Virus record (IMG/VR): IMGVR_UViG_3300043105_000117
Location: 15,418-79,417 of that record
Strand: one strand, 5' to 3'
DNA length: 64,000 bases
DNA from: a virus
Lineage: Duplodnaviria > Caudoviricetes
Shown: in pieces, positions 1-64,000 of the stretch
How the letters are laid out: every line of letters begins with the position of its first letter
Position numbering within the stretch: the stretch's first letter is position 1
Made by a program: the position numbers and the translations under genes
Notes under the pieces: model-generated
Told to the model about the DNA's origin: nothing
The model's input: only the letters and a program-made list of their open reading frames with translations
The model's database searches: none

Positions 1-16
1 TTCTAAATAAAACAAT

Positions 17-466
17 ATGGTAAACTTAAAACAATGGTTTGAAGTTGGCATCCGTTATGAGAAACTCATGGATAACGGAATGCAGAAAAAGGTAACTGAG
101 AATTACCTTATAGACAGTCTCTCTTTTACGGAGAGTGAAAGTCGTGCAATCGAAGAACTGACCAAATATATCAGCGGTGAGTTTGAGGTTAAGACAATGA
201 AAAAATCCAATATCTCGGAGATTTTCACATCCGGTGAAGAAAAGGATGATATGTATTTCAGAGCAAAAATCGGTTTCATTACACTCGATGAGAAGTCCGG
301 AGCAGAGAAGCGTGCAGTCACCAATGTATTGGTCCAAGCAGATAAGTTGGAGACAGCAGTTGAATATCTGAATGAGAAATGGCTAAAAAATAGTATGTCA
401 GACGGTGTAATCATCTCGGTTGCAGAATCCAATATCGTTGATATTTATCAATACGAGGTAAAATAG
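17..466 (+). CDS. DUF4494-like protein
   Basis: WFEVGIRYEK...KKVTENYLIDSLSFTESE pattern typical of the Bacteroidales DUF4494 family. Confidence 0.7.
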   Translation: MVNLKQWFEVGIRYEKLMDNGMQKKVTENYLIDSLSFTESESRAIEELTKYISGEFEVKTMKKSNISEIFTSGEEKDDMYFRAKIGFITLDEKSGAEKRAVTNVLVQADKLETAVEYLNEKWLKNSMSDGVIISVAESNIVDIYQYEVK

Positions 467-867
467 AACCAAACAACGTCGTGCGCGGTTACAGGTCTAT
501 CCGGGGTTATGCCAAAGGCACCGTGTCGATACCATAGTCGTGAAAAATTTGTCAGCATATAATATGTGTTAGTGCTAATGGTCCGCGAGGATAATTAGAC
601 GGGGTGGAACGGTGATACGGTCCACCTCTACAAAAAATTGTTATATACAATTTAATTTTGTCGTAACTAGATGTATATTTGTTCGTGAGAATAGATATTC
701 AGGGGAGCGGGAGTGATATCCTTCTCCCTGACAATCTGAATTGGGTAAGGAAGAGTAGCCCGCGAGGGTGAAACTTCCGAAGGGTTATTCCTACAAACTC
801 ATGGTATTAGATTAAAATTAGGTTAATTGGGAAGTTGCAGTGCGTGAGTATAGCAACTTTCAAATAT

Positions 868-958
868 GGGAGTAACGGTTGGGCAAGAAATGTTCTTTTC
901 CATTTCAATACTTTTTTATGTCTAGTCTTGCTCCGGAGGTTCGAGTCCTCTGCTCCCA
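868..958 (+). ncRNA. tRNA-like element 1 (acceptor + T-arm, no D-stem or anticodon)
   Basis: GGGAGTA/TGCTCCC 7-bp stem; GGAGG-TTCGAGT-CCTCT T-arm; middle is GGGCAAGA/TCTTGCTC stem with U-rich loop. Confidence 0.55.
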
Positions 959-1084
959 CAAGTACATTTATCATGTGTTTAGTTTAACGCAACAGTGCCA
1001 AGCGTGGTACGGATATTTTTATTTGTATTTAAGTTAATTGTTAGTGAACCGTCCGGTACGTGAGTATAGGACGTTTTTTTATCC

Positions 1085-1141
1085 GGGGAGAACGGTTGTT
1101 TTTTTATAGGTTTTTTGGGTGGTTCGATTCCACACTCCCCA
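1085..1141 (+). ncRNA. tRNA-like element 2
   Basis: GGGGAG/CTCCCC stem; GTGG-TTCGATT-CCAC T-arm; shares ACGGTTG after the 5' strand and CCCACA 3' end with element 1. Confidence 0.5.
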
Positions 1142-1158
1142 CAAACTAAAACAAAGAT

Positions 1159-1467
1159 ATGATGAAAAAGAAAGTCTATGTATCGCTCCCGATAACGGGA
1201 CATCCTATTAATGAGGTAATGAACGAAGCGTTGCGCATCAAGGAGTCACTGAGCGTAGATTACGATGTTATAACACCATTTGACATCAACAAGGATTTAA
1301 ATAAGCCATATTCGTACTATATTGGCGAAGATATGAAAGTACTGTTGGAGTGTGATTTGGTTTTCTTCGCACATGGATGGGCTAAATCACGAGGGTGTAG
1401 GCTTGAAAGCTATGCAGCGGTGATATACAAGAAAGAAATTATTTTTGAAGAATATACAAAATTATGA
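1159..1467 (+). CDS. DUF4406 / nucleoside 2-deoxyribosyltransferase-like protein
   Basis: KVYVSLPITG...LLECDLVFFAHGWAKSRGCRLE motif. Confidence 0.7.
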   Translation: MMKKKVYVSLPITGHPINEVMNEALRIKESLSVDYDVITPFDINKDLNKPYSYYIGEDMKVLLECDLVFFAHGWAKSRGCRLESYAAVIYKKEIIFEEYTKL

Positions 1468-1979
1468 AAGTAAAAATCGTAAAGCTAGATTCAAAAGCTG
1501 TCATTCCATATAAGACACATGACAGCGATTTTTGTTATGACGTGGTTGCTACATCATGTGAGCAGATTGCACCAAACGTGTACAGATACGGGACAGGATT
1601 GTCATTTCAGATAGAGAGAGGCCCAGAAACGGTCAATGAGAAGGTCGTTTACAAAAGCGGGAACACGTCTACAACGATATATTCCGTCATACCGTTTAAA
1701 GGTTCACCATTAAGGCTCTCCATCGACGCGCGTCCGCGTTCATCTGTATGGAAAACGGGCATGGTTCTGGCCAATTGCGAGGGTACGATAGATGAGGACT
1801 ACACCGGAGAAGTATCGGCTGTATTCTACCATGTGCTCCCTGATATGCCTAAATACGAGGTTGGTGACAGAATTTGTCAGATAAAGATTGGAATTACAAC
1901 ACCGATAGACTTTGAAGAGGTTGATGAACTGGAATCCACAGAGAGAGGAAGCGGTCGAGAAGGTTCAACCGGTAAGTGA
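1464..1979 (+). CDS. dut: dUTPase (trimeric type)
   Basis: Motifs RPRSS, GTIDEDYTGE, GDRICQ and C-terminal RGSGREGSTG. Confidence 0.9.
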   Translation: MKVKIVKLDSKAVIPYKTHDSDFCYDVVATSCEQIAPNVYRYGTGLSFQIERGPETVNEKVVYKSGNTSTTIYSVIPFKGSPLRLSIDARPRSSVWKTGMVLANCEGTIDEDYTGEVSAVFYHVLPDMPKYEVGDRICQIKIGITTPIDFEEVDELESTERGSGREGSTGK

Positions 1980-2047
1980 TGTGTATAGTCGGCCCATTGA
2001 ATAATCCGTTGATTAACGAAATTATGTTTTATAACATATAAATTCTC

Positions 2048-2078
2048 TTTGATATTTAAGTTAAGGAATGTACTTTTG
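2048..2078 (+). promoter_or_regulatory. Bacteroidales-type sigma-A promoter
   Basis: TTTG (2048-51), N19, TACTTTTG (2071-78); ATG at 2083. Confidence 0.7.
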
Positions 2079-2082
2079 TGCT

Positions 2083-2322
2083 ATGATAATAAAAGATATG
2101 ATAAGGGATATTAAATCTACGATACGGTACAAACGCGCATTGAAAGAGTATGCGAGATTTAAGGTAGAAAAGGCTGGAGGCAGCTTGTATCTTACTTATA
2201 GGGGTGTTGCCTTTATGGAGTTGGATGGCAGTCAGACCTCCGAAGATATATCGGCATTGCTCGATGACGCGAGAATTACATCAATGAAATTTGTGATATC
2301 TAAACATAATGAAAGAGTGTAG
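2083..2322 (+). CDS. hypothetical protein
   Basis: ORF directly after promoter; start trimmed to ATG 2083. Confidence 0.65.
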   Translation: MIIKDMIRDIKSTIRYKRALKEYARFKVEKAGGSLYLTYRGVAFMELDGSQTSEDISALLDDARITSMKFVISKHNERV

Positions 2323-2686
2323 GAAATGCGGGGCGGTGCTGGCAGAAACAGAGTTCTATGAAGGTCGGAGGGAATGTAAAGAATGTACCAAGAAAAGAGT
2401 GTATCAGAAAAAGGGAGTTACCTATAATCATGAAAAGCAAAGGCTGATGAAAGGTAAGGCCTATTATTGGAATCCACAGTCAATCTCTGACTTGAAAAGA
2501 TATTACCCGGATACCAAGAATGACGAATTGACCGGCATGTTTGGTGTTTCAAAGCGGACACTGGTACGGATGGCGAGAAAGCTAGGAATCGAAAAAGACA
2601 AGGATTTCATGCTGCAATGCCAAAAGGAAAGCAGTTTGTTTGCTGCGGTAAAAAGGCGAGAAGTAAACAGGAATAAAAACAATTAA
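2309..2686 (+). CDS. Zn-finger plus putative HTH protein
   Basis: CRKC...CKEC; C-terminal KNDELTGMFGVSKRTLVRMARKLG helix pattern. Confidence 0.55.
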   Translation: MKECRKCGAVLAETEFYEGRRECKECTKKRVYQKKGVTYNHEKQRLMKGKAYYWNPQSISDLKRYYPDTKNDELTGMFGVSKRTLVRMARKLGIEKDKDFMLQCQKESSLFAAVKRREVNRNKNN

Positions 2687-2697
2687 ATTCAACAACA

Positions 2698-3096
2698 ATG
2701 CAAGGAAGTTCGGAAGCGAACACACGAAACAATATCGTATTCATTCTTACCGATATTGTGGAGACTAATTTAATGGATTTGCTGCATTTTATGCGCAAGG
2801 AAGGATGCGTAATGAAGCATGAGGCAAAGAGAGACTTTAATACAGCAATCGCGGCAATAAAGAGGCTCAAACACCACGTAGATAAATGTTCTGCGGAAAC
2901 ACAAGGTGACTTTGGAGACGAATCCGACATGCTGAATGCTGTACTCTTGACAATCGTCGACCGAGTAGGAGACGATGATATGTTGCTACTGGATATATAC
3001 AATTATCTGAAAGCCATGCCATCCAAGGGCATCCTTACTATGAATGTCGATGACGCTTTCAGTCATTTACAGAAGGATGAGAATCAGCAAGTTTGA
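2698..3096 (+). CDS. hypothetical protein
   Basis: ORF in tightly packed operon. Confidence 0.65.
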   Translation: MQGSSEANTRNNIVFILTDIVETNLMDLLHFMRKEGCVMKHEAKRDFNTAIAAIKRLKHHVDKCSAETQGDFGDESDMLNAVLLTIVDRVGDDDMLLLDIYNYLKAMPSKGILTMNVDDAFSHLQKDENQQV

Positions 3097-3208
3097 GAGA
3101 TTAGACGAAAGATTAAGAGAGAGTAACAAAAGGCTTATCAAGGGACTAGTGATATCCTTGATATTGCTTATTCTATCAATAGTTTATTTTATAAAAGAAA
3201 TCGCATGA
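3077..3208 (+). CDS. small membrane protein (43 aa)
   Basis: Manual translation; hydrophobic LVISLILLILSIVYFI; ATGA overlap with next gene. Confidence 0.45.
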   Translation: MRISKFERLDERLRESNKRLIKGLVISLILLILSIVYFIKEIA

Positions 3209-3360
3209 AAGACCGTATGATTTGTTGCATGAACTGCAAAGAATATATCGAAGATAAGAATTACCCCGGCACCGGTTGGTGCAAACACAAGATTGGTGTG
3301 AGACTTAACGAAGATTGCCCATGTAAAAAGTTCGTGTACAAGTATGCAAAGAAAAATTGA
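3205..3360 (+). CDS. small Cys-rich protein (51 aa)
   Basis: Manual translation: CCMNC...GWCKH...CPCKKF. Confidence 0.5.
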   Translation: MKDRMICCMNCKEYIEDKNYPGTGWCKHKIGVRLNEDCPCKKFVYKYAKKN

Positions 3361-3532
3361 TTTATTGGAGAACGGAGATTGCTCTAAATGTGAGCCACAA
3401 GGCCGTATTTATCCGATTAGAGTAAGTCCTACAACAGTATTCATGGTCACTAAAGACAAGAATACTCCCGAATACGCTGCAAAGCTACGTGAGAAATACA
3501 ACCAAATGAAATTCACAAAATCAGATGTATAA
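3344..3532 (+). CDS. hypothetical protein
   Basis: ORF overlapping both neighbours. Confidence 0.55.
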   Translation: MQRKIDLLENGDCSKCEPQGRIYPIRVSPTTVFMVTKDKNTPEYAAKLREKYNQMKFTKSDV

Positions 3533-3755
3533 GTTATTCGTTATTCTATTATGGTGTGATATAATATTCTTAGTCGAGATTGCATTGGAGTTTCTGCTCC
3601 GGTGCAATTCTCGCAAAGCCTTTAATGCAATAAATTGGGCAGATTTCAAGCGAAGAATCCCAAAGAAAGTCAAAATGCAGACTGTAAGAGATTTGAAAAT
3701 CTGTCTGATTGTTGCTATTCTGCTCGAAATACTGATAGTGATTTTTAAAGCATAG
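3525..3755 (+). CDS. putative 2-TM membrane protein
   Basis: Two hydrophobic segments. Confidence 0.55.
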   Translation: MYKLFVILLWCDIIFLVEIALEFLLRCNSRKAFNAINWADFKRRIPKKVKMQTVRDLKICLIVAILLEILIVIFKA

Positions 3756-3759
3756 AGAT

Positions 3760-4293
3760 ATGGAAGAACTAACCGATTATACAAAATTCCTGCTTTGCGA
3801 TATGTTGGCAAAGGATGAGTTGACCGTCCATGATAGATACGTACAACTGTTCTCTGCCAATGATATAGACAAGGCATATAGGGATGCAAGACGCACGACA
3901 ATTCACGATGCGAGAGTTGAACTTCCGGAATACGGAAAGGTTGTGTTGGTATGTGATTCCGACTGCAATATTGGAATAGCATTCCGCAAAGACCAAGAAT
4001 CTTGGGATAGTCCGAGCCGCGTGAATATTGACAATCTGGTCATGTGGTGTGATTTGGCAGGGACTGCATTGAGCGAGTGGCTAAAGGCAATGATTGGAAG
4101 CATGAGAAAGAAGAGTCGAAACAGTCAGGCAGCAAACGTTGATGCGGATTTCAGGGTTGGTGATTACGTGCACCACATAACATCTGACGGGAGTGAAGTA
4201 TCGGGCATCATATTTATGCTTGAACCAGGATGCGCGCACATCACAACCGGATACGGCCCGCTCAAAATCGAATTAGCACAATTAACTCACTGA
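3760..4293 (+). CDS. hypothetical protein
   Basis: 177-aa ORF in operon. Confidence 0.65.
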   Translation: MEELTDYTKFLLCDMLAKDELTVHDRYVQLFSANDIDKAYRDARRTTIHDARVELPEYGKVVLVCDSDCNIGIAFRKDQESWDSPSRVNIDNLVMWCDLAGTALSEWLKAMIGSMRKKSRNSQAANVDADFRVGDYVHHITSDGSEVSGIIFMLEPGCAHITTGYGPLKIELAQLTH

Positions 4294-4318
4294 TAACGAA
4301 TCAACATAAAATAAGAAT

Positions 4319-4546
4319 ATGACACTCACACTAAAGGACGACCACGCGCCACAATTACTCATCGACGGGTGCGTGGTCACAGACAGAACAGAACTCACGA
4401 CCATAGCCCTTCTGATGATGGGCAAGGTTGTAACAGGTGATATACGAATGTTCATCTCAGAGATGGCACGAGTTTACGGAACGATAATAAAGACAACCCA
4501 TTGTGAGTGCGGGGCACCCATAATGACATACGAGATAAAGTTATGA
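4319..4546 (+). CDS. hypothetical protein
   Basis: ORF with ATGA overlap to next gene. Confidence 0.6.
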   Translation: MTLTLKDDHAPQLLIDGCVVTDRTELTTIALLMMGKVVTGDIRMFISEMARVYGTIIKTTHCECGAPIMTYEIKL

Positions 4547-5487
4547 TACTTGGATTACTTACAGCTGGATTGGCGGTTTGCACCGTCGGCTTGGCGATAG
4601 AGCTGGCTAACTACCACACACTTGTTAGAGGGCTTAGGAATACGGTGAAGGACTTGGAGGGAGCTTGCAACCATAAAGATTACACCATTGAAGACTTGAA
4701 AAACCTTCTTGAAACCGAGAAAGAGGCTTCCAAGACCAACAATGACTTGCTGAATATGAGGTGCGAGGAAGTCGAAGAGCTGAAAAAAGATTGTAATAAG
4801 GAACATCTCCGGCTACTTGAGACCTCGAATGAGCTTAGCGAGATGAAGCGTACACGATGCAAAGTGCTGGCAGATATAAGCGATGTTGAATCAAAAAATA
4901 GAGAACTTATGGAAAAGATAGATAACCTCGAAAAGGATAATGGTAGCGTTCGCGAGTTATTATCAGCTGAAGAGGTACTAAGTAAAGGCTTGAAGGCAAA
5001 GATTGATGAGCTTTATAAGAAAATTGAAGAAATGGATGCCAATAGGCTCGTTCAGATAGATATTATTGAAGCGAAAGATAAACGCATTGAAGAGCTGAAT
5101 GACTCTCTAAAATTCGAGGTAGAAAGGGTAAGTTCATTAACCAATGAAATCAAAAGTCTCCGAGCTAATACCAAATTGGATGAGGAATTATGCGAAGAGA
5201 ACAAGAAATTATCGAAGAAACTTGAAGAAGCAGAACATAAAGCTATGGTATCGAGCGAGGTATCGAACGCACAAAGCAGAAAACTCAGTGAATTGAGTAA
5301 AGTGATTGGGAATGAAAATCCCACACAATTCGGAATTGTGCGAAATGGCGTTCATGATTACTGTGTGTATGCTTATTTCAAAAAAGTAAAGGCGCCTGTG
5401 CTTATCAAGACCTTTGCAACAGAAGATAAGGACTACAATCTTGGTTTGGCTGAGGAACTTAAAGAGAAGTTGGAGGAGAAGATATGA
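4543..5487 (+). CDS. N-terminally anchored coiled-coil protein
   Basis: Hydrophobic N-terminus followed by long E/K/L heptad-rich region. Confidence 0.65.
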   Translation: MILGLLTAGLAVCTVGLAIELANYHTLVRGLRNTVKDLEGACNHKDYTIEDLKNLLETEKEASKTNNDLLNMRCEEVEELKKDCNKEHLRLLETSNELSEMKRTRCKVLADISDVESKNRELMEKIDNLEKDNGSVRELLSAEEVLSKGLKAKIDELYKKIEEMDANRLVQIDIIEAKDKRIEELNDSLKFEVERVSSLTNEIKSLRANTKLDEELCEENKKLSKKLEEAEHKAMVSSEVSNAQSRKLSELSKVIGNENPTQFGIVRNGVHDYCVYAYFKKVKAPVLIKTFATEDKDYNLGLAEELKEKLEEKI

Positions 5488-5720
5488 AGTTTTACCTAAG
5501 CATAATCGCAAGACGTCAGCCATTGAAGAATGTGCATGATATGCTGCGAGAGAAGGGATTTGAGATTTGGGATGCAAGCGAGGATGAGTACGACTTCGAT
5601 AGCTTCTGTATAAGAATCAACTCCATTGAAGATTTTGAGTTAATAAAGAACACATTGGATAGTCCGTTACATATTCATTATGAAGATGAGAACACTATCC
5701 AAGTTGAAAAAGAATTTTGA
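5484..5720 (+). CDS. hypothetical protein
   Basis: ORF, ATGA overlap, GGAGG upstream. Confidence 0.6.
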   Translation: MKFYLSIIARRQPLKNVHDMLREKGFEIWDASEDEYDFDSFCIRINSIEDFELIKNTLDSPLHIHYEDENTIQVEKEF

Positions 5721-5721
5721 T

Positions 5722-6024
5722 ATGCAAGCAGATAGAAATAAATTAAGAGATATGGTTGCGGACTTTCGCACAAAGACAGTAGGCGAAAGTAAAGCCTTCA
5801 TTGATGGTTGGAACTGTGCTGATGAAAATCCCGATTGGAGGAATGTTCGTGATGAAATGCCGGAAGAGGCAGGCTACGTACTGACATTCAATGCTGACGG
5901 AAATTTTATTGTCGGCTACTATATGGCAGATAAGAAAGTATGGATGGTAGCAAACCGCAACGAGGTTATTCCTAACGTTAGTTTATGGATGCCTATACCG
6001 AAGTTGTCAAAATCAGTTTGTTAG
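5722..6024 (+). CDS. DUF551-like protein
   Basis: W..V.DEMPE...VLT...VSLWMPIP signature. Confidence 0.6.
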   Translation: MQADRNKLRDMVADFRTKTVGESKAFIDGWNCADENPDWRNVRDEMPEEAGYVLTFNADGNFIVGYYMADKKVWMVANRNEVIPNVSLWMPIPKLSKSVC

Positions 6025-6026
6025 CT

Positions 6027-6359
6027 ATGACACAATCCGACCACACTAATCGGTACTACATCAATCGAATAGACAACAAGTACGCAGACAAAGCCGAATG
6101 TACATTGTATTCGGTTGCAAGACGTTCAAAGAATTGGATGGGAACGCACTACTACGAAACCACTCTCTACTACGATGAGCAGTGCACAAAAGTAGCCTAC
6201 GAGATAAGTCGCAGCTGCTCCCGACCAATGAAAGACGGAATATTCCGGATTGTGAACTTCATAAAGACTTTTAAAAAGTACGTTCATGTCGTCTGTATTG
6301 ACAACGGAGTAAGACGAGAGGGAACGGCAGGAGTTAAATATAAATACAATTACAAGTAA
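6027..6359 (+). CDS. hypothetical protein
   Basis: ORF in operon. Confidence 0.55.
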   Translation: MTQSDHTNRYYINRIDNKYADKAECTLYSVARRSKNWMGTHYYETTLYYDEQCTKVAYEISRSCSRPMKDGIFRIVNFIKTFKKYVHVVCIDNGVRREGTAGVKYKYNYK

Positions 6360-6667
6360 TGAGCAGATATTATTGGACTAAGATTAGCAAGGAGCCGAAG
6401 AAGTATGATGACTACCTTGTTACGTTAAAGAGCGGTGCTGTTGATTCAGCACACTTTAATGGCAAGTGGCATAATAGCAGATATTGGGAAGCCGACCCAT
6501 CGTACTTTACATATTGGCGACACTACCCGAATGAGCCGAAGAGTGCGATGAAAAGAATACGAGATATTGTTGAATGGATTTTAACGCCATTTGGAGTAGT
6601 GGTAATTTCGATAATGATTGCTGTATTCCTTATGTGGGATATATTGAAAAACGGAAATAAATATTGA
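6359..6667 (+). CDS. DUF551-like protein with C-terminal TM segment
   Basis: WTKISKEP...YLVT...TYWRHYP; hydrophobic tail. Confidence 0.55.
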   Translation: MSRYYWTKISKEPKKYDDYLVTLKSGAVDSAHFNGKWHNSRYWEADPSYFTYWRHYPNEPKSAMKRIRDIVEWILTPFGVVVISIMIAVFLMWDILKNGNKY

Positions 6668-7119
6668 TTATGGACTACGAAAAAGAGAAATACAGACGAT
6701 TCTTCGAGAGTATTCCCGAAAATAAGCGAGAGGAGATTGGCGACAAGATAGCCAAGTTGATGAGCGGTGAAGCTAATGCTCCTTCCGAAAGCACCGGGAA
6801 AGGAGGAAAGCAAATGAAAAGATTTAAATTCCCACACATAATACACCTTGTACTGAAAGGCAAGTGGTATGATATGATTAAGTCCGGTGAGAAGAAGGAG
6901 GAATACCGAGAAATCACCGACTATTGGAAGAGGCGACTTGAGGGAGAAAGCGTGTACAATGTTATATTTCATCGAGGCTATACCAACAAGGAGACAATGG
7001 CTTTTGGTGTACTTAGAATCACGAAGGGTAAAGGGCGACCAGAGTGGGGAGCCAAACCCGATAAAGACTATTATGTAATTGAACTTTTAGGAAGAGTTGA
7101 TAAGGAGGAAACCAAATGA
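6664..7119 (+). CDS. ASCH-domain protein (possibly two fused genes)
   Basis: HLVLKGKWYDMIKSGEKKEEYRE...FHRGY ASCH motif after an internal ATG at 6814. Confidence 0.7.
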   Translation: MIMDYEKEKYRRFFESIPENKREEIGDKIAKLMSGEANAPSESTGKGGKQMKRFKFPHIIHLVLKGKWYDMIKSGEKKEEYREITDYWKRRLEGESVYNVIFHRGYTNKETMAFGVLRITKGKGRPEWGAKPDKDYYVIELLGRVDKEETK

Positions 7120-7811
7120 CACTTGACGAAGCAATAAGACATTGCGAAGAGAAAGCAAGTCAAATGTGTAACAACGAATGTGGCTTGGAGCATAAACAAT
7201 TAGCTGAATGGTTGGACGAACTGAAAAAATTTCGCAGAAGGGCTGAAATTGAGCGACCAAATTGGGTAAATTGTTTTGCCGAGCTTCCACCGGAAAACAG
7301 AAGGGTTGTTGTTACGAATGAGAAAGGGGCTTATTTCTTGGCATATAGACAGGGTGAAGGATTCTTTAATTATAGGACAGGTGAAAAAATCAAAAAACCT
7401 CACAGTTGGATGAGAATTGACGATAATCCAATATCAAATGAAGAGGACGCTTTTATATATTCACTTGAACGGAGTTATAATGACCCTGCCCCGGAAACAG
7501 AAACGGAAATTTGGAACAAGTCTTCAAGAGGAGAATGTGTAAAATGTAAATATAGAAACACCCATATATGCCTTAATTACTGCGCAAGAAATGGATGGAT
7601 ACTTACAGATGAAGCACTTCCATCGGATGGTGAAATAGTTGAAGTTAGGACACGTGATTGTAGACGCTTTTTGGCCGTTTTCGATGCTTATGGAAGAGAT
7701 TGGATTAGATATAATGAGCGGGAATATAAAGGGGGTAAAAGTATATGCTTATACGATGTAGTATGTTGGCGGCACCGTCAATATAAGAGAGTTTATGACA
7801 CATGGGAATGA
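7116..7811 (+). CDS. multi-module phage protein (DUF551-like repeats)
   Basis: WVNCFAELPP and WILTDEALPS repeats. Confidence 0.55.
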   Translation: MTLDEAIRHCEEKASQMCNNECGLEHKQLAEWLDELKKFRRRAEIERPNWVNCFAELPPENRRVVVTNEKGAYFLAYRQGEGFFNYRTGEKIKKPHSWMRIDDNPISNEEDAFIYSLERSYNDPAPETETEIWNKSSRGECVKCKYRNTHICLNYCARNGWILTDEALPSDGEIVEVRTRDCRRFLAVFDAYGRDWIRYNEREYKGGKSICLYDVVCWRHRQYKRVYDTWE

Positions 7812-8137
7812 TACAGATAGCAACAACAATAGAGCAGTACGGAAGATTGAAACGCATACTTCCGAAAGAAACTGCGGATATGTCTATATGGCAAGATAGA
7901 AACAGAGTTCTTCATTACGATGTAATGGAGTCCAATCGTTGCCATTATCCTGCGTGGAGCCTATCAGCCTTACTGTCGTTCATACCGCAACCTACATTAC
8001 AGCAGATTGGCCGTGAGTGGGTTTGCACTTCGGCAGTTGAGTTTACTAAAGGGAGCGGAGATACACCATTTGATGCGTGTGTTTTGGTGATAGAGGAATT
8101 ATATGTTTATGGATATTTTGGAGAGGAAAACAAATGA
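7802..8137 (+). CDS. hypothetical protein (PAWSL motif family)
   Basis: PAWSLSALLSFIP; paralogous motif in 12661..13104. Confidence 0.6.
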   Translation: MGMIQIATTIEQYGRLKRILPKETADMSIWQDRNRVLHYDVMESNRCHYPAWSLSALLSFIPQPTLQQIGREWVCTSAVEFTKGSGDTPFDACVLVIEELYVYGYFGEENK

Positions 8138-8460
8138 TAGACGAATTAGATAAAGCAATACACTGCTACGAAGGTGGTTCACCTTACGCATCATGTGGCA
8201 GAGAGTTTAAGCAGATGGCCGAGTGGCTGAAAGAGCTGAAAAGGCTGAAAGAAGCGGAGGTAGCGGAGGTTTGGGTAGCGAGAGATGAAACAGATGATTT
8301 CAGTCGCGGATTATACCTCTACGCGACAGAGCCGACGCGCTATAAGCATTTATTCAAAGGTAGTTTGTTTAACTTGATTAGGCTTCCTAAAGAATTATTC
8401 CCTTCCCTCACCTTTGAGAACAACCCACAAAAAGTTGAACTTAGATTGATTGGAAAATGA
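8134..8460 (+). CDS. hypothetical protein (WxAR...P family, copy 1)
   Basis: VWVARDE...LPKELFPSLTFENNPQKV. Confidence 0.6.
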   Translation: MIDELDKAIHCYEGGSPYASCGREFKQMAEWLKELKRLKEAEVAEVWVARDETDDFSRGLYLYATEPTRYKHLFKGSLFNLIRLPKELFPSLTFENNPQKVELRLIGK

Positions 8461-8792
8461 AAGAACTTGAAGTAATGGAACACAAAAGACTTGCGTACTT
8501 CGGATGCATCAATAAAGCGAAGTACGAATTTAAAGAGATCTTTGGAACTTTTTCAGATGAAGAGAAAAAGCTAATTGCCCGTGTAATAAAGCGTCCAAGT
8601 ACCCGAGATTATGTGTTTTTTGGTGATAGAAGAATGACAAAAGAAGATTTCGTATTCTATTTTAGCAAAAAATCAAGTCGTTTCAAAAATGGCATATCAG
8701 CATTGATAGCTGATGCGAGAATGGTATGGTTTGACCGCGATTTTGAGAAAGTAATAAAAGAAAATCCTATAATCCGAGAAAATTTTGATTGA
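8457..8792 (+). CDS. hypothetical protein
   Basis: ORF, ATGA overlap. Confidence 0.6.
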   Translation: MKELEVMEHKRLAYFGCINKAKYEFKEIFGTFSDEEKKLIARVIKRPSTRDYVFFGDRRMTKEDFVFYFSKKSSRFKNGISALIADARMVWFDRDFEKVIKENPIIRENFD

Positions 8793-8798
8793 GCAGTT

Positions 8799-9116
8799 AT
8801 GAAAGAGTTAGAAGTAAAAGCAATGTTAGCCGACCCGAACATCCCCGACAGTTATAAGTTGGGTGGTCGGCTTGATGAGAGATTCTTGGCAGGCGTTGAG
8901 TATGCCGAGGCAGCGATAGAGAAGGCACCGGCTATGTGGATAGCGAGAGATAAAGGTGGAACGACGAGCTTCTTTTCTAAGAAACCATCTTATAACGAGA
9001 ACTACAATTGGTTCATGCCGATGAATTTTGAGACAATAGGCGAAACGTGGCTTCCCGAAGTGACTTGGGGGAACAGCCCACGCAAGGTTAGATTAATTTT
9101 GGAGGACGAAGAATGA
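8799..9116 (+). CDS. hypothetical protein (WxAR...P family, copy 2)
   Basis: MWIARDKGG...LPEVTWGNSPRKV. Confidence 0.6.
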   Translation: MKELEVKAMLADPNIPDSYKLGGRLDERFLAGVEYAEAAIEKAPAMWIARDKGGTTSFFSKKPSYNENYNWFMPMNFETIGETWLPEVTWGNSPRKVRLILEDEE

Positions 9117-9454
9117 ACCGCCAACTAATCTATCAAAAGTACAACGGACACTGCGCCTACTGCGGACAGCCGATTACAATCAGCGAGATGCAAGTAGACC
9201 ACTTGAAACCACTTGCAAGGGGAGTACCCGATAGGTGGTTACAAGAAGAGCGAGGCACTGACGACATCGACAACCTTATGCCGAGTTGTAGGATGTGCAA
9301 CTTCTATAAGGGTCGCGACAGCTTGGAGATATTCAGGAGAAAGCTCCAAACGATGCTTGACTATAAGAGAACATTTGCCACAAGACTTGCTATAAAGTAT
9401 GGCATACTTGTGGAGAATGAATGGAATGGAAAATTTTATTTTGAGGAACAATGA
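9113..9454 (+). CDS. HNH endonuclease
   Basis: CAYCG...VDHLKP...NLMPSCRMCNFYK. Confidence 0.9.
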   Translation: MNRQLIYQKYNGHCAYCGQPITISEMQVDHLKPLARGVPDRWLQEERGTDDIDNLMPSCRMCNFYKGRDSLEIFRRKLQTMLDYKRTFATRLAIKYGILVENEWNGKFYFEEQ

Positions 9455-9858
9455 GAGAAATATTATTCAGAGCGAAAAACATCGAAAAAGATGAGTGGGC
9501 AGAGGGTTATTTTGCTTGGTTCACAATAAACACGGGCGAACAAGTTCCTGTTATTATAGCTCCTTATCATTTTGGTGATAAAGAATTGCATTATACTCAC
9601 GTAGACGCATCAACGGTGCGCCAATACATAGGAACTTATGATTGCAACGGTGAGAGAATATTTGAAGGCGATATTATTGAATCTGTCAGCGGATTCAGAC
9701 ATCATGTTGTGTACGACACAGATACTGCATCATTCAAGGCAGCGAGAGGCGGTGTGCTAATGGGCGACATTACACGCACGCGGATAGCGAGGTTCGAGTT
9801 GAAGGTTATCGGCAACATCCACGATAATCCCGAACTGTTGAAAGGAGGCAAACAATGA
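9451..9858 (+). CDS. YopX-family protein
   Basis: REILFRAK...QYIGTYDCNGERIFEGDI...VIGNIHDNPELL. Confidence 0.85.
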   Translation: MREILFRAKNIEKDEWAEGYFAWFTINTGEQVPVIIAPYHFGDKELHYTHVDASTVRQYIGTYDCNGERIFEGDIIESVSGFRHHVVYDTDTASFKAARGGVLMGDITRTRIARFELKVIGNIHDNPELLKGGKQ

Positions 9859-10178
9859 AAGACCGGGCAGCAGTAACTTGCAACGGGAGGGCAGCGTTCT
9901 ACGCTTCAATGTGGAACGACCTCCGACAAGCGGCAATGGATTGCGGATGGGCACTTGGCTTACATGGCAGTCTTAACACAGATATGGACATCATGGCTAT
10001 GCCGTGGGTATGGTGGGCAGTACCTGCCGATAAGATGATTGAGAACTTGCAAAGGTGCTTTACGGGTGTTCCTCACGGAGTACAGAAGGACTGCACGAGC
10101 AAACCTAATCACAGGGTGGTTTACACCATCCCGATTTACGGAGATTTTTACTTGGATATAAATGTTATTGAGATATGA
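9855..10178 (+). CDS. hypothetical protein, possible nucleotidyltransferase-like fold
   Basis: GWALGLHGSLNTDMDI pattern. Confidence 0.45.
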   Translation: MKDRAAVTCNGRAAFYASMWNDLRQAAMDCGWALGLHGSLNTDMDIMAMPWVWWAVPADKMIENLQRCFTGVPHGVQKDCTSKPNHRVVYTIPIYGDFYLDINVIEI

Positions 10179-10390
10179 ACGGTGAAGAAATGTTAGAGAA
10201 GTTCAGAGAAGTCACAAGAGCCATAAACGGCTGTTCTGTGGACGAAGGCTGTTTTATTCTGACAAGAGTACTTGGCGGTATCTTCGCAGCAGCAGAACTA
10301 AGCGAAGAGGATGCGAAGGGCTTTGCCGATGCGGTAGCCCAAGACGTTTTGGAGGCATACAAGGATTGCAAGAAAGGAGGTAAGAAATGA
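10175..10390 (+). CDS. hypothetical protein, duplicate copy A
   Basis: Near-identical to 10737..10952. Confidence 0.7.
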   Translation: MNGEEMLEKFREVTRAINGCSVDEGCFILTRVLGGIFAAAELSEEDAKGFADAVAQDVLEAYKDCKKGGKK

Positions 10391-10740
10391 GAATTGCAAA
10401 AATCCAAAAGCAACGCTGGGATGGCTACGACAAGTATGTCATTTGGGCAGAACATGGCTCCGTACAACTTGAAGTACATGATAAGCCTTACGGAGAATAC
10501 AACATCGAGGCTTGGTTATTCTCCCTTTGGGTGGACGAGGATTCACGCAAGAGTGGACTTGGCAAGCAGCTTAGAGAGTTAGCCGAGCAGATTGCACATG
10601 AGAGGGGCTGTAAGACTGTCTGCCTTGAATGGTCAAAGAGGGAGGCTCCGTATTGGGTACGTGAGTGGTACGAGAGAAATGGCTACAAGATAAGAGCCTT
10701 TATAGGTGGTTCAAGTCTTATGTTAAGGAAGGAACTATGA
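10387..10740 (+). CDS. GNAT-family acetyltransferase
   Basis: LWVDEDSRKSGLGKQL acetyl-CoA motif; WYERNGY. Confidence 0.8.
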   Translation: MRIAKIQKQRWDGYDKYVIWAEHGSVQLEVHDKPYGEYNIEAWLFSLWVDEDSRKSGLGKQLRELAEQIAHERGCKTVCLEWSKREAPYWVREWYERNGYKIRAFIGGSSLMLRKEL

Positions 10741-10952
10741 GCGGTGAAGAAATTTTAGAGAAGTTCAGAGAAGTTGCGAAAGCCATAGACGGATGCTCTG
10801 TGGACGAAGGCTGTTTCATTCTGACAAGGGTACTTGGTGGGATATTCGCAGCAGCAGAACTAAGCGAAGAGGATGCGAAGGGCTTTGCCGATGCGGTAGC
10901 CCAGGATGTTTTGGAGGCATACAAGAATTTCAAGGAAGGAGGCAAGAAATGA
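10737..10952 (+). CDS. hypothetical protein, duplicate copy B
   Basis: Near-identical to 10175..10390. Confidence 0.7.
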   Translation: MSGEEILEKFREVAKAIDGCSVDEGCFILTRVLGGIFAAAELSEEDAKGFADAVAQDVLEAYKNFKEGGKK

Positions 10953-11164
10953 GAGAGCAAGGTGTATGGGTTGCGAGGCAGCCCGAAGGCGATTTATGGT
11001 GCTATTTCGTTGAGCCAAGAAGGTACGAGGATGGCTTCGGATTGGAATGGGGTGACGAGCAAGGTACTGCCGATGTAGCCTATGTCATGTTACACAAAGA
11101 GCTATTTCCCGAAGTAACTTTCGAGAATAGCCCGAAACGATTAGTAGTGGAGGATTTGCGATGA
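10949..11164 (+). CDS. hypothetical protein (WxAR...P family, copy 3)
   Basis: VWVARQPEG...LFPEVTFENSPKRL. Confidence 0.6.
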   Translation: MREQGVWVARQPEGDLWCYFVEPRRYEDGFGLEWGDEQGTADVAYVMLHKELFPEVTFENSPKRLVVEDLR

Positions 11165-11397
11165 GAGGATTATTCATATTAGAAATGTTGATACCTATAA
11201 TTGCTTTTATAGCAGTAATAGCATCCATTACCATTGTTATAAAGGATAAAATAATAGCAAGGGATAATCAACAATCCGAGCAGTGGTTTGGTCGCTACAT
11301 GGACGAGAATAAAAGATGCGATTCCTTGCAAAACGAGGTTTGGCAGCTAAAGAGAGAAAATGACAGTTTGAAAATTGAATTGAAGTATTATGAGTAA
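11161..11397 (+). CDS. membrane-anchored short coiled-coil protein
   Basis: N-terminal TM segment followed by heptads. Confidence 0.55.
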   Translation: MRGLFILEMLIPIIAFIAVIASITIVIKDKIIARDNQQSEQWFGRYMDENKRCDSLQNEVWQLKRENDSLKIELKYYE

Positions 11398-11731
11398 CAT
11401 AGGTAAGTATATGTGGGGCGAGTCGGAGGATTGCTTCGTCTGCGACATCTTCGACTCAGTTGAAGAGTGCAAGAACGACATCGCAGTCCATCGAGATTCC
11501 ATTACAAGAGACTGCGTTTACATCTGTCAGATAACAAGGGAGTTCGACTATGCTGCATTGGCGAATGACATAGTTTCATTTGCGGAAGGAATGGCTTGCG
11601 AGTTTGACGCTGACGCTTCGATTGATATTGAAGTAAATGGAGATATTGAGGAATTACTAAGAAAAAGCCTTGATATGTTGCCATTTAAGGTCAGAACGGT
11701 CGAGAAAGTAAAATTGGAGGATTTGTTATGA
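11390..11731 (+). CDS. hypothetical acidic protein
   Basis: ORF in operon. Confidence 0.6.
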   Translation: MSNIGKYMWGESEDCFVCDIFDSVEECKNDIAVHRDSITRDCVYICQITREFDYAALANDIVSFAEGMACEFDADASIDIEVNGDIEELLRKSLDMLPFKVRTVEKVKLEDLL

Positions 11732-12228
11732 GAGTTAAATTCAAAGGAGAGTGGTACGAGATTCAGTGCTTCAACATTACGAAGAACGATGGAACGGCCT
11801 TTATCACGAAAGACTATGAAAACAGTATCGAGGACATTGAAATCAATGGCAGGCATCTTGCTCCCGACAAAGATGTCGCCACCAAAACAGAAGCAGTTGA
11901 GCCACAAGACAATAAGCCGACTGAAAAAGTTGGCGAATATGAGTACACCCACATCTGTATGAGCGATAAGCCCGAAGTGGGCGATGAAGGAGCGAGCTAC
12001 GCAGTATTCCGAAGCTTTGATGAGCTAAATACCGGTATTGCGGTCGCTTCCGAGGAATTGAAAAACAATATCATCCACTGGCACGAGCAGAAGGAGATTG
12101 ATTGGGAGCAGAGACAGTTCTTCCTCGCAGCACAAATCTATGCAAAGAGAGATTTCTGTTCATACCAAGAAAGTATGGCGGAGGCGAAGGACTTTATCAA
12201 GTATTACCGAGAGGTTTTTGAGTCATGA
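11728..12228 (+). CDS. hypothetical protein
   Basis: ORF, ATGA overlap. Confidence 0.65.
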   Translation: MRVKFKGEWYEIQCFNITKNDGTAFITKDYENSIEDIEINGRHLAPDKDVATKTEAVEPQDNKPTEKVGEYEYTHICMSDKPEVGDEGASYAVFRSFDELNTGIAVASEELKNNIIHWHEQKEIDWEQRQFFLAAQIYAKRDFCSYQESMAEAKDFIKYYREVFES

Positions 12229-12380
12229 TTCGCTTCATCATTACAACGACATTCACGCTTGTGGTAACTACACCACTTGCGATAACATTAGGGGCTTACA
12301 ACGTGCATGATAAGCACGCTTTGCCCCTTATAGCAGTTTACAGCCTTATGGCGAGTATATTAATAAATTTGGCATTATGA
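12225..12380 (+). CDS. small 2-TM protein (51 aa)
   Basis: Manual translation MIRFIITTTFTLVVTTPLAITLG...; ATGA overlap. Confidence 0.45.
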   Translation: MIRFIITTTFTLVVTTPLAITLGAYNVHDKHALPLIAVYSLMASILINLAL

Positions 12381-12445
12381 AAGTACAGCAACTATCCGCA
12401 AAGGAATAGTTACGTACCTAAAGAATATATCGAGGAGGAAAGAGA

Positions 12446-12658
12446 ATGGGAGTCAGAAAGAAACGAATAGCGAAAGCGAGAATCGACAATGCCGAAACGC
12501 TGATAGCAATTACGGCTGACAAGACGGATGTGCATCTGACAACAGCAGGGGAGCAGAAAGACCTCTTTAAGATGCTCGTGTGTCTGTTCATGTCGGATGA
12601 AGATAGTAAGAACTTTTTTAAAGCAGCAATAATTGAAGCAGATAAAAGAATAGAGTAA
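12446..12658 (+). CDS. hypothetical protein
   Basis: ORF. Confidence 0.6.
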   Translation: MGVRKKRIAKARIDNAETLIAITADKTDVHLTTAGEQKDLFKMLVCLFMSDEDSKNFFKAAIIEADKRIE

Positions 12659-12660
12659 AT

Positions 12661-13104
12661 ATGTTAAGTAAACAAGTAACTGATTTTCGGCAATCCGAAA
12701 GAATGTGCAGTATGGGACTTATTAAAACCGCAGACATGCACTACCACCTAGACGAAAACTGTTGTTATAACATTATGTTGGGAGGCGACCTGAAAGCGCA
12801 CGTAGATATTCCGGCATGGAGTGCTCCGCGGCTTTTATGCTTGCTCCCGAAACAGATAGAACTTCCTCCACTAGACTGTGATGATGAAGAAAGAGACAGA
12901 TGCGCAGCACTAGAGCTCATGTTTACATCAGAGGATTCAGTAGCGTACGGGTATCGCTATGGGTTCGTATCTAACGATGATGAGGATAAAGGCTGGCTCT
13001 ACATAAACGAGTGTGATAACATGGTCAATGCATTATATGACCTTGTGTGCTTTTGCTACAACGAGAATATAAAACTTAATTTGGAGGAAAGCGAATGGTT
13101 CTAG
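12661..13104 (+). CDS. hypothetical protein (PAWS motif family)
   Basis: IPAWSAPRLLCLLP. Confidence 0.6.
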   Translation: MLSKQVTDFRQSERMCSMGLIKTADMHYHLDENCCYNIMLGGDLKAHVDIPAWSAPRLLCLLPKQIELPPLDCDDEERDRCAALELMFTSEDSVAYGYRYGFVSNDDEDKGWLYINECDNMVNALYDLVCFCYNENIKLNLEESEWF

Positions 13105-13277
13105 CATCGGTTTTTATTGCTTGTGGTGCCATCATAATGACAACCATATTGTGTGCGATATTCTACTATGGGTACTTTGCCCCAGAGATTGAATCGTACA
13201 AGACTGTAATAAGAGAGTTAATGGATAAAATCAGAGAATTGGAAATTGAAATTGGTAAACTAAAAGGAGAATTATGA
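13095..13277 (+). CDS. small membrane protein
   Basis: Hydrophobic N-terminus, coiled-coil tail. Confidence 0.5.
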   Translation: MVLASVFIACGAIIMTTILCAIFYYGYFAPEIESYKTVIRELMDKIRELEIEIGKLKGEL

Positions 13278-13669
13278 GTGAGTTATATTGGATTACAAGG
13301 CTTGATGCTATATGCATTGCGCTCGGATTGACTATTTTTCTGTTATTGTTGGCCATTGCATTCTTTGCAATGCGATATTATGATTTGCGAGAAGATTACA
13401 CCCGCGATTACATAAAAAAAGACGTGACGAGCGAAATACAGAGCATCGTGAAACGAATCGGTAAGATTGTATTGGCCGTAGTTGTCTTAGTGATATTTGA
13501 GGTGTTTATTCCAACCACAAAGCAAGCATTAGTCATCTACGGAATAGGAGGTACAATCGACTATATCAAAAGCAATAATACAGCGAACCAGCTACCCGAC
13601 AAGGTTATTAGTGCGCTGGATAAGTATCTTGATGCGTTGAACGAGGAGAATGATGAGAAAGATAAATAA
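13274..13669 (+). CDS. 2-TM phage membrane protein
   Basis: ELYWITRLD...IPTTKQALVIYGIGG. Confidence 0.6.
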   Translation: MSELYWITRLDAICIALGLTIFLLLLAIAFFAMRYYDLREDYTRDYIKKDVTSEIQSIVKRIGKIVLAVVVLVIFEVFIPTTKQALVIYGIGGTIDYIKSNNTANQLPDKVISALDKYLDALNEENDEKDK

Positions 13670-13880
13670 GTTACCGAAGTTAAATTGGAAACGTTTTATC
13701 ATTGGTATTCCTCTAGGAATATTAGGGTTGGGAATCGCTGCCATTTGTTTCTCGATAGGGATGGAAGTTCAAAGAGATATCGACGGTGGTGAGTACAACC
13801 TTACAAACGTTACATCAACATTCCTGGGAACTATGATTGGAATGGCAATAAATGTGATAATTGTTTTATTGATAAATTAG
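13650..13880 (+). CDS. 2-TM membrane protein
   Basis: Two hydrophobic helices. Confidence 0.55.
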   Translation: MMRKINKLPKLNWKRFIIGIPLGILGLGIAAICFSIGMEVQRDIDGGEYNLTNVTSTFLGTMIGMAINVIIVLLIN

Positions 13881-13931
13881 GTGGTATTGCGATTGTCATT
13901 TCTAAATGAACTACTAACAACACAATAAATT

Positions 13932-14216
13932 ATGATTAAAGTGATAAGCAATCCCCGAAAGGGGGAACAATTGAAACCTTACGCGAATAACGTATGGATA
14001 TGGGAACTGCAAAGCGATTTGTCTTATGAACAGACGCTAGATTATTGTCAGGCGAATTTAAAGAAGTGCAAATACGAAAAGAACGAATATTTTCATTTGT
14101 ATCGGACTTTGGGATGGCCGGATGTCATGAAAGTAAAGAGTGAAGGATACTATTCGCTTGTTAGTTGCGCTGATGGCCGATACGTTTACACAGTTGAGCA
14201 AGAATATTTGGATTAG
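13932..14216 (+). CDS. hypothetical protein
   Basis: ORF with A-rich leader. Confidence 0.6.
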   Translation: MIKVISNPRKGEQLKPYANNVWIWELQSDLSYEQTLDYCQANLKKCKYEKNEYFHLYRTLGWPDVMKVKSEGYYSLVSCADGRYVYTVEQEYLD

Positions 14217-14220
14217 CAAA

Positions 14221-14460
14221 ATGGAAGGTGACAAAAGCAAGGCATTAAAACTAGTGCAGGATTCAACATCTTGCTTAGTATTTGGAGTGTATGATGAATA
14301 TATGGCCGTTGCCCATTACAACGGAGAAAATATGTACACTTACATAGCAGATATATTCTCGCAGGATAAAGAACTATGTGATTTCTTTCGCGAGGCAATC
14401 AGATTTGCCGATGCAGTAAGAAACTATGAGAATGATACAGTAAACCCTCAACTAAACTAG
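14221..14460 (+). CDS. hypothetical protein
   Basis: ORF, start trimmed to ATG 14221. Confidence 0.55.
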   Translation: MEGDKSKALKLVQDSTSCLVFGVYDEYMAVAHYNGENMYTYIADIFSQDKELCDFFREAIRFADAVRNYENDTVNPQLN

Positions 14461-14501
14461 GCCGAGGGTCAGATAATAAAAACTTAAATATTATACCGAA
14501 A

Positions 14502-14738
14502 ATGAATTTACCGACAAAAGTTCTGCTACTGGCAGATGATTATAATGAAGCACTGCGCGTTAGATGTCCGCGCGTGGCAGCTAGGTTCGGCAGACAGATA
14601 TTGCCGTATATCAAAGCAAAGCATTGCGGAGAATGTGAAGCATATGCCGGTGGTAATTGTCGTCTTTGTCATCAAGAGATGAACCGAGATGACGAATGTT
14701 TCTTTAATAAATTCGATTATAGAAGGAGGAAACGATGA
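14502..14738 (+). CDS. Cys-rich hypothetical protein
   Basis: CGEC...CRLC...C. Confidence 0.55.
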   Translation: MNLPTKVLLLADDYNEALRVRCPRVAARFGRQILPYIKAKHCGECEAYAGGNCRLCHQEMNRDDECFFNKFDYRRRKR

Positions 14739-15259
14739 AAGACGTCTATACAGTAACTCATGGAGAGGATGAGGAATTTACTTTCGATGGTGTGTTCGAG
14801 AGCAGGGAAATCGCACGCAAATACATCGACCAGCATGTAAGCGAGTGGACGTGGTATAAAGCGGAGGATTTTAAAATAGAGAGGTGGCCGCTTAACTGTG
14901 GAATAGACAGAGATACGTTTACATTCGTTGTGAACATCTACGAGGATGGTCATGCGGCAGCTTCAATGCAAGCTTGTCCCGAACTAGTCGGCACTTTCCG
15001 TAAAGTGCTCCCGACAAGGGGAATGAACATCGTGTGGCAGTGTGTGGTACGAGCCAAGAATAGACAAGAAGCGGAACGTATTGCCGTAGATATGATTAAG
15101 AAAGTCGAACAGTCTGTCGCTTTATATCCATTAATGGAGAAACGATGTGCGTATGTACCTAGCATCAGTACGTATATCTATCCGTGGTACAATGCCGAGA
15201 CTCACTCAATTATGGTGGATGAAGAACAAGAAATAACAGTTGAAGTATGGGAGAAATAG
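14735..15259 (+). CDS. hypothetical protein
   Basis: VYTVT...DGVFESREIA N-terminus common in phage accessory genes. Confidence 0.6.
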   Translation: MKDVYTVTHGEDEEFTFDGVFESREIARKYIDQHVSEWTWYKAEDFKIERWPLNCGIDRDTFTFVVNIYEDGHAAASMQACPELVGTFRKVLPTRGMNIVWQCVVRAKNRQEAERIAVDMIKKVEQSVALYPLMEKRCAYVPSISTYIYPWYNAETHSIMVDEEQEITVEVWEK

Positions 15260-15528
15260 AAGAAACTAAAATCTATAAGTTTGTCGAGGAATTAAGAGAA
15301 TTACTCGGAAAGTATAATGCTACGATTAAGTCGAATGTCGTGGCAAAACAAGACTTTGACATTGCAACCGGAACAGGTACAATGCACATGTATGCAAATC
15401 TCGAATTTGAAGTGGATGGAGATGTTGCCGTACTTAGAAGCCCCTACCAGCCTGTTCAGAACGTAGAGATTGATAGTAACAATATATGCAACAATGAGAC
15501 GATTTCATTTCTTGTGTATGACAAATAA
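15247..15528 (+). CDS. hypothetical protein
   Basis: ORF. Confidence 0.6.
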   Translation: MGEIEETKIYKFVEELRELLGKYNATIKSNVVAKQDFDIATGTGTMHMYANLEFEVDGDVAVLRSPYQPVQNVEIDSNNICNNETISFLVYDK

Positions 15529-15540
15529 AATTCGGTTATC

Positions 15541-15882
15541 ATGTTTAGAATAGGGGACTATGTAAAAATCCATGCACAAGGTTCTAACTATGACAATCTA
15601 GCAGGTAAGGTTGCCGGAAAGACATCTGATTGTGATGCCTACCAAATAAAATTAGAGAAAGGCCCATATCTATGGGTGCATACAGAATACCTTGTGCTTG
15701 ACAGCGAACACTTGGACGTGGAGTATGAAGCCGGACCAACAGCCGACTATTGGAAAATGCAGTGCGCTCGGCTTGCTTGGCGGCTATATCTCATGGAGAA
15801 AGAGAAAGGCTTGGTACCGTCAATACATGAGTCCATTAAGGAAGCAAGGCATGTCATTGAAGAGATACGGAAGTCAATATAA
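15541..15882 (+). CDS. SH3/KOW-like hypothetical protein
   Basis: FRIGDYVKI...GKV beta pattern. Confidence 0.5.
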   Translation: MFRIGDYVKIHAQGSNYDNLAGKVAGKTSDCDAYQIKLEKGPYLWVHTEYLVLDSEHLDVEYEAGPTADYWKMQCARLAWRLYLMEKEKGLVPSIHESIKEARHVIEEIRKSI

Positions 15883-15916
15883 CCATCATCTTGTAAGGAG
15901 TGCACTGGCTATTGTG

Positions 15917-16462
15917 CTAGTTGTGCTCCTTTGTTTTTTCTATCCAGTCCGCTACCGCATCTTTGAGAAGAAACTCTCTCATCGGATATATGCCCTCGCC
16001 ACAGCCATTATTTAAGTCGATAAAATAGTACGTGTAATCGCACGTAATGTAAGAGTTCGGGAAGTCAGCAAGAGCGAAGAACAACCGCTCATTTCTGATG
16101 ACCAGCTCACCAAAACTGTCGCGCATCAGAATAAAACCGTTTCTATCCTTGCAAATACCGGTCGGCACAAGGGTTTCTCTGCTCCACCCGTTGTAGTCAA
16201 TGGCAAACTCGATATCCATAGTAAGGCCACCATACAACTCCATTGCCGACTTACAGCCCTTTAGACTGGTTATCGCAGTCTTTATATCCAGTTCTATGAA
16301 CGGAAACGTATCAAATATCTCATCAGCCGAATCTTCCGAAACGAAGAAAACGCTGGCATTACCGCACGCGACTGTATATGGTATGCGGTTTGAATCCATG
16401 AAATCGAATAGTTCTATCTTATCCCTCGCAGACATTCTGCTTGTAATAATCAACGCTCTCAT
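15917..16462 (-). CDS. hypothetical protein (last gene of packaging operon)
   Basis: ATGA overlap with upstream gene. Confidence 0.6.
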   Translation of the reverse strand: MRALIITSRMSARDKIELFDFMDSNRIPYTVACGNASVFFVSEDSADEIFDTFPFIELDIKTAITSLKGCKSAMELYGGLTMDIEFAIDYNGWSRETLVPTGICKDRNGFILMRDSFGELVIRNERLFFALADFPNSYITCDYTYYFIDLNNGCGEGIYPMREFLLKDAVADWIEKTKEHN

Positions 16463-17007
16463 AATGAATCGCTTGTATTTTGTTTATTACTTCTTTGCTT
16501 GGCTTTATGGGCCTCAAAGAGAGGACAGCTATAACAAGATATGGGTAGATAGAAGTGAACTAGATGTTCCTCATCCTTTACCTCATCCTTCTTCATCTGC
16601 AAGAGGTCGGCATACTTCATCATGATATCAGCCCTCTCCTTTGATTTAAGAGGCAGGCTCTTGGCCATGCGCAGCAGTTCTCTTGCCACTGCGTCCTTGT
16701 CTACAAGGTCATCCGTATCCAGTCCACCAATAATACTGCTCTCATCATCATCTGAATTTTCGTTTGACTGTCGCTTGGTAAACTTCTTGGCCAGTCTGCC
16801 TACTGTATCTGCATAGGCAGGGTCCTTGGTTATCGTGCGCAACTTTGCAATATCGTAGTGCTCCGGAGAAGTAGAGTCCTTGTTTATTACGGCACAATAC
16901 GCATCTCTCTCCGTGAAGCCGATGGCTACGAGGTTAGCCATTACATACACATCCCACTCCAAGCCCTCTCGCTTGGCCGCTTTCAATAATTTATCTGTCG
17001 GGTTCAT
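16459..17007 (-). CDS. possible terminase small subunit
   Basis: Size, position in packaging operon, helical N-terminus, C-terminal CxxC; no definitive motif. Confidence 0.35.
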   Translation of the reverse strand: MNPTDKLLKAAKREGLEWDVYVMANLVAIGFTERDAYCAVINKDSTSPEHYDIAKLRTITKDPAYADTVGRLAKKFTKRQSNENSDDDESSIIGGLDTDDLVDKDAVARELLRMAKSLPLKSKERADIMMKYADLLQMKKDEVKDEEHLVHFYLPISCYSCPLFEAHKAKQRSNKQNTSDSL

Positions 17008-17852
17008 AACATGTCATTATTTGAGTTTCCAAATTCCATATCTCTCTCATCACCATAAATGGGTACACGATAGCATTGGCAGTGCACATGCGGATAACCG
17101 AACTCTGCATCCGATATATCGTGGTAGCCCACCTCTGAATCGCATATCTCGCACGGGTAGTTGCTGCCTCGCAGTTGGATGTATCCGATAGCACCGTCGC
17201 GGCCCATGTTTACACCGTCATAGTACCACCACGACAAAGATATGCTGCCAACACCTATCCTCTCAATAAGAGTAGATGAAACATTGGAACGGCCTCGGCC
17301 ATAAGATACACCACGGTTGCGCAGACGTTCGGCCTTGACACCCGGAGTGTTGAATGCCGCAACTATCATCTTGTCGGTCCAGGGAGCCTTGATGTTGCTT
17401 ACGTATTCATTAAGCGTTTTAAAGGCCGTATAACCTGCGATAAGCCCCGCGGCAATAAAGGCTTCCATTTCCGACTTAAAACGGCTTATATAGTCCTCTA
17501 ATTGAGCGTAGACGTCTCTAGCTCCGTCTCCAAGCGAGGCAAAGTAAGCAAGTATCATATCTCTGTCATCATCGCTCTCGGCAAGGCTGTTAATCTCGTC
17601 GGTAAGCAAATCATATATTGCATCGAGCAGTTCTCGCAGAAGTTCATCGACCTCGGCTTCAAAGTCGGGATTGGATGAAAACTCAAAATCCTTCGGCTGT
17701 ATCTTGTATTTGTACCCGATGTCGATAATCTTACCCGCATATTCACGCAACAGTTCCATAAGTCCCTTACGAAAGATATTCTCTGCCGATATACGCTGTG
17801 CAAGGAAGTCCTGTGCTGCAAGCACATCTGAGTCTTTAGGTATATAGTTCAT
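17004..17852 (-). CDS. minor head / head morphogenesis protein (Mu gpF / SPP1 gp7-like)
   Basis: After portal; C-terminal CEIC...PHVHCQC. Confidence 0.7.
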   Translation of the reverse strand: MNYIPKDSDVLAAQDFLAQRISAENIFRKGLMELLREYAGKIIDIGYKYKIQPKDFEFSSNPDFEAEVDELLRELLDAIYDLLTDEINSLAESDDDRDMILAYFASLGDGARDVYAQLEDYISRFKSEMEAFIAAGLIAGYTAFKTLNEYVSNIKAPWTDKMIVAAFNTPGVKAERLRNRGVSYGRGRSNVSSTLIERIGVGSISLSWWYYDGVNMGRDGAIGYIQLRGSNYPCEICDSEVGYHDISDAEFGYPHVHCQCYRVPIYGDERDMEFGNSNNDML

Positions 17853-17876
17853 TACAATGGAAAGCGGAAAAATTAA

Positions 17877-17958
17877 GTAGTGCGGAAACGTCCGCATCGC
17901 TTTTTATCCGGTTAAACTCCGGTTAAATCCGGTTAATTACCCCGACTATCCGCACTAC
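17877..17958. repeat. 10-bp inverted repeat enclosing three TCCGGTTAA direct repeats
   Basis: GTAGTGCGGA (17877-86) / TCCGCACTAC (17949-58). Confidence 0.85.
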
Positions 17959-17968
17959 TATCTGTTAC

Positions 17969-19732
17969 TTAACGTTCTCGGTCGAATTTTTCCCAATTGT
18001 TCTCACCCTCGTAGTTGCCATTGTTCCATGTCTTGCCACTAAGGTTGGGCCGGCCACCTTTACCGCCGCTTTTACGGCCACGTCCTCCGGTGTTTAGTTC
18101 TCCCTTGTAGCCTTTTTTCTTCTGCAATGGAGTATCGTTTGCCTTGTCGGGGTCCACGATATCTTCCAACTGGTCCATAGGAGTAACGACTCCTCCTTCT
18201 GTCTGTACCTCGGAGTTGATGAACTGCTGTCCGTAGGATTGCTGCAAGTTGGCGAGAACATCGTCTTGCTGCTCATCTTTCATCTCTTTAAGTATGCGTT
18301 CCATCTCGTCATTTGTGGTGTAGACTGACGCTCTCATAGAGGCTGTGCGCTTGGAGATGAACTTATTCTGTACACCGGTTGCAAGGTTTGTAACGAGTTC
18401 GCTTACGTTCTGCGGGATGTAAGGCTCAATCCATACGTTGTAGTTGAGTTCTCTGAAATCGAGTTCGCACTCCATTTCCGTACCATATCCGAAGCTGAAA
18501 ATCTGTACCATCTTGTCAATGAACGGCTGATATTCCTGGGCATCTGTTGTGGCTTTCTCGATGGCCGTATGGAACAGAAGTCGGATTGATGATGACGGTG
18601 TATCACCACTCTTTAATTCAATGTTCTTAACCGCATGCGAGAGGTTATATATCATATCCTCCAACTTGTTGAGTTCGGTAGCATATGAGTTGGAAGCGTC
18701 CTGTCTGTTAAGGAACCCGGCCTCTCCATCCTCCGGAATAAGAATAGTCTTGACTGCGTTATTCTCATCGCCGATAACCTCAACTCCCTCGCCCTTTAAA
18801 TACATGATAGGAGTGCCGAAAGCGTGATTGTTTTGCGCAAGTCGTGAAAATGCCATTTCGTAATTGTCTATACTTTCTTGCGAAAGTGACCAACATGCGC
18901 CACCGTCATCGCGGAAATAAGCCACAGGAATGAAGCCGAATCCATGAAGTTTTGACTCCACGACTCTGTATCCGGACTGTCCGAACAATCCCTTAATGCT
19001 GTTTGCAATCTTGTCGAGAGCCCCCGATGTATCGCGACGCAGACGATAATAATATTTATCATCCCATACTTCAATCCAAGAAGTGACCGATTTACCTTCC
19101 TCGTCAAGGTCAGTGTACTCACGCGCAAAGATGCTCAACTCACCTGTTATGTGGTCAAAGTGTGGATAAATCTTGTCACCCTTGGCATATGAGAAAGTCG
19201 TCCAGCCAAACTTACCATTGCGCAGATATCCTACGAATGCACCGTCACCGGTTTTTTTGACGGACTTTGCGGCCTCATACCACGCAATCTCCATATTCTT
19301 CTTCAACCATCCCAAACGGAACTTCATAAACAGTTCGTTTTTCTTCTCATTCTGTTTGGTGTCGAGAAGTTCAAACTGGATATCATTCGCACAAAGGTGG
19401 GTAAGCTGTTTGGTCATTATCACAGCTTGGTAGGCAAAGGCATATCGTGGAACCTGCTCGACATACCAAAGCTTATCTTCCGGATTCTGCCTCCACACGT
19501 CCGGATAATACTTGGTGTCATTGATGATATGGCCGTTAGGGTCATACTCTCGCAAGAAGTCCGACTGTGTAATGACCTTATATGACATCCTTTCAGCCTC
19601 TCGCAAACTGACAAGTCTGTTAGGGTCTTGCGTATTACCTCCGTTGTGGTAGCCATCGGGGAGCATACGCACAAATGGCTTTTTCAGTAGTAAGTCCTGA
19701 ATCTGCCGAGAAGTAGTGCTCAAAGTCTCCAT
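17969..19732 (-). CDS. portal protein (SPP1 gp6-like)
   Basis: 587 aa downstream of TerL; G.GAF.GY and FIPVAYF...IDNYEMAFS patterns. Confidence 0.8.
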   Translation of the reverse strand: METLSTTSRQIQDLLLKKPFVRMLPDGYHNGGNTQDPNRLVSLREAERMSYKVITQSDFLREYDPNGHIINDTKYYPDVWRQNPEDKLWYVEQVPRYAFAYQAVIMTKQLTHLCANDIQFELLDTKQNEKKNELFMKFRLGWLKKNMEIAWYEAAKSVKKTGDGAFVGYLRNGKFGWTTFSYAKGDKIYPHFDHITGELSIFAREYTDLDEEGKSVTSWIEVWDDKYYYRLRRDTSGALDKIANSIKGLFGQSGYRVVESKLHGFGFIPVAYFRDDGGACWSLSQESIDNYEMAFSRLAQNNHAFGTPIMYLKGEGVEVIGDENNAVKTILIPEDGEAGFLNRQDASNSYATELNKLEDMIYNLSHAVKNIELKSGDTPSSSIRLLFHTAIEKATTDAQEYQPFIDKMVQIFSFGYGTEMECELDFRELNYNVWIEPYIPQNVSELVTNLATGVQNKFISKRTASMRASVYTTNDEMERILKEMKDEQQDDVLANLQQSYGQQFINSEVQTEGGVVTPMDQLEDIVDPDKANDTPLQKKKGYKGELNTGGRGRKSGGKGGRPNLSGKTWNNGNYEGENNWEKFDRER

Positions 19733-21330
19733 AAGCCTTTTGGTTTTGAATTTTTCTTTTTAGTTATATCATATATCTTCTTCATAAAGAGTGACTCAAA
19801 GAAGTCGGGAGAGTGGCCGACCAGCTTTTTCATTACGTCCTTAGATACAATTCTGAATCCCTTCCCATCGTTGCCCTCTTCACGTCTAATACATCGTCTT
19901 TCCTTCATCAGAATCTGACGAAGCGGCATATTCTCAAATCCCTTACCTGAAAACTTCTTGTCAAGCAATCGTGGATTAATGGAAATCTCGCCCTTCCAAA
20001 AGTCCTCTGCCAAAGCCCAAGCGCACTGCGATTTGAGGTTTGCATACACGTTCTTTACACTCACATCGACGGCAGCTTGGTTATTGAACGCACGCGCTTT
20101 AGGGAAGAATCCCTTAAACGTCTGTCCGACTCCTTGCAGGTCATACGTAAAATTAGGCTCCAACACCTCCCAATCTTCGAGTTTGGAATGCACTGCCGAT
20201 ATTGTGGTTTTCGGGTCTAGCTTGCAGACGTATATATCCTCGATATGATTGCCTATCCATAGCCACATAACCAAGCTATCACCGCCTGTAAATGCAACGT
20301 CACACGACACTCTGCGCATCTTATCGCCCAACATCTGAGGCTGTCTAAAGAATCGCTCCATGTCGTCCATTTTTATCATATCGTCACCCGCGGCCTTGAA
20401 GTTCCAGTTACCCTCCAGGTCACGCGCACGCTGTTCCTCGCTCTGTTGCGCAAGGTTGGCCACGTAGTTCGGGTCCGAAGTGATGAGCTTGACGTTTTCC
20501 TCGATGTTGCCTTTGATGAATGTAACTGACTTGATGAACATATCAAGTTTATTGAAGCCGAGTTCTTCGTATGCGGGCTTCCATAGTCCGTCGATAATAT
20601 CCTTGCATTGGTCGTAGACTTCCTGCCTCGTGCTGCCCCAATAGACGCTCGTAACCTCATCTCCATCCATGAAGCAATAGCGAATGACACCGCTTCGTTC
20701 CTTGATAGGCAGTCCGTCCTCACCAATCCACCAATCAATAAAAGTTCTGACCCACGAATCGGGGTCGGGGTTGCAGGTCCCGTAGAAGCGGTTCCTTATG
20801 CCATATGCGTTACGGTTACAAGTGACGAGGTACTTAAACTTGTTGTATGGTGCGTGCGTTATCTCATCAATACCGATAAAAGCCCATTGTTTACCTTGGA
20901 AACGTTTAACGAAGTCCTCGAAAGAATCGGCATAGTAGCTGAACTTTAGGTTGCCTCCACGATAGAAGTTCCACGTCATGTCGGCGGCTGACTTGTTGTA
21001 AGTCCCAAACTGTCCGTATAGCAGATATGCGTCCTTGATGAGCGAGGCTAAGTCCTCCTTCTCGTTACGTAGGATAAGGGCGCGATAATTGGGGTTGTAG
21101 ATGTCTTTAAGGCTCTCCATGAGCAAAGAGAATGACTTAGAACTGCCTCGACTTCCGCCAAATATGGTAATATCCGCGCTTGTCGAGAGAAAAATCTCCT
21201 GACATCCGCGCTGGGCAATAAAGTACTCCGGAGTGACTTTCCTCTTATCCTCTTCGCGTAACTTCTCGATGTAATCATAAGAGAGTACATCCTCACCCTT
21301 TATAGTATGTAAAATTACATTGTTGCTCAT
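19720..21330 (-). CDS. terL: terminase large subunit
   Basis: Walker A GGSRGSSKS, Walker B FIGIDE, GTCNP, nuclease CDVAFTGGD...HSPD. Confidence 0.9.
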   Translation of the reverse strand: MSNNVILHTIKGEDVLSYDYIEKLREEDKRKVTPEYFIAQRGCQEIFLSTSADITIFGGSRGSSKSFSLLMESLKDIYNPNYRALILRNEKEDLASLIKDAYLLYGQFGTYNKSAADMTWNFYRGGNLKFSYYADSFEDFVKRFQGKQWAFIGIDEITHAPYNKFKYLVTCNRNAYGIRNRFYGTCNPDPDSWVRTFIDWWIGEDGLPIKERSGVIRYCFMDGDEVTSVYWGSTRQEVYDQCKDIIDGLWKPAYEELGFNKLDMFIKSVTFIKGNIEENVKLITSDPNYVANLAQQSEEQRARDLEGNWNFKAAGDDMIKMDDMERFFRQPQMLGDKMRRVSCDVAFTGGDSLVMWLWIGNHIEDIYVCKLDPKTTISAVHSKLEDWEVLEPNFTYDLQGVGQTFKGFFPKARAFNNQAAVDVSVKNVYANLKSQCAWALAEDFWKGEISINPRLLDKKFSGKGFENMPLRQILMKERRCIRREEGNDGKGFRIVSKDVMKKLVGHSPDFFESLFMKKIYDITKKKNSKPKGLWRL

Positions 21331-21340
21331 CTAAAAACAA

Positions 21341-21385
21341 AGCCCGCGCGGGACCACCTTAGAAAGATGACCTGGCACGGGCTAA
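21341..21385 (-). terminator. terminator-like hairpin in terL leader
   Basis: Minus strand AGCCCGTGC...GCGCGGGCT followed by TTGTTTTT, then ATG. Confidence 0.5.
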
Positions 21386-21408
21386 AATGCCTCCCATTGA
21401 AATCATCA

Positions 21409-21416
21409 CAAATATA
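21409..21416 (-). promoter_or_regulatory. -7 box of putative packaging-operon promoter
   Basis: TATATTTG on minus strand; no clear -33 box. Confidence 0.4.
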
Positions 21417-21477
21417 GCAAATGTTTGTGAACCAATATAATAAAATTAGGATAATCGCAAAAATTTTATGAAAATTA

Positions 21478-21509
21478 TTTGGAGATATGTGTTGTTAAAC
21501 ATATATTTG
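21478..21509 (+). promoter_or_regulatory. Bacteroidales-type promoter of head-tail operon
   Basis: TTTG-N20-TATATTTG. Confidence 0.7.
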
Positions 21510-21530
21510 CCACAAATATATATAAAGAGA

Positions 21531-21734
21531 ATGAATTTTAAACAAACAGAGGATTTAAGCACACCCGACTACATCCGGACTTTCGGTAAAGAGCCGAATA
21601 CCGTCAGATGCAAGAAGTGTGGCACCAAACTGTTTGAGTATTGCGACAACCTTTCCGGGGATGTTCGCATAAAGTGCAAGAGATGTCGCAATACGTACAA
21701 GTTTCATTTCTCAGGCAGCACAGAACAGAAGTAA
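21531..21734 (+). CDS. Com-like Zn-ribbon regulator
   Basis: VRCKKCGTKLFE...VRIKCKRC matches the Mu Com family pattern. Confidence 0.7.
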   Translation: MNFKQTEDLSTPDYIRTFGKEPNTVRCKKCGTKLFEYCDNLSGDVRIKCKRCRNTYKFHFSGSTEQK

Positions 21735-21779
21735 TTCTCAATACTGCTACACATTTTCTTTAGAGACCAACAATCAAGA

Positions 21780-21827
21780 GTCCGATATTGGAACGAAATC
21801 CGCTCCTTTATCGGACTTTTTGTTTAA
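21780..21827 (+). terminator. terminator-like hairpin before scaffold gene
   Basis: GTCCGATA/TATCGGAC stem followed by TTTTTGTTT. Confidence 0.55.
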
Positions 21828-21840
21828 AATAACATCTTAA

Positions 21841-22602
21841 ATGGAGAAAGAAACACTTATTTCCGAATTGACGACAAGGATAGGAGAAACCCCTTTGTCA
21901 GAGCGTTCATTGCAGGAGTATGCAGAAGCTATACTTCCGACAGTTCCAACTGAGGGAGAAATCCCACAGAGTTTTTGGGACACTCATGTTAAGATTCTGT
22001 CATCTATCGGTGGCCAACTTCGACACGATAACAAGAGTGCAATCGAGAACTTTAGAACCACTTGGGAGAAAGAGCATCAGACAAAACCTGCGGCATCGGT
22101 CACACCCCCGGCATCAACCACACCCCCAACACCACCGACCGGCTTTGAGGAAATCATGCGGAAGTTGCTAGAGGAACAGGGCAGAGCACAGAACGAAAAA
22201 CTTGCCGAATTACAGAAGTCCTATGAGACCAGCTCAACAGTAATTCAGCAATTGCAGGAAAAACTTGCGAACAAGGAACGTCAGGAACGCGAAGCGGCAC
22301 AGAAATCTGCCGTTGTTACTGCGGTCAAAAAGTTGGGCGACGTGAACGAAGCTGTCTTGGACCTTACTTTGAGTCAATTGCAAATTACCGAGAGCACAAC
22401 AATCGAGCAATTGGTTGAGTCTGCAAAGGCAATTTACGGAAAGGAATACAAACGTTTCTTTGGTGATGCAGCAGTGCCATTCAAGGGTGCAGGTGAAGAA
22501 GAAAGAGACAAAACAAATGTCGATTCTTACATCGCAAAAATGAAAGAGCGTCAAGCATCCGATAAAGCGAGACTCGAAGAACAGCGAAAGACACTTCTTT
22601 AA
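21841..22602 (+). CDS. capsid scaffolding protein
   Basis: Coiled-coil with Pro/Thr linker, located before head genes. Confidence 0.6.
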   Translation: MEKETLISELTTRIGETPLSERSLQEYAEAILPTVPTEGEIPQSFWDTHVKILSSIGGQLRHDNKSAIENFRTTWEKEHQTKPAASVTPPASTTPPTPPTGFEEIMRKLLEEQGRAQNEKLAELQKSYETSSTVIQQLQEKLANKERQEREAAQKSAVVTAVKKLGDVNEAVLDLTLSQLQITESTTIEQLVESAKAIYGKEYKRFFGDAAVPFKGAGEEERDKTNVDSYIAKMKERQASDKARLEEQRKTLL

Positions 22603-22629
22603 AGGATTGTTTAATTAAAACTTACAAGT

Positions 22630-23283
22630 ATGTCATTAGCTACAATTAATCAGAACATCGTCCAAGAGGATAAGATTGGCGGTTCTATTAAGGTATTCGA
22701 GGGTCGCGCTTGGATTTTGACCGGTGGTTTTGAGTTTGAACTCGCAGACCTCCCTGATAATGGTAACGTACTGCCACAGGGTACACCGGTTAATTGCGAC
22801 GAAGAGACCCGTAAGATGAAGCCTAGTTACACCTTTGCTATCTTTGAGAAGTCAGAGGCATCTGCCACTACTTACAAGATTAAGAAGGGATTGAACGGTT
22901 CATTGGTAAAGAAGGGCGCAGCTCTCATGGTTGCTCCCGAAACAGTTGCTACTAAGGGCACAGCGGTCACTGTATCTGACGTTGACTACACCAACGAAGC
23001 CTACGATGTGATTACCGTATCAGCCACTCTCGGAGAGTTGGCTGAGGGCGCAATTCTCGTAGAGGCAAGCACAGCAGGTGCAGACGCAACAGTCAAGGTA
23101 ATTCCTAACGCATTGCTCGACCGCGATGTCAGAAAGCATCCGAACGCTAAGCAGGTAAATGCAGACGGTGTATTTAACTGCGAGGCCCCAGTCCTGGAAA
23201 GACGCATCCCGCCTATTCCTGACGCATTTAAGAAAGCACTCGTTGAGGGTGGTTGCTACGTAAGATTCTCAAAACGTAAGTAA
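22630..23283 (+). CDS. head decoration / fibre-like protein
   Basis: Ala/Thr-rich beta protein between scaffold and capsid. Confidence 0.55.
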   Translation: MSLATINQNIVQEDKIGGSIKVFEGRAWILTGGFEFELADLPDNGNVLPQGTPVNCDEETRKMKPSYTFAIFEKSEASATTYKIKKGLNGSLVKKGAALMVAPETVATKGTAVTVSDVDYTNEAYDVITVSATLGELAEGAILVEASTAGADATVKVIPNALLDRDVRKHPNAKQVNADGVFNCEAPVLERRIPPIPDAFKKALVEGGCYVRFSKRK

Positions 23284-23300
23284 AATAAGGAGGGTAAGAT

Positions 23301-24422
23301 ATGTTAAAAGACAGAACAATATTTAATGACCTTGACCTCCGTAAGTATATCGACGCGGAGCAGCTTGGTATCATTTCAGAGACAGCCAATGCAAAGTACA
23401 ATAACCAAGGTTGGCAGCTTTATGCAAAATGGGGTATTCCTTCAAACTCTACACAGTGGTCACAAGCTATCAAGAACGAGGAAATCCTTGTAACTGCATC
23501 ATTGCTTTCAGTAGGTGGTAACAAGCCACAGCGTTCAGCAAGTGGATGGAGCATCTACTCTGGCTCAATTCCAAAGATTGGTCACGGTATGTCAATGGAC
23601 GAGAGCGATTTGCTTAGCATCCGAGAGTTGCAGAAAACAACCAACGTACCTTACGTTGAATTGATGCTTGGTGCATTGAACACCAACGTTACCAACTTGC
23701 TTGGCGGTATCCACAATAAGTTGAACCGCTTCACTTATGAGGCTTTGTCTACCGGTGAGGTCAACGCAGAGGATTCTGACGGTGTTTCATTCCACATGGA
23801 TTACCGCATCAAGAACAAGATGGGAGTATCAGAGAAATGGTTTGACGAGGATGGCAATCCTAATGAGAAAGCCACTCCGGTTCAGGATTTGCTCGACTTC
23901 CAGAAGTGGGCAAGAAAAGAGAAGAACGCAATCTTCGACCACTGGGAGGTATCTCAGGACGCTTGGGACGCATTCCTTTCTCATCCCGATGTAATTTCTA
24001 AGACAGCAGTCAGAGTAAACGCATTTACTCCCGGCAGCTACGTCATGACTGAATTGGAGAAAACAAATGCACTTCACTCTATGGGTGTACTTCCTATCCG
24101 CGTAGTAGACGAGAAATCGGCTCACGAGGAAGATGGTATCCCTGTAATTGATGAGCCTGCATTCAACAAGAACAACTGGGTTCTCTGTCAGCTTGGTGAT
24201 ATCTTCGAGATGAAGTGTGCACACTCTCTCTACAAGGACCGCATCTCTTACGGTTCTATCGGTGGCGATACAATGTACTCTTTCGTAAGTGGTATCATCG
24301 CTGTGCTTAATACATGGCAGGAGAGACCTATCACAAACATTATTGACACTGAGCTTTGGGCACTCCCAGTATTGAAGAACCCGAACAACGTGGCAATTTT
24401 GAAAACTGATACAACAGCGTAA
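23301..24422 (+). CDS. major capsid protein (lambda E-like, HK97 fold)
   Basis: 373 aa; IPKIGHGM.MDE...EALSTG pattern and position. Confidence 0.8.
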   Translation: MLKDRTIFNDLDLRKYIDAEQLGIISETANAKYNNQGWQLYAKWGIPSNSTQWSQAIKNEEILVTASLLSVGGNKPQRSASGWSIYSGSIPKIGHGMSMDESDLLSIRELQKTTNVPYVELMLGALNTNVTNLLGGIHNKLNRFTYEALSTGEVNAEDSDGVSFHMDYRIKNKMGVSEKWFDEDGNPNEKATPVQDLLDFQKWARKEKNAIFDHWEVSQDAWDAFLSHPDVISKTAVRVNAFTPGSYVMTELEKTNALHSMGVLPIRVVDEKSAHEEDGIPVIDEPAFNKNNWVLCQLGDIFEMKCAHSLYKDRISYGSIGGDTMYSFVSGIIAVLNTWQERPITNIIDTELWALPVLKNPNNVAILKTDTTA

Positions 24423-24434
24423 CTGAGATAACGT

Positions 24435-24842
24435 ATGGAAACCGTTTTAGAAGAAAATACAACACCCACGACTACGGTAGCTGACTACTGCCGTAGTGTA
24501 GTGGCTGTGGAGGTTAAGGATGAAGCAATCCGCACAATCTCCAAGAGAAGAGGCACCACGTCAGATGCTGATGCAGATGAGTTGGACGACAGAACGCTCG
24601 ACCTGCTCAAAGCGGACATCTTTATGTGGTGTCAGACTCTCCCGAACTCATCATCGCAGGTAAAGGATTCCGACTCGAACTGGTCACACTCCGAGGGCGG
24701 TGTACGTTTCACCTCCGAGGATAAGAAAACGCTAAGACGGTTAGCAAACGATATTTACACTACCTACGGTGAAGAATCGCAAGGTGTCAGCAAGTTCCGC
24801 ATCGTAAGCGGTGGTATTGGTAATATAAAACGTCCGTTATAA
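24435..24842 (+). CDS. head-tail connector
   Basis: Synteny after capsid gene. Confidence 0.5.
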   Translation: METVLEENTTPTTTVADYCRSVVAVEVKDEAIRTISKRRGTTSDADADELDDRTLDLLKADIFMWCQTLPNSSSQVKDSDSNWSHSEGGVRFTSEDKKTLRRLANDIYTTYGEESQGVSKFRIVSGGIGNIKRPL

Positions 24843-25180
24843 TGGTAGAGAATCCCAGGTATCCGCATACACTTATCATTGAACGCAAAGGAGAGGATGC
24901 AACCAATCCGTTTGTGGATGTAACTGAAAACACAGTCATTTATGATGACTGTTGCAGAAGCTACACGCAGACTAGAACATCCGTCAGCGGAGATGTGATA
25001 ACAAACCAGCGAATAATCGCAGTTCCCAAGAACGTGAAGGACTGGACTGCGGAGGATTTGCCAAAGACGGGCGACCTTGTTACCGTTACCAAAGGAGTAC
25101 AGATAGAGGAAGGAGTCATAGTAGACGTGAGACCGAACAACTTCGGTACTGATATTGCATGGGAGTATGGCAGAAATTAA
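24842..25180 (+). CDS. head closure / adaptor protein
   Basis: Synteny; beta-rich; KTGDLVTV. Confidence 0.5.
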   Translation: MVENPRYPHTLIIERKGEDATNPFVDVTENTVIYDDCCRSYTQTRTSVSGDVITNQRIIAVPKNVKDWTAEDLPKTGDLVTVTKGVQIEEGVIVDVRPNNFGTDIAWEYGRN

Positions 25181-25811
25181 AAACGTAAAGGAGTGGAACA
25201 AGAAGGTTATGGACGAGGCCGCTACCAAGTTGGAGAGGCTGAAACATAACTACATGGTAAACAAATACCTCCCCTCGCTTATGGAGTCAATGCTCATGGA
25301 TTTCGGGGCCGATTACAACGCAAACAATCCGTCACTTACCGGTAATACATATACCGGAACAACGATTGGAGCGTATTACAACAGGTCGCTGATTGGAAGT
25401 CTCAATATGATTGACCTTGGAGCGAAGCCTCCGACACAAGGCCAGACATTTGTCGGCGACTATGGTTTCTATGATTACGACAGCGGAGAATGGATTGGTC
25501 CATATGGTAGTTCCGACTACATTTTTGACAGTGAAGGAGGAATTGACGATATGAACGAACATCCTGAGTTTGTTGCAAGTTACAAAAACCTTAGCAAGCA
25601 GTGGCAGAAAGCCCAGTACGGCAAATATGCCTATCAGATTGCGAAAGAGTTTCTGCAAGCATACAAACCGACAGTCAGCGGTTATGCACTCGTTATGGTG
25701 GTAGGTTCTGAATATTCGGCCTGGCTTGAAAAAGTCCGAGGGCTTGATATTCTGACCGGAAGCAGGTTATATGCAAAATATTACGTAATGAATACAAAAG
25801 TTAAGTTATGA
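25167..25811 (+). CDS. neck protein (HK97 gp10-like position)
   Basis: LTGNT...GAY...YSAWLE pattern and synteny. Confidence 0.45.
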   Translation: MAEIKNVKEWNKKVMDEAATKLERLKHNYMVNKYLPSLMESMLMDFGADYNANNPSLTGNTYTGTTIGAYYNRSLIGSLNMIDLGAKPPTQGQTFVGDYGFYDYDSGEWIGPYGSSDYIFDSEGGIDDMNEHPEFVASYKNLSKQWQKAQYGKYAYQIAKEFLQAYKPTVSGYALVMVVGSEYSAWLEKVRGLDILTGSRLYAKYYVMNTKVKL

Positions 25812-26209
25812 CAGCAAAGCCATTTGATTCATATACAGTCCTTATGGACCTATATAATGCTGTCGCAGGTATAAGCGACAATATCTTTGTCACCAATCGT
25901 CCTACAAGCGTTGATGAGAAGATGAATGACTTTATTGTTGTGGCTCTGCCGGTAAGAATGAGAACTCAGACTTACGGATATGAGCATTACGTAGAAAAGA
26001 CAACGGGCAGGATTATTCTGTATGTGAGGGACAAGACGAATGGCATACCAAATATGGCACGTATGCAGTCGATGATTGATGCGACAGCGAAAATATTCCC
26101 TATCAATACGGAGAACATCGGTTGTTACAGACCATCCGTTGTTGATTCCGGAAGCGATGATAACGGTTTCCATACTTATATATTTCAGTTCTCATTAATT
26201 ATTAAGTAA
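25808..26209 (+). CDS. tail terminator-like protein
   Basis: Synteny before tail tube gene. Confidence 0.5.
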   Translation: MTAKPFDSYTVLMDLYNAVAGISDNIFVTNRPTSVDEKMNDFIVVALPVRMRTQTYGYEHYVEKTTGRIILYVRDKTNGIPNMARMQSMIDATAKIFPINTENIGCYRPSVVDSGSDDNGFHTYIFQFSLIIK

Positions 26210-26227
26210 TTTAAAATTTAAAGTGTT

Positions 26228-26824
26228 ATGGCTGAATCAACATTCAAGACTAAAAACGATTTGAAAGACGTTTTCTCAGGTCTTTCTTCTATCTACGTTC
26301 AGAAGGGCGGTCTTACATCTTTCAAGGACGTAACATTTGACTACGATATGCCCGTAACTGTCGATTCTCTGTCAATCTCAGTTTCTGACCCGACACTGAA
26401 CCGCACTAAGGTGCATGGACTTAACGCAGACTGGACAGTGACTGCAACTCCGGGTGAGTTGACGTTCTCTGCCACAGTTCCGTCAATCAGCGAGGAACTT
26501 GTAAAGTACTTCATGGGCGAGGCAAACGCATTGGATTCTGTGTCTGTAAAGACAAAAGATGCAACTGGAGTAACTTACAAGGGTATTTCTTCTACAATCA
26601 AGACTCTCAAAATCTACATGGGACTCGGACTCCTTTCAGAAGATGGCGAGAAGCTTGTACTTATCAAGAAGCTGGCTGTTTACGCTACTCCGCTTTACGA
26701 GAACGCTTCAACAACTCCGTTCGGCTTCAAGCTTACCGGTACAATTGAGGCATCAGATGCAGCAGAGGGCGAAGGCGACGAGGGCGATGATATCGCATTC
26801 CTTACTAAGTATGTGGCAGCTTAA
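26228..26824 (+). CDS. major tail (tube) protein
   Basis: 198 aa before chaperone/TMP, followed by terminator. Confidence 0.7.
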   Translation: MAESTFKTKNDLKDVFSGLSSIYVQKGGLTSFKDVTFDYDMPVTVDSLSISVSDPTLNRTKVHGLNADWTVTATPGELTFSATVPSISEELVKYFMGEANALDSVSVKTKDATGVTYKGISSTIKTLKIYMGLGLLSEDGEKLVLIKKLAVYATPLYENASTTPFGFKLTGTIEASDAAEGEGDEGDDIAFLTKYVAA

Positions 26825-26853
26825 CTGCGCTAACTTAGCGGCATAAGTATTTC

Positions 26854-26893
26854 AAGGGTGGTGGTTATATTAGGCCACTGCCCTTTTATTTTA
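26854..26893 (+). terminator. intrinsic terminator
   Basis: AAGGGTGGTGGTT/GGCCACTGCCCTT stem plus T-tract. Confidence 0.6.
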
Positions 26894-26910
26894 TAAAGCA
26901 ATATCAGAAA

Positions 26911-27372
26911 ATGGCAAAGACTCAACTTTTAGAGCAACCTACATCGGAAGAACAAGAGCTCCTGAATGCGGTTGCGGAAGATAGCGAAACGATAGTAACA
27001 CTGTCGGGGCTTAGAAAGAGTTACAAGATTAGGTGGCTCAAACGCGGTGCACTGCGTAAAATCAGTTCTATCATGAACGGCCCGGACAGCGACAAGAACA
27101 ACTGCAAGGTGGCAGCGTGCATAGTACTGAACGGACTATGGCCCATCAAACTGCGTTATTGGTTCCTTTGGAGATGGTTCTACTACGTAAAGGAATACAC
27201 CGACGAGCAGCTAGCCCCATTGCTTGAAGAGGGTAAAAAAAAAGTACCTGTGGAAGCATACTACGAAGCTACCATATTAGCGATAGGGATGAAGGACACG
27301 ATGATGGCGATGACGAGAGCGGAAGTCGAGCGTATCCTCCAAGAACATTCTACGGGGCAGCCCACTCCCTAA
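26911..27372 (+). CDS. tail assembly chaperone (G-like)
   Basis: Between tail tube and TMP; A9 slippery run at 27235-43. Confidence 0.75.
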   Translation: MAKTQLLEQPTSEEQELLNAVAEDSETIVTLSGLRKSYKIRWLKRGALRKISSIMNGPDSDKNNCKVAACIVLNGLWPIKLRYWFLWRWFYYVKEYTDEQLAPLLEEGKKKVPVEAYYEATILAIGMKDTMMAMTRAEVERILQEHSTGQPTP

Positions 27373-27665
27373 GTAAAGACCATCCGTATCTGACCGAACC
27401 GCTGACTTTGTTTTGGGGTATTGTCAAGATTCCCATGTATGCTTTCTATTGGGTGCATACGGCAGCACAGATAGAACTGATTGCATGTGATGTTCCGCTG
27501 GTGGTGTATGACAAGCCGGATAATCCCGACAAGAAGCACTCCAAGCGAGAACTAGACGACCTTGCAAAGAGGTGGAAAGAGAAGAAGGAGAAAGATAAAA
27601 AAGAGGGAAAGGCTTTCAACTTTGCTGAATATATAAATACTCCCGTTGGAAAATTTAAAGACTAA
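26911..27665 (+). CDS. tail assembly chaperone, -1 frameshift product (GT-like)
   Basis: -1 frame checked open from 27243 to stop at 27665; includes ORF 27408..27665. Confidence 0.7.
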
Positions 27666-27680
27666 TAATGCAACAATAAT

Positions 27681-30600
27681 ATGGCAGAAGGTACATCATT
27701 AGGTAATCTGTATTTTGAGCTTGGCATACAAGATAATGTTACCAAGCAGATAAATGAAATCAAGAGGAAGGCATTAGAGGCTCTTAGCAGCAATCAGGAG
27801 ATTGTCATCAACTCCGTAAGAATCGGAAGCGGAGCGATGGAAGCTATCAAGGCCTCCATTGCCGAACTTACCAAGACGGAGACAAAGACAATCAGCATCG
27901 AGGCCGCACAGGGAACATTGGAGTCCAGTATCAACAAGATACTCACCAATTACAAAAAGGCTTTCGATGTCGTGCTTCTGGATGAGCACGCTTTTGATAT
28001 CCCGAAGGAGAAATTGCAAGCTATGTCCGATGCGCTTGCAAAGACGCAGCAACTGGCGAAAGCACTCGGAGAGATATCTGCAACACCCGTCACTCCGACG
28101 GGAGGAACCGTTGCGCCCGCGCCGGCCACACCGGTCGCTCCGACACCGACATCGGGAGGCAGCAAGACAATAACCATTACGGGAAAGTTTGACGAATCAC
28201 AGACCATTGCAAATCTGCAAGGCGCGTTGAGCCGAATGAATCTCACTGTAAAGGTCAAAGGAATACTGGATGGGGTCGTAGGTGGCTCTAACATTACAAT
28301 TCCCGTACAGCCAAGCCCGACGGGTGGTGGCGAAGGTGGTGCATCTACCCGCAGAAGAAGTGCAACGACAGAGACGGTAGTCGATAATCAAGCACTATTG
28401 CAAAGCCTCGAACAGCTTAAACGCAAATACAACGAGCTAAAGGAACAGCAGATAGAGTATGCGTCCAAGTTGGAGTCCACAATGAAGGAGAACCGCCAAC
28501 TTTATGCCGAGCAGCAGCAAGCTGTAAACGCTTTGGATGCGTTGAAACGCAAACTTGAAGAACTGGAAGCAGCGGAGAGAAAGCTTAATGAGCAATCAAA
28601 GAGCACAACTCCGATAGACCGAATACGTTCACTGTTTCAGCGTGGTGCACAAGCTCTTTTTTATGATGAGGGCAATAATGGAGCGGATGTAAGGGAGAAA
28701 ATTGCAAGACAGCAAGGTGTGGTTGATTCTTTTGAGGAAAGGCGCAAGAAGCTTAAAGAGGAAGCGCAGAAGTACGAGGATGAAGCGAACCGTATCAGAG
28801 CACAGATAGAAGAGGTAAACAATGAGATAGCCAAAATCATGGCCCAAATGCCACAGACGGGACAGACGGGGCAGACTGAGAAGAAACAGAATGTCGGCAG
28901 AGCATCTAGCAGAATAGATATAGAAGCTAAAGCAGAGCTCGAAGCAATCAAGCTTATCGACCGCATCATTGTATCTCAAAAGCAGTCACTTGCCAAGCAA
29001 GGCAAAGACTACAATGCCGCATTTGACGAGTTCCTCCAGGAACGTGCCAAGCGTGTCGAGAAACTCACCGCAATGCCAAACGGTAAGGAAGCTCTCAGTG
29101 ACTATGAAACGGTTGCTACGGAGGCCAACGTGGTGCGTAACATCAAGCTGTCACAAGAGAAAGCGCAAGCGGAAGTAAAGGCAAATGAAAAGGCGGCTGA
29201 AAGCAACAAGAAAAAGGCCGAGAAAGATGAACGAATCGAGCAGAGAAGAAAGACTTTGCTTGCAAGCATTGCGAAAAGTATCAAGGATGTTCAGCTTGCG
29301 GAAGAAGCTACTCAAAGAAGCCGAGTTCCGGGGCTGGATACCTCACAGTACAGAACCGCAATAGATGAACTCAATGCTCTCCAAAATCTACTTGCAAGCA
29401 CTCAGAACGCTAACTCACTAGCTATACTGTCATCCCGTTTTAGTGAACTGAAAGCGAAGATAGAGGCCGCGAGGAAAGAAATGGAGGCTCTTAACAGCGA
29501 GTCCGTTTCAAAGAATAAAGTCATAACCGATGCCCAGTCTTTGTTGCAGACGCAAACTATTGCAAATGCAGGCAATGCAGTGCTTAAAAACAGCACATCG
29601 GCAGCAATGGCCGAGTTGCAGAACTTCATCAATGGATTCAACTCCAGTTCGCTTAGTGCAGACCAACTCCGTCAGAAACTCGACAGTATAAAGCAAAAAC
29701 TGCGAGAGTCCACAAAGGAGGCAGGAAACGAAACGAAAGAGTTCTACTCTACGGAGGAAGCGGCCACGAAGATAGACGCTGCAATCCTTAGAGTAAAGAA
29801 TGCAATGCGTGCAGTTGACAATTACAAAGGCACACAAGGCAATTACTGGAGAGATGCAAGAGCCAAGCTGGAGGAATATCTGAGGACTCTGAACAATCTG
29901 AAGAGTTCCGGAGTACGTTCCAAGGCCGACATAATGAACGCTACTGGAATCGGTGTGAATACAGCCTTGTATGAGGCCAATCTAAAGCTTGACCAGCAGA
30001 AAAAGATAGATGCGGCGAACAGCAGTACGAACAGAAGTACAACTGCCCACACAAAGGCGGCAACGGCAGTCAGAAAGCATACAGATTCATATCTGAGCCT
30101 TAACGATGTCATGAAGAAGTCGAACTCACTGTTTGGCTTGAATATAAACCTCATGGGGCAGCTTGCCTCACAGATGTCAATGTTCCTTAGCATCTATACA
30201 TTAAAGAGGTTCATATCAGGTATTGCGGAGATTCACGGAGAGTTCCAAAAGACAAAGATTGCGCTCGGCTCTATCCTTAACGATACAGCAAAGGCAAACG
30301 AGCTCTTCCAGCAACTCAAATCCCTCGCAGTTGTATCACCGTATCAGTTCAAGGACTTGACGAGCTTTACCAAGCAGCTCTCTGCATTCAGTTTCCCGAC
30401 TGACGAGCTTTATGATATGACAAAGCGACTCGCGGATGTCAGCGCGGGACTTGGTGTAGATATGGGACGTATCATCCTTGCGGTAGGTCAGGTACGTTCA
30501 GCATCATACCTTAGAGGTCAGGAGCTTCGTCAGTTCACAGAGGCCGGTGTGCCTTTGCTCGATGAGCTTGCAAAGAAATTCACCGAACTCAGAGGCGAGG

Positions 30601-33600
30601 TGGTTGATACAGGACAGGTGTTCGATAAAATCTCCAAGCGAGAAGTTCCTTATGAGATGGTGCGCGATATCATGTATGACCTTACCAACGAGGGAGGAAA
30701 GTTCTACAAGATGCAGGAGGAACTTGCAGGTACACTTGCAGGTAAAATCTCCAACTTGACGGATGCCTACAACATCATGCAGGATGAGATTGGTAAGATG
30801 GGTATGGGTAACTTCATGGGAGGCGCGGTTGATGCGACAAAGAAACTCATGCTTAACTGGAAGGAAATTTCAGTACTTATTGCGTCCGTTATTGCAGCAT
30901 TTGCGGCCAGGAAAGCATACACACTCATTCCCGACACTCTAATGGGCTCAAACGGAGTGAGAAGCATTAATAATGCAGTAACAGCGACAAACAAGCTGAA
31001 CTTGGCGAGAATCCGCGAAAAGTCGTATCTGACGCAACTGGACGCTGCGGAGAAACGTTCATTGCGCACAAAGAACGCGCTTACATGGACCAATATCCGA
31101 GAACTTGCCGCAAATAAGAAAATGTCTACCGCTGACGTTGTAAGGCTCAATCTTATGGGCAAACTCACAAAAGGTCAATATATATACGCGCTGGCATTGT
31201 CGGGATTAAGCGCACAGGAGGCCAGACATATTGCAAACATGAGCAAAATGAGCCAGGCTTGGGCATTGTTTAAAGCAAGAGTGGCCGATGGTGTTGCAGC
31301 TCTCAAAGACTTCGCGACATCGCTCATATCTCCGCAGATGGCAATCATGGCAATTGTCGCTGTGCTTACAAAGGTATTTGCAACTATGGCCCAAAAGAGA
31401 GAGCAGATGCGAGAACTACTTAGTGATGCGCAGACAAAGGCAAACGAGGCTTATAATGGTATCAGAGAGACATTGGGAAGCATAGGTAGTGAGGCTGGCG
31501 GTGTAAGGCTTGAAGAAATGCTCACTCTCGATGAGAGCAAGATGTCCAAGGAGATGAAAGGCAAGGTTCTGAAAGCGATAGATGATATGAAAGAACTACT
31601 TAAAAAGTACTCTCCTATCGCTGCGGACCAGATATTCGATATAGAGTCATTCTCCAATCTTAATGATAAGCTCAAAAAGGCCTACGAATATGTGCAGAAA
31701 CTGCAAGATGCGAGTGGTGATAATGTGAAGATTGCTGAGACAATCGGAGACCTTGACAGACAGAATAAATTCTTCCAAAAGGCCAACGACAGAATGAAAA
31801 CTTTCAGAAACACGCTAAAATCTGCCAAGTCCAGCGAACTTCCGGAAACTTTTGACAAGATAGAAGCGATGTTCCCGAACTTTAAGACACAGCTTGATGA
31901 ACTTCGGCAAATGCACAAGGAAGGTGCTTCATTGGAACAGATATTCACCAAACTCGGAGAACTTAGCGTCCGTGCCAATAAGCAGGGACGTGGAGCAATG
32001 TTCTATGGGGCGGTCGGAGACTTTGAAAAAGGACTCCGTTCGTATGCGACTGCACAAACGTACATAAAAAATGCAGTTGCTAAAGTCGAGCAGACTACAA
32101 CAAACTTGAAGGAAAGCTTTAAATTCAGGCAGATTGGTGTAAGTCAGAGCCTCAAAGATAGTCTCGCTGCCGAACTAAAGAAGAACAAAATTAAGGTTGG
32201 GGTTGAAGCAGTTCTGAACATAGGAAATGAAGAAGAACTGAAACAGAAACTTAAACTGGATGATAGTTCTCCAATTGTTAAGTATTACAAGGAAGCGTCG
32301 CAGCAGCGTCAGAAATACGAACTGGAGGCCGAGTTTGCTTGGCAAAACATTTCCAATCAGCTTACTAACCTTAACGACCCAACAATGAAGTCGCAAGCTC
32401 GTGCACGCTTTGAGATGATGATGTTCGGATTTTCTAAGGAACAAGCCAGACTTATCATTGACGACTATCTGAAAACGCTGACTCCCGAACAGCAGTTGGC
32501 AATAGATGTCGATGATGACAAGACAAAATCAAGCATCAGGGACTGGGTGAAGAAATACATAAAGAACACCAAGGCTGAACTCGCAGGAGGTTACAAGGAT
32601 GAGTTTGATGATGAGTTCTTCAAGCAGTTTCAGATGAAACTCCCGAAACCCGATATTACAGGGTGGCGAAAGGATATCGTTGACGCGGTTAAGGACGTTG
32701 TGTCAACGTTTAAGTCCACCGATGATGTGTATATCAAAATCAAGGAATCCAAATCTGTCGATGAGGTTGTGGATGACTTGCAGAAGATATACAAAGCTGC
32801 CAAGGATGTCGAGAAGGATATGAAGCCTGTACTTATCAAGTTCGGTCTTGATGCGTCCGATATCTCCAAGTATTTTGATGAGGAAGGAAACATTAAGCCC
32901 GGAAGTTTCTCTATTAAAGCACCATACAGACCGGAGGAATACGAAGAAGTATTGGGAACTGCATGGAGTAACATGTGGAAGCCTAAAACAACTGCGGAGG
33001 CCGCACTGAATTACTTGGGCGCACCGCTTTCAAATAGCAAGGACAGCAGTTCGAGCCATGCGGACAAACAGTTACAGGAATGGAGGAAGCAATTTGAGGC
33101 CCTTAAAAAGATTTACTCCGATTACGCTAAGTGGAGTAAAGAACTGGGGCGAAATGAGGCTTTAAGGTACATCCAGGAATCCGGAATGCAAAGCGAGGAT
33201 ATCGGTGATATATCCAAGTTCGACCCCGCCAAACGTCAGCAGTACTTCAATAATCTATTCAGCCGAATCAGTAAGTTTAAGATGAATACGGACGACCGCA
33301 AGGCATTCGAGAACTCACTGAAGGAATTTAAGGTTGAACTCGATATTGAGATAGACAAGGACAACTTGCAGAAGGAACTGGATAAGGTTAAACAGCAGAT
33401 TGACAAGGCCGCAAATCAATGGGATATCTTCAAGGAGTGGTTTGATACCACCGGCGACAGGGGACTTGCCATGAACGTGGCATTTGGCAATATTGTCGAG
33501 GATGAGGATTTCGTTGAATCGCTGAAATCGCAGCTCCAGCAATCTCTTGAAGAACAAGGACTGGAGTTTACGGTCGATGCAGTGATAGCAATGGAAGGTG

Positions 33601-35888
33601 AGGCTACCGTCAAGGACAAACTCAATCTGCCCGACAATTCTCCTATACTCGAATATTACAAGAAGATAATATCCGAGCAGGATAAACTGAAAAAGGAGAA
33701 TGCAAAGACTCTGCTTGATATCATCAAGAATAACAAGAACTTCGAGCAACAACTTGCAGATGTCGAGAGACAACGCGAAAAGGATTTGAAATCAATTCAA
33801 AGCGAGTCAAATCTTTCCGGAGAAGAAAGACAACAATACACCGAGGGTACTAACAAGAAATACGATGAACAGCGTTCAAAGATTCTCTTGGAGCAGTTTA
33901 AGGCAACAAACAACTGGGCCGCGGTGTTTGATGACCTCGACAGAGTATCAAGCAAGACTTTGGATAGCATGTATGCAAAGATTGCGGATTTCGCAAAGGG
34001 AGCAACGCTCGGCATAACGGAGACTAAAGACCTTATATCTGCAATGCGCAAGTTACGCGAGGAATCACTTACGCGCAATCCGTTCAAGACTTTGTTCTCT
34101 GCGTTCAGCTCATTGTACTCAGGCTCATCGGACCGCAACTATTTGAGAAACATCCTCAAAGGAATGGGCGAATACGACAAGATAACAATGGGTAGAAGCA
34201 TCGGAACATTAAAGGCCGGCCAGAGTTATACAAGAGAACAGATACAGCAGGAATTTAACGATACCGACCGCGCAGCGACATCAGACCTTGATAAATCTAT
34301 AACGGAGATTATCAACGAGTTCAACGCGCTTGCATCCGCTGCCGACATGCTTAGCAAGATGTTTGAAGCGATGGGTACGGGAGATGGATTCTCCGATGCA
34401 GTCAGTGTGGTGCAAAGTTCACTCAGTGGTGCATCACAGATGCAAGGTATTACATCTGCCTTGGGTATTGCAGGGCCCTGGGGCGCGGTAGCCGGAGCGG
34501 GCATAGGTATGGTGACTTCATTATTTGAGCTTGGCGACAAGGCCATTCAGGAGGCAATCGAGGATAGTAAACAGCGACTCTCGGAATTGCAGTCTGCATA
34601 CGACAATCTTAACCGTTCTATGGAGAGATTCAACGGCAACTCTTCAAAGTCTATTGAACGTGCCATTACTTCATATAATCAGTTACTTCGTCAGGTAGAC
34701 TCAATGGGTGGTAAACTCACTGACAGCTACAAGAAACAGTACGAGGTACTGATAAACGGCTTTGATAACTATGCGGCAGTGTTCGGAGCAAAGGCCGACT
34801 TGGAGGATGATGCCGTCGGAATCTTGCAGAACTACGGATATCAGCTTGGAGAACTGACAGACGAGTCAAGGGAACTCGATGAGGAACTGCAATCCATCGG
34901 AGTGACCTCCAAATTGCTGAACGGCATAACATGGAAGGTTCAGATAGACGACGAGGCTCGTGATGCCTTAAAGACTATCCAAAACGGTGGAACGGTCCAG
35001 TCTAAATCCGGTCAGCTTTATCTGTCACAGTACGCAAGTCTTGTGGCGCAGAGGGCTGAGGTTGAGGAACAATTGCAATGGGAAGCTTCAAGAGGAAAGA
35101 AGAAAGACCAGGACAAGATTGATGAGTATGCGGACCAGCTTGCAGAACTTAATGATGAGATTACCAATTTCATCATGGACCTTGCAGACGAACTGTATGG
35201 AATCAATTTCGAGGACTGGGCAGGCCAGCTTTCTGATAGTCTTGTGACGGCTTTCCGCAACGGAGAAAACGCTGCGGAGGCCTTTAAGGAAACCACCAAT
35301 GACATACTTTCCGACATCGCAAACAATATGGTTAAGTATAATATCATACAGCCTATGTTTGACGAACTCGAAGAGTTGCTGTTCGGAACGGTCGATGCAA
35401 GCGGAAACAGAACCGGAGGCGCGGCCACAATGCAGGCTTTGTTTGATGCTCCCGAAACGGTCGCACAGACAATATCCGAGTGGTTTAATTCCAAAGGAAG
35501 CGATATGATTGATGAAGTGAATGCTTTCCTTAAAGTGTTCAACGATGCGACCGGAAACTCGCTTACGGACAACACGACCAATAAGTCGGGACTTTCTGCC
35601 AGCATCACCGGAATCACTGAGGAAACTGCCGACTTGCTTGCATCATATCTGAATGCAATGAGGGCCGATTTGAGTGCTTTAAGAAGCATGGCATCTGACT
35701 ATTATATGAAAACAATGCCAGATGTATCGGAAACGCTTGGCAACCAATTGGCGACATTGAAGTTGATAGAGACCAACACTCTCAAAACGGCCAACAATAC
35801 AGCCGATATCGCGAAGATTGCCGATGACACGTATACATTACTCAAAAAGGCAACCACGAGCGGTAGTGGTGTCAAACTTAACTTATAA
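27681..35888 (+). CDS. tape measure protein
   Basis: 2735 aa, helical; core SPYQFKDL...KRLADVSAGLG...GQELRQFTEAGVP. Confidence 0.92.
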   Translation: MAEGTSLGNLYFELGIQDNVTKQINEIKRKALEALSSNQEIVINSVRIGSGAMEAIKASIAELTKTETKTISIEAAQGTLESSINKILTNYKKAFDVVLLDEHAFDIPKEKLQAMSDALAKTQQLAKALGEISATPVTPTGGTVAPAPATPVAPTPTSGGSKTITITGKFDESQTIANLQGALSRMNLTVKVKGILDGVVGGSNITIPVQPSPTGGGEGGASTRRRSATTETVVDNQALLQSLEQLKRKYNELKEQQIEYASKLESTMKENRQLYAEQQQAVNALDALKRKLEELEAAERKLNEQSKSTTPIDRIRSLFQRGAQALFYDEGNNGADVREKIARQQGVVDSFEERRKKLKEEAQKYEDEANRIRAQIEEVNNEIAKIMAQMPQTGQTGQTEKKQNVGRASSRIDIEAKAELEAIKLIDRIIVSQKQSLAKQGKDYNAAFDEFLQERAKRVEKLTAMPNGKEALSDYETVATEANVVRNIKLSQEKAQAEVKANEKAAESNKKKAEKDERIEQRRKTLLASIAKSIKDVQLAEEATQRSRVPGLDTSQYRTAIDELNALQNLLASTQNANSLAILSSRFSELKAKIEAARKEMEALNSESVSKNKVITDAQSLLQTQTIANAGNAVLKNSTSAAMAELQNFINGFNSSSLSADQLRQKLDSIKQKLRESTKEAGNETKEFYSTEEAATKIDAAILRVKNAMRAVDNYKGTQGNYWRDARAKLEEYLRTLNNLKSSGVRSKADIMNATGIGVNTALYEANLKLDQQKKIDAANSSTNRSTTAHTKAATAVRKHTDSYLSLNDVMKKSNSLFGLNINLMGQLASQMSMFLSIYTLKRFISGIAEIHGEFQKTKIALGSILNDTAKANELFQQLKSLAVVSPYQFKDLTSFTKQLSAFSFPTDELYDMTKRLADVSAGLGVDMGRIILAVGQVRSASYLRGQELRQFTEAGVPLLDELAKKFTELRGEVVDTGQVFDKISKREVPYEMVRDIMYDLTNEGGKFYKMQEELAGTLAGKISNLTDAYNIMQDEIGKMGMGNFMGGAVDATKKLMLNWKEISVLIASVIAAFAARKAYTLIPDTLMGSNGVRSINNAVTATNKLNLARIREKSYLTQLDAAEKRSLRTKNALTWTNIRELAANKKMSTADVVRLNLMGKLTKGQYIYALALSGLSAQEARHIANMSKMSQAWALFKARVADGVAALKDFATSLISPQMAIMAIVAVLTKVFATMAQKREQMRELLSDAQTKANEAYNGIRETLGSIGSEAGGVRLEEMLTLDESKMSKEMKGKVLKAIDDMKELLKKYSPIAADQIFDIESFSNLNDKLKKAYEYVQKLQDASGDNVKIAETIGDLDRQNKFFQKANDRMKTFRNTLKSAKSSELPETFDKIEAMFPNFKTQLDELRQMHKEGASLEQIFTKLGELSVRANKQGRGAMFYGAVGDFEKGLRSYATAQTYIKNAVAKVEQTTTNLKESFKFRQIGVSQSLKDSLAAELKKNKIKVGVEAVLNIGNEEELKQKLKLDDSSPIVKYYKEASQQRQKYELEAEFAWQNISNQLTNLNDPTMKSQARARFEMMMFGFSKEQARLIIDDYLKTLTPEQQLAIDVDDDKTKSSIRDWVKKYIKNTKAELAGGYKDEFDDEFFKQFQMKLPKPDITGWRKDIVDAVKDVVSTFKSTDDVYIKIKESKSVDEVVDDLQKIYKAAKDVEKDMKPVLIKFGLDASDISKYFDEEGNIKPGSFSIKAPYRPEEYEEVLGTAWSNMWKPKTTAEAALNYLGAPLSNSKDSSSSHADKQLQEWRKQFEALKKIYSDYAKWSKELGRNEALRYIQESGMQSEDIGDISKFDPAKRQQYFNNLFSRISKFKMNTDDRKAFENSLKEFKVELDIEIDKDNLQKELDKVKQQIDKAANQWDIFKEWFDTTGDRGLAMNVAFGNIVEDEDFVESLKSQLQQSLEEQGLEFTVDAVIAMEGEATVKDKLNLPDNSPILEYYKKIISEQDKLKKENAKTLLDIIKNNKNFEQQLADVERQREKDLKSIQSESNLSGEERQQYTEGTNKKYDEQRSKILLEQFKATNNWAAVFDDLDRVSSKTLDSMYAKIADFAKGATLGITETKDLISAMRKLREESLTRNPFKTLFSAFSSLYSGSSDRNYLRNILKGMGEYDKITMGRSIGTLKAGQSYTREQIQQEFNDTDRAATSDLDKSITEIINEFNALASAADMLSKMFEAMGTGDGFSDAVSVVQSSLSGASQMQGITSALGIAGPWGAVAGAGIGMVTSLFELGDKAIQEAIEDSKQRLSELQSAYDNLNRSMERFNGNSSKSIERAITSYNQLLRQVDSMGGKLTDSYKKQYEVLINGFDNYAAVFGAKADLEDDAVGILQNYGYQLGELTDESRELDEELQSIGVTSKLLNGITWKVQIDDEARDALKTIQNGGTVQSKSGQLYLSQYASLVAQRAEVEEQLQWEASRGKKKDQDKIDEYADQLAELNDEITNFIMDLADELYGINFEDWAGQLSDSLVTAFRNGENAAEAFKETTNDILSDIANNMVKYNIIQPMFDELEELLFGTVDASGNRTGGAATMQALFDAPETVAQTISEWFNSKGSDMIDEVNAFLKVFNDATGNSLTDNTTNKSGLSASITGITEETADLLASYLNAMRADLSALRSMASDYYMKTMPDVSETLGNQLATLKLIETNTLKTANNTADIAKIADDTYTLLKKATTSGSGVKLNL

Positions 35889-35892
35889 CGTA

Positions 35893-36390
35893 ATGGATGA
35901 ATTAAACAGAGAATTAAGAGCAAAAGCAGTTGAGTTGAACATGTGCCAAAGGGTCGGTGGCACATGGCTCAACAAAAAGAGCAAGGACGACCTTTGCGAA
36001 CTGTATAAGTCACAATTGTATTTCTGCATAGACAATGACTATCCGAGTGTCGGTTACATGAAGGAGCACTTCAATGGTGTAATGCAGAAACATGGGATAT
36101 TTGCCAATGACGTGGCAAAGGTAAGAGCAAAGGATGTTTTGGTTTTCAATGGGGAAACCGTAGCATACGTGGAAGGAAGGGATTATGATGTATGCACGAT
36201 GTTCATACGTCACGATTCAAGGGTGGTTATCCATGCCAGCGGTAATGCCAAACTTTTCGTGAGAGTCTACGACAATTCGAGAGTGAGCATTACGCAAAAG
36301 GATAACGCTTTCGTGAGTGTGATTCTTATGGGAGGTAAAATCGCGTCCATAAAAGGAGACGTGAAGATAAAAAGAGAGGTTAAAGCCTAA
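35893..36390 (+). CDS. post-TMP protein with beta-helix-like tail
   Basis: ELRAKAVELNMC...; repeated V.AYDNS-type strands. Confidence 0.6.
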   Translation: MDELNRELRAKAVELNMCQRVGGTWLNKKSKDDLCELYKSQLYFCIDNDYPSVGYMKEHFNGVMQKHGIFANDVAKVRAKDVLVFNGETVAYVEGRDYDVCTMFIRHDSRVVIHASGNAKLFVRVYDNSRVSITQKDNAFVSVILMGGKIASIKGDVKIKREVKA

Positions 36391-36406
36391 GTTCTGATAT
36401 TGCTTG

Positions 36407-36446
36407 AAGGCCCACTCGATAATCAGTCGGGTGAGCCTTTTTTGTT
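36407..36446 (+). terminator. terminator ending the late operon
   Basis: AAGGCCCACTCGA/TCGGGTGAGCCTT plus TTTTTGTTT. Confidence 0.7.
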
Positions 36447-36946
36447 TACTCCATAGATACGACTTTTATATTGTCATCGTATTCAAGGAAGTGGCACATG
36501 CCTTTAGCATACTCGCCATTCTCACAAAGTATGTAGAATTGGTTAGGCATGATGCGGTGTACATCTCTCGGATATGGCAGCATTGCATTGAAACTCTTGT
36601 ACTGCTGAACAAGATACTGTCTTGCGTCCGCGCCACTCTCAAAAAGCAGATGTTTTTCCTTTTTGTTCTCGGAACTTTCCTCGGTGTATCTCCATTTGAA
36701 ATCCGGATTGAATCTGACTTTCCACCCGAATAACTCGCCAAGAGTATCATGGACCTCGACATCTATTCCCTCGTCTTTCAGTATGTCGATGTAATGTTTT
36801 GCCTCATCAGTCGGAATCTTGCAGATTTTACGCTCCTTGACGTAAACATCATCAATCAGAGCCAATCCGCAGACCTTTGATACAATTTCTGCGTCAGCTT
36901 CTTCCGCTATAAGGAAGTTATAATCATCTCTTAAAGTTACTTTCAT
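36446..36946 (-). CDS. hypothetical protein
   Basis: Last ORF of the minus-strand array. Confidence 0.6.
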   Translation of the reverse strand: MKVTLRDDYNFLIAEEADAEIVSKVCGLALIDDVYVKERKICKIPTDEAKHYIDILKDEGIDVEVHDTLGELFGWKVRFNPDFKWRYTEESSENKKEKHLLFESGADARQYLVQQYKSFNAMLPYPRDVHRIMPNQFYILCENGEYAKGMCHFLEYDDNIKVVSME

Positions 36947-36973
36947 AAGAATCAAAAATAATTATTCAATAAG

Positions 36974-37288
36974 TTAATCTTCGCACTTCTTTATCAGAAC
37001 CGATTGGTTCTGTCCTGCTTCCACTATGTGATAAGCTCCCTTGGGTGTGAGCTTTTTGGTAAGCAGCCGACCTGAGTATATTATGTCCGGCATAACGTTG
37101 TCTGTTCTCCACTCAAGTTCCCATCTGCCAATTCTTAGAATGGTTTTTGTTCCATTCGCACCGGAATGTTCGATAATGTCATGGACTCCATACAGTCTAT
37201 TCTCTGTCAGGACCCTATTTTTAAGAGCCAGAACATCATTATTACTTTTGCACAACCCATAAGCTGCGCGGTATTCTTCCTGCGTCAT
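36974..37288 (-). CDS. hypothetical protein
   Basis: ORF. Confidence 0.6.
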   Translation of the reverse strand: MTQEEYRAAYGLCKSNNDVLALKNRVLTENRLYGVHDIIEHSGANGTKTILRIGRWELEWRTDNVMPDIIYSGRLLTKKLTPKGAYHIVEAGQNQSVLIKKCED

Positions 37289-37307
37289 ACATAATCGGTT
37301 TAAATGA

Positions 37308-37541
37308 TTAATACTCTATTGCCTCGTCAAGACTACTTATCGCTTCGTCTATGCTGTCTACGGCAGACTGCAATTGCTCGATGATTTCTTCCATCCTGTC
37401 GCCGCGCTCACTGTATTGGATAGATTCAGGAAGATTGTCGTAGCATTCCTGCTCCGTATCTATAAGCATATCTATCTCGTCTCTGATTACTTCAAGCTGT
37501 GAGCATAGTTTCTCAATCTGTTTTCTTCTTTGTGCATTCAT
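37308..37541 (-). CDS. small acidic helical protein
   Basis: MNAQRRKQI...EQECYDNLPESIQYSERG, a common phage family pattern. Confidence 0.7.
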   Translation of the reverse strand: MNAQRRKQIEKLCSQLEVIRDEIDMLIDTEQECYDNLPESIQYSERGDRMEEIIEQLQSAVDSIDEAISSLDEAIEY

Positions 37542-37561
37542 TGTTACAAAATTTTAGTGTG

Positions 37562-37795
37562 TTAAATATCTAGTACAAAAGTTCTCAAACAACCTTCATA
37601 TACGTTCTTAATCTCTTTAAGACATGACAGCTTCATGGCCTCATTCTCTGCATCGAGTGAATCCTCTCCTGATTCCTGTATCTTATGTTCTAAGTTTGAG
37701 ACTTCATCCATGAACTCATCAAAAGCCTTTGTGAACTTGTGGTCGTAAAGGAATACGCTGTTGTCCCATTCCGGATTTCTACTTTGTTTTTTCAT
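37562..37795 (-). CDS. small acidic protein
   Basis: ORF. Confidence 0.6.
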   Translation of the reverse strand: MKKQSRNPEWDNSVFLYDHKFTKAFDEFMDEVSNLEHKIQESGEDSLDAENEAMKLSCLKEIKNVYEGCLRTFVLDI

Positions 37796-37828
37796 TGCCC
37801 TGCGTCAGTTTTACGTGTGCCTCACGTT

Positions 37829-38224
37829 TTAAATGTATTTCTTTATAGTTTCTCTTGCCCAATCAATAACTTCCAGTTTTGACGGATTTCTGACGAACTC
37901 AACGATTTTCAGTTCCTCTGTCGAGTTGTCTATAATGTCAGCTTCATAGAAGTATTTCACATCCTGCAATCTATTTTTCTTGGTGTAGGTGAACGCTTCA
38001 TTCTCTGTACTGAACAGTTTGACGTCATCACCACCGGTATCAACCCCAACAGATATGCGGTACTCGTAGTCTGGCTTTTCCTCAATGCCTGTCTCCAAAT
38101 ATTCATAGAAAATGGATTCTTGCAGTTCCTCGCGTTTTTGCGATGCGCTCTCATGCGACTTGAATACGAAAGAGGCAATCTTGTTTTTCCTCTTGTCGAT
38201 AGCAAATAATGTGTATAGTTTCAT
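37829..38224 (-). CDS. hypothetical protein
   Basis: ORF preceded by GUGAUA hairpin at 38248-75. Confidence 0.65.
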   Translation of the reverse strand: MKLYTLFAIDKRKNKIASFVFKSHESASQKREELQESIFYEYLETGIEEKPDYEYRISVGVDTGGDDVKLFSTENEAFTYTKKNRLQDVKYFYEADIIDNSTEELKIVEFVRNPSKLEVIDWARETIKKYI

Positions 38225-38280
38225 ATCAAAAAAAAATAATATTTGTACTGCGGAAGGCTATCACACCAACCGCAGCTTTG

Positions 38281-38595
38281 TTAATCACTAATATCAAAGA
38301 ATATGAGGTAATCTCCAAGATTACTCAAAATATCTTTTATTCCCTCTATGCCGAACTCACACCACATCATAAAGAAAGCCATCGGCAAGAGTATCAAAAG
38401 TCCCGCAACGAGCCCCAAAATGCCTCTATAATGAAATATCGTCTTTCCTCTCGATACAAAACGGCATATGCTCATCGGAATAAGATACATAAGGAAGATG
38501 TAAAACACCCACCAGCCAAACATACAGAACTCAATAATGAGATCTAGTAACACCCATAAAAATACTACCATAATCTTAACTATTAATCCAATCAT
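38281..38595 (-). CDS. multi-TM membrane protein
   Basis: Three hydrophobic segments; overlaps recombinase 3' end. Confidence 0.5.
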   Translation of the reverse strand: MIGLIVKIMVVFLWVLLDLIIEFCMFGWWVFYIFLMYLIPMSICRFVSRGKTIFHYRGILGLVAGLLILLPMAFFMMWCEFGIEGIKDILSNLGDYLIFFDISD

Positions 38596-39553
38596 TAACT
38601 TGTGAGGGAAGTTCTCTTTCCTCCATCACCAAATATCCCTCAGTAACCTTGACCGAACTGTGGCCCATACGTCTTGCAATAGTGTAGATATCGCATCCTC
38701 TGAGATAGAGGTTGCAAGCGTATGAACGTCTTGCGGTGTGGCTACCGACGAACTTCCATTTTTCATCTACTATACGTTTCCCTGCGAGGAATACGGATAC
38801 CTTCTCATTAATACCGGCCTTGCGGCAAATCTCGCGAAGAAGAACGTAATAACGTGCCAGGGAAATTTCTCTGCGGTCTACCCAATCAAAGAACTTCAAG
38901 AAGTTGGCATGTAGCGGAGCGGATATCACAGATTTTGTTTTCTGCGATACGTAGTTGATGCGTTTTCTCTCGACATCAATCATCTCTCTCTTAATCAGAA
39001 GCAAGTCTGAACGTCGGCCTCCAAGATAGTACTCGCACAGGAACTGCGCCTGTACTGTTCTCTCATAAGCGTTGGCCGGAGTGTAGTTTACAATCTTTGC
39101 AATCTCATCTTCGTTGAGGTAAACGCTCTGACTCGGCTCATCCTTTACGTAGAGAGCCTTTCTGAAATTGGCTGTCGGCAACTCTACATCATCTTTCCAG
39201 TCATTGAAGATAGAATTGAGAACCTTTGAGTAAAGCTTTGCGCTTTTGGCACAAACATTGGACTGAATAAAGTTCATGGACTCGATAAGATTCTGTCTTG
39301 TCATATCTTCCCAATTCGGTCTCTCCTTACCCAAGGCTTTCTCAATGTATCTTATGACGGTCGTGTACTGCGGATATTTTCTCAGGAAAGCACCGGTGAA
39401 CGTCTTGGCCCACTCTTTAGGATTCTCGCCATCCTTGAAATACCCCATACAGCAAACGCGCAGAAGATATGTCTCATTGCCATTGCCGTTGTAAAGTTCC
39501 TTGTTGAGCAGTTCAGCATTTCGTCTGTCTGCGTCAGAATAAATCAGTCTCAT
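38576..39553 (-). CDS. tyrosine recombinase / integrase
   Basis: Catalytic R (GGRRSDL), K (SQKT), HxxR (SHTARRS), H (MGHSS), Y (TEGY). Confidence 0.9.
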   Translation of the reverse strand: MRLIYSDADRRNAELLNKELYNGNGNETYLLRVCCMGYFKDGENPKEWAKTFTGAFLRKYPQYTTVIRYIEKALGKERPNWEDMTRQNLIESMNFIQSNVCAKSAKLYSKVLNSIFNDWKDDVELPTANFRKALYVKDEPSQSVYLNEDEIAKIVNYTPANAYERTVQAQFLCEYYLGGRRSDLLLIKREMIDVERKRINYVSQKTKSVISAPLHANFLKFFDWVDRREISLARYYVLLREICRKAGINEKVSVFLAGKRIVDEKWKFVGSHTARRSYACNLYLRGCDIYTIARRMGHSSVKVTEGYLVMEERELPSQVNDWINS

Positions 39554-39609
39554 ACTTTTTATTTTTAGTTAATATTGGTACTATGCGGGGCTGCCACACC
39601 CCGAATAGT

Positions 39610-40161
39610 TTACAGTTCCAGAACACCGATTGCGTAACAGTGTGAATCGAAGCTGAACTCCGTCGGCTGTTTCTTTACTGTATCGTAATACTCACCTTCG
39701 CGGAGAATCAGCATTTCATCATCCGCAAGATTATCAATATCTTCGCAAATTGGCAGTATTTGGTCATTTAGCAAAGTCCTGATAGTATCAATGTAATTCT
39801 CGATATCATCAACAAAACCCTTAATATCGTCTATCCAATCTTTGAGATATTGCTGACCTGAACCGGAATATAGTTCATAATCATCAGAAACGATGCTCTG
39901 CACGTCAATCCCATCCCACGCGCAATCACCTCTTCTTGTGTAAAAGTGATGTCCTTCGGGGCGGTCAAGCAGATACACGTTACAACTTGTAAAGTATTTC
40001 TTGGCAACCTCATTGGCCTCATCCATATTCTTGAAGCCTATCAAAGCCTCTCTGATACCACTGGGATACCCATTGATACTGTCATTGGTCTCCACGACTG
40101 AAAGATGTGGGTAATCAATCTGAATTTCCTGCAACTTCAATGAATAATCTTCTCTTGTCAT
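39610..40161 (-). CDS. acidic hypothetical protein
   Basis: ORF in module array. Confidence 0.7.
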   Translation of the reverse strand: MTREDYSLKLQEIQIDYPHLSVVETNDSINGYPSGIREALIGFKNMDEANEVAKKYFTSCNVYLLDRPEGHHFYTRRGDCAWDGIDVQSIVSDDYELYSGSGQQYLKDWIDDIKGFVDDIENYIDTIRTLLNDQILPICEDIDNLADDEMLILREGEYYDTVKKQPTEFSFDSHCYAIGVLEL

Positions 40162-40231
40162 AATCTTGTAAATTTAAAAGGTTAATAATATTCGCGGTAC
40201 GGCCTTGATACCATCGCAGCCGCCCTTTGTT

Positions 40232-40480
40232 TTACTCAACACCGTCAAAGATTGCAATTTTCTCACCGGCATCGACCATCAGCGGGAGGTATTTATCAAC
40301 CATGTGCATGGCAAACCTGCACACTCTAACACCGTCACGCACCACAACGCTCAGGTTGCAAATCTTTCCGACCTTAATCGCGTCTTTGTTATAACTCTCG
40401 TAGGAATCTCCGTCACCAAAAAGGCACAACATTCCGGGATGTTTCTCTCGCAGTTCTCTGCATTTTCTAATGTCTAGCAT
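40232..40480 (-). CDS. stand-alone MutS domain I-like protein
   Basis: LREKHPGMLCLFGDGDSYESYNKDA...YLPLMVDAGEKIAI. Confidence 0.65.
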   Translation of the reverse strand: MLDIRKCRELREKHPGMLCLFGDGDSYESYNKDAIKVGKICNLSVVVRDGVRVCRFAMHMVDKYLPLMVDAGEKIAIFDGVE

Positions 40481-40505
40481 ACTCTCTCTATTTTAATTGT
40501 TAATA

Positions 40506-40886
40506 CTAAATGTAATTGCAAGGTGTATTATGAATCTTCTCAAAGAATATTCTGAATACCACATATTCTTTTGTGAGTTCATAGTCGGCTTCGCTTCTGA
40601 TTGCGATGTACTCGATGAAGTTATCGTGGTCGTTTCGCTCTAACATCTTGAAATCATTGAAACCTTTGGTAACTCGCATTAGACGTTTGATTGTGTCCTC
40701 CGCAGCCTTGAAGTTGGAGAATATCTTACTATATTCAAGCATCAGGTTTTCTCGCTCGGCTTTATAGGTTGTCGGCCCGGTGTAGTACTTTAGAACATAC
40801 ACCTCACTTCCTTTCTCATACAAATGCGCCCAATCGGAGTCCGCACATTTTGGATAGTCCTCTTGAAAAAATCTAAACTTCTTCAT
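40506..40886 (-). CDS. hypothetical protein
   Basis: AAGAGT-ATG leader. Confidence 0.7.
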   Translation of the reverse strand: MKKFRFFQEDYPKCADSDWAHLYEKGSEVYVLKYYTGPTTYKAERENLMLEYSKIFSNFKAAEDTIKRLMRVTKGFNDFKMLERNDHDNFIEYIAIRSEADYELTKEYVVFRIFFEKIHNTPCNYI

Positions 40887-40950
40887 ACTCTTTTGTTTTA
40901 TGGTTAATGATTGTGGAACGGTATTGATGCAATCTCAACCGCCCTGTACC

Positions 40951-41220
40951 TTAGATATCGTGTTGCTGTAACTCTATGGTGAACTCGTCTCCATCTCTGT
41001 CCTGCACGTTGATGAAATACCCGGTCATGTTCTTTTCTGCATCAAGGAGCGGAAATTTTCTGTAAAATGTAACATTGTCACAACTAGGAGAGAGTCCGAA
41101 TGTGTGTTTAAAAAAGTCCATTCTTTCTTCCGCTTCCTCTTTTGTAGTAAACAAACTTGAATCTGCGGTAAGTACCTCGTCTTTGATTGCGATAGCCGCA
41201 ACTACTGAATAAATCTTCAT
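40951..41220 (-). CDS. hypothetical protein
   Basis: AGT-ATG leader; start trimmed. Confidence 0.65.
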   Translation of the reverse strand: MKIYSVVAAIAIKDEVLTADSSLFTTKEEAEERMDFFKHTFGLSPSCDNVTFYRKFPLLDAEKNMTGYFINVQDRDGDEFTIELQQHDI

Positions 41221-41285
41221 ACTCATGTATTTTAAAGGGTTAATAATTGCAGCCGGGCCACCCGTCACGATGGACCGGCATGTTG

Positions 41286-41555
41286 TCAGAGTATTGTTGC
41301 CTTTGTCTTAATGCACTTGATGTCAAATGTTACATCTTGCGACAACATATTGTCCTTGTCTCGCCACTCGGTCCATTTGTCTCCGTCCGGGAGTTCAACA
41401 GACGCTTCTCTGAATCTTTCCTTTGACAGTATTTTGCGATACCAATCGCACTTCTTTTGGTATGCTTCCTCCGCAACGGCCAGGTCTAAGTAGTAACTAG
41501 GAGTTCCACCCAGTGTTGAAACGATGTAAAGCTTTTGTAAAATCTCTCTCTTCAT
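41286..41555 (-). CDS. hypothetical protein
   Basis: AAGAGT-ATG leader. Confidence 0.7.
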   Translation of the reverse strand: MKREILQKLYIVSTLGGTPSYYLDLAVAEEAYQKKCDWYRKILSKERFREASVELPDGDKWTEWRDKDNMLSQDVTFDIKCIKTKATIL

Positions 41556-41654
41556 ACTCTTTGAAATTTTAGTGGTTAAGTAATCATGTTAATTGTATCT
41601 TGTACAATGGCACACCTATCAAGCGTACCATTGTTTATCAACCTTATTACAATG

Positions 41655-41684
41655 CAAATTTACGAAGTAAATTATAAATAGCAA
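41655..41684 (-). promoter_or_regulatory. internal Bacteroidales-type promoter in the array
   Basis: TTGC-N18-TAAATTTG on minus strand. Confidence 0.6.
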
Positions 41685-41695
41685 TAGGTGAAGTG

Positions 41696-42028
41696 TTAAA
41701 AATGCTCGACTTTTATATGTTTTACAACATCATAATAGATGTAGTCCTCAAAGAAGTTGAGCACGTCCTTAAACGAGGGAAATTCTCTGATATTACCTCC
41801 GCTATCTGTCACGAGCCAACTATCGAACACTTTGGGTGGCTCAGGATTAGCGCAACAGTCGCATCCGCAGTCGCCTTTGTCAATAAGGAACTCCCAGGAC
41901 TCTTCTTCATTGCCATTAGGTTGCAACATCGGAAGCTTTGTTCCGATTACGATTCTGTACTCAGTTGGTTTCTCTGCAATTGTCAGCATGCATTCTTTCA
42001 GTTGGTCTTTCATTTCCACAATTCTCAT
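41696..42028 (-). CDS. hypothetical protein
   Basis: AAAGT-ATG leader; CGCDCC. Confidence 0.65.
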   Translation of the reverse strand: MRIVEMKDQLKECMLTIAEKPTEYRIVIGTKLPMLQPNGNEEESWEFLIDKGDCGCDCCANPEPPKVFDSWLVTDSGGNIREFPSFKDVLNFFEDYIYYDVVKHIKVEHF

Positions 42029-42063
42029 ACTTTCATTAATTTTAGTGATTAAACAATACCCTT

Positions 42064-42597
42064 CTATAATACGTGAACATAGGCGATTTTACCGTCGTAG
42101 CTGCAACCTTGATACTCGATGTATTCTTTGGTGAATAGCGGAATATCGGGCTCGCCATCCCTTGTAACGGTCGCCCACGTTTCGTTGTCCGGTTTCCCGT
42201 TTCTGACGAAAACGGAATAGTAATTGCGGTTACGGTCTTGGAACAGCCAATATCCGTTGTGCGCTGACTCAAAGTGTGCATCGCGTACTCTCTTCATCTC
42301 GTAGTATTGGATATTGCTCATTCCGATAAGCGCGTCAAACACCTCATCACATTTGCCGTATAAGTGCCCGTATTCGCCCTCCAGCCGACTGATGTATCTT
42401 ACGATATTATCCCAAAGAAACGATGATGTATCTCTTCGCTCAGGATAGTCGAGGGTTCTAGCGTACTCTACGTTCTCTATGAACGTCTTAGCTTGAAACT
42501 CTGACAGTCTGCCGACCTTTATAATGTCAGCGACCAAATCACCGGTTTTGTAACCGTTAGGCTCTCTGTCGAGCACTGTGAACTTAATTTTCTCCAT
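42064..42597 (-). CDS. hypothetical protein
   Basis: AAGAGT-ATG leader. Confidence 0.7.
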   Translation of the reverse strand: MEKIKFTVLDREPNGYKTGDLVADIIKVGRLSEFQAKTFIENVEYARTLDYPERRDTSSFLWDNIVRYISRLEGEYGHLYGKCDEVFDALIGMSNIQYYEMKRVRDAHFESAHNGYWLFQDRNRNYYSVFVRNGKPDNETWATVTRDGEPDIPLFTKEYIEYQGCSYDGKIAYVHVL

Positions 42598-42665
42598 ACT
42601 CTTAAAATTTAGTTAAACAATATTAGTATCGGGCGCAAGCTACCAACCTGCGCCCGATTTGTTTG

Positions 42666-43733
42666 TTAGTGAGTGATGCGACATCTCAGCTTGAAGTAAG
42701 CCTCATGAACTCCATTGAAAGAATCTGCTGTTTTCTTTCTCTTTCCCGGAACATTACGGTATCTGCAATAGCCCAGCCCAACCTCGGTGACCGAGCTGAG
42801 AAGCAGTCCGCGTGTACGTGGATGAATCTTAAAGCTGACGGAATCAGCAAGCTCTAAAAAGTCCGCGGTACTGAGAAACTCTCCATGTTCAATCTTTGCG
42901 CGTGAAACTTCAAGTCTTGCCTTACGCTCTATCTCTTCCGCTTCCTTTTGCGCTTTTTCTCTCGCTTTACGCTCCGCTCTGTCCTGTTTCTCTTTTATCG
43001 CTCTCATCTCCAGACATCTTTTACGTGATGCAAGGAGCGGAGTCACATCGTAGCCGAGTCGCTTCATTACCTCAATCTCTAAATTGTTGAAGTAACAATC
43101 AGAATTATCGCCAACCGTATGCGCGGCAATAAAGCCATTTCTTACTTCGAGCGTGAGGGATATTATCTGCGACTTATTGTCCTCATTGCACTTTACGTAA
43201 GTACCGAGTTGGAATATCACACCATTAATTTCGGTGAAATACAAGTCGTTGTAATCATCAATAGACTCACAATATACACAGTCTGCTATCTTGGAAAGAA
43301 CTATCGGATAGTCGGTCAGCGTGTTGCCATCTTGCTTGTATCGCAAGGCATGAACCTTGACCATACCCTCAGGCAGTTGCTGCTTGGCTTTCTCTTTCAG
43401 TTCCCAAATAACCGGCAATTCCGGATGAACAGCTCTGCGTATAATCTCTGCTTTGGGAGATGGCTTACACTGCGCGAAGTCATGGTTTTGGAAACGATTC
43501 AAGAAATGCGGCACGTTTGGAATTATATCATATGCCAGCTTCACAGGAACGTCTGCCTCAATCCAATAAACTCCGTTAAGCTCCAGAACAAACGTCACTT
43601 TATCATCGTCCATAGGACGTGTGATGTAAGCGTTGTCTGCAATCTTCGCGATGTTCATCGTCTTAGACTTTAGTGTTGTGCCATTCTCGACGTAGAGGAT
43701 TCCACTCACTCTTTTGTAACTTAAATTCTCCAT
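42666..43733 (-). CDS. hypothetical protein with internal repeat and charged helix
   Basis: Start trimmed to AAAAGT-ATG (MENLSY); IAKIADNAY / LSKIADCVY repeat. Confidence 0.7.
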   Translation of the reverse strand: MENLSYKRVSGILYVENGTTLKSKTMNIAKIADNAYITRPMDDDKVTFVLELNGVYWIEADVPVKLAYDIIPNVPHFLNRFQNHDFAQCKPSPKAEIIRRAVHPELPVIWELKEKAKQQLPEGMVKVHALRYKQDGNTLTDYPIVLSKIADCVYCESIDDYNDLYFTEINGVIFQLGTYVKCNEDNKSQIISLTLEVRNGFIAAHTVGDNSDCYFNNLEIEVMKRLGYDVTPLLASRKRCLEMRAIKEKQDRAERKAREKAQKEAEEIERKARLEVSRAKIEHGEFLSTADFLELADSVSFKIHPRTRGLLLSSVTEVGLGYCRYRNVPGKRKKTADSFNGVHEAYFKLRCRITH

Positions 43734-43797
43734 ACTTTTGATTTTTAGTAAAACAATAATAGTTGATGGGCAAGCGTTCAGTCTCACCCACCATAAA

Positions 43798-44118
43798 TCA
43801 GTCACCGAACATTGACTTGCAGGTTATCTGGCAAAGTTCAAGCGGTGTTTTGCCCGTGAAGTCCAAATCTACAACCGAGAGAATGAGGTCAATTAGTTTT
43901 CTGAATACCATGAAGCACATTTCGTTATAGAAATTCCGGTCTATCACATTGGTAGACACAAGTGGCTTAACATCCTCTTCAAACATTGTAAGTGCACAGC
44001 GAGGGCCTTCGGAATAATCTATGTAAAGGCCGTACATCCAGCATTCACTCACGTGGTTTCCGTAGTGTTTCTTGCAAGCGTTTACAACATCTCTTTTAGC
44101 ATTTTCGTAATAATTCAT
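43798..44118 (-). CDS. hypothetical protein
   Basis: AAGAGT-ATG leader. Confidence 0.7.
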   Translation of the reverse strand: MNYYENAKRDVVNACKKHYGNHVSECWMYGLYIDYSEGPRCALTMFEEDVKPLVSTNVIDRNFYNEMCFMVFRKLIDLILSVVDLDFTGKTPLELCQITCKSMFGD

Positions 44119-44203
44119 ACTCTTATAATTTTAAAGTGAAACAATAAATCGTGAAGATGCCCGAACCCAATCGGACACCCTCTCATAATACCTAAACTAG
44201 TAA

Positions 44204-45070
44204 TTAGAAATCGACTGTTCCTATCTCCTGCTCCATCTTGCGACGGAACTCATATGGGTAAGGCTTGTAAACGTCCTTATAGTTCGGATTTGGACGATAT
44301 AGCTCAATTTCCTTTTCAGTTGTGTTGATGTAACAATCAACCACGCTGCCATTGCAATAAGTCCGGACAAGCTTAGCACCCACAGGCAATTCCGCTACCG
44401 AACTAAAATACAGTTCCGAAATGTTGTGAGATAGCTTGTAACGCTTGAATGTGTCATTGCCGTCCCACTCGGTTTTTGTTGCGCCAACATAAGCCAGGAA
44501 TCTGTCAAGTTGCTCGACACTCACAAATCCGAAAGCAATGAAACAGCTCCAATTGGTATTGTCGATTGTAACCGGCCATTTACCTTCTTCTCTTTTATTC
44601 AGGTAAACGTTAATGAATGTGCGTGACTGCCAAGTGTAAGGAATCGACCAACGTCTGACGGGAGCACTAAAATGAAGCCCGCCACCGGCACAAGCACCAA
44701 CGCGGCCAAACGTCCAGAAGTCTGCCTCATCGTCACCGACGAGATTAAACTCCGACCTGTCGTGAGTGAAGAATGGACCGCCACTAATTGAAGTACCAAT
44801 CCATTTCGTACTATCGAACACACTGACCGAACCTTCCGCGCAAACTGTAATCTTGTCACCGACTATCTTGTCGATACGTCCATATTGATACTCATACATT
44901 CCATCGTAATAAGCACCCTGAACCAAGTCACCTACGTGAGGCTCATTGTCGGAAAGCTGCATTGCAGAAATCAGTCCGATATAGTGGTCTACAATCTGAA
45001 AATCTCTTTCCGTAAGGTCGTAACGCATAGCATATGAACCATTAGCCTCGATAAACTCTTTTCTCTCCAT
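44204..45070 (-). CDS. DUF4121-like protein
   Basis: PHVGDLV...SISGGPFF...FWTFGRVGACAGGGLHF. Confidence 0.55.
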   Translation of the reverse strand: MERKEFIEANGSYAMRYDLTERDFQIVDHYIGLISAMQLSDNEPHVGDLVQGAYYDGMYEYQYGRIDKIVGDKITVCAEGSVSVFDSTKWIGTSISGGPFFTHDRSEFNLVGDDEADFWTFGRVGACAGGGLHFSAPVRRWSIPYTWQSRTFINVYLNKREEGKWPVTIDNTNWSCFIAFGFVSVEQLDRFLAYVGATKTEWDGNDTFKRYKLSHNISELYFSSVAELPVGAKLVRTYCNGSVVDCYINTTEKEIELYRPNPNYKDVYKPYPYEFRRKMEQEIGTVDF

Positions 45071-45150
45071 ACTCTTAAATTTTAAAGTGAAACATAAATG
45101 AATTAGAAAGCTACGCGGCTGTCACACCACGTAGCCCACAATACTAACAA

Positions 45151-45597
45151 TTAACACCTGACGTCGGTCAGAAACACTACTCTATTCGCTTCCAAAGCGG
45201 AGAATAGTGAGGCCTCGTCAGTTATGGGTCTCTTATGAGGCTTGAAGTCAATGTACTCGTAGTAACACAGCCCGAAATTTACAGCTTCCTTGATTGTCAT
45301 TGGATACATAAACATGATTTTCAGCTTCCGTTCCATATTACTGTTGCGCGGCACAAATTGAAAGATTTTGTCTGCAAACACCTGTCTGCAAACGTTCTTT
45401 ATTGCATGCTCGACATCATTGAACAATCTCGGAGCAGACTTAACGAATGCACCGGGTAACGTACTCCAATATTTCTCTCTCACCATATTGCCTTTGCTAT
45501 CCATTACACGAACGTTGTTAGAACCATTCTCAAAGATTGGCAATATGCCGCGTGAAGTCTTGATTGCGAGTCCACGATAGATAATTTGGTAACTCAT
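45151..45597 (-). CDS. hypothetical protein
   Basis: AGT-ATG leader. Confidence 0.7.
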   Translation of the reverse strand: MSYQIIYRGLAIKTSRGILPIFENGSNNVRVMDSKGNMVREKYWSTLPGAFVKSAPRLFNDVEHAIKNVCRQVFADKIFQFVPRNSNMERKLKIMFMYPMTIKEAVNFGLCYYEYIDFKPHKRPITDEASLFSALEANRVVFLTDVRC

Positions 45598-45670
45598 ACT
45601 ATGAATATTTTAAATTAAACATTAGTAGTCGGACGGACTGTCACATCCATCCGACATTCGCTTCATATGC

Positions 45671-45922
45671 TTACTTTGTCACATCTTCCGGGATAGTACC
45701 GTTTGAAAGTCTGATTCCGAACGCACCGGCATAAACCGCAGCCAAGTTCGCGTCAGGATTATCGACCATATAGGCCGCAACTTTGCGAAGCTTCGCGGAT
45801 ATCTGCATCGGACTCCATCCGAAGAATATCTTCAAACGCTCCTTGAATGTCTGATGAACACTTGATGTTGAAATCATCTTGTAAGCATAAGCAACTCTGA
45901 GTTTTCTTTCTTCTTTAGTCAT
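45671..45922 (-). CDS. hypothetical protein
   Basis: AAGAGT-ATG leader. Confidence 0.7.
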   Translation of the reverse strand: MTKEERKLRVAYAYKMISTSSVHQTFKERLKIFFGWSPMQISAKLRKVAAYMVDNPDANLAAVYAGAFGIRLSNGTIPEDVTK

Positions 45923-45988
45923 ACTCTTTAATTTTTAGGTTAAACATGTCGTAACCGGCACGACTATCACATCGTACCGGCCGTTTCA

Positions 45989-46399
45989 CTAAATCACATA
46001 TTTAAGAGGCAATCTCTCGTATGCTTCTCTGTATGCTCTCTCACCAATGCCGTACTTTGTAACGCTTTTCTGAACGTTATATACGACCTCATTGCGGACG
46101 CTCAAACGGATACTATATCTGTTATCGTTGAATAGTCTGAATCCGTCATCTTTGAAAGCTTTGCGGACATCGGCAGGGAGCAACGTAAGGACGCGCAATG
46201 CGCATTGCATCCTGTTTATTCTCTCAACGTCGCTTACTGAGTATTCTCTGTGTCGAGGTATCGAGAACTTTAATTCACTCTCGATGGACTCCGGGTATCT
46301 GTAAGTTCCATTTTCCGTTGTCACAGTCACCATTCCATTCTCGACTACTTTATTCTCGCAGTTCACGATTTCGCTGATTTCTCTTTTAATACTCTTCAT
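45989..46399 (-). CDS. hypothetical protein
   Basis: AAGAGT-ATG leader. Confidence 0.7.
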   Translation of the reverse strand: MKSIKREISEIVNCENKVVENGMVTVTTENGTYRYPESIESELKFSIPRHREYSVSDVERINRMQCALRVLTLLPADVRKAFKDDGFRLFNDNRYSIRLSVRNEVVYNVQKSVTKYGIGERAYREAYERLPLKYVI

Positions 46400-46464
46400 A
46401 CTCTTATTTTTTTAATTAAACATTCAGTGGGTTGCGCGACTATCACACCGCGCAATCCTTTTTG

Positions 46465-46620
46465 TCAATCGGCCCATGTGTCGAAGTACACCTCTCGTGT
46501 TGAGAACAGGTCACGTCTGCAACCGAACTCTTTCACACAATCATCAATTACATCTTTTGCCTCCTGAATATCGTCATAATATCCATAGCACCAACCATCA
46601 TAATTAAGTTCAATCTCCAT
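46465..46620 (-). CDS. small acidic protein (51 aa, not in ORF track)
   Basis: AAGAGT-ATG leader; MEIELNYDGWCYGYYDDIQEAKDVIDDC... Confidence 0.65.
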   Translation of the reverse strand: MEIELNYDGWCYGYYDDIQEAKDVIDDCVKEFGCRRDLFSTREVYFDTWAD

Positions 46621-46690
46621 ACTCTTTGAATTTTAAGTTAATAAATAGGTTGTGGCGCGACTTTGATGCAATCGCAGTCGCCCTTTTAGT

Positions 46691-46897
46691 TTATTCCTCA
46701 AATCCTATTCTCCGCATACATTTCTTTACCCATGCGGGAGTTGCATAAATACGTTTAACGCTTGACACAACGGCATAGCCTCCGTTCGCCACGAATTGAA
46801 TGTGGTCTATTGGCTTTGCTTTTGCTTTAGCTTCCGCAAGCGTGTGATAGTCCTGTATTCCATACCGATTCACGACTCTGTAAATAATTCCTCTCAT
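46691..46897 (-). CDS. small basic protein
   Basis: AGT-ATG leader; start trimmed. Confidence 0.65.
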   Translation of the reverse strand: MRGIIYRVVNRYGIQDYHTLAEAKAKAKPIDHIQFVANGGYAVVSSVKRIYATPAWVKKCMRRIGFEE

Positions 46898-46971
46898 ACT
46901 CATAAAATTTAAATTAGACATTCGGGTTGATAATGGTAGTCCGGAACGTTGCCACACGCGCCGGACATTTT

Positions 46972-47337
46972 TTACATCACCGTAATACTGTCACCAAATC
47001 CACTGTACACAAGCCCATTCAGTTCATATATCGGCATGAAGTTACTCGTGAAACCTTGAAAGTGGAAGTCGCGGGCCGATGATGAAAAGATGAGGTTTTT
47101 CGTTCTCTCGTCCACGACTGCCTTACGCTTATTTGCAATCTTACGCAGCCATCGCAGGCCCTGTTCACCTTGCTCGAATGTAACGGGGATTCCTTTGCTT
47201 TTGAACTCCGGAATGGTAGTCCTTTTATAGACTGTAACTCCGTTGCGCTCTGACATTTTCTTTAATGCCTGAATCTGGCTCTTTGTGATGTAACCTTGAC
47301 TCTTGATTTCCTCGAAAATACTCTCTTTAGTTCTCAT
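46972..47337 (-). CDS. basic hypothetical protein
   Basis: AGT-ATG leader. Confidence 0.7.
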   Translation of the reverse strand: MRTKESIFEEIKSQGYITKSQIQALKKMSERNGVTVYKRTTIPEFKSKGIPVTFEQGEQGLRWLRKIANKRKAVVDERTKNLIFSSSARDFHFQGFTSNFMPIYELNGLVYSGFGDSITVM

Positions 47338-47405
47338 ACTCATGTTATTTTAAGTTAGACAATAGTTGTAGTCGGATGGCCTGTCACAGCCACCCGGCCT
47401 TTTTT

Positions 47406-48398
47406 TCATTCGTAGTACGATTTGACGTCATCGAATATGCGTTTCAATTCAGATTTGGCAAGTTCCGGATATTTATCACGGAACACCGTATAAAAGTCGT
47501 CAAACTCTGAATCTGAATTGTTGTAGAGATAATCATCAATCTCGTCCCACATGCACCAATAATCATCATCAGGCATGTCGTCAATCCCACTTTTGATATC
47601 TCCGAAGTCCCATTCGTACCACTTGGAGTTGTTTCCGATACTCAATCTGTTTCTGTGCGGATAGTCATGAACTAGTGAGCATAACAGGTCGTGCACCATA
47701 CTAGTGCATCTGTTCAGGTCGTCAATTACCGTTATCTCATGGTCTGTATGCGGTTCATAATATCCGCATGAAAGATTGATACATGAAACACCGACTCCGT
47801 TCTGAACTAATTGGTAGACGTCAGTCAGTGAACCGTCGCACTCATGATATCCGTAAGTTTCCGGCTCGACGTCCGAGATGAAATCTTCACTGCATATCGG
47901 TGTGCCGCAAGCATTGGTAATCATGTCAGAACGTCCTCGACGGTCGCACTGAATGATATACTTAACATCCTTGAAGAACTCCATGTCGCAGTTTGCACTT
48001 CCCAGACATCCGACTTCCTCTTCCGCAAAGAATGCAAGCTTGATATTGTCAATATCTTCAAGCAAACATGTAAGAGCGACATAGATACCGTTTTTATCAT
48101 CTGCTCCGAGCCCTTCCTGTCTGCGGTTTTTCGGTGAATATCCTAGCAGAATACCGTCCGACTCAATGACCTTGAAATCCTTTGAGTGTGAGTGACTGCG
48201 AACCTGGTCCATATGTGCGACCACGCAAGGATAGCTCTCCGATTTACCTTTGGTTATGTAGAGATTAACACCGTCGTCCGCGATTGCCGCGTCGGGAGCA
48301 TTTTTGCTAACCCACTCAGTGATAAACTCTCTCATCTTACACTCTTTGCCACTAGGAGAATAAATCATATACAACTCCTTCAATAAATCTAGATTCAT
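47406..48398 (-). CDS. M28/M20-type Zn metallopeptidase-like protein
   Basis: VAHMD, GADDKNG, EEVG, DRRG, YEPHT metal-binding motifs. Confidence 0.8.
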   Translation of the reverse strand: MNLDLLKELYMIYSPSGKECKMREFITEWVSKNAPDAAIADDGVNLYITKGKSESYPCVVAHMDQVRSHSHSKDFKVIESDGILLGYSPKNRRQEGLGADDKNGIYVALTCLLEDIDNIKLAFFAEEEVGCLGSANCDMEFFKDVKYIIQCDRRGRSDMITNACGTPICSEDFISDVEPETYGYHECDGSLTDVYQLVQNGVGVSCINLSCGYYEPHTDHEITVIDDLNRCTSMVHDLLCSLVHDYPHRNRLSIGNNSKWYEWDFGDIKSGIDDMPDDDYWCMWDEIDDYLYNNSDSEFDDFYTVFRDKYPELAKSELKRIFDDVKSYYE

Positions 48399-48472
48399 AC
48401 TTTTATTTTTTAAATTATACATTCAGTTGATTGTGTCAGTGCGTGAAGTATCACCCTCGCGCACTGTTTTTG

Positions 48473-49990
48473 TTAAGCCTCGGTCAATTCCTCGGTTTTC
48501 ACGATTTCGGTCCATGCTTGACGTTCCGTATCCCACTCAAACTCATCAGTCGGAATGTTTTCTTCGAGAGCCTTGACCCATTTTGTTACACCGTTGATTT
48601 CTACGACTACATCTTCGCATTCCGCAATCTCCGGGTCGATTCTCTCACCGGTGAAGAAATCATCAACAAAGCATTCACGTTTCATGCATTCTTCACAGCA
48701 ATAGTAATCGTTACCTCTGACAACTACTTCGTTACCATCGCACAGATACCAATCGCCACAATGACTGCAACAAAAGCAATCATCGAAGTGGTGATATTCA
48801 CCGTCATCTTCGACAAGCACAAAATCTTCAAGGTCATTGACATCACATTCATAGCGTCTGCCATGAACGTAAACCGGACGTGTTTCCGCGCAGTAACATT
48901 CGTGCCAATCATCCCACTCGCCCTCTATAAGAGAACCGCTGGTGGTTGCCAAGTCGTACTCACTGTCACCGTCTTTGTAATTGTACGCACGTTGTCTGTA
49001 ACTGTCGTATCCTTTGAATGAATCTTGATAGCTTACAGGACCGTCGTATAGGTCGTCAACATTGCACCATATAGAGAAATCTCTGTCGCTCCAATCTTCA
49101 CCCGTATTGGATACGAATGCATTTGAATCACTGCAACCCGCGCCAATTTTCTTGTAACCGTCAATGTAACCTCCCGCAATGAGTTTGGTTATCAGGATAC
49201 GTTGAAGCTTCAAATCTGTATCGGTTGAGTACTGACGTTCTGCAAGTCTTACAACCTCATTCGTGTCGTCATCTCTGACTTCCGGAAATATGATGCATCT
49301 TGCAACTATCAAGCCACTCTCATCCTCGATAAGATATGCCGCCTTTGCTATCACGCTATTTGCATAGAATGAATGGTATTCCTTATTAACCATGCATGAA
49401 TGGAAATTACCTTTGAGGTGTGACTGAGTGTAAATCTTCTCGAAATCGTCATAGCCATCGCCTACCACGAGCTCGTATTTGTCTGTATTGCCCGCAGACA
49501 CCCACCTCTCGACAAGTACCTCGACTGAGTATGTTATCAATGGCTTAGGCAATTTATCGCCCGATGTAAACTCCAAACATCTAGTGAAGAACTTTCCGGC
49601 ATTCATTTTGTACACCCTATTTGTTTTCACGTTGATATATCTTATGGAGGTTGCATCACCATCCTCGCATACTCCGTTTAGGTCGTCAAGTTGATATTGG
49701 TTTGACAGCATTGTCCAATCAAGGAGGTCAAAACGGTAACATCTCTCAGCCTTGTCAAACATGAGTGTGTTTTCCGTTACCATCTTGGCAAACCTCATCA
49801 GCCCACTGGCCGTTTTTGGAAATGGTTTTCCATATTTCCGGACCTGACTAAAGAATGTCTTATCTTTCCAACAGGTAAGCACTAGCTTGTTTCTGCGGTT
49901 TTTCTTTACATCCTCTTTGTCACTGTGGTTTTTTACGCAACCAAACACCTCAACGAACTCATTATAGTTCTTAATCGAAAAAAATAACAT
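48473..49990 (-). CDS. large hypothetical protein with C-terminal CxxC repeats
   Basis: FHSCM...ARCIIF...ERQY; CSHC, CCEEC. Confidence 0.7.
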   Translation of the reverse strand: MLFFSIKNYNEFVEVFGCVKNHSDKEDVKKNRRNKLVLTCWKDKTFFSQVRKYGKPFPKTASGLMRFAKMVTENTLMFDKAERCYRFDLLDWTMLSNQYQLDDLNGVCEDGDATSIRYINVKTNRVYKMNAGKFFTRCLEFTSGDKLPKPLITYSVEVLVERWVSAGNTDKYELVVGDGYDDFEKIYTQSHLKGNFHSCMVNKEYHSFYANSVIAKAAYLIEDESGLIVARCIIFPEVRDDDTNEVVRLAERQYSTDTDLKLQRILITKLIAGGYIDGYKKIGAGCSDSNAFVSNTGEDWSDRDFSIWCNVDDLYDGPVSYQDSFKGYDSYRQRAYNYKDGDSEYDLATTSGSLIEGEWDDWHECYCAETRPVYVHGRRYECDVNDLEDFVLVEDDGEYHHFDDCFCCSHCGDWYLCDGNEVVVRGNDYYCCEECMKRECFVDDFFTGERIDPEIAECEDVVVEINGVTKWVKALEENIPTDEFEWDTERQAWTEIVKTEELTEA

Positions 49991-50066
49991 ACTTGTAAAA
50001 TTTTAATTGTTAGTAATATGGTTAATTGTGTGGTTGTGGCCACTATCATGCAACCACAACCTAGAT

Positions 50067-50390
50067 TTACTTTGCCGTTTCTCGATAGTGCAGACAGAAC
50101 GTAACGTCGTCGGGTTTCTTGTGTCTGTAAACCACCGTCCACGCTGTTGTAGCTTTTGTCCTGAATACCTTGTAAACGATATCCATGCAAGCCCCTTCAT
50201 ATAACGGGCGCAATCTGACTACGTTATCCTTTACAACCTCGATAATCACGTCCACCGACTCTATCTTTCCGATATAGTCCCCGGACTCCGTTTTATAGAA
50301 TCGGTCACGACCGTCAATCATATCAAACACCGCGTCGAGGACGAACATCTCGAAAAACCTTAAATTCTCTCTTATTACAAAACTCTTCAT
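50067..50390 (-). CDS. hypothetical protein
   Basis: AAAAGT-ATG leader. Confidence 0.7.
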   Translation of the reverse strand: MKSFVIRENLRFFEMFVLDAVFDMIDGRDRFYKTESGDYIGKIESVDVIIEVVKDNVVRLRPLYEGACMDIVYKVFRTKATTAWTVVYRHKKPDDVTFCLHYRETAK

Positions 50391-50457
50391 ACTTTTGTTA
50401 TTTAGTTAGACAATAGTCAGTGCAGCGGTTATCGTACTCACTGCACCGTTTCACTCT

Positions 50458-50781
50458 TTACGACTGATGCTTGGTCATCTGGTCAAACTCTCTGAACAGT
50501 GACTTTATGTAGTCGTAGAGTCCTAGCTGAATCGCAAGCTTAACTCTTTTGTCACTTTCGTTCACTCCAAGGTCACTCAGTCTGTATTTAAACAGCCGGA
50601 CGGCCTTGTTACCAAGCTCTGAATGTGCAACCTCTTTTAAAGCGATTACATTGCTTGATGAATCAAGCCACTCACGCAAAGCGCGTTCATAGAACTTTAC
50701 GTGCATCTCATTCTTGAAATATTCATCCTCTTTAAAGTAGAAGTAAGCATACCTCTTGACTCTCATGTTATAAATTGCCAT
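50458..50781 (-). CDS. hypothetical protein
   Basis: AAGAGT-ATG leader. Confidence 0.7.
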   Translation of the reverse strand: MAIYNMRVKRYAYFYFKEDEYFKNEMHVKFYERALREWLDSSSNVIALKEVAHSELGNKAVRLFKYRLSDLGVNESDKRVKLAIQLGLYDYIKSLFREFDQMTKHQS

Positions 50782-50849
50782 ACTCTTTTGATTTTAGTGA
50801 TTAATAAACTAGTGGAACGGCCTTGATGCAATCTCGACCGTCCTGAATG

Positions 50850-51323
50850 CTAGACGTAAGGAACTACAACATCGTACATGTCGTAAGCTTCGTCCAGACT
50901 TACACCCGCATCATTCGCAAACCACCGGCAAACTGTTTCCCGGTCATTTTCTCTCTCTGCGTACTCTCGCTCGATTTCCTCAATCTCTTTTTGCTCTTTC
51001 AGCCACCCTTCTATATTACCGTCGTAAACGTCCATGTAGTAAGATGTCCCTAATTCAGAATCGACCGCTTTAAGCATTTCAGCTTTAAAGTAGAAGTAAT
51101 CGTCTGTGTCGTAGTCAAAGTCAATGAACGTAAGCGCAACGTCAATGCGTTCTGCAAGTTCAGTGTATGCAAGCCAATAGCTATCGTTTTTGCGATTTCT
51201 GACTATCTCGATGAGTTCATCAAAAGACACGTACCAAAATAGCTGACTTTGGGATATTGAACCTAATTTGCGCATTTCGCTTTCAGCGTTCACGCACATC
51301 TCTCTTAATTCTTTAAATTCCAT
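50850..51323 (-). CDS. very acidic aromatic-rich protein
   Basis: AAGAGT-ATG leader; D/E/Y-rich. Confidence 0.7.
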   Translation of the reverse strand: MEFKELREMCVNAESEMRKLGSISQSQLFWYVSFDELIEIVRNRKNDSYWLAYTELAERIDVALTFIDFDYDTDDYFYFKAEMLKAVDSELGTSYYMDVYDGNIEGWLKEQKEIEEIEREYAERENDRETVCRWFANDAGVSLDEAYDMYDVVVPYV

Positions 51324-51392
51324 ACTCTTTGTTTTTTAGTGTTATACAATAGTGGCCGTCCGGATTGTCACACCCAAACGGCCTAGTCGCTT

Positions 51393-51626
51393 TCATGTAC
51401 CAAAATAGTACATTTCCTTGAAACCTATCTTCAACATCTTAGGCCTCAATGAAACATATAACGCAGGACTCAACGGCTCAATGATAATGTACCTGTTTGC
51501 GCTTGTGTGGACATTGACAGACCCCGTAAGAGCCTCTAGGATGCAAGCTAGTTGGTAGCTGTCAAACTTCACTGACTTAACGAAAAACGCTTTCATGCCC
51601 GGTAACATTGCTAAAGTGATATCCAC
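51393..51626 (-). CDS. hypothetical protein (start uncertain)
   Basis: Overlaps upstream ORF; lacks module leader. Confidence 0.45.
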   Translation of the reverse strand: MDITLAMLPGMKAFFVKSVKFDSYQLACILEALTGSVNVHTSANRYIIIEPLSPALYVSLRPKMLKIGFKEMYYFGT

Positions 51627-51762
51627 TCAGGAAAGCTCCAACCACAAGCGCGTTTTTGCGTTTTGCTATGCGCGTCCACGTTTCGTTCGTACTCACGTCG
51701 TGATATGTCATTTGCCAACCACCGACGCATTTCGTTAAAGCGACTACATAAATCTCATTCAT
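51577..51762 (-). CDS. hypothetical protein
   Basis: AAGAGT-ATG leader. Confidence 0.6.
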   Translation of the reverse strand: MNEIYVVALTKCVGGWQMTYHDVSTNETWTRIAKRKNALVVGAFLSGYHFSNVTGHESVFR

Positions 51763-51833
51763 ACTCTTTTTTATTTAGTGAAACAATTCGGTTAATTGTC
51801 AGATGGCAGACTATCACGTCCACCACCCGTTTG

Positions 51834-52346
51834 CTACTTCAGATTTGCCTGAATGTAATCTTTGTCACTGTCAGAGAGTCTTATACTGTGCGCAATCTTG
51901 AATCGGATTGACTCGGACGGTGTAAGATGGTCGGTCAGAATATCCTCGCAGAGCTTTGCGTCTACATTGTACATCTTTGAAGCGACGCACTCCAATCTAG
52001 TGGAGTAACTGTTCAGGTCGTCGTATCGCTTTTTGAGTTCATCTCGCTCATTCTCCAAATCGGAAATGTAATTCTCTCGCTCGATGGCTTGCTTTGCGAT
52101 GTCCTGATAGAGTGCAGTGATTTCGTTTTTTGCGTTCTCCGTTTCGGAAAGTTCACTGTTATGGTGTTCAACCAAGTCCTGAATTAACTCCCAAACACAG
52201 CCAAACCCGTTCTGTTTGCTTTCCGTAATCGTTACCCATGCCTTGCAAAATTCGTCCTTATTCATGTTGGTTGAATTGTACAGGCCGTTTGCGAATGCAT
52301 AATCTTCGATTTTGCCGCCTCTTTTGATAAATTCGTCTTGTAACAT
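51834..52346 (-). CDS. hypothetical coiled-coil protein
   Basis: MLQDEF...NMNKDEFCKAW. Confidence 0.7.
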   Translation of the reverse strand: MLQDEFIKRGGKIEDYAFANGLYNSTNMNKDEFCKAWVTITESKQNGFGCVWELIQDLVEHHNSELSETENAKNEITALYQDIAKQAIERENYISDLENERDELKKRYDDLNSYSTRLECVASKMYNVDAKLCEDILTDHLTPSESIRFKIAHSIRLSDSDKDYIQANLK

Positions 52347-52421
52347 ACTTTTTCGATTTTAAATTAGTAATATAGTTATCGTACTCACTCCCGGTATCAC
52401 CCGGAGAGTGAGTTATCGTAC

Positions 52422-52535
52422 TCATTCAAGTACTCGAATTGTCCAACCGTTCAGAACGTAAGGTTTCAAAACATTCACGTCGATATCTACCATAAGTAGT
52501 TCACCGACCTCGCTCAAAATTCCAAATAATCTCAT
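52422..52535 (-). CDS. 37-aa peptide (not in ORF track)
   Basis: AAAAGT-ATG leader; MRLFGILSEVGELLMVDIDVNVLKPYVLNGWTIRVLE. Confidence 0.55.
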   Translation of the reverse strand: MRLFGILSEVGELLMVDIDVNVLKPYVLNGWTIRVLE

Positions 52536-52546
52536 ACTTTTTGTGT

Positions 52547-52672
52547 TTAGTGAATAATTATAGTACTCATGCCGGGTATCACTCCCGGACGTGAGTTATC
52601 GTACTCATTTCCGATTAATGCGAGAAGTACGAACATTCCACCAAAGTGGAAGATGATGTCAAGGTAAAACAT
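52547..52672 (-). CDS. 41-aa hydrophobic peptide (not in ORF track)
   Basis: AGT-ATG leader; MFYLDIIFHFGGMFVLLALIG...; reads through the downstream hairpin. Confidence 0.45.
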   Translation of the reverse strand: MFYLDIIFHFGGMFVLLALIGNEYDNSRPGVIPGMSTIIIH

Positions 52673-52737
52673 ACTCATTCATTTTAAAGTTAGTAATTAG
52701 TCAGTGGTCGAGCGTTCAGGCGCGGCCACCGTTCACC

Positions 52738-52917
52738 TTAGAAGCATTCCATTAGAAGCTCTTCCTTACTGAATTGACTCCAATAAGAGTCCCACTGTGC
52801 GTTCGACACCTCGCGCGTTTCCTGTTCAAGGTCCTCGATGTAATAGTAACCGTACTCATCTTTCAGATAGAAGAACTCACCCTCTGCATCATTGCAGTCT
52901 ACATAAATCTTTTTCAT
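52738..52917 (-). CDS. 59-aa acidic peptide (not in ORF track)
   Basis: AAGAGT-ATG leader; MKKIYVDCNDAEGEFFYLKDEYGYYYIEDLE... Confidence 0.65.
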   Translation of the reverse strand: MKKIYVDCNDAEGEFFYLKDEYGYYYIEDLEQETREVSNAQWDSYWSQFSKEELLMECF

Positions 52918-52985
52918 ACTCTTTTTTATTTAGTGAAACAATTAGTCGAGAAACAGCCGGTCAAGGCCGTTCCTCGTTCGTTTGG

Positions 52986-53270
52986 TCAGAGTGGCTTGAT
53001 TTTGATAATCTCAAAGTCATTCCAGATATGGTCGAGAGTAACCGACTTCACTGTGTGGTTATCGGTTGAATAGTACAGCCCGTCCACGTCGTTTGCAAAG
53101 TTCATTGCATAACATGTACTCTGTTGCTTAGATACGTTCAGTACTGCATGTTTGCACACGTCCTCGCTTTCGTCAAACTCCAGACGTGCACCGCTTACAA
53201 TGAGTGATGCAATTACACCGTTTGCAGATACTGTTACCATGCACTCTTTCTCAATCTTGATAGTTTTCAT
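52986..53270 (-). CDS. hypothetical protein
   Basis: AGAGT-ATG leader. Confidence 0.65.
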   Translation of the reverse strand: MKTIKIEKECMVTVSANGVIASLIVSGARLEFDESEDVCKHAVLNVSKQQSTCYAMNFANDVDGLYYSTDNHTVKSVTLDHIWNDFEIIKIKPL

Positions 53271-53337
53271 ACTCTAAAATTTTAAATGTTATTGAATAAT
53301 GTTAGTTAGTAGTGGTCAATGCACCGTTCAGGGAGCA

Positions 53338-53580
53338 TTAACCGTTGAAACGGACTTTTATACCGCGCTCGTTCAGTTCGTCCGCTGTAAACTGAAAGCG
53401 GTCAATTCGTTCGATAAGCGACTGTTTGAAGTCGTTCATCCGATATCGCAATTCATTCGCATCACCTTTGCCCGCTTTCACGCGTTCATTCAGGGAGCGA
53501 ATATCTTCGTACTTTAGTTGAAGTGATATCAACGCACGCTTACGTGCCGGGATATCAAATACACTCTTTATTCTTTCCAT
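53338..53580 (-). CDS. hypothetical helical protein
   Basis: GAGT-ATG leader; first module of the array. Confidence 0.65.
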   Translation of the reverse strand: MERIKSVFDIPARKRALISLQLKYEDIRSLNERVKAGKGDANELRYRMNDFKQSLIERIDRFQFTADELNERGIKVRFNG

Positions 53581-54361
53581 ACTCGTTCAATTAGTTTATT
53601 CATTCGTTCATTTGTAACCGCGGGCGCGTTCATGCAACCCGCGGCCGTTCATCTACTTTCGTCGCTCACGCGTGAAAGTAGGATAGATTGCAGTTCATTG
53701 GTACAAGTGAATATCTTGCAATATCCATACATGCCTAGCTCCTTTGCTTGCAACCTAGTTAAGTATGTAGGCCCGCGCTCGGGATATCATCTTCACGTTT
53801 CAATCCACGACCCCGGCCGGGCCTATTATCTAATGGAACACCTTACCCGTCCGCGCCAACACTTAGTTATCAATCCTTAGACGTTTTTAGCAGGACCGCG
53901 CCCGCGGTCATTGTGGTACGTGTGGACGATTGAATAGAACCACAGCCACCGCCCGCGCCCCGCTCCCCGTACCACTGTACGTATTATCGCAGCACACGGC
54001 CGACGGAAACCACACCGCCCGACTCTATAGTAAGTCACAGCAGATTTTTAAAGGTATTCTCAATTTCCAACTTTTACAGACCCCCGGCAGCCGGACGACG
54101 ACCACCGACGATACCCCCGGGACACGTCCCGGAGATAAACCCAACCCCTCGCATACAGCGAGTGTACACCGAGCACCCGACCGAACCACCGACCGACCGC
54201 GCGACCGCTTATAAGGACCACCCACCAACTAGGTGCAGCAGACCACGACCACACGACCTTTGCGGCCGCCCCCATGGACGCACCGCGAGAAATCGACGAC
54301 CCCGGACCGGGGACGATATACATGGAATCAAAGAGCGAATAGGCCCGATAGAGGGCCAAAG

Positions 54362-54406
54362 GACCGCGGGCGGGAATCGAGCCCGCCCAATGTTCCAAAC
54401 GCGGTC
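54362..54406 (-). ncRNA. tRNA-top-half-like element 3
   Basis: Minus strand GACCGCG/CGCGGTC stem with GGCGGG-CTCGATT-CCCGCC arm. Confidence 0.4.
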
Positions 54407-54414
54407 AATAGATG

Positions 54415-54975
54415 TTATCCTAGCTTTTTAGACGCCAACAGAACGGCCTCAGCAAAAGAGTGTCCCTCACGCTTGAGCTCCTTTATAAGAGCCTGTAAGT
54501 CCTTGTCTTTTTGTCTAGAGGCCTCACGAGCCGCGCGGGCCGCAGACTTGGAAGCCGCGCGGGCCACAGCCGCGGACACCTTGTCGTCTTGCTGTTTCTT
54601 GGTTTTAATCGACGCGAGGACACCACGGAATCCACGGGGAGCAGGTACAGCTACACCACGCTTCAGGACCGATACGACACCGTCTACTAGGTAGCAGTCA
54701 CGGAGCTGAATCTTTGCGAACCCGGTGACAGCTAGAGCCTCTCGTACAATCTGTTTTTCATCATCGCTGAATGATGAATCCTTTGCTAGAGCCTTATTCA
54801 TCAAATTGATAACACGACAGGGAGAGAGCGCAAGAGAATCGACCGCAGCCCCGGCACGGCGAATAGTATTAGTGGTCATCCACTTTTGCAGTTTAGAGAA
54901 TGTTTCACGACGTGCAGCAAGTCCTGAATCGAACTTTTGCGCGAATTCTGACAGAATGTAATTTGTGTACATCAT
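54415..54975 (-). CDS. basic Ala/Lys-rich protein, first gene of the early transcript
   Basis: Start trimmed to ATG downstream of the promoter. Confidence 0.6.
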   Translation of the reverse strand: MMYTNYILSEFAQKFDSGLAARRETFSKLQKWMTTNTIRRAGAAVDSLALSPCRVINLMNKALAKDSSFSDDEKQIVREALAVTGFAKIQLRDCYLVDGVVSVLKRGVAVPAPRGFRGVLASIKTKKQQDDKVSAAVARAASKSAARAAREASRQKDKDLQALIKELKREGHSFAEAVLLASKKLG

Positions 54976-55019
54976 AATGTTGTAATTGTTAATTGTTAGT
55001 AATGTTGTTAATTGTACCA

Positions 55020-55049
55020 CGAAGATAGGTATTTATTTTGACACCGCAA
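55020..55049 (-). promoter_or_regulatory. putative early promoter
   Basis: TTGC-N18-TATCTTCG on minus strand; AC-rich 5' UTR. Confidence 0.55.
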
Positions 55050-55070
55050 TAATATACAGCAGTATATTAT
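55049..55070. promoter_or_regulatory. palindromic operator candidate
   Basis: ATAATATAC-agca-GTATATTAT perfect 9-bp inverted repeat abutting the -33 box. Confidence 0.45.
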
Positions 55071-55337
55071 ATTTTTTGTTGATATTCAAGCCCCCGCCCC
55101 CCCCCAGAGCACAGCCGGCTAAAAGGCTTTCTTCACCTCTCCTAAAAATTTTTCCCCTCCCCACAACTGTTAAACCGCCCCACATAAAGTATAAACCCCA
55201 TTATCTTTTTATGCATTTTTTCACGTTTGGAAGGTATTTTCAGACTTTAGCCCTCGAAATCGAAAAATTTGTTAATAATTATACATAAAATAAGGGAATT
55301 AACGAAATTTAAGCGCGGTTATATCCCATATAATACC

Positions 55338-55345
55338 TATATTTG
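55338..55345 (+). promoter_or_regulatory. -7 box upstream of helicase gene
   Basis: TATATTTG; -33 box not evident. Confidence 0.35.
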
Positions 55346-55495
55346 CACTGCAAGAAACAACTATAACTAGTTGAAAACTATATCCATTAGGATAAATATG
55401 ATAATTATATATACATAAACATATATTTTTGTAATCTATATATATATAATTTTTGGTATATAAATTATATTGGGGAGTTTTTAAGCGATTGAGAT

Positions 55496-56992
55496 ATGGC
55501 ATACATGAATAATTTCACCTATACGCAGAGATATTCGGAGATAACGGATATGGCTGTACGTGATTTGATATCGGGTATTGACAAGAACGGGATGGAGATA
55601 ATCAACAACATACGTGGATTCTCCGAGAAGTCTGCGGCCTTGTGCCGGTATTTGCGTCAGACGTTCCGCAGTGGTAAGTTCGGCATGTACAAGGGAGAGA
55701 TATATTTCTTTACGGGCAGGATTTACGAGCAGTGCCCCACTTTTGTGTTCCGCGATATTGTCAGCCGTTTCCTTGACGGGCTTGGTGTATCTGCTGCCAT
55801 TATCATGAAGTACGGTGATAACCGGTTCTATCGTGAGGCATATTATGGAGTATGCTATAATGCCTTGCAGCCGTCCTTCCATCTGATGGCATTCCGTAAC
55901 TGTGTTGTGGATATGAGGACACTTAGGAAATATCCCTTTGACCACAGGCTGCATTGTGTATATCTGCATGACTACGACTTTGACATGAACGCGGAGTGCC
56001 CTACCTGGAAACGATTCCTTAAACGTGTGCTGCCGGACAATGCAAGCCGACAGATATTGCAGATGTATCTTAGTCTTGGGCTTGTGGACAGGAACAATAG
56101 TGAGATGAAAGTGGAGAACTGTCTGTGCTGTTACGGGACGGGTTCCAACGGCAAGAGTGTAGTCTTTGAGACTATCTGCGGACTGTTCGGACGTGAGAAC
56201 GTTGGCATGGCCTCACTGGAGAGCATACTCTGCCGCAAGGGAGATGAGTCACTCAGGGCTGCTGCAAGCGTGGACGGCAAGAGATTCCTTTACTGCTCCG
56301 AGGTGGGAAGGAACGTGGATATAGGTGATAACGGAAGCATGTTCAAGAGGTTTGTCAGCGGTGAGCCCATGCAAGGCAGACTCCTTAAACAGAACGAGTA
56401 CACGGTGTATAACATACCGTATTTAGTGATGAACCTGAACAGCAGGGTTACTACATCTGACTGCTCGAACGCAATACTAAGACGATTTATTGAGCTGGAC
56501 TTTCCGGTGACTATCAGCGATGACGAGAAGGACTTGGGGCTTGTGGGTAAGATAGCGGAAGAATATAGCGGAGTGATGGCCTGGCTCGTGAGAGGCATGC
56601 AGAACTTCAAGGCAAGCGGATACAGATTTCCGGAGTCAAAGACTACCCAGCTTAATAAGTTCAAGACCATTGCCAAGAACGATAGTCTGTATGCATGGGT
56701 GCAGCTTAAAAAGATGCGCATCGGTACGGGTAAGTACGAGAAGGGAAACTGGTTCAAGTGCGCCGACCTGTATGCCAATTATATCGAGTTCTGTGAAGAG
56801 AATGCACTGAACGACATGACTATCATGATGTTCGGACGCAGGATGCAGCGCATGGGATTCGAGAGACGCAAGCAGGGAGGAATTGTGTTCTATGTGATAT
56901 ACGGGGATGTGGACCTTAACTATGTCCCTATGGTCAATAAGAAGGACTGCTACGACCTGCCGGCCGTAGAGGTCGTGGAAGAGGTTTACTAA
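55496..56992 (+). CDS. D5/P4-type SF3 helicase (no primase domain)
   Basis: D5_N-like FRNCVVD; Walker A YGTGSNGKS; Walker B FLYCSE; motif C LVMNLN. Confidence 0.85.
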   Translation: MAYMNNFTYTQRYSEITDMAVRDLISGIDKNGMEIINNIRGFSEKSAALCRYLRQTFRSGKFGMYKGEIYFFTGRIYEQCPTFVFRDIVSRFLDGLGVSAAIIMKYGDNRFYREAYYGVCYNALQPSFHLMAFRNCVVDMRTLRKYPFDHRLHCVYLHDYDFDMNAECPTWKRFLKRVLPDNASRQILQMYLSLGLVDRNNSEMKVENCLCCYGTGSNGKSVVFETICGLFGRENVGMASLESILCRKGDESLRAAASVDGKRFLYCSEVGRNVDIGDNGSMFKRFVSGEPMQGRLLKQNEYTVYNIPYLVMNLNSRVTTSDCSNAILRRFIELDFPVTISDDEKDLGLVGKIAEEYSGVMAWLVRGMQNFKASGYRFPESKTTQLNKFKTIAKNDSLYAWVQLKKMRIGTGKYEKGNWFKCADLYANYIEFCEENALNDMTIMMFGRRMQRMGFERRKQGGIVFYVIYGDVDLNYVPMVNKKDCYDLPAVEVVEEVY

Positions 56993-57007
56993 CTAATAAA
57001 TCAGTAT

Positions 57008-57445
57008 ATGGCATTAGCGAAATTAAAAGAAAGGAAGAACTATACAAACTGCAAGGAGTGCGCTTTGTGTGGTGCGAACGGATGCAGTAAGGATTTGAGG
57101 CCTTACCGTATCGGTGTATCTATGGGAAAGGCATTGTACGACTGCCGTTATTTCGTCTATGATGAGAAAAAAGAACAGTCGGATGACGATATAGACAAAC
57201 ATAGTATTATATTTGCAGAGAAATCGGTAACGCTGACAGGGACTGCCGCTGCGGGCGAGGATACCACAAGTGCGGAGACCAATGTGAACAACGAGACGAT
57301 TTCGGACGATTTCAGCGAGGTTAAGACCGAGGACGAGGAAATTATTGCGGAAACTAAAGAAACCGCGGAAACGGCCAGGAAACAGCCTAAAACGGGCAGA
57401 AAAACCGCTGCGGGCAGAAAGAGCAAGACTACAACGAAAAAATAA
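57008..57445 (+). CDS. Cys-motif protein with low-complexity tail
   Basis: CKECALC...C; E/T/K-rich tail. Confidence 0.6.
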   Translation: MALAKLKERKNYTNCKECALCGANGCSKDLRPYRIGVSMGKALYDCRYFVYDEKKEQSDDDIDKHSIIFAEKSVTLTGTAAAGEDTTSAETNVNNETISDDFSEVKTEDEEIIAETKETAETARKQPKTGRKTAAGRKSKTTTKK

Positions 57446-57450
57446 ACGAT

Positions 57451-57963
57451 ATGGAGCAGATATACGAGAAAAGAATCGGAAACTACATAATCCGTAACAT
57501 CAAGGAGAAGATGACGGACGTAGACATTGAGGGTCTTGACGGAGAGACAAGACACGTGGACGAGGTGGACATACATTTCATGCTCCTTACAACCACATCC
57601 GGAGCATTCCAGATGCAGTGGCGCGAGGATAGCCTCATGTATGCAATGCTTGACAACTTTCTCAATGATGAGGACCAGAGAGCACAGCTGGCCGTTCAGA
57701 TGGTGCTTCAAAATGCCTTTATTGTCGGCAACTCGTGCGATATCTCGCATATATTCAAGACAAAGGACGGCAAGGACGTGGTGGACGGGCTGCAACGCTC
57801 CGTAATGGATGCCATTACAGAGTACATGAAGCGGGTAAGTTCTTATGAGCCGGAGGACGGTGACGAGACTACCGAGTCCATTATTGACGAGATGAGACGC
57901 GCCTACTCTGCATCGACGACTCTCGACGAGATTACGGCACAGGTGGCCGAGAAAGAAAAATGA
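57451..57963 (+). CDS. acidic hypothetical protein
   Basis: ORF followed by terminator. Confidence 0.65.
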   Translation: MEQIYEKRIGNYIIRNIKEKMTDVDIEGLDGETRHVDEVDIHFMLLTTTSGAFQMQWREDSLMYAMLDNFLNDEDQRAQLAVQMVLQNAFIVGNSCDISHIFKTKDGKDVVDGLQRSVMDAITEYMKRVSSYEPEDGDETTESIIDEMRRAYSASTTLDEITAQVAEKEK

Positions 57964-58026
57964 TACTTTTTCCCGAACTCATATATATAGTTTAAATTCC
58001 ATTTATTAACTTTGAATAGTGTACGA

Positions 58027-58057
58027 GGGTCCTGACTGTGAAGCCGGGGCCCTTTTT
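58027..58057 (+). terminator. intrinsic terminator
   Basis: GGGTCCTG/CGGGGCCC stem plus TTTTT. Confidence 0.7.
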
Positions 58058-58068
58058 CATGTACGGGC

Positions 58069-58262
58069 AAAAAAAAAGGCAGTCCGCTGACTGCCCAAAG
58101 CTAATACACTAACTTATTATAACATGAAAACACACTAGCTTATATGAAGCTAAGAAATTAATATACACAAGCGTCTCACGACGCGACAAGTATAACCAAA
58201 AAAATGCCGAAATAAAACCAATATAATAGTCACCGCCACCGTCTATACGACGACAACCGATG
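58069..58262 (-). ncRNA. candidate sRNA A (about 195 nt)
   Basis: Promoter TTTG-N19-TATATTTG at 58299-58269; terminator GGGCAGTC/GACTGCC plus T9 at 58097-58069; no ORF. Confidence 0.55.
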
Positions 58263-58327
58263 ACACCACAAATATATGCGATAAAATTCCCAAAACAAAC
58301 AAATCTGCATTATTTTTTTCATAAATA

Positions 58328-58359
58328 TTTGGATATTAAAAATATACTTGATACATTTG
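58328..58359 (+). promoter_or_regulatory. Bacteroidales-type promoter without a downstream CDS
   Basis: TTTG-N20-TACATTTG. Confidence 0.65.
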
Positions 58360-58365
58360 TTCATC

Positions 58366-58492
58366 AACAAAGTGTTCTACAATCAACATATTCTATTGTT
58401 AGTGTATATTTTTGATTCGTGTGTATTTTAAGGGTTTTACGGTAAATGAGCAGAGGGGAGTTATACGTGATGTACGGCTCCCCTCTTGTTTT
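58366..58492 (+). ncRNA. candidate sRNA B (about 125 nt)
   Basis: Promoter above; terminator AGAGGGGAG/CTCCCCTCT plus TGTTTT. Confidence 0.45.
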
Positions 58493-58496
58493 GCTG

Positions 58497-58835
58497 CTAT
58501 TCCTGCGTGAACGGCAAGCATGTAAAATCATATTTGACGGTGTGGCCTCCGGCTTTCCGCAGTCGCACGTCCTGTATCTTGCACTGCTGTCTATATGGCC
58601 CGTTGCCATTAACGAACGCATACTGACCGATAAGGCTCTGCTTTCCGTAACGGTTGAACCACTTCTTTAGCAGTCTCCATTTCGGGCGAGTGATGTGCAT
58701 GCAGCGATAAGGCCTTGTATGTGGTTTAAGCAGACGTTCAAACCGTCTTGACTGCTTCTTGCCAAGCTCTGCGGCAAACTTGATGCCGGATGAATAATCA
58801 TTGAAATTCATGGTTTGTATTTTACTGTATGACAT
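58497..58835 (-). CDS. basic hypothetical protein
   Basis: ORF at the end of the minus operon. Confidence 0.55.
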   Translation of the reverse strand: MSYSKIQTMNFNDYSSGIKFAAELGKKQSRRFERLLKPHTRPYRCMHITRPKWRLLKKWFNRYGKQSLIGQYAFVNGNGPYRQQCKIQDVRLRKAGGHTVKYDFTCLPFTQE

Positions 58836-59152
58836 ACTTGATACTCATTGGTCTGGTGACTGAACGAGAGTTCAAGGCTATTGTAAGTTACGTCTACGGT
58901 GTTGAGGATGCGGGCAATGCTCTGTATGTTAAGTCCGAGATAGTGTTCCACGAACGCACGCATCTCATCCCTTCCCTTTATGCTTGTAAGGCGGCTGATT
59001 TCATCCTCCGCATACCATGAGCGCGACATGTCGTCCGTTTCTACAAGATAGTTCACTCTCCCGTCTGACTGCTTGATGCAGACGACAAGACCACAACAAC
59101 TCTTTGCCGAGATAACCACCGTATCTCCCACTTCATATTTGTATTTTTCCAT
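58808..59152 (-). CDS. SH3/KOW-like hypothetical protein
   Basis: KYEVGDTVVI...NYLVE; preceded by hairpin at 59168-59200. Confidence 0.55.
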   Translation of the reverse strand: MEKYKYEVGDTVVISAKSCCGLVVCIKQSDGRVNYLVETDDMSRSWYAEDEISRLTSIKGRDEMRAFVEHYLGLNIQSIARILNTVDVTYNSLELSFSHQTNEYQVCHTVKYKP

Positions 59153-59214
59153 GTGACTTAAAATTAAACCGGTCCGGAGATATTTCACCCCGGAGCCGGA
59201 TAAAACAACAATTA

Positions 59215-62200
59215 TCAATCAAAGAGCGTCTTTTGCATTGACTGCAACTCCGCTTTCTTAATATTCTTTACAGCCACATCGAAGTAGCTGTCCTTCAGCT
59301 CGCAACCGATACCGCGACGGTTATTCTTTACAGCCTCATAAACCTCAGAGCCGATACCGAGGAACGGAGTGAAAACAACCTCGCCCTCATTACTCCATAA
59401 ATTCACAAGTCGGTTAATGACCTCCAACTGCAACGGGCAGTTCTTTACGATGCAGCCCTCTGCCGTATATGAGTGGTCGTCTGCAACCTCTATATTGTAG
59501 ACATCGACGTTCTCTGCCGGAACCACATTCTTGACGGGCTTCCATGACTCGCCATCGCCAACCTTAGAGAAACAGTAATGCGGTGACAGTACTGCCTCCC
59601 ATTCCTGAGAACAATGTATCTCGCGACCGCGTATTTCTTTTGTGCGTTCTCCGCGACCTGCGTATAAAGATACTTCCTTGCCGTAAACCCTCTGCATTGG
59701 TATTGCCATACCGAGAATGAGTGCGCGTGATGCAGACGTGAACATAATCTTTCCGCTTTCAAGAAAACACCCGTCTCCTGATAGATAACCATCAGTGAAA
59801 GACTTGGCAAGTTCCTTATTCAGCGACATAGCCTCATACGGAACCACTTTATTCTTCGCACCCTTACCACAACGTGACAGTACATCGCGTGCCTCTTTGC
59901 TAAGATTGATAAGACCTACTTGGTAGCAATTGCAATCATCCGTATGGTCTGCAATGGCCCCGACATATCCGTCTGCCTTTTCAACAAACTCATCAAACTT
60001 TCGCTTGCCGACTGAGATGAAGTACTGATGTCCTCTTACGTCGATATGACCGTCAGCAATCCATCTGCCGATAATCCACCACTCCTTTGCAGAAATACTG
60101 CTCTCCACGACTGGTGGCAATATGAGATTCACATAACAACCCCTCAAATCCTGAGCTTCTATCCACTCTGACTTATCGGATGGCTCTCTGTGAGTAACCT
60201 CACGGGCACGACGCGCATATATCTTATGGTCTGGGGTGCAGATAAGGTTAGGTACGCCCTGAGCTACTACTTTAACAACTTCCGCATTCTCCTTTGTAAG
60301 AGCCTTTGCAACGATGGGCTTCCATACTCCCGTATGCGTGATAGTCTCATCGCCAATCTCTACATCCTCAATAGGAATATAACCTCTTTTGGTAAGTACC
60401 AAAGAACCTTTTGCAAGGCAGATATGTTTCTCGTCGCCCATTTGAGTGCCCTCCGAAGCGGTCAGAACATCGGTTCTTTTAATATCCATCCACACCGGAC
60501 TTGCCCACTTCTGCCATGTTTCAAGCGGGAAGTTGTCGCGGTTAAGGTTGGTGATAGGTTCCCAATCAGCCTCATCGCCCTCCCATTTCTTGAAAATGGT
60601 GATGTACTCGGCCATTCCTATGCCCGTCTTTGAAGAATCGGAAGTGACCTGTTTGTAGAGCAGTCTCTGTGTCTTTGTGCGCTGCATTTCAAGTACGGGG
60701 TCAGTCCATATCGTAACCTTTGAGTGCAGCTTGAAGCCCTCTTGAAGAACCGCTCTTGTATGCTCTCCCGTGAAGTCATACATACCCGTGTAACCTGACG
60801 AGTTCTTATATACACCGAGGTCTTTAGTGTGGCAGCACATCAGACGACCCGGCTTCAATATGCGATACAGCTCTTTCAGCAGGAACGCATATTGCTCAAA
60901 AAACTCCTCGTGGGACTCGTTATTGCCCATATCGTGTATGTAGTTGGAGTAAGTGAAGAGCGAACTGAAAGGCGGTGAGAAGATGATAAGGTCTACCGAG
61001 TTGTCCGGTATGCGCTTAATCTCTATTGTGGTATCACCTTTCATAAGGAAAACCTTGTCGTCCTTATACTCCTTGTACTCATAGTCGTTGAGCAGTCCGT
61101 AAGTGTGCTCATTTACGTTGCGGTTAATCTCCCGCTGCATTTCCTCAAATGCCTTTTGTTTCTTTTCTACGATTGTCTTAGCGTTAGCCATAGTGTCTGC
61201 AACAATTAAGTGAATATTTACATCCTCATTTCTTCCGAAGCGGTAAGAACGTCTTACCTGCTGATAGAAGTCCTCAAAAGAGAAGTCTGGCGCAACGAAA
61301 ATCTGCAAGCCGCACTTCTGAAAGTTCATACCAAAACCGCAAATCTTAGCCTTTGAGATAAGTATTCGGATTTTGCCGTCGGCAAAGTCGAGAAGTCTCT
61401 GTTCCTTAACCTCATCCTTATCACTGCCTCGCACCTCAACAGCTTCGGGAATCAGCTTACGCAGTCGGTCGCCCTCTTCATTCTGCTTAATCCAGATAAG
61501 AATCTGCTCATCGGGGTGCTCATTTACGATGTCAACGCAAGTCTGCAATCGTAAATCCATAGTGTTGCGAAGTTCTTGATTGAAGTTGGTAGCGTTCACG
61601 ATACCGCTTGCAAAGAGAAGTCCGTCTTTAGGCTTCGAGTTAACCTCGTGTTGCACGTAGTTAAGTGTCGGGAGGATATATTTCTCTCCGCTCTCCTTGA
61701 ACCCGATGTCGGCAGGGTTCTCAAACATGATGGCCCATGAAGCAATCCAACCATAAAAGTCTTTTGCCGCGTGACCTTTAAGACGGTAGTTGTTCATACC
61801 CTCCTCGCGCACGAACCATTTGGAGCGCATATCCTGCGCATCGAGCACATCGAGAAACTCCGAGTGGTTGCCAAGCTCGTTGAGGTCATTCGGTGACGGT
61901 GTTGCCGTACAGCATAACTTGTATGGAGTCTTGGCGAACTTGTCAATGAGTAATCTTTTGTAATGACCAGTAAAATTCTTCAAAAGAGAGCTATTGTGAA
62001 CTAATGCTCCGTTGATGGTAAAACTTGGATGTTGTTTGATGCTAAGGTCAACGAAATATAGCTGTCCTTCGGCATCCCGGTATTTATCCAATCTAATATC
62101 ATCTTGTTTGAGAATCTCAAAACTTTCCACCCTAAAGAAGTTAGCATCGCATCCTTCTTCGCATCCTGTTCCTTGCGAGAGTTGTGGCTGAATCCATCCA

Positions 62201-63345
62201 CTTCTATCGCTATCATCTCTTCGCAATTCGCTAAATCGACTTTGTAGCAAGTCGGATAGCCCTTCTTTCGCTTCCCCAGTGATATAGCATATTCCGCTAC
62301 CCATTTCTCTGACAAGACATCCTTTAGCAACCGCTGTGGCAATGTCATTCCGGTCCCATTTCCCCCACGCACTAAAGGTTTCCAATGCATTTCCTTTAGT
62401 TTCTTTGATATTTTCTCTCTCACTTCCAGAGATGATGTTGGGTTCAAATTGGTAATCATTTCCATGTGGGCTTTCGCTACTGGGTCGTCCGAGTGAAGCC
62501 ATGCCGAGATTTTCTTCCCTGTTTTCGCATGAACCTCCTTCGAGTGAACTTTCTCCTTTATTTCCGCTTGCGACATTCTCCACTTCGCTGAACAAGATGT
62601 CCCGCAAAATCTCTTCTTTAAGTCCGTTTTCCACTTCGGGTAGAAAGTCGCCCCGCACCACTCGCATCGCATAGGAAGTCTTTGCGATTCTGTCAGTAGG
62701 GCGTATTTGCTTCGCTGCGACCCACCCTCTTTGCGTGAAGAAGGGGTGTCTGGGTGAACAGATAATTTCTCTTCCATTGTATTTGAGTTTAACTGCATAT
62801 TTTACATTCTTCCGTTTAACTGATGTTATCACATCATCTCCAAAACAGTTAGTGACAATATCTCCAACCTTGCAATCGGAGATTGGTATAGAGATGGACT
62901 CTCCGTTTCTTTTTACTGTAATCTCCGTGTCGGGCGCAAAGCACTCATCGAGAACAACACCGACAAATTTGTCAATGTCTATATTCTCTATCTGTTCATA
63001 GTTGGTAATAGCAATCTGTGTTGCATCATCCATATCTTTGTATCGGACTACCTTATAGCCGAACTTTGCACCCTCCTGAATAGTCTGTCTGCTGACGGAC
63101 AGCGGAGCGAGAATTAGTACGGGCTTGCCCGTATGGTTTGCCACCTGCTGCGCCCATTCGAGTTGCATATTGGTCTTACCCAGACCGCATGAGGCGAAAA
63201 TCGCACCCTTACCCATCTTGCACATTCTTCTTACACAATACTGCTGGAAGTCGAAAAGCTGTGGGTTGATGTTTACAGGTTCAAAACCTGTCTCTTCCCG
63301 GTGGTAACGCTTTCGCTCCAATACATCTTCGTATGTCTTTGTCAT
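59215..63345 (-). CDS. SNF2-like helicase / N4C-N6A DNA methyltransferase fusion with two inteins
   Basis: CGLGKT, DE|SS, TATP, QVRRSYRFG helicase motifs; SPPF, TPFLGIGS methyltransferase motifs. Confidence 0.9.
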   Translation of the reverse strand: MTKTYEDVLERKRYHREETGFEPVNINPQLFDFQQYCVRRMCKMGKGAIFASCGLGKTNMQLEWAQQVANHTGKPVLILAPLSVSRQTIQEGAKFGYKVVRYKDMDDATQIAITNYEQIENIDIDKFVGVVLDECFAPDTEITVKRNGESISIPISDCKVGDIVTNCFGDDVITSVKRKNVKYAVKLKYNGREIICSPRHPFFTQRGWVAAKQIRPTDRIAKTSYAMRVVRGDFLPEVENGLKEEILRDILFSEVENVASGNKGESSLEGGSCENREENLGMASLGRPSSESPHGNDYQFEPNIISGSERENIKETKGNALETFSAWGKWDRNDIATAVAKGCLVREMGSGICYITGEAKEGLSDLLQSRFSELRRDDSDRSGWIQPQLSQGTGCEEGCDANFFRVESFEILKQDDIRLDKYRDAEGQLYFVDLSIKQHPSFTINGALVHNSSLLKNFTGHYKRLLIDKFAKTPYKLCCTATPSPNDLNELGNHSEFLDVLDAQDMRSKWFVREEGMNNYRLKGHAAKDFYGWIASWAIMFENPADIGFKESGEKYILPTLNYVQHEVNSKPKDGLLFASGIVNATNFNQELRNTMDLRLQTCVDIVNEHPDEQILIWIKQNEEGDRLRKLIPEAVEVRGSDKDEVKEQRLLDFADGKIRILISKAKICGFGMNFQKCGLQIFVAPDFSFEDFYQQVRRSYRFGRNEDVNIHLIVADTMANAKTIVEKKQKAFEEMQREINRNVNEHTYGLLNDYEYKEYKDDKVFLMKGDTTIEIKRIPDNSVDLIIFSPPFSSLFTYSNYIHDMGNNESHEEFFEQYAFLLKELYRILKPGRLMCCHTKDLGVYKNSSGYTGMYDFTGEHTRAVLQEGFKLHSKVTIWTDPVLEMQRTKTQRLLYKQVTSDSSKTGIGMAEYITIFKKWEGDEADWEPITNLNRDNFPLETWQKWASPVWMDIKRTDVLTASEGTQMGDEKHICLAKGSLVLTKRGYIPIEDVEIGDETITHTGVWKPIVAKALTKENAEVVKVVAQGVPNLICTPDHKIYARRAREVTHREPSDKSEWIEAQDLRGCYVNLILPPVVESSISAKEWWIIGRWIADGHIDVRGHQYFISVGKRKFDEFVEKADGYVGAIADHTDDCNCYQVGLINLSKEARDVLSRCGKGAKNKVVPYEAMSLNKELAKSFTDGYLSGDGCFLESGKIMFTSASRALILGMAIPMQRVYGKEVSLYAGRGERTKEIRGREIHCSQEWEAVLSPHYCFSKVGDGESWKPVKNVVPAENVDVYNIEVADDHSYTAEGCIVKNCPLQLEVINRLVNLWSNEGEVVFTPFLGIGSEVYEAVKNNRRGIGCELKDSYFDVAVKNIKKAELQSMQKTLFD
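59440..60420 (-). mobile_element. intein 2 (327 aa) with in-frame LAGLIDADG endonuclease
   Basis: HI|CLAKGS...TPDH...IIGRWIADG...DGYLSGDG...YNIEV...IVKN|CPLQ. Confidence 0.92.
61993..62943 (-). mobile_element. intein 1 (317 aa) in helicase Walker B
   Basis: DE|CFAPDT...SPRHPF...VDLSI...LVHN|SSLL; no in-frame endonuclease motif. Confidence 0.92.
62001..62798 (-). CDS. Zn-finger + Vsr/DUF559-like endonuclease, nested out of frame in intein 1
   Basis: CEWC...FCGTSC; YKVDLA...IAIEVDGFSH...DAKKDAMLTSLGWKVLRF; frame offset 1 nt from host gene. Confidence 0.85.
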   Translation of the reverse strand: MQLNSNTMEEKLSVHPDTPSSRKEGGSQRSKYALLTESQRLPMRCEWCGATFYPKWKTDLKKRFCGTSCSAKWRMSQAEIKEKVHSKEVHAKTGKKISAWLHSDDPVAKAHMEMITNLNPTSSLEVREKISKKLKEMHWKPLVRGGNGTGMTLPQRLLKDVLSEKWVAEYAISLGKRKKGYPTCYKVDLANCEEMIAIEVDGFSHNSRKEQDAKKDAMLTSLGWKVLRFSNKMILDWINTGMPKDSYISLTLASNNIQVLPSTEH

Positions 63346-63362
63346 CTTCTTAGAACAATTAA

Positions 63363-63436
63363 GGCGATAACGTAGGAGCTGTTCAGGTTAGACGCTACCT
63401 TGGGTACCTTTCGGTTTACCCGCTCCGTTTATCGCC
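63363..63436 (-). promoter_or_regulatory. long hairpin in 5' leader of helicase-MTase gene
   Basis: GGCGATAA/TTATCGCC and GGAGC/GCTCC stems. Confidence 0.45.
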
Positions 63437-63474
63437 AATATTTTTAATAAATATTCTGCATCTTTTGAACACCG

Positions 63475-63506
63475 CAAAGTTAATAAACATTGTTTATAAT
63501 TTGCAA
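63475..63506 (-). promoter_or_regulatory. promoter with spacer palindrome
   Basis: TTGC-N20-TAACTTTG; ATAAACA-t-TGTTTAT at 63483-97. Confidence 0.6.
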
Positions 63507-63554
63507 GCGAAATCCAATATTTTTTTGAAAATATTTTCAGATTAGTCAAAATCT

Positions 63555-64000
63555 CTAAAACAGAGATAATTGTGAACCCGATTCAGACTGCGACAGACCT
63601 AATATCTGGTCACAAATGAAGTTACGCGCATAATCCGAAGATATCATGGAACGTTCTTCCGAGCACACACCGGCTTTCGCGCTGCCTTTGCTCGACATAA
63701 TCTTCTTAATCTTCTTGTCTTTCTGATATGTAAAGCCGGTAGTCGGCTTACAGTTGACGAACCAATATGCCGTAGGCTTGACGTAGTAGTCACCACGACG
63801 GGAGCGGTCCTTATCAACGTAGCTTGGCGGCATGATAAAATTCGCTTTGAGATATGTCTGCTCATTCCAAGGGTTCTCGACAATCAATCGCAAACCTCTT
63901 TGGGAACAAACACAGAACATCTTTATCAGCACCGAGTAGAAGTATTCACGAGATTTGCTCCGGCTGAGAATCTTCTCTGTTTTCTCTGCCGTAGTCAGTT
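63555..64000 (-). CDS. C5 DNA methyltransferase-like protein, C-terminal part (5' end outside window)
   Basis: Frame open to the window edge; IVENP and KPTAYWF...RSMIS motifs. Confidence 0.55.
   Translation of the reverse strand, partial: LTTAEKTEKILSRSKSREYFYSVLIKMFCVCSQRGLRLIVENPWNEQTYLKANFIMPPSYVDKDRSRRGDYYVKPTAYWFVNCKPTTGFTYQKDKKIKKIMSSKGSAKAGVCSEERSMISSDYARNFICDQILGLSQSESGSQLSLF

Follow-up and report, generated by a model that had tools for sequence, protein, structure and literature searches.

What does an intein encode when its central part can be read without a stop codon in two frames at once? This question is raised by a helicase gene of a tailed phage (IMG/VR record IMGVR_UViG_3300043105_000117), located in the window, the whole stretch of 64,000 nucleotides analyzed here. 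We consider it highly probable that the first of the two inteins in this gene, intein 1, is a bipartite selfish element laid out in two reading frames and equipped with a separately translated homing endonuclease. The gene and the parts of its intein frame are as follows.

59215..63345, minus strand: host gene ORF, 1376 aa, an SNF2-like helicase fused to an N6/N4 DNA methyltransferase, with two inteins inside
61993..62943, minus strand: intein 1, 317 aa, directly after the Walker-B (motif II) DE of the helicase
62641..62943, minus strand: N-terminal splicing region, intein residues ~1-101, with block A Cys1 and block B S-P-R-H
62146..62574, minus strand: "linker" in the host frame, intein residues 124-266, a predicted disordered stretch that is the nuclease gene read in frame 0
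61993..62145, minus strand: C-terminal splicing region, intein residues 267-317, ending in HPSFTINGALVHN

The host gene matches Pfam families ResIII, Helicase_C, N6_N4_Mtase and Intein_splicing, and PHROGs 16 and 62 (DNA helicase) and 67 (methyltransferase). Its translation reads VVLDE|CFAPDTEI ... GALVHN|SSLLKNF across the insertion; the junctions VVLDE|C and VHN|SS therefore define intein 1 as 61993-62943, in the DE|SS motif of the helicase, exactly where an earlier note on this DNA had placed it. The splicing domain scores 37.3 bits against Pfam Intein_splicing (cut-off 35.8) and has the gp41-1 intein (6qaz, E 3e-10) as a relative, and residues C1, H66, H316 and N317 are invariant among 40 homologues. 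In the AlphaFold model, pLDDT exceeds 90 at residues 1-100 and 267-317 (91-97, with beta strands, in the N-terminal region; 93-95 in the C-terminal one) and falls to 26-33 at residues 124-266. As modelled, the intein frame is a Hint fold broken by about 145 disordered residues, a shorter stretch than the linker of roughly 190 aa described earlier.

Shifted by one nucleotide on the same strand lies a second ORF, starting at nucleotide 548 of the host ORF (offset 1).

62001..62798, minus strand: nested nuclease ORF, 265 aa, ATG at 62798, in the +1 frame within intein 1
62592..62666, minus strand: four-Cys zinc finger of the nuclease (C45, C48, C65, C69), FCS / treble-clef type
62379..62591, minus strand: basic helical repeats, residues ~70-140, the presumed DNA-binding module
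62025..62351, minus strand: Vsr-like / EDxHD catalytic domain, residues ~150-258, with its motif at 62163-62204

The earlier reading of this frame as an intact protein of zinc finger, basic repeats and Vsr/DUF559 nuclease is borne out: the ORF matches Pfam DUF559 (E 3.6e-12; 46.6 bits, cut-off 20.6), has 193 protein homologues and yields an AlphaFold model with pLDDT 85. In the homologue alignment the zinc finger residues C48, C65 and C69 are invariant and C45 nearly so, and 2w0t and 2l8e, both FCS zinc fingers, match the profile (E 0.002-0.003). Helices at residues 67-136 are modelled with pLDDT around 90-96, and their K/R-rich motifs recur in the alignment. The EDxHD residues E199, D201, H205 and D212 are invariant. 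Foldseek E-values are weak by themselves (best 9e-3); the fold is assigned from the Pfam match combined with VIA Z-scores of the catalytic domain, which reach 10.0 to 3hrl (DUF559), 9.9 to 3r3p (I-Bth0305I) and 8.5 to Vsr (1cw0). As had been noticed, the ORF overlaps both splicing regions, with its first ~42 and last ~28 codons; these ends evolve under intein-frame constraint, and the conserved nuclease proper spans about residues 43-237.

Chance is excluded as the source of the doubly open frames. They extend over 798 nt (about 800 by the previous estimate), where the third frame contains 25 stops, and in the rest of the host gene stops of the +1 frame occur at 4.1 per 100 codons. In resampling trials the protein of one frame was held fixed, its codons were redrawn synonymously and stops in the other frame were counted. 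With the nuclease protein fixed, 18.0 +/- 3.4 host-frame stops were obtained with the codon usage of the exteins and 10.3 +/- 2.4 with the gene's own codons; zero, the observed number, came up in 0/3000 resamplings. With the linker protein fixed, 7.5-8.5 stops arose in the +1 frame and zero was never reached. A frame-0 stop over a +1 nuclease requires a codon ending in T followed by a codon starting with AA, AG or GA. In the nested genes, T-ending codons before such codons number 0/7831, against 24.0% in other contexts and 23.5% before the same codons in free-standing relatives. Since NNT can always be replaced by synonymous NNC, the intein frame is kept open without cost to the nuclease protein.

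The same +1 nesting recurs in 189 of 198 distinct related loci, that is, with zero host-frame stops over the nuclease in 135/143 loci from IMG/VR and metagenomes and 54/55 from genome bins; together with the selection pattern described below, this supports the earlier proposal of a dual-coded selfish element. The nested loci have host ORFs of 540-2090 aa where the contig permits, coding for SNF2, ResIII/DEAH and AAA_30 / RecD-like helicases and the terminase large subunit. Phages MR14, CP-T1 and Vibrio 1.194.O show the nesting too, within CDSs annotated as helicase. Among the 198 loci, none has the nuclease in frame with the host or at another offset.

Several features of the nested start suggest, if indirectly, that the nuclease may be translated separately. 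The ATG at 62798 stands in an A-rich context (...GTAAAAT ATG), as stated before. In most loci the zinc finger follows the ATG at a distance of 42-58 codons, and a +1-frame stop precedes the ATG by 0-6 codons, often immediately. Shine-Dalgarno (SD)-like motifs occur before the ATG in 36% of loci against a background of 13%, an about three-fold enrichment. No SD motif precedes the nuclease ATG of the window; genes of this phage mostly lack one and have A/T-rich leaders, and the nuclease ATG is alike. Alternatively, a programmed +1 ribosomal frameshift in the N-terminal splicing region could yield the nuclease as a fusion behind the helicase N-extein and the beginning of the intein. Such a fusion would fit the overlap of about 45 codons with the N-terminal region of the intein and a start codon that is not strictly conserved: it falls in two alternative columns across the family, and a few loci (L035, L037) show no ATG in the stretch from the last stop to the zinc finger. 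We nevertheless regard it as unlikely, for besides the SD enrichment there are free-standing homologues with their own starts (L009, L118, L152, L158, L167), and the stop so close before the ATG in most loci leaves only a short window for frameshifting.

A separately translated nuclease would be expected to act at the intein-free allele.

61963..61992 (first 30 nt of the C-extein) plus 62944-62973, minus strand: presumed homing site, GTTCTCGATGAG|AGCTCT

The junction agrees with the one given earlier, and cleavage would be expected here. All 79 of the 79 closest helicase relatives (54-89% identity) lack the intein, the gap at the site being 0 nt, and intein-free relatives read unbroken DESS(I/L)LKNF. 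The nearest intein, at locus L006, is 71% identical and its nuclease 75%, with exteins only 52-53% identical. That intein and nuclease are similarly diverged, and both far closer than the exteins, is as predicted for a single homing unit. This, and the joint inheritance of intein and nuclease in widely differing host genes, each time at the DE site, makes it quite improbable that the nuclease is expressed for another purpose, either as a phage weapon (for marker exclusion or against competitor genomes, which it would cut) or as a repair nuclease that has been domesticated, with the intein as its safe harbour. Such roles would suit the free-standing relatives in unrelated contexts, for example the one adjoining SSB at L009, and the wide distribution of DUF559 proteins in bacteria.

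Selection appears to follow the same division as the two proteins. Across 49 SNF2-type inteins, intein codons 1-90 and 286-317 vary most at position 3 of the host frame, and codons 91-285 at position 3 of the nuclease frame. In a pairwise test, the inteins of the window and L006 were aligned without gaps over 951 nt and synonymous and replacement codons were counted per frame. In the N part the host frame shows 34 synonymous codons and 17 with a replacement, and the nuclease frame 3 and 47. For the centre the nuclease frame gives 33 and 49 and the host frame 14 and 70, and in the C-terminal splicing region constraint is back in the host frame. Judging from these substitution patterns, selection switches frame, from the intein frame at both splicing ends to the nuclease frame in the centre; in this closest pair it is moderate on the nuclease (replacement codons 49/194). 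One short zone is doubly constrained.

62089..62133, minus strand: nuclease motif LGWKVLRFSN over intein strand RVESFEIL

Nucleotide diversity is lowest here at all three positions (0.16, 0.18, 0.34), amino-acid diversity is low in both frames (0.27, 0.40), and conserved columns occur in both alignments. In the linker, amino-acid diversity is 0.52-0.83 in the host frame and 0.38-0.60 in the nuclease frame, and conserved patches coincide with nuclease motifs; the linker appears to be constrained merely to stay stop-free. That it is functional itself, as a splicing regulator or DNA-binding arm, so that both frames would matter over the whole 800 nt, might be suggested by some conserved host-frame columns (L113, L117, E120, L233, Q234) and an AlphaFold helix at residues 107-118. 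However, these columns lie exactly over the top nuclease motifs RFCGxSCSAKWRM and YKVDL, host-frame diversity exceeds that of the nuclease frame throughout codons 91-285, and with the linker's pLDDT of 26-33 we find this reading very unlikely.

At least 14 nested loci, three of them from genome bins, carry 1-3 nuclease-frame stops, so that the nuclease does decay in some lineages. That the +1 ORF as such is a relic, a formerly in-frame endonuclease shifted by paired indels and decaying unexpressed as a junk insert in a mini-intein, is hardly credible even though the host frame stays open in those at least 14 loci, because the ORF is intact in 124/135 nested IMG/VR and metagenome loci, down to ~35% identity, its frame is under purifying selection with variation concentrated at nuclease third codon positions and invariant catalytic residues, an in-frame version occurs in 0/198 loci, and the intein changed host lineage recently.

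Out-of-frame intein endonucleases are a known kind, described in 2025-2026, so that the earlier judgement "rare rather than unprecedented" was right. Out-of-frame and antisense endonucleases were reported from inteins of actinobacteriophages (Gosselin, Arsenault & Gogarten, bioRxiv 10.1101/2025.01.02.630785), and an endonuclease in a separate overlapping ORF from a cyanobacterial dnaX intein (Phillips, DeSimone & Gogarten, bioRxiv 10.64898/2026.09.14.751524); both preprints cite an earlier non-canonical case (Gorbalenya 1998). Intein 1 shares with these inteins a splicing domain in the extein frame, a disordered but stop-free in-frame centre, a folded endonuclease in another frame of the same DNA, purifying selection that tracks the endonuclease frame, and sporadic distribution. 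In the published cases the endonuclease is of LAGLIDADG type (antisense or at +2), VSR-like (antisense) or EndoVII-like (same strand, frame 3), whereas the one in intein 1, EDxHD/Vsr-like and bearing a zinc finger, is encoded at +1 of the same strand; in the literature we came across no account of an EDxHD family placed at +1 on the same strand. The layout, "rare" in the published papers, is that of 189/198 loci in this family, in several host genes and many phyla.

Three further systems are similar in part. In fractured genes, the two halves of a split intein flank a free-standing endonuclease gene of Vsr-like or GIY-YIG type (Dassa et al. 2009, PMC2677866). They resemble intein 1 in nuclease family, in the placement of the same-strand nuclease gene between N and C splicing parts, in the overlap of that gene's 3' end with the C-terminal intein part, and in their hosts, phage DNA-metabolism genes; the kinship of the splicing domain with the gp41-1 intein is a further point in common. 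Their host frame, however, is closed (a stop after IntN, a spacer of 27-51 nt and a new IntC start), whereas that of intein 1 is open through the nuclease gene, and splicing would thus be in cis. The EDxHD homing endonucleases have their prototype in I-Bth0305I (Taylor et al. 2011, PMC3239194; PDB 3r3p), which has the same Vsr-like catalytic fold, EDxHD residues, phage origin, length of about 265 aa and order of N-terminal DNA-binding region and C-terminal catalytic domain. It resides in a recA group I intron and binds DNA via NUMOD2/HTH motifs; the nested nuclease lies inside an intein coding sequence and carries a four-Cys FCS-like zinc finger and helical repeats instead. The "ShiLan domain", an HNH endonuclease that lies out of frame within a phage DNA methylase (Arsenault et al. 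2025, PMC11855218), is likewise an endonuclease ORF hidden in another frame of an insertion that is stop-free in the host frame. The insertion there lacks a splicing domain and is believed to survive as a tolerated loop, in contrast to the complete intein around the nuclease of intein 1.

We propose that a ribosome reading the helicase through in frame 0 would produce a class-1 intein of Hint fold, in which the ~145 disordered residues occupy the endonuclease slot. By excising itself, this intein would be expected to reconnect DE|SS and so give back helicase motif II. The +1 frame would supply a free-standing EDxHD/Vsr-like homing endonuclease with zinc finger, helical DNA-binding repeats and catalytic domain, most likely translated alone from an internal ATG (62798 or nearby) within the N-terminal splicing region. 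Going by its family and distribution, the nuclease would attack helicase alleles that lack the intein, cutting close to the DE|SS codons, and repair of the cut would copy intein and nuclease in together. The module would be an old one that has moved among several P-loop NTPase genes, with insertion always after the Walker-B DE.

The open reading frame of 1376 amino acids at the right end of the window holds two inteins, and one of them shares its DNA with an endonuclease gene in another frame. The helicase part of this ORF matches ResIII and Helicase_C of Pfam and PHROG 16 and 62. The features concerned, all on the minus strand, are as follows.

59215-63345, minus strand: host ORF, 1376 aa, SNF2-like helicase with N6/N4 DNA methyltransferase, at the right end of the window
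61993-62943, minus strand: intein 1, from Cys135 to Asn451 of the host ORF
62001-62798, minus strand: nuclease ORF with ATG start, 265 aa, one base downstream of the helicase frame, Pfam DUF559
62089-62133, minus strand: doubly constrained zone, intein codons 271-285, where nuclease LGWKVLRFSN lies over intein strand RVESFEIL
59440-60420, minus strand: intein 2, 327 aa, CLAKGSLV ... CIVKN|C, within the methyltransferase domain of the same gene

Intein 2 is of conventional type: a stretch resembling LAGLIDADG lies in its own frame (Pfam LAGLIDADG_3, E 0.0021, and Hint_2), and there is a further match to PHROG 26446, an intein-bearing reductase. The gene thus combines a canonical with an overprinted intein.

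Intein 1 is inserted directly behind the Asp-Glu of Walker-B (motif II), after which the helicase continues as SSLLKNF. Its Cys1, following VVLDE, is invariant in 40 homologues, as are H66 and P67 of block B ((T/S)xxH, here S-P-R-H66) and H316 and N317 of the C-terminus, VHN|SS. The pattern DE|C ... N|[S/C/T] is present in 102/102 loci with clean boundaries, and PF14890 (intein splicing) scores 37.3 bits on intein 1 alone, against a cut-off of 35.8. In a model of the helicase frame built with the 40 homologues, residues 1-100 and 267-317 form Hint-fold strands with pLDDT >90; by profile, the nearest solved relatives of this splicing domain are the bacterial intein-like domain BIL 2lwy and the gp41-1 intein 6qaz. 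Intein 1 is probably splicing-competent, judging by its intact catalytic residues and the purifying selection on its splicing regions. Its in-frame centre yields no domain in Pfam or PHROGs, and residues 124-266 are predicted to be disordered (pLDDT 26-33). A canonical intein with a LAGLIDADG or HNH endonuclease in its own frame is thus rejected here, the centre being domain-free and predicted disordered.

The nuclease ORF matches Pfam DUF559 (PF04480) with E 3.6e-12, and its model, based on an alignment of 31 homologues, has a mean pLDDT of 85. It is arranged from the N- to the C-terminus as follows.

Residues 1-25: unstructured in the model
C45, C48, C65, C69: four-Cys zinc finger
About 70 residues between zinc finger and catalytic domain: basic helices
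Residues ~150-258: C-terminal catalytic domain

C48, C65 and C69 are invariant and C45 nearly so in the 31 sequences, and the profile of the finger resembles FCS zinc fingers. The catalytic domain superposes (VIA) on the DUF559 protein 3hrl (Z 10.0), on the catalytic domain of I-Bth0305I, 3r3p (Z 9.9, rmsd 2.7 over 88 residues), and on E. coli Vsr, 1cw0 (Z 8.5). A Foldseek search against the PDB gave no match at E <= 0.001, the best being I-Bth0305I at 9e-3. E199, D201, H205 and D212, invariant in the 31 sequences, make up the composite EDxHD motif after which the family is called (Taylor et al. 2011, PMC3239194). By catalytic motif and by the fold of its model the protein belongs to this Vsr-like family, and it is predicted to cleave the intein-free allele; such alleles, the candidate targets, exist among relatives.

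The earlier note had described an intact 265-aa ORF, shifted by 1 nt and coding for a zinc finger, basic repeats and a Vsr/DUF559-type nuclease, in about 800 nt open in two frames. Both statements hold, the doubly open stretch measuring 798 nt on the same strand, with 25 stops in the third frame. The in-frame linker of intein 1 is featureless as claimed, but about 145 rather than about 190 residues long.

An open stretch of this kind is not expected by chance. In the rest of the host gene the +1 frame contains ~4 stops per 100 codons. When the nuclease protein was kept fixed and its codons resampled with extein codon usage, 18.0 +/- 3.4 host-frame stops appeared; permutation of its own synonymous codons gave 10.3 +/- 2.4, and 0/3000 resampling trials were free of host-frame stops. 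The reverse resampling, with the linker protein fixed, left 7.5-8.5 stops in the +1 frame and never reached zero. Both frames are open over 800 nt because T is avoided at nuclease third positions before codons starting with AA, AG or GA: none of the 81 nuclease codons in this context ends in T in the window, compared with 42/183 in other contexts. For all nested genes, i.e. nucleases lying inside an open host frame, the figures are 0/7831 and 24.0%, and free-standing relatives end in T in 23.5% of codons before AA/AG/GA. The other offset would force a TGA each time a Met is followed by K, N, T, I or M; a nuclease has 2.5 such pairs on average, and just 9% of the nucleases are free of them. A single common origin of the nested nucleases would account for the uniform +1 offset equally well.

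Selection in the two frames was gauged by position-specific diversity and by counts of synonymous and replacement codons. Among 49 SNF2-type inteins, variation peaks at the host third position over intein codons 1-90 and 286-317 and at the nuclease third position over codons 91-285. Over codons 91-285 the nuclease frame has the lower amino-acid diversity (0.27-0.60, compared with 0.40-0.83 for the host frame), and the conserved patches of the linker coincide exactly with conserved nuclease motifs. The closest pair is formed by the window and L006, the locus with the nearest intein, which align without gaps over 951 nt.

Synonymous/replacement codons, window compared with L006
N-terminal splicing part: host frame 34/17, nuclease frame 3/47
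Centre: host frame 14/70, nuclease frame 33/49
C-terminal splicing part: host frame 10/5, nuclease frame 2/11

Within the overlap, purifying selection tracks the endonuclease frame, as it should if the suspicion of a second coding frame was right. Another outcome considered at the outset, an alternate frame interrupted in most homologues, did not materialize. Interruptions do occur: the nuclease frame of at least 14 nested loci contains 1-3 stops, their host frame being open. These stops were seen at L013, L036, L040, L041, L045/L140, L050, L056, L081, L096, L119, L251 and L260/L261. The combination fits endonuclease decay after fixation, as in the homing cycle.

The same arrangement is widespread. 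The region has no DNA-level match to GenBank phages by blastn, matches being obtained by protein-level search alone. With tblastn the nuclease was found inside CDSs annotated as "helicase" in Pseudomonas phage MR14, in Vibrio phage CP-T1 and in the Vibrio 1.194.O group. In every case it lies +1 to the CDS and in that frame's unique stop-free gap of 740-800 nt. MT104474.1 gp44 (L001), NC_019457.1 gp10 (L002) and MG592563.1 NVP1194O_69 (L003) are annotated only as "putative helicase" or "coil containing protein", and the nested +1 ORF is without annotation in these three records. The protein database contains 193 homologues of the nuclease. From IMG/VR and metagenomes 169 loci were taken, 143 of them distinct; in 135/143 the frame one base upstream of the nuclease is stop-free across the whole match and part of a long ORF, and the third frame at these 135 has 3-34 stops. 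Species-representative genomes added relatives from many phyla, 54/55 nested likewise, including the isolates Ktedonobacter racemifer and Longilinea arvoryzae. Altogether 189/198 related loci are nested in an open intein frame, and none of the 198 distinct loci shows the nuclease in the intein's own frame or at the other offset.

Host genes of the module are SNF2 helicases (DE|SS), ResIII/DEAH-type helicases (DE|CH), an AAA_30 RecD-like helicase and a terminase large subunit. In L034 and L136 (terminase large subunit) and in L132 (AAA_30, RecD-like helicase) intein and nuclease lie behind the Walker-B DE; Terminase_6N matches L034 at 23.6 bits, and no terminase match was obtained for L136. This distribution suggests that the module switches sites between P-loop NTPases via the shared DE motif.

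The 79 helicases of IMG/VR that are closest to that of the window (C-exteins 54-89% identical) are all intein-free, with uninterrupted DESS(I/L)LKNF. L006 shares 71% identity with the window in the intein, 75% in the nuclease and 80% in DNA, and only 52-53% in the exteins. An intein far closer than its exteins, together with intein-free closest relatives, is expected from horizontal acquisition by homing and not from vertical descent. Five relatives are truly free-standing. One free-standing copy (L024/L110, 3399-4202) begins with ~22 residues resembling the N-terminus of an SNF2 helicase, overlaps a remnant of the C-terminal part of an intein (51% identity) and has no helicase downstream. It looks like a deletion derivative that placed the nuclease on the start of the helicase.

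As to how the nuclease is made, most loci have an ATG that precedes the zinc finger by 42-58 codons; it occupies either of two columns of the alignment and often comes immediately after a same-frame stop. A motif resembling Shine-Dalgarno (SD) sequences precedes it in 36% of loci versus 13% of background positions, with strong examples in L029, L038 and L042. A fixed start codon or a universal ribosome-binding site is rejected by the two alternative columns and by the limited share of loci with such motifs. In the window itself, SD-like motifs precede 6/60 of the longest ATG ORFs and most leaders are A/T-rich, often ...AAGAGT ATG. This suggests that the phage's host initiates translation independently of SD motifs, in a Bacteroidota-like manner; the leader of the nuclease ATG is of the same kind. 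ATG placement, SD enrichment and the matching A/T-rich leader therefore make internal initiation the best-supported route by which the nuclease would be translated. That a +1 frameshift instead fuses it to the upstream helicase/intein product we consider very improbable.

Endonucleases outside the intein frame are a general phenomenon already published in 2025-2026. Actinophage inteins have LAGLIDADG and VSR-like genes in antisense and EndoVII-like genes in frame 3 of the same strand (10.1101/2025.01.02.630785); also described are a +2 LAGLIDADG in a cyanobacterial dnaX intein (10.64898/2026.09.14.751524), and an out-of-frame HNH in a methylase insertion without intein (PMC11855218). The first two bear out the expectation that such cases are rare rather than unprecedented. 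Intein 1 shares with these non-canonical inteins the endonuclease ORF lying out of frame over the centre, the open intein frame, and the sporadic distribution with horizontal transfer. In the literature on inteins with out-of-frame endonucleases we found no same-strand, +1, EDxHD/zinc-finger nuclease in contiguous helicase or terminase inteins. EDxHD endonucleases of the I-Bth0305I family have a NUMOD-type DNA-binding region at the N-terminus; the window's nuclease has a zinc finger and helical repeats in this part.

It was in "fractured genes", between the halves of split inteins, that Vsr-like endonucleases were first seen; the same paper stated that none was known inside inteins (PMC2677866). 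In fractured genes the host frame stops behind IntN and starts anew for IntC (Dassa 2009), whereas the host frame is open throughout in the window and 189 related loci; a fractured gene with split intein is rejected for intein 1 on this ground. L090 (near 1419) and L126 (near 1370) alone have a single host-frame stop in the linker, their N and C splicing parts still sharing a frame. Recent splitting of the intein, a dead helicase or a sequencing error may each account for this, and both contigs end early.

We tentatively propose that the +1-overprinted family is the contiguous counterpart of fractured genes and that natural split inteins may even have evolved directly from it, or it from them, though we hold this to be rather doubtful. 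Since the intein frame is open only because certain nuclease third positions avoid T, a single C-to-T change would split the helicase. Such a change, silent in the nuclease, would create a linker stop and leave IntN and IntC halves around an intact nuclease gene. Two observations bear on this proposal: the splicing domain is related to gp41-1, and L090 and L126 each carry exactly one such stop. If it is true, overprinting would be the stable ground state of a large and ancient intein lineage and split inteins its one-step derivatives. The family connects contiguous inteins with the fractured-gene split inteins of protein engineering (gp41-1 relatives). Gene callers give the helicase or the nuclease, never both, and overprinted inteins would be mistaken for mini-inteins or decaying inteins. 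Judged by its sequences, the family would also supply numerous natural endonucleases of EDxHD type whose predicted DNA-binding modules include a zinc finger. A homing endonuclease can persist in the long term as an overlapping gene within an intein, being neither an in-frame domain nor a gene-splitting insert.
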